Below the pieces are notes generated by a model that saw only the letters and a list, made by a program, of their open reading frames with translations, was not told the DNA's origin and ran no database searches. The translations under genes were made by a program, and so were the position numbers. Shown piece by piece: positions 1 to 22,363 of a stretch of 22,363 nucleotides of DNA (positions are counted from its first letter, which is position 1; every line of letters starts with the position of its first letter). Origin of the DNA: an uncultured Candidatus Electrothrix sp. GTDB lineage: Bacteria > Desulfobacterota > Desulfobulbia > Desulfobulbales > Desulfobulbaceae. Location of the stretch: positions 1 through 22,363 of the forward strand of contig CBFDDU010000038.1 in the NCBI GenBank assembly GCA_965603655.1, written 5' to 3'.

Positions 1-33
1 GAATTTTCAGAGAATAGTCGCAAAATAAAGAGG

Positions 34-255
34 TTGGAGTGCCTTTCTCTTTTTTTTATGGCTGTGATGCTCTTGACTGCGGTGATGGCCATCGGCACAG
101 CGGTTTTTTCCTGGGAAAAAGAACACGGAAAAGAGATCTGTATCGGGAGTATTCTTACTGCGGTGGTGGCCCTGTCCTGGCAATATATCGGGGCAGGAAT
201 TTCAGCCGGTATAGCAGTCTTTGTTTTTATTGTGCTGGTAGCCAGTTTGAGTTGA
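34..255 (+). CDS. small hydrophobic membrane protein (hypothetical)
   Basis: 73-aa ORF with 2-3 hydrophobic helices (LLTAVMAIGTAVF, ILTAVVALSW, GIAVFVFIVLVASL). The start is uncertain: TTG at 34 directly abuts the AAGAGG purine run, and ATG at 58 is the alternative. No family recognised. Confidence 0.4.
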   Translation: MECLSLFFMAVMLLTAVMAIGTAVFSWEKEHGKEICIGSILTAVVALSWQYIGAGISAGIAVFVFIVLVASLS

Positions 256-273
256 TTCTTGAGTTTGGTGGGA

Positions 274-1209
274 ATGAAGGATATTCATGATCGTTTACAT
301 GACCGTATGCGCGGTGCAGTTCTTGCTTCTGCTCTCGGCGATGCCTTTGGTGCACCATATGAGGGTGGTATCACAGAGCGGTTGATTTGGGGAGTATTGG
401 GGAGACAGAGCGGTAAACGTCGCTGGACAGATGATACGCAGATGTCTGTTGATGTTATAGAATCCCTCTTGGCCTGTAAAAAAGTGGAGCAGAATGATCT
501 TGCTCGGCGTTTTGCCCACTCCTACAGGTGGTCACGGGGCTACGGGCCGGGGTCAGGAAAGCTGCTGAAACGTATTCGTCAGGGAGAGCGCTGGCAGATT
601 GCCAATAGAACTGTGTATCCCAATGGTTCTTTCGGTAACGGTGGTGCTATGCGAGCTGCCCCCATAGGGCTTTTTTATGGAGCAGAGCGTGAACGAAGAC
701 TGGTTCGGGCTGTTCGGGACGCAACGATTGTTACCCATGCCCATCCTGTCGGTCAGGACGGAGCTGTGGTTATCGCCCTGGCGACGGCCTTGGTTTGCCT
801 GGACTATCCTATGCGGGAAATTCTTAAGCGACTTCGTCTCCATATTCAAACTGTCGAATTGCAAAGCAGACTTGCCGTTGCGGAAAGATTGCTGCGTGCA
901 GACCATCTTGTGTTACCAAAACAAGTGGCGAGCGAGCTGGGTAACGGCATCAGGGCCAAGGACTCCTGTGTTACGGCGCTCTCTATCGGGCTTGCCTTGC
1001 GAGAGGCTCCTTTCTCCCATCTGTTAGCATATATTCGTGAAGTTGGCGGTGATACCGATACCATCGGGGCTATGGCCGGGGCTATCTGGGGTGCGGCCTG
1101 TGGATATCGGCAATTGCCGGAAGATTTGTTGAAACATCTTGAGCAGCGTCAGTATTTGGAAGAGTTGGCACATCGTTTTGCTGACGCAGCTGTTCAGGGA
1201 CGTTTTTGA
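274..1209 (+). CDS. ADP-ribosylglycohydrolase family protein (DraG/ARH-like)
   Basis: Tracked ORF is 259..1209. ATG at 274 is preceded by GGTGGGA. The motifs ALGDAFGAPYEG, WTDDTQM and the C-terminal GGDTDTIGAMAGAIWGA are the metal-site signatures of this family. Confidence 0.85.
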   Translation: MKDIHDRLHDRMRGAVLASALGDAFGAPYEGGITERLIWGVLGRQSGKRRWTDDTQMSVDVIESLLACKKVEQNDLARRFAHSYRWSRGYGPGSGKLLKRIRQGERWQIANRTVYPNGSFGNGGAMRAAPIGLFYGAERERRLVRAVRDATIVTHAHPVGQDGAVVIALATALVCLDYPMREILKRLRLHIQTVELQSRLAVAERLLRADHLVLPKQVASELGNGIRAKDSCVTALSIGLALREAPFSHLLAYIREVGGDTDTIGAMAGAIWGAACGYRQLPEDLLKHLEQRQYLEELAHRFADAAVQGRF

Positions 1210-1355
1210 GATAACTGCATGCAGTATATGTTTAGCCTTATGAGGGCTTGATGCGCATAGATTTGTCACAGACTCCACGGAAAAATGATCAATAGCCGTT
1301 TTTACCAGAAAAGAGAAAGAAAAGTAGCACAGAATGTTAATCAACTTGAAAAACT

Positions 1356-2036
1356 ATGAAAAAAATATATACCCTTCTTGCCATAGGTTTTTTGCTGGCA
1401 ATCAGCTCTTCCGTTCATGCGGAATCCGGCCAGGTTGGTCTGGGGATCAAGGGTGGAACCCTTGGAGGCGGGCTTGAGGTTAGCATGGACGTCAACCCTT
1501 ACCTGGAGATCCGGGCCGGGATCAATCAGGTGAGTTTTGACTTTGACACCACAATCGGGGACATTGATTATAATTTCGCCCCGGATTTTTCCACGAGCGC
1601 CTTGCTTCTTGATTTGCATCCTTTCGGCAATGCCTTTCGTTTTACCCTGGGCGCCTATCTCAATAATAATGAAATAGATATTGACGGTACCTATCGCCAG
1701 GAGTTGCTTTCTCCGGAATTGAGCCGCTATGCTGACCTGATTGATCAGGCCCACGTGGTTGGGTTGATTGAGTTTGATACCTTTGCACCTTATCTGGGTA
1801 TCGGTTGGACAAGCAATCATGAATCCATCAGTCGCTGGGGAGTGAATATAGACCTGGGAATAATGTTTCAAGGTTCACCCCACGTCACGGAATTGCATGT
1901 AGAGGATCCTTGGGGGGTCGGTAATCACCCTGTTGCAGAGGCCTTTATCGAGGAGGAGCGGCAGGAGATAGAAAAAGAGATTGATGAATATGAATACTAT
2001 CCTGTTGCTTCCATTTCTCTCAGCTGTAAATTCTGA
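1356..2036 (+). CDS. outer-membrane beta-barrel protein (hypothetical)
   Basis: Sec signal peptide MKKIYTLLAIGFLLAISSSVHA|E. Alternating-hydrophobicity strands rich in G/Y/F/D, and a C-terminal ...SLSCKF ending in the aromatic residue typical of OMPs. Confidence 0.7.
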   Translation: MKKIYTLLAIGFLLAISSSVHAESGQVGLGIKGGTLGGGLEVSMDVNPYLEIRAGINQVSFDFDTTIGDIDYNFAPDFSTSALLLDLHPFGNAFRFTLGAYLNNNEIDIDGTYRQELLSPELSRYADLIDQAHVVGLIEFDTFAPYLGIGWTSNHESISRWGVNIDLGIMFQGSPHVTELHVEDPWGVGNHPVAEAFIEEERQEIEKEIDEYEYYPVASISLSCKF

Positions 2037-2282
2037 TTTTTACGCTGTTCGTCTGCCCCCGAGAATGCCGCTCAGTCCGATCCATCAGAGCAAGTAAAAA
2101 AAATATAAGCTATGCAATCATCGGTTGTAACAAGTTGTGTGATAGAGTATTCTTGATCTGTGTTAGATGATGTATTCTTTTTTTATCAGATTTCAGGGGA
2201 ATATCCGATGGAAAATAGATAACAGGTCACGGGGACACAATAAACTTTTTTATTGTTGTTACAAACAGGGAATGTGAGGAGG

Positions 2283-3371
2283 ATGAAAACAGTGAAACTA
2301 AAATTTTTGGCACAGGTAACTTTTTTATTATTGTTATCAGTCTGTACCGCTCAAGCAGCGAGTACACTAACAGTAATTGGGCGTCATCCGTTTTATAAGC
2401 CCCCCCTCAAGTCAATGGATGACCTCAAAAGTATGGTGCAGAATCAACAGACTGCTATCATGGAGGGATTGCAGAAAGCTGGTACTCCTGAGCTGTATAC
2501 ACCGCTCATGCAACAGTTTCCGCAGGCACAAATTCAGCAAGTTGAATATCAACCTGGTGTGACTTTTCATTGGATGCTGTTCAGGCCAAACGGAGTTGGT
2601 CCGGTTAAAGCTGCCAAGGATCTCACTTGGGGTGGTAAAGCAGCGTTAAGCGGCTATGAATTTTTTATCGATGCAGGCGATAAACGTTACATCTTTGTAG
2701 TGCCTCTCTTCTGCGGCAATTTGGCCCTGAAAGAAGTTGTGCATATTGTAACAGTTCCGGGTCCCGAGCGGATTGTTGAGAAAATTGTTCCTGGGCCGCC
2801 TCAAATTGTTGAAAAGATTGTTGAGGTTCCTGGTCCCGAGCGGATTGTTCCTGGTCCCGAGCGAATCGTAGAAAAAATGGTTGAAGCCCCACCGCAGTGT
2901 TGCCCGCCTTGTGTCTATCCGGTTCGTTTCGTGGCTGATATGGGCTACCTTCGTCTTTCTGATCCGGCTGATTTCGGTTTCGGGAGGATAGGCGTAGAGT
3001 ATGCGTTTAACCAGCGTCTCTCCTTTCTCGGTATGATTGGTGGAGCTGCAAAAGCTGATGGAACTGATGGCGATGATGCCTGGTTGGTTGACTTTATGCT
3101 TCAGTATAACCTGTTCTTCCTGCAAGTTGGTGATGCATGGAACCCGGTCTTCCTGGGATTCGGTCTCGGTGGCTGGATGTCTAACGGTGATGACGATATT
3201 GATTCAGAAGATAGCGATATTGATATCATTGCCCAGGTTGGTGCCCAGATTTTCGGTCATCCAGATAGCTTCAATACCTCAGTTTTCTTTGAAGCGCGTT
3301 CAGGAATCGATGAGACCGATAAGCTGTCTCAGTACGGTCGCTTTGGTGCGGGATTACGTTTCCGCTTCTAA
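2283..3371 (+). CDS. secreted protein: N-terminal domain, Pro-rich repeat linker and C-terminal OMP beta-barrel
   Basis: Tracked ORF is 2253..3371. The signal peptide MKTVKLKFLAQVTFLLLLSVCTAQA|A begins at ATG 2283, with GAGGAGG immediately upstream; in-frame GTG 2274 and TTG 2253 are alternatives. The C-terminus GAGLRFRF is an OMP signature and the last ~150 aa are rich in G/F/D strands. Confidence 0.7.
   Translation: MKTVKLKFLAQVTFLLLLSVCTAQAASTLTVIGRHPFYKPPLKSMDDLKSMVQNQQTAIMEGLQKAGTPELYTPLMQQFPQAQIQQVEYQPGVTFHWMLFRPNGVGPVKAAKDLTWGGKAALSGYEFFIDAGDKRYIFVVPLFCGNLALKEVVHIVTVPGPERIVEKIVPGPPQIVEKIVEVPGPERIVPGPERIVEKMVEAPPQCCPPCVYPVRFVADMGYLRLSDPADFGFGRIGVEYAFNQRLSFLGMIGGAAKADGTDGDDAWLVDFMLQYNLFFLQVGDAWNPVFLGFGLGGWMSNGDDDIDSEDSDIDIIAQVGAQIFGHPDSFNTSVFFEARSGIDETDKLSQYGRFGAGLRFRF
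2754..2885 (+). repeat. in-frame tandem repeats encoding VPGPERIVEKIV-type units
   Basis: The protein reads VPGPERIVEKIV PGPPQIVEKIVE VPGPERIV PGPERIVEKMVE. At nucleotide level, cctggtcccgagcggattgtt is followed directly by cctggtcccgagcgaatcgta. Confidence 0.85.
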
Positions 3372-3445
3372 AACGTAATAAAAAGTAACACCCTTTTCCC
3401 CTGATCTTCTGTAAGACGAGATGGAGAGAGAAGTGTTCTTCTGAG

Positions 3446-3485
3446 CAGGGAGGATGAGCTTGGCTCATCCTCCCTGTTTTATTTT
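3446..3485 (+). terminator. intrinsic terminator after the OMP gene
   Basis: cagggaggatgagc / gctcatcctccctg forms a ~14-bp GC-rich stem with a tiny loop, followed by ttttatttt. Confidence 0.8.
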
Positions 3486-3512
3486 GTCCCGCTGCCCTGC
3501 TGCTGCGAGGAC

Positions 3513-3553
3513 AAAAAAAAGCGGATACGTTGTGCAACGTATCCGCTTTTTTT
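3513..3553. terminator. bidirectional intrinsic terminator
   Basis: An A8 run, then the gcggatacgtt...aacgtatccgc stem, then a T7 run. It can serve the convergent + strand OMP gene and the - strand small membrane gene. Confidence 0.75.
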
Positions 3554-3586
3554 GCGGTCAGCTGAAAGATATACTATCCTAATTGA

Positions 3587-3847
3587 TTATCCTCTTCTCC
3601 CCTCACGGCAGCTCTTGCCCTGACAGTCGGTCAACAGACTCGCTGTGTTTCTCTCCTCAATCAAGTCGAAGAATTTTGCTCCGATATACAGCATGAGCAG
3701 GAACACTGAGATAGCCACGGAACCGTCAAGTATTCGTTCAGGTGATGTTGCAACCCCCGCTTCTACACGAATGTTTATTATAATATACATCAGAACGGCC
3801 AATGACCAGTAGGATGATTTTTGTTGGGAACAGCAATCGGTCGTCAT
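3587..3847 (-). CDS. small membrane protein (hypothetical)
   Basis: Tracked ORF is 3587..3886. The internal ATG at 3847 (MTTDCCSQQ...) has the SD-like AGGGGGA followed by 5 nt upstream. Two hydrophobic helices (WSLAVLMYIIINI, VAISVFLLMLYIGAKFF). No family recognised. Confidence 0.5.
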   Translation of the reverse strand: MTTDCCSQQKSSYWSLAVLMYIIINIRVEAGVATSPERILDGSVAISVFLLMLYIGAKFFDLIEERNTASLLTDCQGKSCREGRRG

Positions 3848-4067
3848 TTTTTCCCCCTTTTTTTGCGATGCAGCCGCCTTTTCCAAACAGGAATACAGCA
3901 GCAGCTCTTGTTTGGTTTTCTGTTTACTAACTCCTCATGGTAATAGTCATATTGTTCTTCTCTCGTTCTCTTGATTTGTTGTTTGGGTATTTTGAGTTCT
4001 TGGCACTCTTTCTGATTCGATGAGGAAATCAACAAGAAATAAAATCCCCGTTTTCAGGTATGGAATT

Positions 4068-4128
4068 ATAGGGGCAGATTTGCGTGTCTGCCCGGCATAA
4101 AAGGGCGAACACATAGGTTCGCCCCTAC
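4068..4128 (-). repeat. REP-like 61-bp double-hairpin element, copy 1
   Basis: ataGGGGCAGAtttgcgtgTCTGCCCggcataaaaGGGCGAAcacataggTTCGCCCctac. It matches the reverse complement of 19543..19603 at 53 of 61 positions by my manual alignment. It lies 41 nt downstream of the pntB stop. Confidence 0.75.
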
Positions 4129-4169
4129 GGCAACTCCAAATAAGGGGTAGAATATTTTTTGTTGAATCC

Positions 4170-5552
4170 CTAATCGTTTTTGAACTCCGCCACCAGAGCC
4201 TGAATTGAGGCCTTGGCATCGCCGAAGTACATCCGGGCATTCTCGGCAAAAAAGAGGGCATTCTGGATGCCAGCAAAGCCTGGATTCATAGAGCGTTTTA
4301 GCACAATAACTGTCTTGGCTCGGTGTGTTTCAATGATAGGCATGCCGTAAATCGGGCTGGATTCGTCATCAAGGGCTGCTGGGTTGACCACATCGTTGGC
4401 ACCGATGACCACGCAGACATCCACGCTGTCCATACGAGGATTAATATCATCCATCTCCACCAACTGGTCGTACGGAACATTGGCTTCAGCCAGCAGCACG
4501 TTCATATGGCCGGGCATCCGTCCGGCAACCGGATGGATGGCGTAAGAGACCTCGGTGTCGTTTGCTTCCAGCAGATCACCAAGCTCTTTGACAGCGTGCT
4601 GGGCCTGCGCCACTGCTAGGCCGTAACCTGGAACAAAGGCGACAGAGTCGGCTGCTTCGAGGATATAATAGACATCCTCAGCTGAAGCCGCTCGAACCTC
4701 GCCTTGCGGGCCATCGCCAGCCTCCTGTACGGTTGTTGTACTCCCGAAACCGGAAAATAACACGTTGGCCAGGGAACGGTTCATGGCCTTGCACATGATA
4801 TTGGTCAGGATGATCCCGGAGGCACCGACCAGGGCACCAGCAACGATCAGGATGTTATTGGAGATGACAAAACCGGCAGCACAGGCAGCAATCCCGGAAT
4901 AACTGTTCAGTAAAGAAATAACAACCGGCATGTCTGCCCCGCCGATGGGGATGGTGGAGGTTACACCGAATCCCAAGGCCACCAAAAGAATAAGGATAAA
5001 GATAGCGTAGCCGAAACCGCTTGCAGGCGTTATGCAGAAGATAGTGGCTGCTACCAAGGCGGTGCCCAAGATGATCGCATTGATAATATGCTGTCCCTTG
5101 AAGACCACGGCTTTTTGGGTAATCTTACCGGAAAGCTTGCCAAAGGCGACCATGGAGCCGGAAAAGGTAACGCCACCGATAAAGGCGGAAAGAAAGGCGA
5201 CAAGGGCGATAAAAACCGATAGTTCTCTGTTTTGATGATATTCTGCCCAGGCCAAGAGGAGGCTGGAAATACCGCCGAACCCGTTGAACAGAGCAACCAT
5301 TTCCGGCATGGAGGTCATTTCGACTCGAATTGCGACAAAGGCCCCGATGCTGCTGCCGATAAGAATACCGAGAAAAATCCATTTATAATCCAGGCCAGCA
5401 TTCATCAGGGTAATAATGATGGCGATCAGCATACCCAGTGAGGAAAGCAGATTTCCTCTCCGGGCCGTAGCAGGTGAGCTGAGCATTTTCAGGCCGAAGA
5501 TGAACAGGGCTGCTGAGATGATATAGATAAAGTTGATGAAAAGAGGGTTCAT
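4170..5552 (-). CDS. pntB: NAD(P) transhydrogenase subunit beta
   Basis: 460 aa. N-terminal multi-TM domain (FGLKMLSSPATARRGNLL) plus a C-terminal NADP(H)-binding domain (VPGYGLAVAQAQH, MPGHMNVLLAEA, VIGANDVVNPAA). Confidence 0.95.
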   Translation of the reverse strand: MNPLFINFIYIISAALFIFGLKMLSSPATARRGNLLSSLGMLIAIIITLMNAGLDYKWIFLGILIGSSIGAFVAIRVEMTSMPEMVALFNGFGGISSLLLAWAEYHQNRELSVFIALVAFLSAFIGGVTFSGSMVAFGKLSGKITQKAVVFKGQHIINAIILGTALVAATIFCITPASGFGYAIFILILLVALGFGVTSTIPIGGADMPVVISLLNSYSGIAACAAGFVISNNILIVAGALVGASGIILTNIMCKAMNRSLANVLFSGFGSTTTVQEAGDGPQGEVRAASAEDVYYILEAADSVAFVPGYGLAVAQAQHAVKELGDLLEANDTEVSYAIHPVAGRMPGHMNVLLAEANVPYDQLVEMDDINPRMDSVDVCVVIGANDVVNPAALDDESSPIYGMPIIETHRAKTVIVLKRSMNPGFAGIQNALFFAENARMYFGDAKASIQALVAEFKND

Positions 5553-5848
5553 TTGGGGCCTCCTTCATTCTTTTCTTTTTTCTTAAACATCTCCAGCATT
5601 CGGTTGGTAACCATATATCCGCCCACCACATTGATGGTTGCAAAGGCAACAGCTACGGTTCCGAGGACGGCAGCAAAGGTAAGATTGTCAGATTGCAGGG
5701 AAGCTATGGCCCCGATCAGGGTGATGCCGGAGATGGCATTGGAGCCGGACATCAGCGGGGTGTGCAGGGTTGAGGGGACCTTGGAGATAAGTTCAAAGCC
5801 TAAAAAAATTGCTAAGACAAAAACAAACGTTAAATATACCGGTTCCAT
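5549..5848 (-). CDS. pntAB: NAD(P) transhydrogenase subunit alpha, membrane part 2
   Basis: 99-aa three-helix membrane protein (HTPLMSGSNAISGITLIGA). Its stop overlaps the pntB start by 4 nt (ATGA). Confidence 0.9.
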   Translation of the reverse strand: MEPVYLTFVFVLAIFLGFELISKVPSTLHTPLMSGSNAISGITLIGAIASLQSDNLTFAAVLGTVAVAFATINVVGGYMVTNRMLEMFKKKEKNEGGPK

Positions 5849-5855
5849 TGTATCC

Positions 5856-6992
5856 TCATTTATTCATGATGTTTTTGTACATCTTGCTGACGATTTCACC
5901 GTTATGGGTGATCAATGCGCCCTGCATGATTTCGTCCTCTTGGTCCACAGTCAGTACCTTGTTTTCTTTATCCCAGAAATGCGCAACAAAATTTCCTAAG
6001 TTGGCGGAGTACATCTGACTGGCGGTCGCGGCAACTCGTCCGGGAAGGTTGGCGATTCCCAAGATCTTTACCCCCTCGATTTCAACGATAGTATCCACCT
6101 CGGATCCCTCTACATTTCCGCCGGTTTCCACAGCCATATCTATAATGACGGAACCGGGGCGCATTTGGGCGAGAATGGTATGATCAATGAGGCGGGGTGC
6201 GGGTCGCCCGAAGAGCTGGGCTGTGGTGATAACAACATCCGCTCTGGCACAGGCCTTGGCCATTCCTTCTTTCTGGAGGGCCATCTGCTCCGGGGTCAGG
6301 GCCTTGGCATACCCGTCCTTGGTTTGTCCGGTTTCGCCGAGATCAACCTTAACAAATTTGGCCCCCAAAGACTTCACCTGCTCCTCAACCACAGGTCTGG
6401 TGTCAAAGGCTTCGACGATTGCTCCCAGGCGCTTGGCTGTGGCAATGGCCTGGAGGCCAGCAACACCGACACCGATGATAAAGACCCGTGCAGGCTTGAT
6501 GGTTCCGGCTGGCGTAGTCATCATCGGGAAAATCTTATCCAGCTGCTCCGCTGCCAGGGTCACTGCGGCATAGCCACCAAGATTGGCCTGGGAGGACAGG
6601 ACGTCCATTTTCTGGGCAATGGTGGTGCGCGGGACCATCTCCAGGCTGATTGCAGACACCTTGGCATCCCTCAGGGTCTCGACAAGATCTACCTCGTTAA
6701 AAGGGTCAAGATAACTGACATGAATGCAGCCTTTTTTCATCAGGATGACTTCATCTTTGGGAGGCTTACGCAGGCGGAGGATGATATCTGCTGTTTTGAG
6801 CATATCCTCACGTGAGGATCCGATGGTCGCTCCTGCCTCTTGATATTCCTCATCTTTAAAGCGACAGCTCATACCCAGGCCGGATTCAATAACCACCTTA
6901 GCCCCGAGTTTGACCAGTTTGGCTGCTGTCGCGGGAATCAGCGGGACCCGTTTTTCCCTTGGGTGCCTTACTTTCATGACCGCAATTATCAT
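5856..6992 (-). CDS. pntAA: NAD(P) transhydrogenase subunit alpha, part 1 (AlaDH/PNT domain)
   Basis: 378 aa with Rossmann motif VFIIGVGVAGLQAIATAKRLGA and PNT N-terminal domain ERRVPLIP-like (EKRVPLIPATAAKL). AAGGAG lies 6 nt upstream of the ATG. Confidence 0.95.
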   Translation of the reverse strand: MIIAVMKVRHPREKRVPLIPATAAKLVKLGAKVVIESGLGMSCRFKDEEYQEAGATIGSSREDMLKTADIILRLRKPPKDEVILMKKGCIHVSYLDPFNEVDLVETLRDAKVSAISLEMVPRTTIAQKMDVLSSQANLGGYAAVTLAAEQLDKIFPMMTTPAGTIKPARVFIIGVGVAGLQAIATAKRLGAIVEAFDTRPVVEEQVKSLGAKFVKVDLGETGQTKDGYAKALTPEQMALQKEGMAKACARADVVITTAQLFGRPAPRLIDHTILAQMRPGSVIIDMAVETGGNVEGSEVDTIVEIEGVKILGIANLPGRVAATASQMYSANLGNFVAHFWDKENKVLTVDQEDEIMQGALITHNGEIVSKMYKNIMNK

Positions 6993-7171
6993 AAATCACT
7001 CCTTGGGTTGTCTGTAATTTTTTTTGATATCATATGGAATGCACGTGGATTTGGCCTCGTAGGAGATTATTCATAGAGGAAGACTCACTTTTTTAGTTCT
7101 ACTCGAAAAAAAGAAAAAATCCCACTGAAAATGGTGAAAAAACAACCAGCAACTCTCATGATAAGCGCTCG

Positions 7172-7194
7172 GAAATAAATATGTTATTTATTTC
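7172..7194. promoter_or_regulatory. perfect AT-rich 10-3-10 palindrome in the divergent pnt/thioesterase intergenic region (candidate operator)
   Basis: GAAATAAATA tgt TATTTATTTC. No cognate regulator is known from this window. Confidence 0.25.
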
Positions 7195-7341
7195 TCCTAA
7201 GAGTCTGTTATTTTGTTTTATAAAGGGCGGATTTTGCTTGTCAGAGAAGGTGCAGGCAGGCGAACGGATATTTCAAGGGGCGCGGTTGAGCTTCTTTGCG
7301 TATTGTGCAAGAGAAGGGAATTCGTTATACACGGGATAGAA

Positions 7342-7779
7342 ATGAACTGTGAACAAAGAACAATGAGGGGTAACTCTGTGGGCGATTTTGTTTTTTCTTT
7401 GGAAATGTCGGTAAGGGATTATGAGTGCGATCTGCAAGGGATCGTCAATAACGCTGTGTATCAGAATTATCTTGAGCACACCCGCCATGAATATTTGAAG
7501 AGTATCGGGCTTGATTTTAAGGAGTTTGCGGAGAGAGGGATTAATTTGGTGGTGGTTCGGGTGGAGCTGGACTATAAATTTCCTCTGACCAGCGGGGATA
7601 ACTTCATGGTCAGGCTGGATTTTGTCAGGGAGTCAAAGGTCAAGTTTGCCTTTTTGCAGAATATCTATCGCCTTTCTGATGAAAAATTGATCCTTCAGGG
7701 GAAGGTGATTGGGGTGGCTTTGAATGGGAGAGGGCGACCTTTTGTGCCGGAGGAGTTTCAGGGGGTGTTGGAGGGTTAG
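7342..7779 (+). CDS. acyl-CoA thioesterase, 4HBT/YbgC hotdog family
   Basis: Tracked ORF is 7213..7779. The hotdog core starts at FVFSLEMSVRDYECDLQGIVNNAVYQNYLEHTRHEYL and the length fits ~140 aa. The start is ATG 7342 or 7363; the 5' extension has an atypical composition. Confidence 0.8.
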   Translation: MNCEQRTMRGNSVGDFVFSLEMSVRDYECDLQGIVNNAVYQNYLEHTRHEYLKSIGLDFKEFAERGINLVVVRVELDYKFPLTSGDNFMVRLDFVRESKVKFAFLQNIYRLSDEKLILQGKVIGVALNGRGRPFVPEEFQGVLEG

Positions 7780-7836
7780 CTGGTTGAAGTGCTGATGTTG
7801 TGAGGAACCTGCGCACGCACTCGGTAGATTGACCAT

Positions 7837-7873
7837 AAAAAAAGACAGCGTTTGAGCTGACGGCCTTTTTTTT
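7837..7873. terminator. weak bidirectional terminator-like hairpin
   Basis: An A7 run, gaCAGCgtttgaGCTGac, then ggcc and a T8 run. The stem is short and has one mismatch. Confidence 0.3.
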
Positions 7874-7957
7874 GAGAGTAATTTAATGAGAGTACGTCCC
7901 CTATTGTTCTAGGATTTTATTTTTTCAATGTATTCAGTGTCTTGTCGGCAAACACCG

Positions 7958-8067
7958 ATGGCTACACGATTTGCTATATAAAACATACTGTATCGAAGAA
8001 GTAAACGAAAACCTCGTTACCAAAGCTAAAGACGGTATCACACGCGAAAATAAAACCGTGTAGCCAT
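7958..8067. repeat. long-range perfect 11-bp inverted repeat inside an ORF-poor gap
   Basis: ATGGCTACACG (7958..7968) and CGTGTAGCCAT (8057..8067) are separated by 88 nt. Confidence 0.6.
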
Positions 8068-8340
8068 GCGGGTTACAGGTCGGGGCGCAGGCTCGAATTC
8101 CATAATCAGAACCATAAAACACCGAATACGCGTTGTACACGGACCCGGCGAAAAAAGCGTCTCGGCGGGACAGCACGATAAAAGACCGGTCTTTTAAAGC
8201 CAGTATCGAAGGAGCCTCCTTTGTTTCTTGTGAAAGGAAACAGAATTCGTTATAAGTTGATCTGCCAATAATGAACGAGGAGTAAGATGATTTTGCTCAA
8301 ATCAAGAGGAAGATCAGGACGAAAAGAGGAATAAGGAACG

Positions 8341-8757
8341 ATGACACAAGCAACTGACAGAGATTTGAAGGCATTTATCGACGACTGGCAGCAAAGCCCG
8401 GAAAGAAACAAAGAGATTTTCCTCCGCTATAAAGCCCAGCTTGAACGCGATGAAAATATTCAGCTGGAATTTATCCCGCGCCCCGGAATTACCTATTCCC
8501 TGAGAGCAACCCATGCTGCTCAGAAAACGAGAAAGCTCTTCGCGATGATTGATGTTATCGAAGATAACCCCAGATGGCTTTCGGTCTGCTTTTACGGTGA
8601 CATGATTACTGACCCTGAAGGGCAGGGCGATGCCGTGCCCGGTGGTTTGCTCGGTGAAGACGCGGTCTGTTTTGACCTTGAAGCATGGGATGAAGAACGT
8701 GTTCGCTATGTCGAAGCCCGGCTTGATGAAGCTTGTCAATGCTCCGCACAGGAATAA
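8341..8757 (+). CDS. hypothetical protein (first gene of the PNP/deaminase operon)
   Basis: 138-aa ORF with AAGAGGAATAAGGAA upstream of the ATG. It ends 16 nt before the PNP start. No family recognised. Confidence 0.7.
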   Translation: MTQATDRDLKAFIDDWQQSPERNKEIFLRYKAQLERDENIQLEFIPRPGITYSLRATHAAQKTRKLFAMIDVIEDNPRWLSVCFYGDMITDPEGQGDAVPGGLLGEDAVCFDLEAWDEERVRYVEARLDEACQCSAQE

Positions 8758-8773
8758 AGAGAGACAAGACAAC

Positions 8774-9607
8774 ATGATTGATATCAACGCACATAAAGAG
8801 CAGGTGGAGGAGGCGGTCGCTTTTCTCCGGTCCCGTCTCCCGATCATCCCGGAAATTCTGATCCAGTTAGGCACTGGCCTGGGCAACCTGGTCGAGGCGA
8901 TGGAAAGCAGCATCTCCATTCCGTATGAAGATATCCCCGGATTTCCCCATTCCACCGTGACCAGCCATGCCGGTAATCTGGTATGCGGTACCTTGGCCGG
9001 AAAACCCTGCGCGATTCTCCAGGGGCGATTTCATTATTACGAGGGCTATTCTGCCTGTGAGGTCGGGTTCCCTATCCGGGTCCTGTCCCTGCTTGGTGTG
9101 CGGACCGCCATCATTACCAATGCCTCGGGTGGATTAAAGACGTCTTGGCAGGCCGGTACCATTATGATTTTTAAAGATCATATCAACCAGTTGCCGGATA
9201 ACCCTTTGCGCGGCCCTAATATAGATGCATGGGGTCCCCGTTTTCCCGATTTGTCTGAACCCTATGACCCGGCCCTGCGCAAGCTGGCTCGGCAGGCAGC
9301 CCGTAAACTGAAATTTCCCGATGTGACTGAAGGAACCTATGTCTGCATTCCCGGTCCCAGTCTGGAAACCCCGGCGGAGACCCGGATGCTCAAACAATGC
9401 GGAGCTGATGCTGTGGGTATGTCCTCGGTGCCGGAGGTTATCACGGCCCTGCACGGCGGGCTGCGGGTGCTGGGGCTGTCCGTGGTGGCCAATATCAATG
9501 ATCCAGATGATTTTATCCCCATTTTGCTGGAGGATATTGTTGAGGCGGCCAAGCAGGCAGAACCGATACTGCAAAAAATGATTCTTGAAATCGTACAGGA
9601 GCTGTAA
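8774..9607 (+). CDS. purine nucleoside phosphorylase, trimeric (PNP-I/MTAP-like) family
   Basis: Tracked ORF is 8630..9607; ATG 8774 (MIDINAHKEQ) is the sensible start. Motifs: GTGLG, HSTVTSHAGNLVCG, GRFHYYEGY, ITNASGGL, GPNIDAWGPRFPD, GPSLETPAE, GADAVGMSSVPE. Confidence 0.9.
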   Translation: MIDINAHKEQVEEAVAFLRSRLPIIPEILIQLGTGLGNLVEAMESSISIPYEDIPGFPHSTVTSHAGNLVCGTLAGKPCAILQGRFHYYEGYSACEVGFPIRVLSLLGVRTAIITNASGGLKTSWQAGTIMIFKDHINQLPDNPLRGPNIDAWGPRFPDLSEPYDPALRKLARQAARKLKFPDVTEGTYVCIPGPSLETPAETRMLKQCGADAVGMSSVPEVITALHGGLRVLGLSVVANINDPDDFIPILLEDIVEAAKQAEPILQKMILEIVQEL

Positions 9608-9609
9608 CT

Positions 9610-10947
9610 ATGCATCAGGATATGAGTCAGGGTGAAACAAGGGAGGTTAACCTCATCCTTGCCGGTCGCTATTTGGTTGCGAATAGCCGGGAGGTCCAGG
9701 AGCAGGAAGGTATTTCGGTTGCTGTTGCCAAAGACCGGATTGTTGAGATCGGCCCGAAGCTGGCAAAGAAATATCCCCAGGCAGAATGTATTGCTCATCC
9801 CCATGGCCTGATCATGCCCGGCCTTATCAATACCCATACCCATGCAGCCATGGCCTGCTTTCGGGGGCTGGCTGATGATCTGCCCTTGATGGAGTGGCTC
9901 CAGGAGCATATCTTTCCCAGAGAGGCCCAACTAACCTCGGAGATCGTTTATCAGGCCACGCTGCTCTCCATCTGCGAGATGATTAAATCTGGAACGACGT
10001 CCTTTAATGATATGTATCTCTTTGCCAAGGATGTGGCCCGTGCTGCCGATGCATCCGGCATGCGGGCTTGGCTGGGAGAGGTTCTGTATGATTTTCCTTC
10101 GCCCAACTATGGTGAGCTGGAAAAGGGCTTTGCCTATACAGAGGAATTGTTCGAACGGTATGCGGAAAACGAACTCGTCACCATCACGGTCAATCCCCAT
10201 TCGGTGTACACCTGCTCCCCGGCCCTGCTGGAGCGACTGGCCGTCCAGGCAGAAGAAAAAAAGGCCCTCTATCATATTCATCTGGCGGAAAACCAGGATG
10301 AGGTCAACACCTGCACGGAACGATACGGGTGTTCACCGGTCCAGCATCTGGAAAAGCTGGGATTGCTTAACCAGCGGGTTGTGGCGGCCCACGGGGTTAT
10401 AGTTAGTGAGGAAGAGATGGACCTGTTGGCGGAACGCAAGGTGAAGCTTGCCCATTGCCCGGAGTCCAATATGAAGCTGGCTTCCGGGATCGCCCCTGTG
10501 CCAGCCATGCTGGAGAAAGGGCTCACGGTTGGCCTTGGTACAGACGGCAGTGCTTCTAATAACGATGTGGATCTGTTCGGCGAGATGAATTCGGCAGCCA
10601 AAATGCATAAGGTGGCTCAGATGGATCCCACGGTGATGAACGCAGCCGCTACCCTCCATGCCGCGACCCAGGGAGGGGCTGGAGTGCTCGGGGCAGAAAC
10701 CGAAATCGGCAGTATTGCCGTTGGAAAAAAAGCCGATATGATTATGTTGGACATGGATCAACCGCACCTTACCCCGGTCTATAACCCTATTTCCCATCTG
10801 GTCTATGCAGCCGGAGGCGGAGACGTTATCCATTCAATCATCAATGGGCAGGTGGTTATGCGGGACCGGCAGTTGATGACCCTGGACGAGACAGCAATTA
10901 TAAGGGAGATGCAGCGGATCGGAGAAGTGGTTCGGAAGATGCGGTAG
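9610..10947 (+). CDS. mtaD: 5'-methylthioadenosine/S-adenosylhomocysteine deaminase (amidohydrolase superfamily)
   Basis: 445 aa. Motifs: PGLINTHTHAAMACFRGLADDLPLMEWL, HIHLAEN, AHGV, GLGTDGSASNNDVDLF. The ATG lies 2 nt after the PNP stop. Confidence 0.85.
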   Translation: MHQDMSQGETREVNLILAGRYLVANSREVQEQEGISVAVAKDRIVEIGPKLAKKYPQAECIAHPHGLIMPGLINTHTHAAMACFRGLADDLPLMEWLQEHIFPREAQLTSEIVYQATLLSICEMIKSGTTSFNDMYLFAKDVARAADASGMRAWLGEVLYDFPSPNYGELEKGFAYTEELFERYAENELVTITVNPHSVYTCSPALLERLAVQAEEKKALYHIHLAENQDEVNTCTERYGCSPVQHLEKLGLLNQRVVAAHGVIVSEEEMDLLAERKVKLAHCPESNMKLASGIAPVPAMLEKGLTVGLGTDGSASNNDVDLFGEMNSAAKMHKVAQMDPTVMNAAATLHAATQGGAGVLGAETEIGSIAVGKKADMIMLDMDQPHLTPVYNPISHLVYAAGGGDVIHSIINGQVVMRDRQLMTLDETAIIREMQRIGEVVRKMR

Positions 10948-10969
10948 CAAGGTCAGCGGCCAGCCTGTA

Positions 10970-11013
10970 ACAAAACAAAAAAAGTGGTCCGAGAGATTAT
11001 TCTCCCGGACCGC
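10970..11013 (-). terminator. intrinsic terminator of the carbonic-anhydrase-like gene (hairpin shared with convergent mtaD)
   Basis: gtggtccgagag / ctcccggaccgc forms a 12-bp stem with one mismatch and one wobble, and a 6-nt loop. On the - strand it is followed by UUUUUUUGUUUUG. Confidence 0.7.
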
Positions 11014-11069
11014 TTCCCGCTTGCATTTCTTTACTACTGAAGTTACATAGTCTGCATGTTGTTCAGGCC

Positions 11070-11912
11070 TTATTTGATTTCAGACAGGAGTTTCGGATCA
11101 GTAACGAGCTGCCGTACGCCGTGGGCATGATCTTCCTCAAAGACATTATCCTTGCACCATGCATTCAGGCTGTTGATGTCGATTTTAGCACATTGCGGAC
11201 GAACGCTCCAAGTAACCTGGAGAGGTGAACAAGTTTCCTGGGTGTATTTTGGTCCTGTTGTGGAACCTGGAAACTCAACCGGAGTTCCGGTATCGCCAGG
11301 CAGTGATTTTGCCTGATGCAGTCCATCGACAATATTACCGCCATACGTCATTGCGCCGAAGTCCATGGCATCAGGGTCATTGACGACCAGGAAAACCTGT
11401 GTTTCCACTCGCAGATCCGGGTTTGCACAGGTGTCAGAAAGGCATGAGCCCAGTCCCTTACCCGGTGTTACATCGCAGGAGCTGTGGACCCAATGTACCT
11501 CAATGGTATCACCGGGTTTTACGCCTGCACATCCTTCCTTGGCATCAACCGGAGCCAGCTCTTTCTTGGTGAGATTCTTGGTGTCGTTACACTGGTATCC
11601 GCCACCGTGACCATGCTCACCTTCACCGGCATAAATGGAAAAGTCTTTTGCTTTATGCTCGGCATTGACATGGAAATGAATATTACAGAGGTTCATGTCC
11701 TTGTAACCGGGTGCAAGAGAAAAGACACGCTTATTCTCGCCGGTTTTGCTGTCAATATCCCTCGGTGTCTGTGGCCCGAAGCCCTCGCATACCTTTCCTG
11801 TTCCTTCGGTATATTCTGAATGCTCTGTGTCTTTTGCATACCCTACTGTGGCAAGTAATCCGAGAGCAGAAGATGCAATAACAAAGGCCTGTACTGTTTT
11901 TTTAAGATCCAT
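11070..11912 (-). CDS. secreted carbonic-anhydrase-like protein (alpha/delta-type His triad)
   Basis: Tracked ORF is 11070..11936. ATG 11912 (MDLKKTVQAFVIASSALGLLATVGYA|K) has AAGGAGG 7 nt upstream. GPQTPRDI, NIHFHVNAEH and IEVHWVHSS resemble the QSPIDI, HFHWG..SEH and LHLVH blocks of alpha-CAs, but a ~40-aa insertion sits between the His motifs. Confidence 0.65.
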   Translation of the reverse strand: MDLKKTVQAFVIASSALGLLATVGYAKDTEHSEYTEGTGKVCEGFGPQTPRDIDSKTGENKRVFSLAPGYKDMNLCNIHFHVNAEHKAKDFSIYAGEGEHGHGGGYQCNDTKNLTKKELAPVDAKEGCAGVKPGDTIEVHWVHSSCDVTPGKGLGSCLSDTCANPDLRVETQVFLVVNDPDAMDFGAMTYGGNIVDGLHQAKSLPGDTGTPVEFPGSTTGPKYTQETCSPLQVTWSVRPQCAKIDINSLNAWCKDNVFEEDHAHGVRQLVTDPKLLSEIK

Positions 11913-12001
11913 TGGTCTTCCTCCTTTTTCCTTCATGTCTGTGTCTGTTGAGTTTCTAAATCATTCAGAATTTATGATATTCTGGTTGATCTTTAAATGT
12001 T

Positions 12002-12031
12002 ATTTTATGCGTGGAGGAGTTGAAAAGTCAA
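12002..12031 (-). promoter_or_regulatory. sigma-70-like promoter for the carbonic-anhydrase-like gene
   Basis: The minus strand reads TTGACT-N18-TAAAAT about 90 nt upstream of ATG 11912. Confidence 0.4.
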
Positions 12032-12171
12032 AGGATATTTTTTAGGAAAAGATATCAGGGGGTGTGGCGGAGTTGTTCCTTGCTAAGGAGTGAACTGTAG
12101 CTTTTATTTTTTTTAAAGGTTAGGTACGGTTAGGGGGAGCAGTTACGGACTGAAAGTTTGTTTGCTGAAGA

Positions 12172-12220
12172 CAAAAAAACAAGAAGGAGCAAGCAGGGAG
12201 CTTTTTTAAAACTCCCTGCT
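12172..12220 (-). terminator. terminator-like hairpin closing the lipoprotein array
   Basis: Minus strand: AGCAGGGAG-uuuuaaaaaag-CUCCCUGCU, then the U-rich UGCUCCUUCUUGUUUUUUU. It lies about 70 nt after the stop at 12290. Confidence 0.5.
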
Positions 12221-12289
12221 AGCTTTCGCACAATCTAAGCATCTTGCCGCCTCAAAGAAACAAAGGGGAACGGGCAGGCAGTGCTTTTT

Positions 12290-12490
12290 TCAACGATAGT
12301 AATACACCGGCGGGAGGGGCATGACCCTCGGTGCCGGTACTACAACAGGATGACGATACGGCCTTATCGGTTGCACTACCGGAGCACCCGGCCGTACCAC
12401 CGCAGGGCGGTGAGGCGGAGGAGGAAAATAACATCCCCCGAGCAGGATCGCCGTTGCTGCCAGCGTGAGACATATTGCGATCTTTTTCAT
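12290..12490 (-). CDS. small proline-rich lipoprotein (LP1)
   Basis: 66 aa. Signal peptide plus lipobox: MKKIAICLTLAATAILLGG|C. The mature part is YFPPPPHRPAVVRPGAPVVQPIRPYRHPVVVPAPRVMPLPPVYYYR. Confidence 0.65.
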   Translation of the reverse strand: MKKIAICLTLAATAILLGGCYFPPPPHRPAVVRPGAPVVQPIRPYRHPVVVPAPRVMPLPPVYYYR

Positions 12491-12577
12491 GGCTTCATAT
12501 CCAGTATTGAGCAGGTAAGGAGCCCTTCTTCCCCAATAAGCTTATCCCAAGCGGGCCGGGCTCCCTTTCGAACTCGG

Positions 12578-12820
12578 TTAGTATGCACACATCGGTTTGT
12601 AGACCGGTGCGCAGTCACAGACTGGTTTACAGGTAGGCTTGCACTCTTTCTTTTTCTCTTTCTTTTTCTCTTTCTTCATCTTCACTTCTACTTGTATCGG
12701 CGGCGGACATTGGTAACCGTATCCATACGGGCGTTGCTGATAATGATACGGAGAGACGTAGCAACCGCTGAGAATGGTAGCCGCGATTGCCAAGGAAAGG
12801 AAGGTGCTGAGTTTTTTCAT
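12578..12820 (-). CDS. small Tyr/Lys/Cys-rich lipoprotein (LP2)
   Basis: 80 aa. MKKLSTFLSLAIAATILSG|C, with AAGAGG upstream. The mature part contains YVSPYHYQQRPYGYGYQCPPP, a KKEKKKEKKKE tract and ECKPTCKPVCDCAPVYKPMCAY. Confidence 0.7.
   Translation of the reverse strand: MKKLSTFLSLAIAATILSGCYVSPYHYQQRPYGYGYQCPPPIQVEVKMKKEKKKEKKKECKPTCKPVCDCAPVYKPMCAY
12644..12679. repeat. 12-nt tandem repeat (ctctttcttttt, about 3 copies) inside LP2
   Basis: There are two perfect copies and a third matching at 10/12. It encodes the (KKEK)n tract on the - strand. The unit length is a multiple of 3. Confidence 0.8.
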
Positions 12821-12848
12821 GATTTCTTTTACCTCTTTTTTTGGATGG

Positions 12849-12887
12849 CAGAAAATAAATCGATCCTGTCCCTTGCAGAATCGATTT
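12849..12887 (-). terminator. hairpin between LP3 and LP2 (possible attenuator or weak terminator)
   Basis: Minus strand: AAATCGAT-15 nt-ATCGATTT followed by AUUUUCU. The stem is AT-rich. Confidence 0.25.
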
Positions 12888-13018
12888 CAGTTACTTGCTG
12901 TACTCATTTTGCACGAATTTTTTTCTTTGCTCTCTGGCTTCCTGAGACAGAGATGCGCATCTCTTCTCTCTCCACAGATGTGTAAAGAAGAGAGGGTGTT
13001 ACTTGTCTCGCTTTTCCA

Positions 13019-13648
13019 TTACGGGCAACAAGGCTCAGGAGGACAGTAAGCTGGTTCCGGCGGTGGACAGGGTTTTGGATCTGGCAACGGCGGAGGACAG
13101 TAACTGCTGTTATACCTAGGCATAGAGCGAGTTGTCGTTGTGTAGGACCTTGTTGCCGGTGTAGTTATTGTTGAGGGCACAATAAACCGCGATGTCGGAG
13201 TACTGACCACAGATGGAATCGTAATTCTTGTCGCCGGAGTGGTGGTGACGGTTGACGGATAACGATACCGTGTGCTGACGTAGCGTGATGGTGAAACGTA
13301 CGTGCTTCTGCTTATTGTCCTTGGCGCGTAGGTCCGCCGCGTTGTATATCTTTTTACACTTGGTGACGAAGAGCGTACCACCGGGGTGTATGTCCGAGTA
13401 ACTGGTGCATATGTGCGTACCACCGGGGAGTATCTACGTACAGTCGGTGAGGAAGAGCGAACAATCGGCGTATAGGTCCGTCGTACTGAACGACCTGCTC
13501 CGCTCCCGGTGTGGGTCGAAGTGGAAACGGATTGGGTTGTTGAGGTATATGTATGGACTGACCGTGAGGTCGGCCCGCTAGAATATCCGCATGCGCTCAA
13601 TAAACCGGCAGCAAGCACAGGTGTTAATAAGAATGTTGTCATCTTCAT
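13019..13648 (-). CDS. repeat-rich basic lipoprotein with Cys/Pro-rich C-terminus (LP3)
   Basis: Tracked ORF is 13019..13801. ATG 13648 (MKMTTFLLTPVLAAGLLSA|C) has AGGAGA 10 nt upstream. The body consists of degenerate R-T-Y-x-P-V-V-R-S-S-S-P-S-V-K/R-R-Y repeats. The tail is CPPPLPDPKPCPPPEPAYCPPEPCCP. Confidence 0.7.
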   Translation of the reverse strand: MKMTTFLLTPVLAAGLLSACGYSSGPTSRSVHTYTSTTQSVSTSTHTGSGAGRSVRRTYTPIVRSSSPTVRRYSPVVRTYAPVTRTYTPVVRSSSPSVKRYTTRRTYAPRTISRSTYVSPSRYVSTRYRYPSTVTTTPATRITIPSVVSTPTSRFIVPSTITTPATRSYTTTTRSMPRYNSSYCPPPLPDPKPCPPPEPAYCPPEPCCP

Positions 13649-13692
13649 GAGTTCTTCATCTCCTGAAATTATATAACGTTTTTCATACGGTG

Positions 13693-13860
13693 TTAATAGG
13701 AGGGATATGTCCCTCCGTCGTAATAGGTGGAGGTTCGGACGGTGTGTGTCGAGGTCGAGTAGGTATCGATAGTCCGTGATGTTGGTGCTGCGTAGTAGCA
13801 CCCGCTCAGTATAAGAGCGGCAAGAGATAATACTATAAATAAGAGTCCTCGTTTCTTCAT
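13693..13860 (-). CDS. 55-aa lipoprotein sORF not in the ORF track (LP4)
   Basis: My own translation of the minus strand gives MKKRGLLFIVLSLAALILSG|CYYAAPTSRTIDTYSTSTHTVRTSTYYDGGTYPSY*. The lipobox is LSGC. The mature N-terminus (PTSRTIDTYSTSTHT) resembles that of LP3 (PTSRSVHTYTSTTQSVSTSTHT). It stops 44 nt before the LP3 start. Confidence 0.6.
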   Translation of the reverse strand: MKKRGLLFIVLSLAALILSGCYYAAPTSRTIDTYSTSTHTVRTSTYYDGGTYPSY

Positions 13861-13958
13861 AACAACCCCGCTTCCTGAAGATTATCTGTGCAATATAATT
13901 CTATTTCCTTTTTTTTCTCTTTTTCTTATTGGGATAGTATAGGAATTTGTTGAAATAC

Positions 13959-14849
13959 TCAAGTTTTTTCTTGACGCTCTTCGGTAGAAGAGCCTGTTTT
14001 TTCCTGTCTTCTTAGGTGGTTTACTTTGAGCACGAGGCTGAGCAGATAGCAGACCGTAGCAATAAGAATAATAACCGAACCACTGGGCAGGTCAAAAGAA
14101 AAGCTGACCCCAAGACCGCTGGTAATGAACAGTGCCGAGAGAATTGTGGCAAGAACCATCATTTGGCGGATGCCTGAAGCTATGTTGCCAGCAATGGCCG
14201 CTGGCAGGGTGAGCAGGGCGATGACCATAATAATTCCGACAATACGAACAAGCAGGACGATTGTCAAGGCGGTGAGGCAGAGAAGCAGCAAATAGAGCCA
14301 GCGGGTATGTACACCTCGGAGTTGCGTATATTCTTCGTCAAAGCAGAGAGCGACCAGTTTATTATAAAAAATACCGACCACGGACAGAATAACACAATTA
14401 AGCGCGATAACAAAAGAGATGTCTTCCTTACTAATGAGCAGGATATTGCCGAAGAGATAGGACATCGGATCAAAATAGCCAGGGGTTATGGCTATGAAAA
14501 GAAAACCGATGGACATGCCGCCTGCCCAGAGTGCCCCGATAACTGAATCTTCCCGCTGGCCAGCATTCTTGCTCACCTGTGCCAGGATTAGAGCGGCCAG
14601 CAGGGAGACGATAATAGCCCCTCGGACAGGGGTTATCCAGGGGATACCTACCACGTTCTGGAGGTATAAGCCCCCTCCGATGCCGGCCAGCACACAATGG
14701 GAAATGGCGCCAGCAATATAGGAGATTCGCCGGACAACAACAAAGGTGCCAATAATACCGAAGGCAATAGAGGCCAGTAGGCCGGTAATGAGGGCGTAAC
14801 GGAGAAAGGGCAGGTCAGGGTCAAGGAGCGCGCTCCACAGTTCAGTCAT
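13959..14849 (-). CDS. znuB: zinc/manganese ABC transporter permease (ABC-3 family)
   Basis: Tracked ORF is 13959..14882. ATG 14849 (MTELWSALLDP) has GGAGG 8 nt upstream and overlaps the znuC stop by 8 nt. It is a polytopic protein with typical ABC-3 blocks (FLRYALITGLL, DEEYTQLRGV). Confidence 0.9.
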   Translation of the reverse strand: MTELWSALLDPDLPFLRYALITGLLASIAFGIIGTFVVVRRISYIAGAISHCVLAGIGGGLYLQNVVGIPWITPVRGAIIVSLLAALILAQVSKNAGQREDSVIGALWAGGMSIGFLFIAITPGYFDPMSYLFGNILLISKEDISFVIALNCVILSVVGIFYNKLVALCFDEEYTQLRGVHTRWLYLLLLCLTALTIVLLVRIVGIIMVIALLTLPAAIAGNIASGIRQMMVLATILSALFITSGLGVSFSFDLPSGSVIILIATVCYLLSLVLKVNHLRRQEKTGSSTEERQEKT

Positions 14850-15597
14850 ATTCGTGGCCTCCGGTACCGCAACGATGGTCATGGCGAATCATACGTAAAT
14901 CACCGCCGTACATGTCGCGGAGCAGCTCGCCGGTCAATTCGCTGGTCGGGTGAACATGGACCTGATTATTAACGCAGATTACCCGTTGAAAAAAACTGGG
15001 GGAGACGCCTATTTCATGGGTCACCATGAGAATGATCATATTTTTATTGAGTTCAGCCAGTAGAGTAAAGAGCTGTTCTTCTGATTGGCTATCCAGGCTG
15101 GCAGTGGGTTCATCAAGGATGAGGATGTCACCTTCCGCAGCCAGGGCACGGGCAATGAGCACCCGTTGTCGTTGGCCTCCTGAAAGAGCAGAAAAAGAGC
15201 GTTTGGCTAGGTGAGCCAAATTAACGGCATGTAGAGCCTCTAAGGCGACCTCCTTATCGTGGCGAGTATAACGACCGCTCAGGGAGTTACCTATTCGGCC
15301 CATGCACACCACCTCCTGAACAGAGATAGGAAAATTGGGGTCATAGCGGGCATACTGGGGGACATAGCCTATCCGGGTGCGTTCCTGCACAGGGGCGTTG
15401 CCATAGACGAGGACCGTTCCCTTATCTGGGCTCGCCAGGCCGAGGATGACTTTAATCAGCGTGGTTTTTCCGCCGCCGTTGGGCCCGACAATAGAAGCTG
15501 TATCCCCTGGGAAAATATCCAGATGAACATCGGTCAACACCGGAATATCATCATAGGAATAACAGAGGTCTCTGATCTGGACAGCTGCATTTCTCAT
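14842..15597 (-). CDS. znuC: zinc ABC transporter ATP-binding protein
   Basis: Tracked ORF is 14842..15768; ATG 15597 (MRNAAVQIRDL) gives a canonical 251-aa ATPase. Walker A is GPNGGGKTT, the signature is LSGGQRQR, and Walker B is ILILDEP. Confidence 0.9.
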   Translation of the reverse strand: MRNAAVQIRDLCYSYDDIPVLTDVHLDIFPGDTASIVGPNGGGKTTLIKVILGLASPDKGTVLVYGNAPVQERTRIGYVPQYARYDPNFPISVQEVVCMGRIGNSLSGRYTRHDKEVALEALHAVNLAHLAKRSFSALSGGQRQRVLIARALAAEGDILILDEPTASLDSQSEEQLFTLLAELNKNMIILMVTHEIGVSPSFFQRVICVNNQVHVHPTSELTGELLRDMYGGDLRMIRHDHRCGTGGHEYD

Positions 15598-15616
15598 AGG
15601 GAATATTCTCTGGGGC

Positions 15617-16558
15617 TTATTGGGGCGCGAGCGCAGTTTGTATGGCCTCGGCCATTTGCCTGAGGTTCTGTTCGATATCTTCCGCCAAAGGATCCAGTTC
15701 CACAAGCCTGCCCTTGATAGCCTGGGCCACGGTTTGGGCATTTTTTCGATCAAATTGGGGCTGGACAAAGAGGATTTTCACCTTATCCGCCTTGGCTTTT
15801 TTGACAAGCGCATAGAGCTGCTTCGGCGAAGGGGCTTTTCCTTCGATTTCCACTGCCTCTTGGTGCAGATCATAGGCATGGGCAAAATAACCGAATGCGG
15901 GATGGAAAACAAAAAAGGTTGCGCCTCGGAATGGGGCAAGCTGTTGCCCAAGTTCCTGCTGGAGCCGGGTCAACCGTTCTTTGAGGGCCTTGAGATTTTG
16001 TTGATAGACTGCTGCATGTTCTGAATCAGCCGTTATCAGGGCCTCTGTCATGGCGGAGGCCATTTTTTCTACATTGCGCGGGTCAAGCCAGAGATGCGGG
16101 TCCGCGTGCTCCAGCTCCGCTTCCTCATGCTGGTGCTGATCGTGCCCCCTATGATCCTCTTTCTTTTCTTCGTGATGATGATGGGCAACCAGAGGAATTC
16201 GTGTGATGTCCGTTGTTACATCAATGAATTGCGGCCCGCTGTTGGAGTGCTCTTTGTTGCTTATTTTTCGTGCGATCTCCCGTTCAAACTGCATCCCAAT
16301 TGTAAAATAGAGGCGGGAACGAAAAAGTGAGGTTATTTTCTCCGGGGTTGGCTGGTAGGTATGCGGCTCCTGTCCCTTGTCGAGCAGAACATGGGCGCTG
16401 ACAAGGTCACCACCTAGTTGCTCGACCAGCCATTTTTGCGGGGCAATGGAGACAAAGACGGGCAGGGGCTCTGTACTTGCCGGAAGATTTGCCGGAAGCA
16501 TTGCGGTTGTTAACAGGAAAAAACAGCTCAGCAGGAGGGAGTATTTTTTAGTTTGCAT
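15617..16558 (-). CDS. znuA: periplasmic zinc-binding protein with His-rich loop
   Basis: Tracked ORF is 15617..16630; ATG 16558 gives the signal peptide MQTKKYSLLLSCFFLLTTAMLPANLPAS. Cluster A-I SBP blocks are present (VFVSIAPQKW, EPHTYQPTP, DPHLWLDP). The loop HHHHEEKKEDHRGHDQHQHEEAELEH is typical of Zn-specific ZnuA. The exact start is uncertain. Confidence 0.85.
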   Translation of the reverse strand: MQTKKYSLLLSCFFLLTTAMLPANLPASTEPLPVFVSIAPQKWLVEQLGGDLVSAHVLLDKGQEPHTYQPTPEKITSLFRSRLYFTIGMQFEREIARKISNKEHSNSGPQFIDVTTDITRIPLVAHHHHEEKKEDHRGHDQHQHEEAELEHADPHLWLDPRNVEKMASAMTEALITADSEHAAVYQQNLKALKERLTRLQQELGQQLAPFRGATFFVFHPAFGYFAHAYDLHQEAVEIEGKAPSPKQLYALVKKAKADKVKILFVQPQFDRKNAQTVAQAIKGRLVELDPLAEDIEQNLRQMAEAIQTALAPQ

Positions 16559-16604
16559 ATTGTATGAGCTTGAAAAGGTTGGGGTCACGATCATCGTAAC
16601 TTTA

Positions 16605-16883
16605 TCATTCTTTAGCTTCTGCGTGGACAAACTGTTTCACAAAATTTCTGATTGCCGCTGAGCTGAGAAAGAATTTGCTTAGCCTCTGTTCTCCGGCCTG
16701 TAGGGTTGGAATCATTGTGACCCTCTGTCGTAGAGCTTGTCCCGGATTGGTCAGGATGTCCACCGACGCAATCTTGAGCTCGGGGAACTCCCGCTGGAGA
16801 TCGGTCAGCACCCGGCGGACCAGTAGGCAGCGGGGTCAAAGGGCTGAGGTGTAAAAAATAATGCCGGTATCAGGTTTCTTCAT
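16605..16883 (-). CDS. thioredoxin/glutaredoxin-fold selenoprotein candidate (U-P-R-C motif; TGA at 16836..16838 read as Sec)
   Basis: The same frame as tracked ORF 16605..16811, extended upstream, reads ATG(16883) MKKPDTGIIFYTSAL-TGA-PRCLLVRRVLTDLQREFPELKIASVDILTNP...VTMIPTLQAGE...*. The TGA sits exactly where the first Cys of a CPxC motif belongs. The cis-Pro IPTL motif is present, and a SECIS-like hairpin follows the TGA. Confidence 0.7.
16790..16834 (-). other. candidate bacterial SECIS hairpin immediately 3' of the in-frame UGA
   Basis: In the mRNA, CCCGCUG (nt +2..+8 after UGA) pairs with CAGCGGG (+40..+46). An inner helix GGUC/GACC plus GC/GC closes the apical loop CGGGU, which begins 22 nt after the UGA. 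Confidence 0.5.
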
Positions 16884-18030
16884 CAGGTGGAGGCTCGGGT
16901 TTAGGAGAAGGGGTGAGGGGAGCGATCGGGTCCGGATCTGTTTCGCTCGTGTCAAAATTCGTATCAAGATGCACGGTGCGTTGAGGAAAGGGTATCTCAA
17001 TTCCGTTCTCTTTAAAAGCGATATGGATCATTTTGAGGAGATTATGGGTTTGCAGCCCCCGCTGAGCAGGTTCTTCGACCCAGACCAGCAGCTGAAGAAA
17101 AATGGATGATTCACTGAGGTTGCGCACCCTGACCCTCGGTTCCGGTTTTGTTTCCAGGGCGGTATTTGCCTCAGCAACCTGCAAGAGAACTTTTTCCACC
17201 TCCCGAAGGTTGCTGTCATAACTTACGTTCACATCAATACGGATTCGAAAGCTGACTTCCGGGGCGGATTGATTGATAATCTTGGTGGTGGACATGATGG
17301 AATTGGGTACCGTGATCATCACGTCATCTCTGGTTTTGATCTTGGTGGAACGGATGCCCAGCTCCGTCACTTCGCCCCGTTCGCCGGTCCCGAGAATAAT
17401 ATAATCTCCTACTTTATAGGCGGCATCGGTGAACAGGGCAATGCCGCCAAAGAAATTGGCCAGGGTGTCTTTAGCGGCTAGGGCTATGGCGATACCGACA
17501 ATACCGGCTGAAGCGAAGAGGGGGGTCAGATTGACTTTCCAGATAATCAGCGCCCAGATGATCCCGATAAAGAGGAGGATGATCCGCGAGATGTTCTTCA
17601 GCATGTAGAACCTGGTCTTGTCGAACTTGCGCAGGGCCCATTGGGTATTATTCTCATTCATGACCGTGATCTCCCGGATCAGGGAGACCCACCAGACCGC
17701 CAGAACCAGGGTTTTGATCACATTGGGCAGAACGGTATCCCAGGGCGACGGAAATGTTGGTTCCAGGAGAGTGGCGTGGAGGAGGCCGAGGAGAAGGACC
17801 GACAGGACCGACGGACGACGGATAAAGCGAACAAAATGTTCATCCACATCAAAACTGGTTCGGGTGGCAACCGGGTACAAGATTCTGCTGATAATAATAT
17901 CAGCCGCCTTGCTCAGGATGATATAAAAGCAGATAACAGTGAAGCGTTGCCCAAACTGATACTGGCCGAGATCAGGAAGGGCGGTGCTGAACCAGAGGGT
18001 GAAGGCTTGCGGTAAGATGCTGACGTCCAT
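16870..18030 (-). CDS. mechanosensitive ion channel, MscS family
   Basis: 386 aa. N-terminal TM helices, then the MscS core LANFFGGIALFTDAAYKVGDYIILGTGERGEVTELGIRSTKIKTRDDVMITVPNS. Its last 14 nt overlap the start of the selenoprotein candidate. Confidence 0.9.
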   Translation of the reverse strand: MDVSILPQAFTLWFSTALPDLGQYQFGQRFTVICFYIILSKAADIIISRILYPVATRTSFDVDEHFVRFIRRPSVLSVLLLGLLHATLLEPTFPSPWDTVLPNVIKTLVLAVWWVSLIREITVMNENNTQWALRKFDKTRFYMLKNISRIILLFIGIIWALIIWKVNLTPLFASAGIVGIAIALAAKDTLANFFGGIALFTDAAYKVGDYIILGTGERGEVTELGIRSTKIKTRDDVMITVPNSIMSTTKIINQSAPEVSFRIRIDVNVSYDSNLREVEKVLLQVAEANTALETKPEPRVRVRNLSESSIFLQLLVWVEEPAQRGLQTHNLLKMIHIAFKENGIEIPFPQRTVHLDTNFDTSETDPDPIAPLTPSPKPEPPPDEET

Positions 18031-18045
18031 ATTTTTTGTAAAAGA

Positions 18046-18225
18046 TCAGACAGGTTGTTTTGAGGAGAAGGGCTCGGCTTCTTCAATGATCATGATGGGG
18101 ATACCATCACGAATTGCATAAGAGAGTTGGCAGGTATGGCAGAGCAGGGCGCTTTTATCTTCACTCAGCGCGATTTTGCCTTTGCATTGAGGGCAGGCAA
18201 GAATTTCAAGGAGTTCTTTTTTCAT
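18046..18225 (-). CDS. Trm112/YcaR family small zinc-ribbon protein (59 aa, below the ORF-track cutoff)
   Basis: My own translation gives MKKELLEILACPQCKGKIALSEDKSALLCHTCQLSYAIRDGIPIMIIEEAEPFSSKQPV*. The pattern LEIL-ACPxC...C..C...RDGIPI is the family signature. It stops 15 nt before the MscS start. Confidence 0.8.
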   Translation of the reverse strand: MKKELLEILACPQCKGKIALSEDKSALLCHTCQLSYAIRDGIPIMIIEEAEPFSSKQPV

Positions 18226-18396
18226 GTTTTTTCGTGATTATGTTGGTTCATTGGCAAACCAGTTCTTTGCTGACAGAACAGGATTCGGATTTCATGATGC
18301 GTTCTCGTATCAGCGGTGTTAATATTACGAGAATGTGATATTGTACCAGAAAAAAGAGTCGCTGACAGCAAAACAACAAGAGGAGCCGGAGAAAAG

Positions 18397-19452
18397 ATGA
18401 AAAAAAGGATACCGGTAGACCAGGCCGTCGGCATGGTACTGCCCCATGATATAACGGAAATTGTCCAAGGGGAATTTAAAGGATGCGCCTTTAAAAAAGG
18501 GCATATTCTCCGCCTTGAGGATGTGGAGCATCTGCGCCGACTGGGCAAAGAACATATTTATGCCCTAGAGCTTTCAGACGGGGAAATCCATGAAAACGAG
18601 GCAGCTCGCCTGCTGGCTGCGGCCCTTGCCGGAGAGGGCGTGGAGTACTCCGATAAGGTGAGTGAAGGCAAGGCTTCGCTTCGGGCCTCCTGTGACGGCC
18701 TGCTCAAGATTGAGAAAGAGGCCCTGTATCGTTTGAACCTGCTGGGCGAGATCATGTGCTCCACTCTGCATACCGATACCCCGGTCAAAAAAGGGGAGCA
18801 GGTCGCCGCCACCCGCCTGATTCCTCTGGTGGGGGAACGCTCCTTGGTTGAAGAGGCTGTGGCTATTGCTACGTTTGCCGAGTTTGCCGAGCCTGCTGCC
18901 GAAGCTGGAAAGAAGGTCGTCCGGGTTGTGCCGCTGAAAAAGGTCAAGGCCGGGCTGGTAGTCACCGGCAGTGAGGTCTATTACGGCAGGATTGAGGATA
19001 AATTCGAGGCCGTCCTCCGGGAGAAAATGACAGGGCTGGGCTCGGAAGTGGTGCGGGTGGGCTTTGCCCCGGATGATGCAAGCCGCATTGCCGAGGAAAT
19101 TCGTCTCTGCCTGGAAGCCGGGGCTGACCTGATCATCACCTCTGGGGGGATGTCTGTGGATCCGGACGACGTGACCCGAACCGGTATCCGGGAGGCCGGG
19201 GCCGTGGATACGGTCTACGGTACACCGGTCCTGCCCGGTGCCATGTTCCTGGTGGGCCGGATAGGGGAAGTGCCGGTTTTTGGTCTACCAGCCTGTGGTA
19301 TGTTTCATAAAATAACCGTGTTTGACCTGATCCTCCCTCGTATCCTTACCGGTGAATCCATCGGGCGGGAGCAGTTTGCCGCCATGGGCCACGGAGGCCT
19401 TTGTCGCAATTGCAAACAGTGCCAATACCCGGTCTGCAATTTCGGTAAATAA
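18397..19452 (+). CDS. molybdopterin-binding (MoCF_BD/MoeA-MogA fold) domain protein with Cys-rich C-terminus
   Basis: Tracked ORF is 18316..19452; ATG 18397 (MKKRIPVDQAVG) is preceded by AGGAG. GLVVTGSEV...DLIITSGGMSVDPDDVT is the MoCF-binding signature. The tail is CRNCKQCQYPVCNFGK. Confidence 0.75.
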   Translation: MKKRIPVDQAVGMVLPHDITEIVQGEFKGCAFKKGHILRLEDVEHLRRLGKEHIYALELSDGEIHENEAARLLAAALAGEGVEYSDKVSEGKASLRASCDGLLKIEKEALYRLNLLGEIMCSTLHTDTPVKKGEQVAATRLIPLVGERSLVEEAVAIATFAEFAEPAAEAGKKVVRVVPLKKVKAGLVVTGSEVYYGRIEDKFEAVLREKMTGLGSEVVRVGFAPDDASRIAEEIRLCLEAGADLIITSGGMSVDPDDVTRTGIREAGAVDTVYGTPVLPGAMFLVGRIGEVPVFGLPACGMFHKITVFDLILPRILTGESIGREQFAAMGHGGLCRNCKQCQYPVCNFGK

Positions 19453-19542
19453 TCTCTGGTATATTGCTGCGGCCTTGTGTAATATCGTATTGTTGGTATA
19501 TTTTTTTTCAACAAGAAATACCTTGTCCTTATGCTAGGTGCT

Positions 19543-19603
19543 GTAGGGGCGAATCCCTGTGTTCGCCCTTTTATATCGGGCAGACACGCAGGTCTGCCCC
19601 TAC
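19543..19603 (+). repeat. REP-like 61-bp double-hairpin element, copy 2
   Basis: gtagGGGCGAAtccctgtgTTCGCCCttttatatcGGGCAGAcacgcaggTCTGCCCctac, 90 nt after the stop at 19452. The first hairpin is followed by TTTTAT, which is terminator-like. Confidence 0.75.
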
Positions 19604-19657
19604 AATCCTGATGACAAAACAACATCTTCGTTTATCTTCCTTCTGTAAGAGACTGCC

Positions 19658-22363
19658 ATGAGCCTTTGCCCTATCAAATGCCCGATGAAATTTGTCGCCC
19701 TTTGTCTGCTGTCGTTGACTCTTTTTGCTGCTGAAACCTTTGCTGCCTCCCTTGATACTGGCTTTGGTGATAACGGGAAGGTTGCTGTGGATCTTGGATC
19801 ATACGGTGATCAGGCCAATGCCGTGCTGGTGCAGCCTGACGGCAAAATCTTGGTGGGCGGGTCCTCCTCCAATACCGCTGATCTGGACTTCATGTTTTTT
19901 CGGCTCCTTGCTGACGGCTCTCTGGATAGCGAGTTTAATTTTGACGGCACAGTTTCCACTGCAGTCGGCTCCCATGATGACGAGGTTTTTGCCCTGGCCC
20001 TTCAGGAGGACGGCAAGATCCTCGCGGCGGGCTACAGCTCGAATAACGGAAGTCGGGATTTTGCTCTGGCTCGTTATAATAGCGACGGGTCGCTTGATCG
20101 GGAATTCGGCCTGGAAGGCATGGTGGTGACCGCTGTCAGTGATTCTGATGACGAGATTACCGGTGTGGCTGTGCAACCGGACGGTAGGATCCTGCTGACC
20201 GGTACCGCTTTGGGCGATGAAGGACGGGTGGTGGTTCTGTCTCGGTACCAGGGTAACGGAACACCGGATTTTACCTTTGCCGATGAGGGCTTTACCCTGA
20301 GTGCTGTGGGCACGGATGCCCGTGCTGAAAGCCTGCTCTTGACCGAAGAGGGACGTATTCTTGTTGCTGGTACCTATCGGGAACAGGACAAGGCTGCGCT
20401 CATGGTGCTTGGTTACGATGAAAATGGCGATTTGGACACCTCCTTTGGCTATGAGGGCGTGACCGTGCCTTTGGACGGTACTGTGCCCAGTGCGGGCTAT
20501 GGTATGGCGATCCGGGATGACGGCAGTATTCTGGTTGCTGGCTCTGTCGGAAAAGACGGAACACGGGATGGGGCGCTGTTCCTCTTTGGTGAGGACGGGT
20601 TGCCAGACAGGACCTTTGGAGATACGGGGGGTCTGGTCACGGATGACGAAGATGATACGATCTTCTACGATGTGCTGGTGACCGAGGAAATGATCGCGGC
20701 GACCGGTGTGACAGTTGGCGAAGACGGGATGCGTGAGGCCTTATTGGTCACCTATGCAAAAGGGGACGGCGCGAACAGTGAGCAGCTCTTTCAGCAGCAG
20801 GTGGCAGGTTCCTCAGAAGAGGCAGCGGATGGAACTGACGCAACTGATGAAGATTCGGAAGAAACAGAGACCGTTGCTCAGATTGTGACCACGGAAGTGG
20901 ATAATGAAGAAGATTATGCCTTTTCCCTTGCTGCGGCTGATGCAGGCAGTGTGGTTGTGGTCGGTGCCAGCGGTTCCCAGGAAATCGCCAGTGCTGCGGT
21001 CCGTAAATATACTATTTTTCAGTCAAGTGTTACCGGTTCCTCCTGGAGCACAGCCACGGGTAATGCCTCTGTCCTGACCGGTGCAGCCCAGGACGTGACC
21101 CGGACAACCGCTCTTATTCCGGGAGAGGTTCTTACCGGGCTGGGCACGGTGACGGAGCGGGGGGTGGTGTTCAGTATTGATCCTCTTCCTGTTTTGCAAG
21201 GCAGTGAGAGTACCACCGATGATACGACGGACGACACGACCACGGACGATACCACCGATGATACAACAACCGATGAAACCACGACGGATGAAACCGGGCC
21301 GAGCATAACCAGCAGTACTGAGAGTTCTTTTTCCACAACAGAGCAGGCTATTTTGGTCGTCTCTACGGATGAGAATGCAACCTGTCGGTACAATGCTCGG
21401 TATGACGAGGATTATGGGGAAATGGGGAGCATTCTTTCCTCTTCCTTCGGTACTGGGCATCATGTTGTCTTGGGCACGCTTGCGGAAGGGGATTACACCT
21501 TTTACGTACGTTGTAAGGATGAATCAGGGAATATAAGCACGTCAGGGACTGAGGTGACTTTTGCTGTCTCTGCGGATGAGACTGGAGCGCCGGTACGTAG
21601 TGATTTGTCTCCCAGTGGTACGGTTTCAAGTACTTCTGTTACTCTGAGCTTGAGTACAGATGTTGCTGCGACCTGTAAATATACAACGTCTGATTCGGGG
21701 ATGGATTATAACGATATGAAGAACGAGTTCGATACAACGGGTGGAACAAGCCATTCAGAGTCCGTGTCGAGTCATATTGGCGGGGAATCTTATATATACT
21801 ATGTACGGTGCAAAAGCACTTCAACAGGAGCTGAAAATACCAACAGTAGCGAGATCTCTTTTACTGTTGATACCACCCCTCCAGCTGTCACAGACACTAC
21901 GGATGCTACGTTTACCTCAAGTGAGTCTGTTATCTTATCTGTAACAACAGATGAAGAAGCGACATGTAAGTATGACGATACAGATGATACCTATGACTCT
22001 ATGGTAAACAAGTTCTCCGCAAGTTCAGATGGAATGACACATTCTGCGGACATAGGAATTCTGGCGGAAAATACAGAACATACTTATTATGTCCGCTGCC
22101 AAGACACCGCATCTAACCAAAATTTATCAAGCACTGAGATTTATTTTGAAGTTACTGCTCAACTTGGTACTGAAAACTCCACAGACTTCTATGCAGCTCA
22201 AGGTTTTCCTGCTGCTGATATGCGGGACATTTTCAGCATGAGCCTGGAAACCGTAGGCAACCTGTTCGTCAGCACCGCTTTCGCCCAGGATGATACAGAC
22301 ACTAGCGATAGCACCACCACCGACACCACTGACGAACAGGTTGCCTACGGTTTCCAGGCTCAT
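19658..22363 (+). CDS. large secreted delta-60-repeat (beta-propeller-like) surface protein, 3'-truncated by the window edge
   Basis: My own translation finds an open frame from ATG 19658 (or ATG 19685, MKFVALCLLSLTLFAAETFA|A) to the window end, 902 codons with no stop. It is not in the ORF track because it lacks a stop. It has six ~57-aa repeats of the form LDxxFGxxGxV...VQPDGKILxxG...F.L.RY..DGS. Confidence 0.85.
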   Translation, partial: MSLCPIKCPMKFVALCLLSLTLFAAETFAASLDTGFGDNGKVAVDLGSYGDQANAVLVQPDGKILVGGSSSNTADLDFMFFRLLADGSLDSEFNFDGTVSTAVGSHDDEVFALALQEDGKILAAGYSSNNGSRDFALARYNSDGSLDREFGLEGMVVTAVSDSDDEITGVAVQPDGRILLTGTALGDEGRVVVLSRYQGNGTPDFTFADEGFTLSAVGTDARAESLLLTEEGRILVAGTYREQDKAALMVLGYDENGDLDTSFGYEGVTVPLDGTVPSAGYGMAIRDDGSILVAGSVGKDGTRDGALFLFGEDGLPDRTFGDTGGLVTDDEDDTIFYDVLVTEEMIAATGVTVGEDGMREALLVTYAKGDGANSEQLFQQQVAGSSEEAADGTDATDEDSEETETVAQIVTTEVDNEEDYAFSLAAADAGSVVVVGASGSQEIASAAVRKYTIFQSSVTGSSWSTATGNASVLTGAAQDVTRTTALIPGEVLTGLGTVTERGVVFSIDPLPVLQGSESTTDDTTDDTTTDDTTDDTTTDETTTDETGPSITSSTESSFSTTEQAILVVSTDENATCRYNARYDEDYGEMGSILSSSFGTGHHVVLGTLAEGDYTFYVRCKDESGNISTSGTEVTFAVSADETGAPVRSDLSPSGTVSSTSVTLSLSTDVAATCKYTTSDSGMDYNDMKNEFDTTGGTSHSESVSSHIGGESYIYYVRCKSTSTGAENTNSSEISFTVDTTPPAVTDTTDATFTSSESVILSVTTDEEATCKYDDTDDTYDSMVNKFSASSDGMTHSADIGILAENTEHTYYVRCQDTASNQNLSSTEIYFEVTAQLGTENSTDFYAAQGFPAADMRDIFSMSLETVGNLFVSTAFAQDDTDTSDSTTTDTTDEQVAYGFQAH
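19751..20770 (+). repeat. six tandem delta-60-type protein repeats
   Basis: The repeats start at LDTGFGDNGKV, LDSEFNFDGTV, LDREFGLEGMV, PDFTFADEGFT, LDTSFGYEGVT and PDRTFGDTGGL. Each contains a (Q/E/D)xDG(K/R/S)IL core. Confidence 0.8.
21212..21294 (+). repeat. Thr/Asp low-complexity linker (TTDDTTDDTTTDDTTDDTTTDETTTDET)
   Basis: Near-periodic acc/acg-gat/gac codons. The antisense strand yields the artefactual VVSSVVVSS ORF 21019..21393. Confidence 0.85.
21295..22160 (+). repeat. three tandem ~95-aa modules with a conserved Cys pair (A-T-C-[KR]-Y ... Y-[YF]-V-R-C-[KQ]-[DS])
   Basis: Module cores: LVVSTDENATCRY...GDYTFYVRCKDESGN; LSLSTDVAATCKY...GESYIYYVRCKSTSTG; LSVTTDEEATCKY...TEHTYYVRCQDTASN. 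Confidence 0.7.

Follow-up and report, generated by a model that had tools for sequence, protein, structure and literature searches.

Candidatus Electrothrix carries, directly behind the genes of a znuACB zinc importer, a cassette that is best explained as four paralogous lipoprotein genes, here called LP4, LP3, LP2 and LP1. All four products start with a canonical Sec/signal-peptidase-II signal. The mature parts are basic and either short or repetitive; Pro, Tyr, Thr, Ser and Arg are abundant in them, and no fold is predicted. All four genes are under purifying selection. A conserved promoter-like site belongs to the cassette itself, conserved hairpins lie in two of its intercistronic spacers, and a further hairpin stands at its end. 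So far as our searches reach, the cassette occurs in cable bacteria only, namely Candidatus Electrothrix and a diverged counterpart in Ca. Electronema. The best explanation overall, which we hold tentatively, is that the products are basic, Pro/Tyr/Thr-rich, disordered outer-membrane lipoproteins that serve as cable-bacterium-specific envelope tethers or cross-linkers.

Comparative genomics of cable bacteria has so far centred on cytochromes, pilins and metal transporters. Our literature search found no paper describing LP1-LP4 and none identifying by name the proteins that make up, or hold in place, the network of conductive fibres in these organisms. What is new here is a compact, strongly conserved four-gene cassette of predicted secreted, lipid-anchored proteins that is absent from family databases. 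The restriction to cable bacteria, the constant attachment to znuACB and the conserved promoter and hairpins go beyond an initial annotation of the same DNA.

Coordinates and lipoprotein signals

The initial annotation had described four minus-strand ORFs with lipoboxes, and all four are present where it had placed them. They follow one another along the minus strand in the order LP4-LP3-LP2-LP1 (Table 1). The window is the whole 22,363-nucleotide stretch of Candidatus Electrothrix DNA that was analysed. For LP3, the mechanical ORF extends to a GTG at 13801; the start that is conserved lies at 13648 (ATG).

Table 1. Features of the cassette and its surroundings (hyphens in lipoboxes precede the lipid Cys)
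Feature	Position	Strand	Description	Basis
znuA-znuC-znuB	13959..16630	-	zinc ABC importer, upstream neighbour	Pfam ZnuA, ABC_tran, ABC-3
Cassette promoter-like site	13934..13962	-	TTGAGT (13962-13957), 17-nt spacer, TACTAT (13939-13934)	
Leader upstream of LP4	13861..13933	-	highly conserved, purine-rich; imperfect palindrome ATTATATTGCACAGATAAT	alignments
LP4	13860-13693	-	predicted lipoprotein precursor, 55 aa; LSG-CYY	ORF reading, orthologues
Second promoter-like site	13668..13696	-	TTAACA-17-TATAAT, 11/12 matches	between LP4 and LP3
LP3	13648-13019	-	predicted lipoprotein precursor, 209 aa; LSA-CGY	
LP3-LP2 stem-loop	12857..12887	-	conserved, then TTTATTTTC	intrinsic-terminator/attenuator-like
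LP2	12820-12578	-	predicted lipoprotein precursor, 80 aa; LSG-CYV(SPY)	
LP2-LP1 hairpin	12519..12565	-	GGGAGCCC...GGGCTCC	alignment
LP1	12490-12290	-	predicted lipoprotein precursor, 66 aa; LGG-CYF(PPPP)	
Antisense ORF	12281..12985	+	234 aa, artefact; covers LP1, LP2 and both spacers	
Terminal hairpin	12172..12220	-	strong 13-bp stem, then T-rich run, downstream of LP1	
Carbonic anhydrase	11070..11936	-	delta class, signal peptide, downstream neighbour	Pfam PF10563, E = 2.8e-76

Lipoprotein precursors are recognised by a PROSITE PS51257-type rule. It asks for a Met start, Lys or Arg within the first seven residues, an uncharged hydrophobic stretch, and the lipobox [LVI][ASTVI][GAS]C with the Cys at position 15-35. 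LP4 begins with MKKR, LP3 with MKM, and LP2 and LP1 with MKK, so that each has the initial Met with nearby Lys/Arg; the lipid Cys is C21 in LP4 and C20 in the other three. The rule is passed by all four window proteins and by 36 of 36 Electrothrix-type orthologues examined. When a strict lipoprotein-signal filter was applied to both strands of the window, three ORFs passed, all of them in this array, and LP3 was missed solely through a Pro in its h-region. The mean number of passing ORFs in 200 Markov-1 simulations with the same filter was 0.005 per window. The four products are very probably lipoproteins, as judged from these signals.

In E. coli, Asp at position +2 after the lipid Cys decides against outer-membrane sorting by the Lol system. 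As had been noted earlier, three of the proteins (LP4, LP2 and LP1) have Tyr directly after the Cys, and LP3 has Gly. None has Asp, which corresponds to outer-membrane sorting by the E. coli rule, a rule that may not hold in Desulfobulbaceae.

Composition, motifs and predicted disorder

The biased mature parts reported earlier are borne out by composition counts for all four proteins. LP4, with the signal MKKRGLLFIVLSLAALILSG followed by CYY, has a mature part of 35 aa (26% Thr, 20% Tyr, 14% Ser) and a Tyr-rich tail. Mature LP3 contains 19% Thr, 17% Ser, 16% Pro and 12% Arg. It is laid out as an LP4-like N-terminal module, about nine heptads of the form (S/T/A)PxVRx(Y/S), a conserved TTPATRITIPSVVSTPTSRFIVPSTITTPATR block and the Cys-Pro tail YCPPPLPDPKPCPPPEPAYCPPEPCCP. 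Differences in the number of heptads make its length vary between 209 and 354 aa, the orthologues being 237-354 aa long. Mature LP2 (20% Lys, 15% Pro, 13% Tyr, 11% Cys) consists of a GYQCPPPIxVEV motif, a Lys/Glu-rich centre and the tail CKPxCKPxC..CxPVYKPxCxY. At the DNA level, the window has no perfect tandem repeats other than a 12-nt AG repeat in LP2. Mature LP1 (32% Pro, 19% Val, 13% Arg, 11% Tyr) has zero acidic residues and carries the motif YRHPVVVPAPRV and a C-terminal YYYR. The chains end in PSY (LP4), CCP (LP3), CAY (LP2) and YYR (LP1), and the net charge of the mature chains is +22 for LP3, +8 for LP2 and +6 for LP1. Beyond the lipid Cys, orthologues have 5-7 extra Cys in LP2 and 3-5 in LP3, and the counts are not always even.

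AlphaFold models of LP3 and LP2 show no fold (pLDDT 41 and 53), and this very low confidence is consistent with the intrinsic disorder proposed earlier. LP1-LP4 exemplify bacterial lipoproteins that are under selection and predicted to be intrinsically disordered. LP4 and LP3 share a module of about 30 mature residues with 47-62% identity in six genomes. Because this module is conserved and an LP3 profile recovers LP4-like proteins, LP4 and LP3 are taken as paralogues, which supports the duplication suggested in the initial annotation. A composition-corrected BLASTP comparison of mature LP4 with mature LP3 was not significant.

Distribution and selection

Every Candidatus Electrothrix locus recovered has these four genes, in unchanged order, directly behind znuB. 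The Desulfobacterota host assumed in the initial annotation is thereby upheld too. These loci are L001, L002 (E. marina), L003 (E. aarhusensis), L004, L005, L006 (E. gigas, partial), L010 and L011 (E. aestuarii), L016, L017, L018 and L019. L010 and L011 belong to closed Electrothrix genome records that were recovered through ZnuB labelled E. aestuarii. The dN/dS values are 0.18-0.53 for LP4 (orthologues in L001, L002, L003, L005, L010, L017 and L019), 0.17-0.24 for LP3, 0.07-0.32 for LP2 and 0.17-0.51 for LP1, that is, 0.07-0.53 over all four genes.

A pattern scan for LP3 across 185,579 species genomes returned Electrothrix alone. An LP2 profile search found 27 family members, and all the named ones are Ca. 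Electrothrix. An LP3 HMM searched against 1.84 billion representatives yielded about eight true relatives; most of its matches were unrelated repeat proteins (e.g., SPISRAK, PIIRWYN) and were rejected by inspection. Eight loci of non-cable Desulfobulbaceae-like relatives contain znuACB and no lipoprotein array.

In Ca. Electronema aureum, four ORFs with lipoprotein-like signals and Tyr/Pro/Arg-rich chains follow a homologous promoter. Two of the four have a canonical lipobox, and the other two fail the rule with an unusual Asn at -2. In three of the four, the lipobox Cys is the only one, and the ORF of 195 aa has one extra Cys. Comparison of Electrothrix with Electronema proteins gave an hhalign probability of 1.9% and BLASTP similarity essentially at the level of the signal peptide. 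We regard the Electronema array as a counterpart in position and composition, with homology supported by the shared promoter region only.

Could the four ORFs, or some of them, be chance open frames? Long ORFs can arise in low-complexity sequence, and exact look-ups of LP4, LP3, LP1 and the window's ZnuB in a collection of 15 billion proteins found none of them, so that three of the four window lipoproteins are missing from it. LP2 alone is annotated in the gene calls of the two closed records, L010 and L011; proteomic searches built on calls like these could not detect LP4, LP3 or LP1. Against this, frames, lipoboxes and start contexts are kept across more than 10 loci with the dN/dS values given above, and the simulated chance expectation for such ORFs is close to zero. 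Lack of conservation at syntenic loci had been named beforehand as a refuting outcome, and frames and lipoboxes are kept in at least eight further Electrothrix-type loci. These conservation data effectively refute the chance reading, which we consider extremely improbable. They also uphold the earlier argument that four lipoboxes in a row mark real genes, which LP4, LP3, LP2 and LP1 almost certainly are. The antisense ORF had been dismissed as artefactual, and the equivalent frame is just 88-177 aa long in most other loci.

Promoter-like sites, leader and hairpins

The TTGAGT hexamer of the cassette promoter-like site overlaps the znuB stop codon. The site has 8/12 matches, which is below the 9/12 threshold of the promoter scan. 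In five Electrothrix loci, the spacer between znuB and LP4 has a mean identity of 81% and contains long stretches without any change, and the counterpart in Ca. Electronema aureum, TTGCAA-17-TACACT, is still recognisable by its hexamers and spacing. The leader that follows has two GGA motifs, AGGAAAT and CAGGAAG, the latter being the Shine-Dalgarno site. The leader matches no Rfam family, and Rfam and tRNA scans of the whole window found nothing. The second promoter-like site, between LP4 and LP3, is partly conserved across loci.

Among the hairpins, the LP3-LP2 stem-loop has 12 predicted pairs, four of them with compensatory double changes across seven loci. The stem between LP2 and LP1 is retained in most loci, and both of its sides are changed in L010 (GAAGCCC/GGGCTTC). 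The region 12165-12250, with the terminal hairpin, folds at -30.4 kcal/mol (z = -3.1), and none of 200 shuffled sequences was as stable. The terminal hairpin likely marks the end of the transcription unit.

Genomic neighbours

The znuACB neighbour is invariant in every cassette-bearing locus, and the window's ZnuA has the His-rich loop VAHHHHEEKKEDHRGHDQHQHEE. Downstream, the delta-class carbonic anhydrase has its own promoter-like site (12031-12002). A carbonic anhydrase gene lies 3' of the cassette in the window (delta-CA), in Electronema (beta-CA) and in L019 (beta-CA and a delta-CA remnant). Most Electrothrix loci have none behind the cassette. A shared znuA/LP4 operator was considered and rejected: the palindrome GTTACGATGATCGTGAC (16584-16600) occurs at the znuA promoter only, not upstream of LP4, and is poorly conserved elsewhere.

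Comparison with known protein families

The initial annotation had recognised no described family, and our searches agree. Pfam scans of the four proteins gave no match at E <= 10, NCBIfam scans gave sub-threshold signal-peptide matches alone, and hmmsearch of LP2 and LP3 profiles against the PDB gave no match at E <= 1. The NCBIfam matches included LptM (NF047847), at 14.5, 14.1 and 12.1 bits against a cut-off of 27.7, covering residues 1-22 only; identity with LptM was rejected. Phr-type secreted peptide precursors were likewise rejected, since TIGR04429 and NF038040 scored 19 and 13.4 bits against cut-offs of 25 and 35 and matched the signal peptide only. Braun lipoprotein Lpp was discarded on the grounds of no Pfam LPP match, no C-terminal Lys and no confident helix in the LP2 and LP3 models. 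Membership of a metallothionein or ZinT-type family was set aside on the grounds of no Pfam or NCBIfam match, a variable number of Cys, and Cys tails that are missing in the Electronema counterparts.

Several known systems are nevertheless instructive. LptM (YifL) is also a tiny lipobox precursor with a short, foldless mature chain and conserved residues right after the lipid Cys, but here the post-Cys motifs are CYY, CYV or CYF plus Pro and the genes form a four-gene cassette behind znuACB. Lpp is a small, abundant-type outer-membrane tether and periplasmic ruler, and LP3, whose length varies with its repeats, could similarly set envelope spacing. However, the LP chains form no alpha-helical coiled coil, and their tails end in Tyr, Arg or Cys-Pro with no Lys for linkage to peptidoglycan. 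The (Glu-Pro)n(Lys-Pro)n spacer of TonB is Pro-rich, charged and probably polyproline-II, as may be the CKPxCKP and KKEKKK segments of LP2, the LP3 tail PLPDPKPCPPPEP and Pro-rich LP1. Unlike TonB, the LPs are predicted to be lipid-anchored rather than held in the inner membrane, and they have no TonB C-terminal domain or Pfam match. The Vlp/Vsa proteins of mycoplasmas combine a lipoprotein signal with short tandem peptide repeats that vary in copy number from one strain or species to another, much as in LP3; their sequences are unrelated, the host here is Gram-negative, and the window has no phase-variation machinery. In the tails of LP2 and LP3, Cys-x3-Cys and Cys-Pro motifs are clustered in a way reminiscent of thiolate metal sites, as in metallothioneins, or of disulfide cross-linking motifs, as in eukaryotic small proline-rich proteins, whereas Cys makes up merely about 3-11% of a mature LP chain, the LP chains are rich in Tyr and Lys/Arg, and there is no family match. 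Finally, ZinT, AztD and PA4063 resemble the LPs in their periplasmic location and in their genomic position beside a zinc ABC importer, but there is no sequence or domain similarity, and the LPs are not His-rich, not folded, and have a separate putative promoter.

Possible roles of LP1-LP4

From composition alone, LP1-LP4 may act as structural tethers or cross-linkers, a proposal that we put forward with considerable doubt. Lipidated LP1-LP4 would sit in the inner leaflet of the outer membrane, a placement suggested by the Tyr or Gly, rather than Asp, at +2. Their extended, polyproline-like, positive chains would reach into the periplasm and may tether or cross-link envelope polymers through Arg and Tyr contacts and through their Cys-Pro or Tyr-rich C-terminal tails. 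The number of LP3 heptads would set the reach, and the attenuator-like hairpin between LP3 and LP2 may cause LP4 and LP3 to be made in excess over LP2 and LP1. Cross-linking through Cys cannot be the universal function because the Electronema proteins have no Cys-Pro tails. Boschker et al. (2021; PMC8238962) describe the fibre sheath as protein on a polysaccharide layer, and acidic sugars have been suggested as part of that layer. Such a layer is a plausible anionic partner for the basic chains. Against the tether reading, the constant presence of znuACB next to the cassette and the repeated occurrence of a periplasmic carbonic anhydrase suggest a role connected with metal.

The main rival is that LP1-LP4 are accessory periplasmic metal-handling proteins of the zinc economy. 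Sulfidic sediment offers little free Zn, and on this view the metal (or Ni, Co, Cd) would be bound at the outer membrane by Cys-Pro tails in LP2 and LP3 and by His and Tyr residues in LP1 and LP4. ZnuA, or zinc enzymes of the periplasm such as carbonic anhydrase, would then receive the metal. Auxiliary zinc chaperones beside znu genes are an established theme, as ZinT, AztD and PA4063 illustrate. The position of the cassette immediately behind znuACB in every locus speaks for this role, as do the His-rich loop of ZnuA, typical of zinc-specific binding proteins, and the periplasmic carbonic anhydrase behind the cassette in three lineages. The extra Cys of LP2 and LP3, not always even in number, fit thiolate ligands better than a fixed disulfide pattern. 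Yet the cassette has its own promoter-like site, and LP4 has no copy of the znuA-promoter palindrome in front of it. In composition, Pro, Thr, Arg and Tyr dominate over His, Cys, Asp and Glu; the chains are strongly positive, and LP1 is free of acidic residues. The Electronema ORFs are largely devoid of Cys beyond the lipobox, no metallothionein, ZinT or other metal-binding family is matched, and the carbonic anhydrase is missing behind the cassette in most Electrothrix loci. We regard a role in zinc handling as unlikely.

We judge it similarly improbable that LP1-LP4 are small, rapidly evolving envelope lipoproteins of an ordinary kind, comparable to OsmB, entericidin or LptM, that serve as fillers or stress proteins and have no link to zinc or to the cable lifestyle. 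The adjacency to znu and the lineage restriction would then be a product of history and of how quickly disordered sequence diverges. Gram-negative genomes commonly encode small disordered lipoproteins of unknown function. The Electronema and Electrothrix versions can barely be aligned, so their apparent absence elsewhere could partly be a limit of detection, and the weak LptM matches point the same way. But those matches are confined to the signal peptide, and at the syntenic site non-cable relatives have no lipoprotein array of any kind rather than an unrecognisable one. Moreover, gene order, promoter and hairpins are conserved above the synonymous sites of the genes, which argues for a coordinated, selected unit.

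A more specific proposal assigns LP1-LP4 to the periplasmic fibre or sheath system, as building blocks or anchors peculiar to cable bacteria. Lipid-anchored, basic, Tyr/Cys/Pro-rich chains would fasten the conductive fibres, or the polysaccharide-rich sheath, to the shared outer membrane and might also add aromatic or thiol contacts. The cassette is limited to the two cable-bacterial genera tested, fibre and sheath proteins are not named in the literature searched, and Tyr/Cys/Pro-rich basic chains suit a sheath of protein on polysaccharide. The sheath also shows aromatic amino-acid signals (PMC8238962). This has to be set against the very different sequences of the Electronema versions, the lack of any sequence feature suggesting a nickel-cofactor binding site, and the fact that small lipoproteins are not obviously fibre-forming. 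The proposal is thus a long shot; if true, it would make LP1-LP4 among the first gene products assigned to the conductive fibre structure. As envelope tethers, zinc-handling factors or fibre-associated proteins alike, LP1-LP4 are concrete candidates.

A Conserved Cassette of Predicted Lipoprotein Genes

LP4, LP3, LP2 and LP1 are four selected, lipobox-bearing genes in a conserved cassette directly downstream of the zinc importer genes znuACB. The initial annotation had described four consecutive minus-strand ORFs with lipoprotein signals and biased composition, and both descriptions hold (Table); its reading of them as real genes of no described family is supported. A strict signal and lipobox filter, applied to both strands of the whole window, returned three ORFs, all in this cassette; LP3 was missed solely because of a Pro in its h-region. 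The same filter returned a mean of 0.005 ORFs in 200 Markov-1 simulations. All four proteins pass a PROSITE-style lipoprotein rule, and a chance origin of these ORFs is effectively excluded. The mechanical LP3 ORF reaches a GTG at 13801, overlapping LP4. An invariant AGGAG lies upstream of the ATG at 13648, where the conserved signal peptide starts.

Table. Features of the cassette and its surroundings. Arrows precede the lipobox Cys; dN/dS values are pairwise (Nei-Gojobori method); E. aureum is Ca. Electronema aureum.
Feature	Record	Position	Strand	Description
LP4	window	13860-13693	-	55 aa; MKKRGLLFIVLSLAALILSG↓CYY; dN/dS 0.18-0.53
LP3	window	13648-13019	-	209 aa; MKMTTFLLTPVLAAGLLSA↓CGY; dN/dS 0.17-0.24
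LP2	window	12820-12578	-	80 aa; MKKLSTFLSLAIAATILSG↓CYV; dN/dS 0.07-0.32
LP1	window	12490-12290	-	66 aa; MKKIAICLTLAATAILLGG↓CYF; dN/dS 0.17-0.51
znuB-LP4 spacer	window	13861-13962	-	81 % mean identity across Electrothrix
Promoter-like site	window	starts on znuB stop codon	-	TTGAGT-17-TACTAT
Second promoter-like site	window	5' of LP3	-	TTAACA-17-TATAAT
LP3/LP2 hairpin	window	12857-12887	-	conserved stem-loop and T-run; compensatory changes at 4/12 pairs
LP2/LP1 hairpin	window	12519-12565	-	retained in most loci, with compensatory changes; no T-run after
Terminal hairpin	window	3' of LP1	-	13 bp, T-rich tail
Tandem repeat	window	12644-12676	+	CTCTTTCTTTTT x 2.8
delta-Carbonic anhydrase	window	11070-11936	-	
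Palindrome	window	16584-16600		GTTACGAT-G-ATCGTGAC, perfect 8-1-8
Open frame	window	19649-22363	+	at least 905 codons
beta-Carbonic anhydrase	E. aureum (L007)	6577-7422		
ORF	E. aureum			195 aa; LNG↓C; Tyr/Ser/Thr/Pro-rich
ORF	E. aureum			89 aa; MNG↓CYYHPLPPP...; rich in Arg, Tyr, His
ORF	E. aureum			37 aa; LGG↓CYFPPPPHH
ORF	E. aureum			43 aa; FSG↓C
LP2	L019	3809-4051		LP1-like start, LP2-like end
delta-Class remnant	L019	4500-4565		22 residues
beta-Carbonic anhydrase	L019	4824-5642		
Cassette	L010 (CP138355.1)	8992-10776		
Cassette	L011 (CP159373.1)	8992-10783		
Cytochrome-globin fusion	L013	8223-10262		679 aa

Conservation and Distribution

With LP3 as query, a sequence search gave four relatives; one of them carries the label Candidatus Electrothrix. 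The 24-kb contig of one relative (L001) carries znuA-znuC-znuB and then homologues of all four ORFs in identical order. A pattern scan based on the LP3 alignment (185,579 species, one genome each) gave five loci, all from Electrothrix: E. marina, E. aarhusensis, E. gigas and one further species. Look-ups of ZnuB, via a protein labelled E. aestuarii, led to two closed Electrothrix records (L010, L011), and a metagenome scan with LP1 added L016-L019. The order znuACB-LP4-LP3-LP2-LP1 was found wherever the contig extends far enough. Had the genes been spurious, frames and lipoboxes should have decayed at syntenic loci; both are retained in 36 of 36 tabulated orthologues, with dN/dS of 0.07-0.53. 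The antisense ORF at 12281-12985 (234 aa), rightly dismissed earlier as an artefact, is not maintained; in most loci the antisense frames reach at most 88-177 aa.

An LP2 profile matched 27 proteins among 5.8 billion clusters, and every named one is from Electrothrix (communis, aestuarii, GW3-4, GM3_4, EH2, YB6). An LP3 HMM recovered about eight true relatives among 1.84 billion representatives; its other matches were unrelated repeat proteins. Syntenic sites in relatives were reached through ZnuB homologues. Downstream of znuB, Ca. Electronema aureum carries four ORFs and then a periplasmic beta-carbonic anhydrase. This array is called a positional and compositional counterpart only, because direct comparison with the Electrothrix lipoproteins gave no significant similarity and because Asn, an unusual residue there, occupies -2 in two of its four lipoboxes. 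The promoter region shared by the two arrays supports a common origin. No lipoprotein array follows znuACB in eight loci of relatives, namely Desulfosediminicola flagellatus (two assemblies), a Desulfobulbus MAG and five others with ZnuB 70-79 % identical to that of the window. The cassette is so far confined to cable bacteria. In L013, a relative that lacks it, a Uma2-family gene splits znuA and znuC, and a multihaem cytochrome (Cytochrome_C554) fused to a truncated globin is encoded near the znu operon.

The cassette is of added interest as it is cable-bacterium-specific, tightly organised and under-annotated. No paper in the literature searched mentions LP1-LP4, and relatives are labelled "hypothetical protein" apart from one UniRef "Lipoprotein". 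Gene calls in L010 and L011 give only LP2 (86 aa); they miss LP4, LP3 (266-268 aa) and LP1 and instead place short antisense ORFs (55 and 46 aa) across LP3 and LP1. Of the four window proteins, three have no exact match in a 15-billion-protein collection.

Protein Architecture

Immediately behind the lipobox Cys, LP4 and LP3 have a module in common, P-T-S-R-x-V-x-T-Y-S/T-S-T-x-x-V-x-T-S-T-H/Y. This similarity, noticed in the initial annotation, amounts to 47-62 % identity in each of six genomes; the two copies have changed in step, to VSTAT, in the divergent locus L019. In LP3, the module is followed by heptads (S/T/A)-P-x-V-R-x-(Y/S), whose variable copy number gives total lengths of 209 to 354 aa, then by a conserved block TTPATRITIPSVVSTPTSRFIVPSTITTPATR and a Cys-Pro tail, CPPPLP...CPPEPCCP. 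LP2 is a well-defined family with CYVSPY, GYQCPPPIKVEV, a Lys/Glu-rich centre, CKPxCKPxC...PVYKPxCxY and a terminal Tyr. The only DNA-level tandem repeat of the region codes for its KKEKKKEKKKE stretch, which varies in length among species. LP1 is one third Pro, has zero acidic residues, and contains YRHPVVVPAPRV and a YYYR end. The LP2 of L019 joins an LP1-like start (LGG↓CYFPP) to the Lys-rich centre and the Cys-Pro tail typical of LP2. This arrangement suggests that LP1 and LP2 are a second pair of paralogues; they may have come from a duplication or have swapped segments. The mature chains carry net charges of +22 (LP3), +8 (LP2) and +6 (LP1). AlphaFold gave no confident structure (mean pLDDT 53 for LP2, using 26 sequences, and 41 for LP3, using five). 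Pfam and NCBIfam assign no family to LP1-LP4, and profile searches found no PDB relative of LP2 or LP3.

Putative Regulatory Anatomy

The znuB-LP4 spacer has long invariant runs and exceeds the flanking coding sequence in conservation. Its promoter-like site is still recognisable in Electronema (TTGCAA-17-TACACT). Downstream lies a purine-rich leader. It contains two GGA motifs separated by about 35 nt, and the Shine-Dalgarno site includes one of them. The spacer matches no Rfam family and is a possible target of a regulator or of an RNA-binding protein. It also holds an imperfect palindrome, ATTATATTGCACAGATAAT. The two intercistronic hairpins may control how much of each of the four products is made relative to the others, or may stabilise parts of the mRNA. 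Because the cassette has its own promoter-like sites and hairpins, and the downstream delta-carbonic anhydrase gene has a separate promoter-like site, the cassette, judged from sequence, resembles a transcription unit of its own that is attenuated internally.

Proposed Function and Neighbouring Genes

We infer that LP1-LP4 may act as tethers or cross-linkers, which is the reading we prefer. They would be lipid-anchored in the outer membrane, because residue +2 is not Asp. The mature chains, basic and polyproline-like, would extend into the periplasm to tether or cross-link polymers there, with a reach governed by the number of LP3 repeats. The fibre sheath of cable bacteria is described as protein overlying polysaccharide, a layer in which acidic sugars have been suggested (PMC8238962). 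Such a sheath would, speculatively, suit basic chains.

The main rival is that LP1-LP4 serve zinc handling, as the Cys-Pro tails and the neighbouring znuACB and carbonic anhydrase genes suggest; however, the cassette promoter is separate, the chains are positively charged, classical ligand sets are absent, and the Electronema counterparts have no Cys-Pro tails. Alternatively, LP1-LP4 may be small envelope lipoproteins of a generic kind that play no special part.

ZnuA bears a His-rich loop, which is characteristic of zinc-specific binding proteins. The palindrome overlapping the -35 of the znuA promoter-like site has no second copy in the window and shows only weak conservation in E. aarhusensis; it is a candidate Zur-type operator. 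A periplasmic carbonic anhydrase lies 3' of the cassette in three lineages, in different classes, and is absent in the other Electrothrix loci examined. The delta-class remnant of L019, between LP1 and the beta-class gene, suggests that one class has displaced the other at this site. A frame that extends past the right end of the window begins with a signal-like N-terminus, contains GDNGKV...DGKILVGG-type repeats and probably encodes a large secreted repeat protein.

What the first reader, a model, noticed from the sequence alone, without database searches (positions are those of the whole stretch)
16605..16883. Unannotated thioredoxin-fold selenoprotein: in-frame UGA at the first position of a U-P-R-C redox motif
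The ORF track reports only a 68-aa fragment that begins at a GTG. Extending the same minus-strand frame upstream gives ATG(16883) MKKPDTGIIFYTSAL - TGA(16838..16836) - PRCLLVRR, which then runs into the tracked ORF. If the TGA is read as Sec, the 92-aa product is a complete minimal Trx/Grx fold. It has beta1 (IIFYTS) and a redox motif UPRC exactly where CPxC normally sits. It also has beta2 (LKIASVDI), the cis-proline motif (MIPTL) and a C-terminal helix. A stop codon landing by chance on the catalytic Cys position, with intact fold elements on both sides, is unlikely. Sec-containing Trx/Grx-like proteins are already known in deltaproteobacteria and clostridia, so the family is not new. However, standard gene callers would truncate or miss this gene.
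Basis: partly seen in the sequence, partly recalled or inferred. Interest (0 to 1): 0.8.

Follow-up and report, generated by a model that had tools for sequence, protein, structure and literature searches.

The report
Unannotated selenocysteine mini-thioredoxin in cable bacteria
A small thioredoxin-like gene in this cable-bacterium (Candidatus Electrothrix-like) DNA almost certainly uses an in-frame UGA to insert selenocysteine at its catalytic site; public annotations cut the gene short, but Sec-containing thioredoxin-fold proteins are a well-known kind, so this is mainly an annotation fix.

Summary
On the minus strand, ATG 16883 opens a 92-codon frame whose codon 16 is TGA (16838..16836). 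The frame ends at TGA 16607..16605.

- All eight independent Electrothrix / Ca. Desulfobulbus rimicarensis loci keep TGA at this codon.
- 34 genome homologues and about 120 database homologues have Cys there (C-P-R-C).
- A TGA-specific metagenome scan raised the total to 55 distinct U-P-R-C proteins, in at least three lineages that also contain Cys forms.
- The 15 codons before the TGA are under coding selection.
- A hairpin 13 nt after the UGA meets all four published bacterial SECIS criteria. It is the most conserved stretch of the gene and shows G-C/A-U covariation.
- In the same columns, Cys forms pair only at background level (41% against 82%).
- The fold is a minimal thioredoxin fold (closest solved relative MJ0307), with U/C at the N-terminus of helix 1.
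- TGA is an ordinary stop in 8 of 17 window genes, so the code is not reassigned.

Not shown: selA/B/C/D in an Electrothrix genome, and selenium in the protein.

Verdict: a real, mis-annotated selenoprotein gene. It is a new member (an uncurated subfamily) of a known kind, of modest interest.

The parts
16605..16883 (-). Complete coding sequence of the 92-aa U-P-R-C mini-thioredoxin (ATG 16883..16881; stop TGA 16607..16605, then TAA)
   Evidence: The full-length frame is conserved in 8 related loci. Third-position excess of substitutions occurs both before the TGA (58/53/108) and after it (185/94/368).
16836..16838 (-). In-frame TGA, proposed Sec codon (residue 16)
   Evidence: TGA in 8 of 8 independent Electrothrix/rimicarensis loci. 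It aligns to TGT/TGC in 34 genome loci and to Cys in 120 database proteins.
16827..16838 (-). Redox motif U-P-R-C (residues 16-19)
   Evidence: C/U16, P17, R18 and C19 are invariant in alignments A3 and A6. 118 of 120 Cys forms are exactly CPRC. The motif lies at the N-terminus of helix alpha1 in the model.
16802..16822 (-). SECIS-like hairpin: UGGUC-c-GC [CGGGU] GC-u-GACCG, starting 13 nt after the UGA; apical loop at 16814..16810
   Evidence: The hairpin meets the bSECIS criteria quoted in PMC13188914. It is the most conserved 21-nt stretch of the gene. 82% of cells are paired, against 22-46% in slid controls and 41% in Cys forms.
16707..16709 (-). Codon of the invariant cis-proline (P59, in M-I-P-T-L)
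   Evidence: Invariant in A3, A6 and A7. It aligns to the cis-Pro region of MJ0307 and Mt0807.
16870..18030 (-). Upstream MscS-like mechanosensitive channel gene. Its TGA stop (16872..16870) lies 8 nt after the ATG codon of the selenoprotein gene (14-nt overlap from ATG 16883), so the two are probably co-transcribed and translationally coupled.
   Evidence: Pfam MS_channel domains 1st, 2nd and 3rd. The same arrangement occurs in L001, L002, L004 and L006.
15617..16630 (-). Downstream znuA (the first of znuA-znuC-znuB). The true start is probably ATG 16558.
   Evidence: Pfam ZnuA, E = 7e-67. Synteny with L001 and L002. It is not conserved in L003, where LpxK takes its place.

Best explanation
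Window 16883..16605 (-) is a functional gene for a 92-residue minimal thioredoxin-fold oxidoreductase. Its attacking active-site residue is selenocysteine, in the motif U16-P-R-C19.

During translation, the UGA at codon 16 is recoded by the standard bacterial route. The hairpin 13 nt downstream, with apical loop C-G-G/U-G-N, acts as a SECIS element that recruits SelB.GTP.Sec-tRNA(Sec). The product would then cycle between a selenolate/thiol state and a selenenylsulfide state to reduce disulfides or similar oxidised substrates.

In Electrothrix the gene is probably co-transcribed and translationally coupled with an MscS-like channel gene, and it lies just upstream of znuABC. In other lineages the gene context differs, so the physiological partner is unknown.

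Shown: the conserved TGA; Cys in homologues; coding constraint on both sides of the TGA; a Sec-form-specific conserved hairpin; the Trx fold.

Inferred: SelB-dependent decoding; redox chemistry; operon coupling.
For: 1. Sequence as described.

2. TGA at the same codon in 8 of 8 related loci that were recovered through the downstream protein only.

3. Substitutions in codons 1-15 are biased to third positions (58/53/108), as in the rest of the gene.

4. Cys (TGT/TGC) at that column in 34 genome loci from Desulfobulbales, Anaerolineae, Campylobacterales and others, and in 120 database proteins, 118 of them CPRC. Invariant residues are S13, C/U16, P17, R18, C19 and P59.

5. A TGA-specific metagenome scan gave 49 more loci and 55 distinct UPRC proteins. 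At least 3 mixed Sec/Cys clusters exist. For example, L085 (U) is 90% identical to Desulfoluna limicola L018 (C).

6. Hairpin evidence:
- It is retained in all Electrothrix-type loci, and every substitution falls in the loop or bulge or is wobble-compatible.
- It is the most conserved 21-nt stretch (0.90 against 0.73). Third positions vary in 3 of 8 hairpin codons against 62 of 66 elsewhere, p = 4e-4.
- In 39 distinct Sec forms, 82% of cells are paired against 22-46% in slid controls. The covariation score exceeds 500 of 500 shuffles. Pair 23:31 is G-C 33, A-U 4, G-U 2 and is never broken.
- Cys forms in the same columns pair at 41-43%. The loop G[G/U] occurs in 40 of 40 Sec forms against 1 of 13 Cys forms.
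- The published bSECIS criteria (PMC13188914) are all met: loop 5 nt, G then G/U, 21-nt spacing, MFE -7.8.

7. Fold: profile against PDB gives MJ0307 (1fo5, E = 3e-16) and Mt0807 (1nho, E = 5e-12), both end to end. The AF2 model of Cys homologue P0020 (40% identical to the window protein) has pLDDT 92.3. Foldseek top hits are all thioredoxins, TM about 0.8.

8. TGA is a normal stop in 8 of 17 window genes.

9. Ca. D. rimicarensis DR15, which carries the TGA form (L008), is reported to have all Sec-biosynthesis genes (PMC7117923). Desulfobulbia include very large selenoproteomes (PMC12013277).
Against: - No selA, selB, selD or tRNA-Sec could be examined for any Electrothrix genome. None lies in the window or the held loci, and cable-bacteria papers and supplements never mention them.
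- Rfam has no match at the hairpin, even at E <= 10.
- RNAalifold alone did not recover the hairpin on the broad 39-sequence set. The base of the stem (pairs 18:36 and 19:35) is weakly kept outside Electrothrix.
- The whole-region fold z-score is unremarkable, -0.76.
- Some Sec forms of other lineages (L080, L082, L085, L086) gave no hairpin that satisfies the strict bSECIS scan.
- Several features of the 49 metagenomic loci are fixed by the search pattern: the TGA, five upstream codons, P-R-C, columns 31-32 and P59.
- There is no protein-level evidence.
Confidence: 0.88

Rival explanations
1. Decaying pseudogene. A former CPRC thioredoxin-like gene acquired a nonsense mutation (TGC/TGT to TGA) and is no longer made.
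For: A single transversion turns TGC or TGT into TGA. Public annotations treat the locus as a short hypothetical ORF.
Against: The TGA is fixed in 8 of 8 related loci whose proteins are only 64-80% identical to the window's, and it occurs in 55 distinct proteins overall. There are no other stops or frameshifts. Purifying selection acts on both sides of the TGA. A Sec-form-specific hairpin has been maintained.
Confidence: 0.02
2. Two separate products. A 15-residue upstream peptide ends at the TGA, and an independent protein starts downstream, at GTG 16811 or at the Met of PRCM in relatives. The hairpin would serve as a translational coupling or attenuation structure.
For: Gene callers choose such downstream starts. 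The hairpin overlaps the GTG.
Against: The downstream fragment would lack strand beta1 and the whole CxxC motif of a fold that is otherwise complete. The downstream start codon is not conserved: it is GTG, ATG or absent at different positions. Cys-form homologues are continuous through this point. The hairpin is absent from Cys forms.
Confidence: 0.04
3. The UGA is read through, but not as Sec. Possible routes are near-cognate Trp or Cys insertion, or a lineage-wide change of the genetic code.
For: Sec machinery was not demonstrated for Electrothrix. Some bacteria do reassign UGA.
Against: TGA terminates 8 of 17 confident genes in the window, including this gene and its neighbour. The position is the catalytic Cys column, which is the classic Sec/Cys pair. 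The downstream hairpin fits the SelB-type bSECIS model. A carrier of the same form has the Sec pathway according to PMC7117923.
Confidence: 0.05
4. Sequencing or assembly error in the window turned a Cys codon into TGA.
For: None specific.
Against: The same TGA appears in independent assemblies from NCBI, JGI and ENA samples.
Confidence: 0.01

Closest known systems
MJ0307 / Mt0807 archaeal mini-thioredoxins (PDB 1fo5, 1nho; NCBIfam TIGR00411)
   Same: They have the same length (about 85 aa). They align end to end with the family profile (E = 3e-16 and 5e-12). They share the four-stranded minimal Trx fold, a CPxC motif at the start of helix 1, and the cis-Pro.
   Different: The window protein scores only 24 bits against TIGR00411, whose cutoff is 92.75. 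The motif is fixed as C/U-P-R-C with an invariant Ser three residues before it. The family is bacterial (Desulfobulbales, Anaerolineae, Campylobacterales and others). Many members have Sec.
SaoT (CD2368 family thioredoxin-like selenoprotein, NCBIfam NF040730; bioRxiv 10.1101/2022.07.06.499078)
   Same: SaoT is also an MJ0307-like protein of about 85 residues that occurs in Sec and Cys forms. Its Sec forms were also truncated in databases at the UGA.
   Different: SaoT motifs are UPTC, CAUC, CPTC and CPCC, and it sits in the nine-gene sao operon. This family is U/CPRC, has no sao neighbours, and gives no NF040730 hit at E <= 1.
Sec-containing thioredoxin (PF00085, UxxC) and glutaredoxin (PF00462, UxxC), as listed in PMC13188914
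   Same: Both are Trx-fold proteins with a UxxC motif in which Sec replaces the attacking Cys. The expected selenenylsulfide redox chemistry is the same.
   Different: Classical Trx proteins are about 105 aa with an extra N-terminal beta-alpha unit and a WCGPC motif. The window protein is just under the PF00085 cutoff (23.2 against 23.5) and well under PF00462.
Thioredoxin-like selenoproteins Sec.1 and Sec.2 (PF13192) in PMC13188914, Table 1
   Same: They fall under the same Pfam neighbourhood. Thioredoxin_3 is the precomputed domain for many Cys forms of this family.
   Different: Their motifs are CxU and UxC, not UxxC. I could not compare sequences because the accessions are not retrievable with these tools.
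Bacterial SECIS consensus (bSECISearch model; E. coli fdhF type)
   Same: The element is a stem-loop inside the coding region directly after the UGA. It has a small apical loop with G followed by G/U in its first positions, 16-37 nt spacing, and MFE <= -7.5. All of these are met.
   Different: There is no primary-sequence similarity to the E. coli elements and no Rfam family match. The stem contains a C.U mismatch in Electrothrix that becomes a G.U pair in relatives.

Membership tests
Bacterial selenoprotein gene (Sec-UGA) | In-frame TGA aligned to a conserved Cys in homologues (Sec/Cys pair) | tested here: met
   34 genome loci and 120 database proteins have Cys at that column.
Bacterial selenoprotein gene (Sec-UGA) | TGA-containing homologues in other organisms, with coding conservation on both sides | tested here: met
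   55 distinct UPRC proteins, and third-position bias upstream of the TGA.
Bacterial selenoprotein gene (Sec-UGA) | bSECIS stem-loop immediately downstream: loop 3-9 nt, G in the first two loop positions, 16-37 nt from the UGA, MFE <= -7.5 (PMC13188914) | tested here: met
   loop CGGGU, spacing 21 nt, -7.8 kcal/mol. The hairpin is Sec-form specific (82% paired against 41% in Cys forms).
Bacterial selenoprotein gene (Sec-UGA) | selA, selB, selC (tRNA-Sec) and selD present in the same genome | not testable with these tools
   Only 22 kb of this genome is available, and none of these genes lies in the window or the loci. Indirect evidence: DR15, a carrier of the TGA form, has the pathway according to PMC7117923.
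Bacterial selenoprotein gene (Sec-UGA) | Selenium incorporated into the protein | not testable with these tools
   This needs 75Se labelling or mass spectrometry.
Thioredoxin-fold superfamily | beta-alpha-beta-alpha-beta-beta-alpha core with CxxC at the N-terminus of helix 1 and a cis-Pro before beta3 | tested here: met
   AF2 model of Cys homologue P0020, pLDDT 92.3. Foldseek top hits are all thioredoxins. P59 is invariant. The window protein was mapped onto the model by a gap-free 40%-identity alignment.
MJ0307 family thioredoxin (NCBIfam TIGR00411) | Score at or above the curated cutoff of 92.75 bits | tested here: not met
   24.2 bits for the window protein and 25-33 bits for Cys forms.
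Pfam Thioredoxin (PF00085), Glrx-like (PF05768), Thioredoxin_3 (PF13192) | Score at or above the gathering threshold | tested here: inconclusive
   The window protein scores 23.2 against PF00085 (cutoff 23.5) and 19.1 against PF05768 (cutoff 26). One Cys form passes PF05768 at 28.1. Precomputed PF13192 hits exist for many Cys forms.
SaoT (NF040730) | HMM match and sao operon context | tested here: not met
   No NF040730 hit at E <= 1 for six representatives. The neighbours are MscS/znuA, hcp, or HDAC/CBS genes, not sao genes.
Uxx-star / PDO_seleno_TRX selenoprotein models (NF041212, NF047338, TIGR02187) | Score at or above the curated cutoff | tested here: not met
   12-19 bits against cutoffs of 66-185.

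The most novel reading that the evidence does not exclude
The C/U-P-R-C mini-thioredoxins form a distinct selenoprotein family that has not been catalogued. No curated NCBIfam or Pfam model claims it, and no motif match appears in the 2026 family table. At least 55 Sec forms are systematically truncated in public annotation. This locus would also be the first documented selenoprotein of cable bacteria. There it is translationally coupled to an MscS-type channel and adjoins the zinc-uptake operon, which hints at a dedicated redox partner at the membrane or in metal homeostasis.
Probability: 0.3. Interest if true: 0.45.

Novelty: new member of a known kind. Interest (0 to 1): 0.35.

Why it matters
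1. Annotation. All six public Electrothrix entries for this gene are N-terminally truncated 'hypothetical proteins' that lack the active site. Dozens of metagenomic relatives must be affected in the same way. A dedicated HMM with a Sec exception would fix this.

2. Cable-bacteria biology. I found no paper or supplement on cable bacteria that mentions selenocysteine. A conserved Sec gene implies that these organisms need selenium and run the Sec pathway, which is relevant to cultivation media and to their redox physiology across steep oxygen/sulfide gradients.

3. Evolution. The family is a compact case of repeated Sec/Cys exchange in which the SECIS requirement visibly reshapes the codons and amino acids of helix 1.

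None of this changes how Sec decoding or thioredoxin-fold chemistry is understood.

Tried and rejected
- **Rfam.** Searches at gathering threshold and at E <= 10 around the UGA found nothing.
- **tRNA-Sec.** ARAGORN on the window and 67 loci found none.
- **Offline tblastn.** I searched E. coli SelA, SelB and SelD against all held DNA. The only relevant hit was a partial selD-like ORF on L090 (SelD residues 74-210, AIRS N-domain only). It is probably truncated or rearranged and comes from an Anaerolineae-like organism, so I did not use it as evidence for Electrothrix.
- **Literature on Sec in cable bacteria.** Two full-text searches and the supplements of six papers gave nothing. One large supplement has no annotation text, so its silence is uninformative.
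- **Source contig of the window.** It is not on record under the exact products tried.
- **Raw hairpin free energy, Sec against Cys forms.** -10.3 against -5.1, p = 3e-4. I discounted this because GC content differs, and replaced it with the column-wise pairing control.
- **RNAalifold on broad sets.** It did not return the hairpin. A named-structure count with controls was needed.
- **Sec/Cys-pair scan over about 586 kb of held DNA.** Only off-frame artefacts appeared besides this family.
- **Suspected broken gene at 19.6-22.4 kb.** It is an intact gene that runs off the window end.
- **Third homologous-protein search and the representatives search.** A SelA/B/D query would return only the 120 best hits, and these would not include Electrothrix.

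Full report
**1. The observation**

Reading the minus strand gives ATG at 16883..16881, then MKKPDTGIIFYTSAL, then TGA at 16838..16836, then PRCLLVRRVLTDLQREFPELKIASVDILTNPGQALRQRVTMIPTLQAGEQRLSKFFLSSAAIRNFVKQFVHAEAKE. The frame stops at TGA 16607..16605, followed by TAA. The mechanical ORF list contains only the 68-aa GTG-initiated piece, 16605..16811. The ATG overlaps the end of the upstream 386-aa MscS-like gene (16870..18030, Pfam MS_channel domains) by 14 nt. znuA, znuC and znuB follow downstream.

**2. Relatives carry the same TGA**

A protein search with U replaced by C returned only six hits. All were 65-73-aa 'hypothetical proteins' of Candidatus Electrothrix (cable bacteria) covering about 70% of the query. 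That is the signature of truncation at a shared stop.
- I fetched their DNA (L001-L006). All six have TGA at exactly the same codon.
- The 15-codon leader is open and conserved: MKKPDTxIIxYTSAL*PRC. The most divergent locus, L005, reads MSETRPTITFYKSAI*PRCM.
- Pairwise differences in codons 1-15 fall 58/53/108 on codon positions 1/2/3. The downstream pattern is the same, 185/94/368. The stretch before the TGA is therefore translated.
- These loci were found through the downstream protein alone, so conservation of the TGA and the leader is not an ascertainment artefact.

**3. Cys homologues**

A scan of one genome per species with the family alignment gave 37 loci.
- Two have TGA: an Electrothrix MAG, and Ca. 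Desulfobulbus rimicarensis DR15 (L008, FYKSSI*PRC).
- Thirty-four have the [FY]KSA[LI]-C-P-R-C motif with TGT or TGC at that column (the 37th, L043, is a distant CHLC relative). They come from Desulforhopalus, Desulfotalea, Desulfosediminicola, Desulfopila, Desulfoluna, Desulfogranum, Anaerolineae/Aggregatilineales, Sulfurimonadaceae, Arcobacter, Myxococcales and Spirochaetes. They start only 2-15 codons before the motif.
- In a 22-sequence Sec+Cys alignment the invariant residues are S13, U/C16, P17, R18, C19 and P59.
- A profile search found about 160 more Cys forms. Sources name them 'glutaredoxin' or 'hypothetical protein'. Of the 120 listed, 118 are exactly CPRC, and none is recorded with U.

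**4. The Sec form is widespread**

I wrote a TGA-specific DNA pattern and validated it on the held loci, where it hit 8 of 8 TGA loci and 0 Cys loci. In the metagenome collection it found 49 stretches. That brings the total to 55 distinct U-P-R-C proteins.
- They include relatives of the Anaerolineae-type and Desulfoluna-type Cys forms. L085 (U) is 90% identical to D. limicola L018 (C).
- Single-linkage clustering gives at least three mixed Sec/Cys clusters. The exchange has therefore happened repeatedly.
- Caveat: in these 49 loci the pattern itself fixes the TGA, the five codons before it, P-R-C, the first two bases of the Leu26 codon, and P59. Nothing else is fixed.

**5. The recoding signal**

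*In the window.* Directly after the UGA the window folds as UGGUC-c-GC[CGGGU]GC-u-GACCG (16822..16802). The stem starts 13 nt after the UGA, and 21 nt separate the UGA from the loop.

*Electrothrix-type loci.*
- All substitutions in the hairpin fall in the loop or bulge, or are wobble-compatible.
- The hairpin is the most conserved 21-nt stretch of the gene: 0.90 pairwise identity against a mean of 0.73.
- Third positions vary in 3 of 8 hairpin codons against 62 of 66 elsewhere (Fisher p = 4e-4).

*Broad set of 39 distinct Desulfobulbales-like Sec forms.*
- RNAalifold alone did not return the hairpin.
- Counting the named structure gives 82% of cells paired, against 22-46% for partners slid by 1-3 columns. 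The covariation score exceeds 500 of 500 shuffles.
- Pair 23:31 is G-C in 33 sequences, A-U in 4 and G-U in 2, and is never broken. Column 31 is the synonymous first base of a Leu codon (CTG/TTG). It switches to T in the four sequences whose residue 23 codon is AAC or GAC, and in two others where G-U pairing is kept.

*Decisive control.* In the same columns the Cys forms pair at 41-43%, which is background. The loop G[G/U] occurs in 40 of 40 Sec forms but in only 1 of 13 related Cys forms.

*Published criteria.* The published bSECIS criteria are all satisfied: 3-9-nt loop, 4-16-bp stem, G then G/U at the start of the loop, 16-37 nt from the UGA, MFE <= -7.5 (PMC13188914). The window's MFE is -7.8 kcal/mol.

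*Weaknesses.*
- There is no Rfam match.
- The lower stem pairs are weak outside Electrothrix.
- Some Sec forms of other lineages failed my strict scan.
- The raw free-energy contrast between Sec and Cys forms is confounded by GC content, and I do not rely on it.

**6. The code is not reassigned**

TGA ends 8 of 17 confident genes in the window, including this gene and the MscS gene.

**7. The protein**

*Curated models.*
- Pfam gives borderline Thioredoxin (23.2 against a cutoff of 23.5) and full-length Glrx-like matches that span the U.
- In NCBIfam the best model is the MJ0307 family thioredoxin, far below its cutoff.
- The named selenoprotein Trx/Grx models (Uxx-star, PDO_seleno_TRX) score negligibly, and SaoT does not appear at all.

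*Solved structures.* The family profile matches MJ0307 (1fo5, E = 3e-16) and Mt0807 (1nho, E = 5e-12) end to end, motif on motif.

*Model.*
I therefore modelled the Cys homologue P0020, which is 40% identical and aligns without gaps over residues 8-88.
- The model has pLDDT 92.3 and pTM 0.82, with topology b1-a1-b2-a2-b3-b4-a3. The first motif residue lies at the N-terminal cap of a1.
- Foldseek returns only thioredoxins, at TM about 0.8 and about 1.8 Å.

**8. Context and function**

The gene neighbourhood is not conserved across the family.
- In Electrothrix the order is Trm112p-like, MscS, this gene, znuABC. L003 has LpxK downstream instead.
- Cys-form Desulfobulbales place the gene near hcp, a 4Fe-4S protein and a CBS protein. 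Anaerolineae place it after a Crp/Fnr regulator.
- Many Sec-form metagenomic loci have a divergent HDAC/AcuC-like deacetylase, a CBS protein and an ADP-forming acyl-CoA synthetase.

I therefore infer a general small disulfide (selenenylsulfide) reductase rather than a pathway-specific component. In Electrothrix it is probably co-expressed with the channel gene. This part is inference.

**9. Sec machinery**

I could not test this for Electrothrix.
- There are no sel genes or tRNA-Sec in the held DNA.
- No cable-bacteria paper or supplement mentions them.
- Indirect support: the genome paper for DR15, the isolate behind L008, states that all genes for selenocysteine biosynthesis are present (PMC7117923). 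Desulfobulbia also hold some of the largest known bacterial selenoproteomes (PMC12013277; PMC13326102).

**10. Comparison and novelty**

Trx-fold UxxC selenoproteins are a long-established kind. They include Trx, Grx, SaoT, the HUIPC family and others (Table 1 of PMC13188914).
- The nearest analogue is SaoT, another MJ0307-like Sec/Cys family of about 85 aa that was also truncated in databases. It has different motifs and a dedicated operon, and its HMM does not hit this family.
- The C/U-P-R-C family appears to have no curated model and no entry I could match in the review table. I could not compare it with the PF13192 'Sec.1/Sec.2' sequences or with BSepDB.

I therefore file the locus as a new member, probably an uncurated subfamily, of a known kind. 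Its value lies in annotation and in the implication that cable bacteria use selenium.

Confidence that the TGA encodes Sec is 0.88. Interest is 0.35.

Noticed in passing
L009-L015, L017, L024, L041 (0.1-3 kb upstream of the Cys-form gene); L016, L019, L020, L023, L026, L027, L030, L031, L034: In Desulfobulbales the Cys-form family members sit next to hcp (hybrid-cluster protein, Prismane), a 4Fe-4S protein, a Cys-rich YkgJ-like ORF and a CBS-domain gene. In Anaerolineae a Crp/Fnr-type regulator lies about 320-570 nt upstream on the same strand. This may link the family to a nitrosative or redox-stress regulon.
   Followed up: partly
L046, L050, L054, L055, L057, L058, L069, L070, L072, L075, L077, L078, L081, L084, L087-L089, L008: Many Sec-form metagenomic loci have a divergently transcribed HDAC/AcuC-like deacetylase (PF00850) within about 50-170 nt upstream. 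A CBS-domain protein and an ADP-forming acyl-CoA synthetase lie further upstream, an acuABC-like neighbourhood.
   Followed up: partly
L090:142-717 (+), convergent with the UPRC gene at about 660-900 (-): This is a partial selD-like ORF (47% identical to E. coli SelD residues 74-210, AIRS N-domain only). Its N-terminal 30 residues look peroxiredoxin-like. It is probably a truncated or rearranged gene, or an assembly chimera.
   Followed up: partly
window 16811 (GTG); L001 and L005 (Met of PRCM): The start codons that gene callers pick for the truncated ORF lie inside or just before the SECIS-like hairpin and differ between loci. This explains the inconsistent 65-73-aa public entries.
   Followed up: yes
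window 13019..13801 (-): This ORF encodes a 260-aa Ser/Thr/Arg/Pro-rich protein with RTYxPVxR-type repeats and a C-terminal CPPP...CPPEPCCP tail. The homologous region in L001 is only partly conserved (about 80-88% in patches).
   Followed up: no
window 19664..22363 (+), runs off the end: This is a large secreted repeat protein, 81% identical to the 964-aa L001 gene. It has SLD-x-FG-x-GK propeller-like repeats, a Thr/Asp-rich linker and repeated ...TCKY...YYVRC modules. At first it looked like a gene-free region because ORFs that run off the window are not listed.
   Followed up: yes
window 2253..3371 (+): This ORF encodes a signal-peptide protein with tandem PGPERIVEKIV / PGPPQIVEKIV units followed by a beta-barrel-like C-terminus.
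   Followed up: no
L017 (Desulfosediminicola flagellatus IMCC35005): This genome is reported to have the largest known bacterial selenoproteome, 46 genes (PMC12013277). It nevertheless carries the Cys form of this family, so Sec use in the family is not simply a function of how Sec-rich the host is.
   Followed up: no
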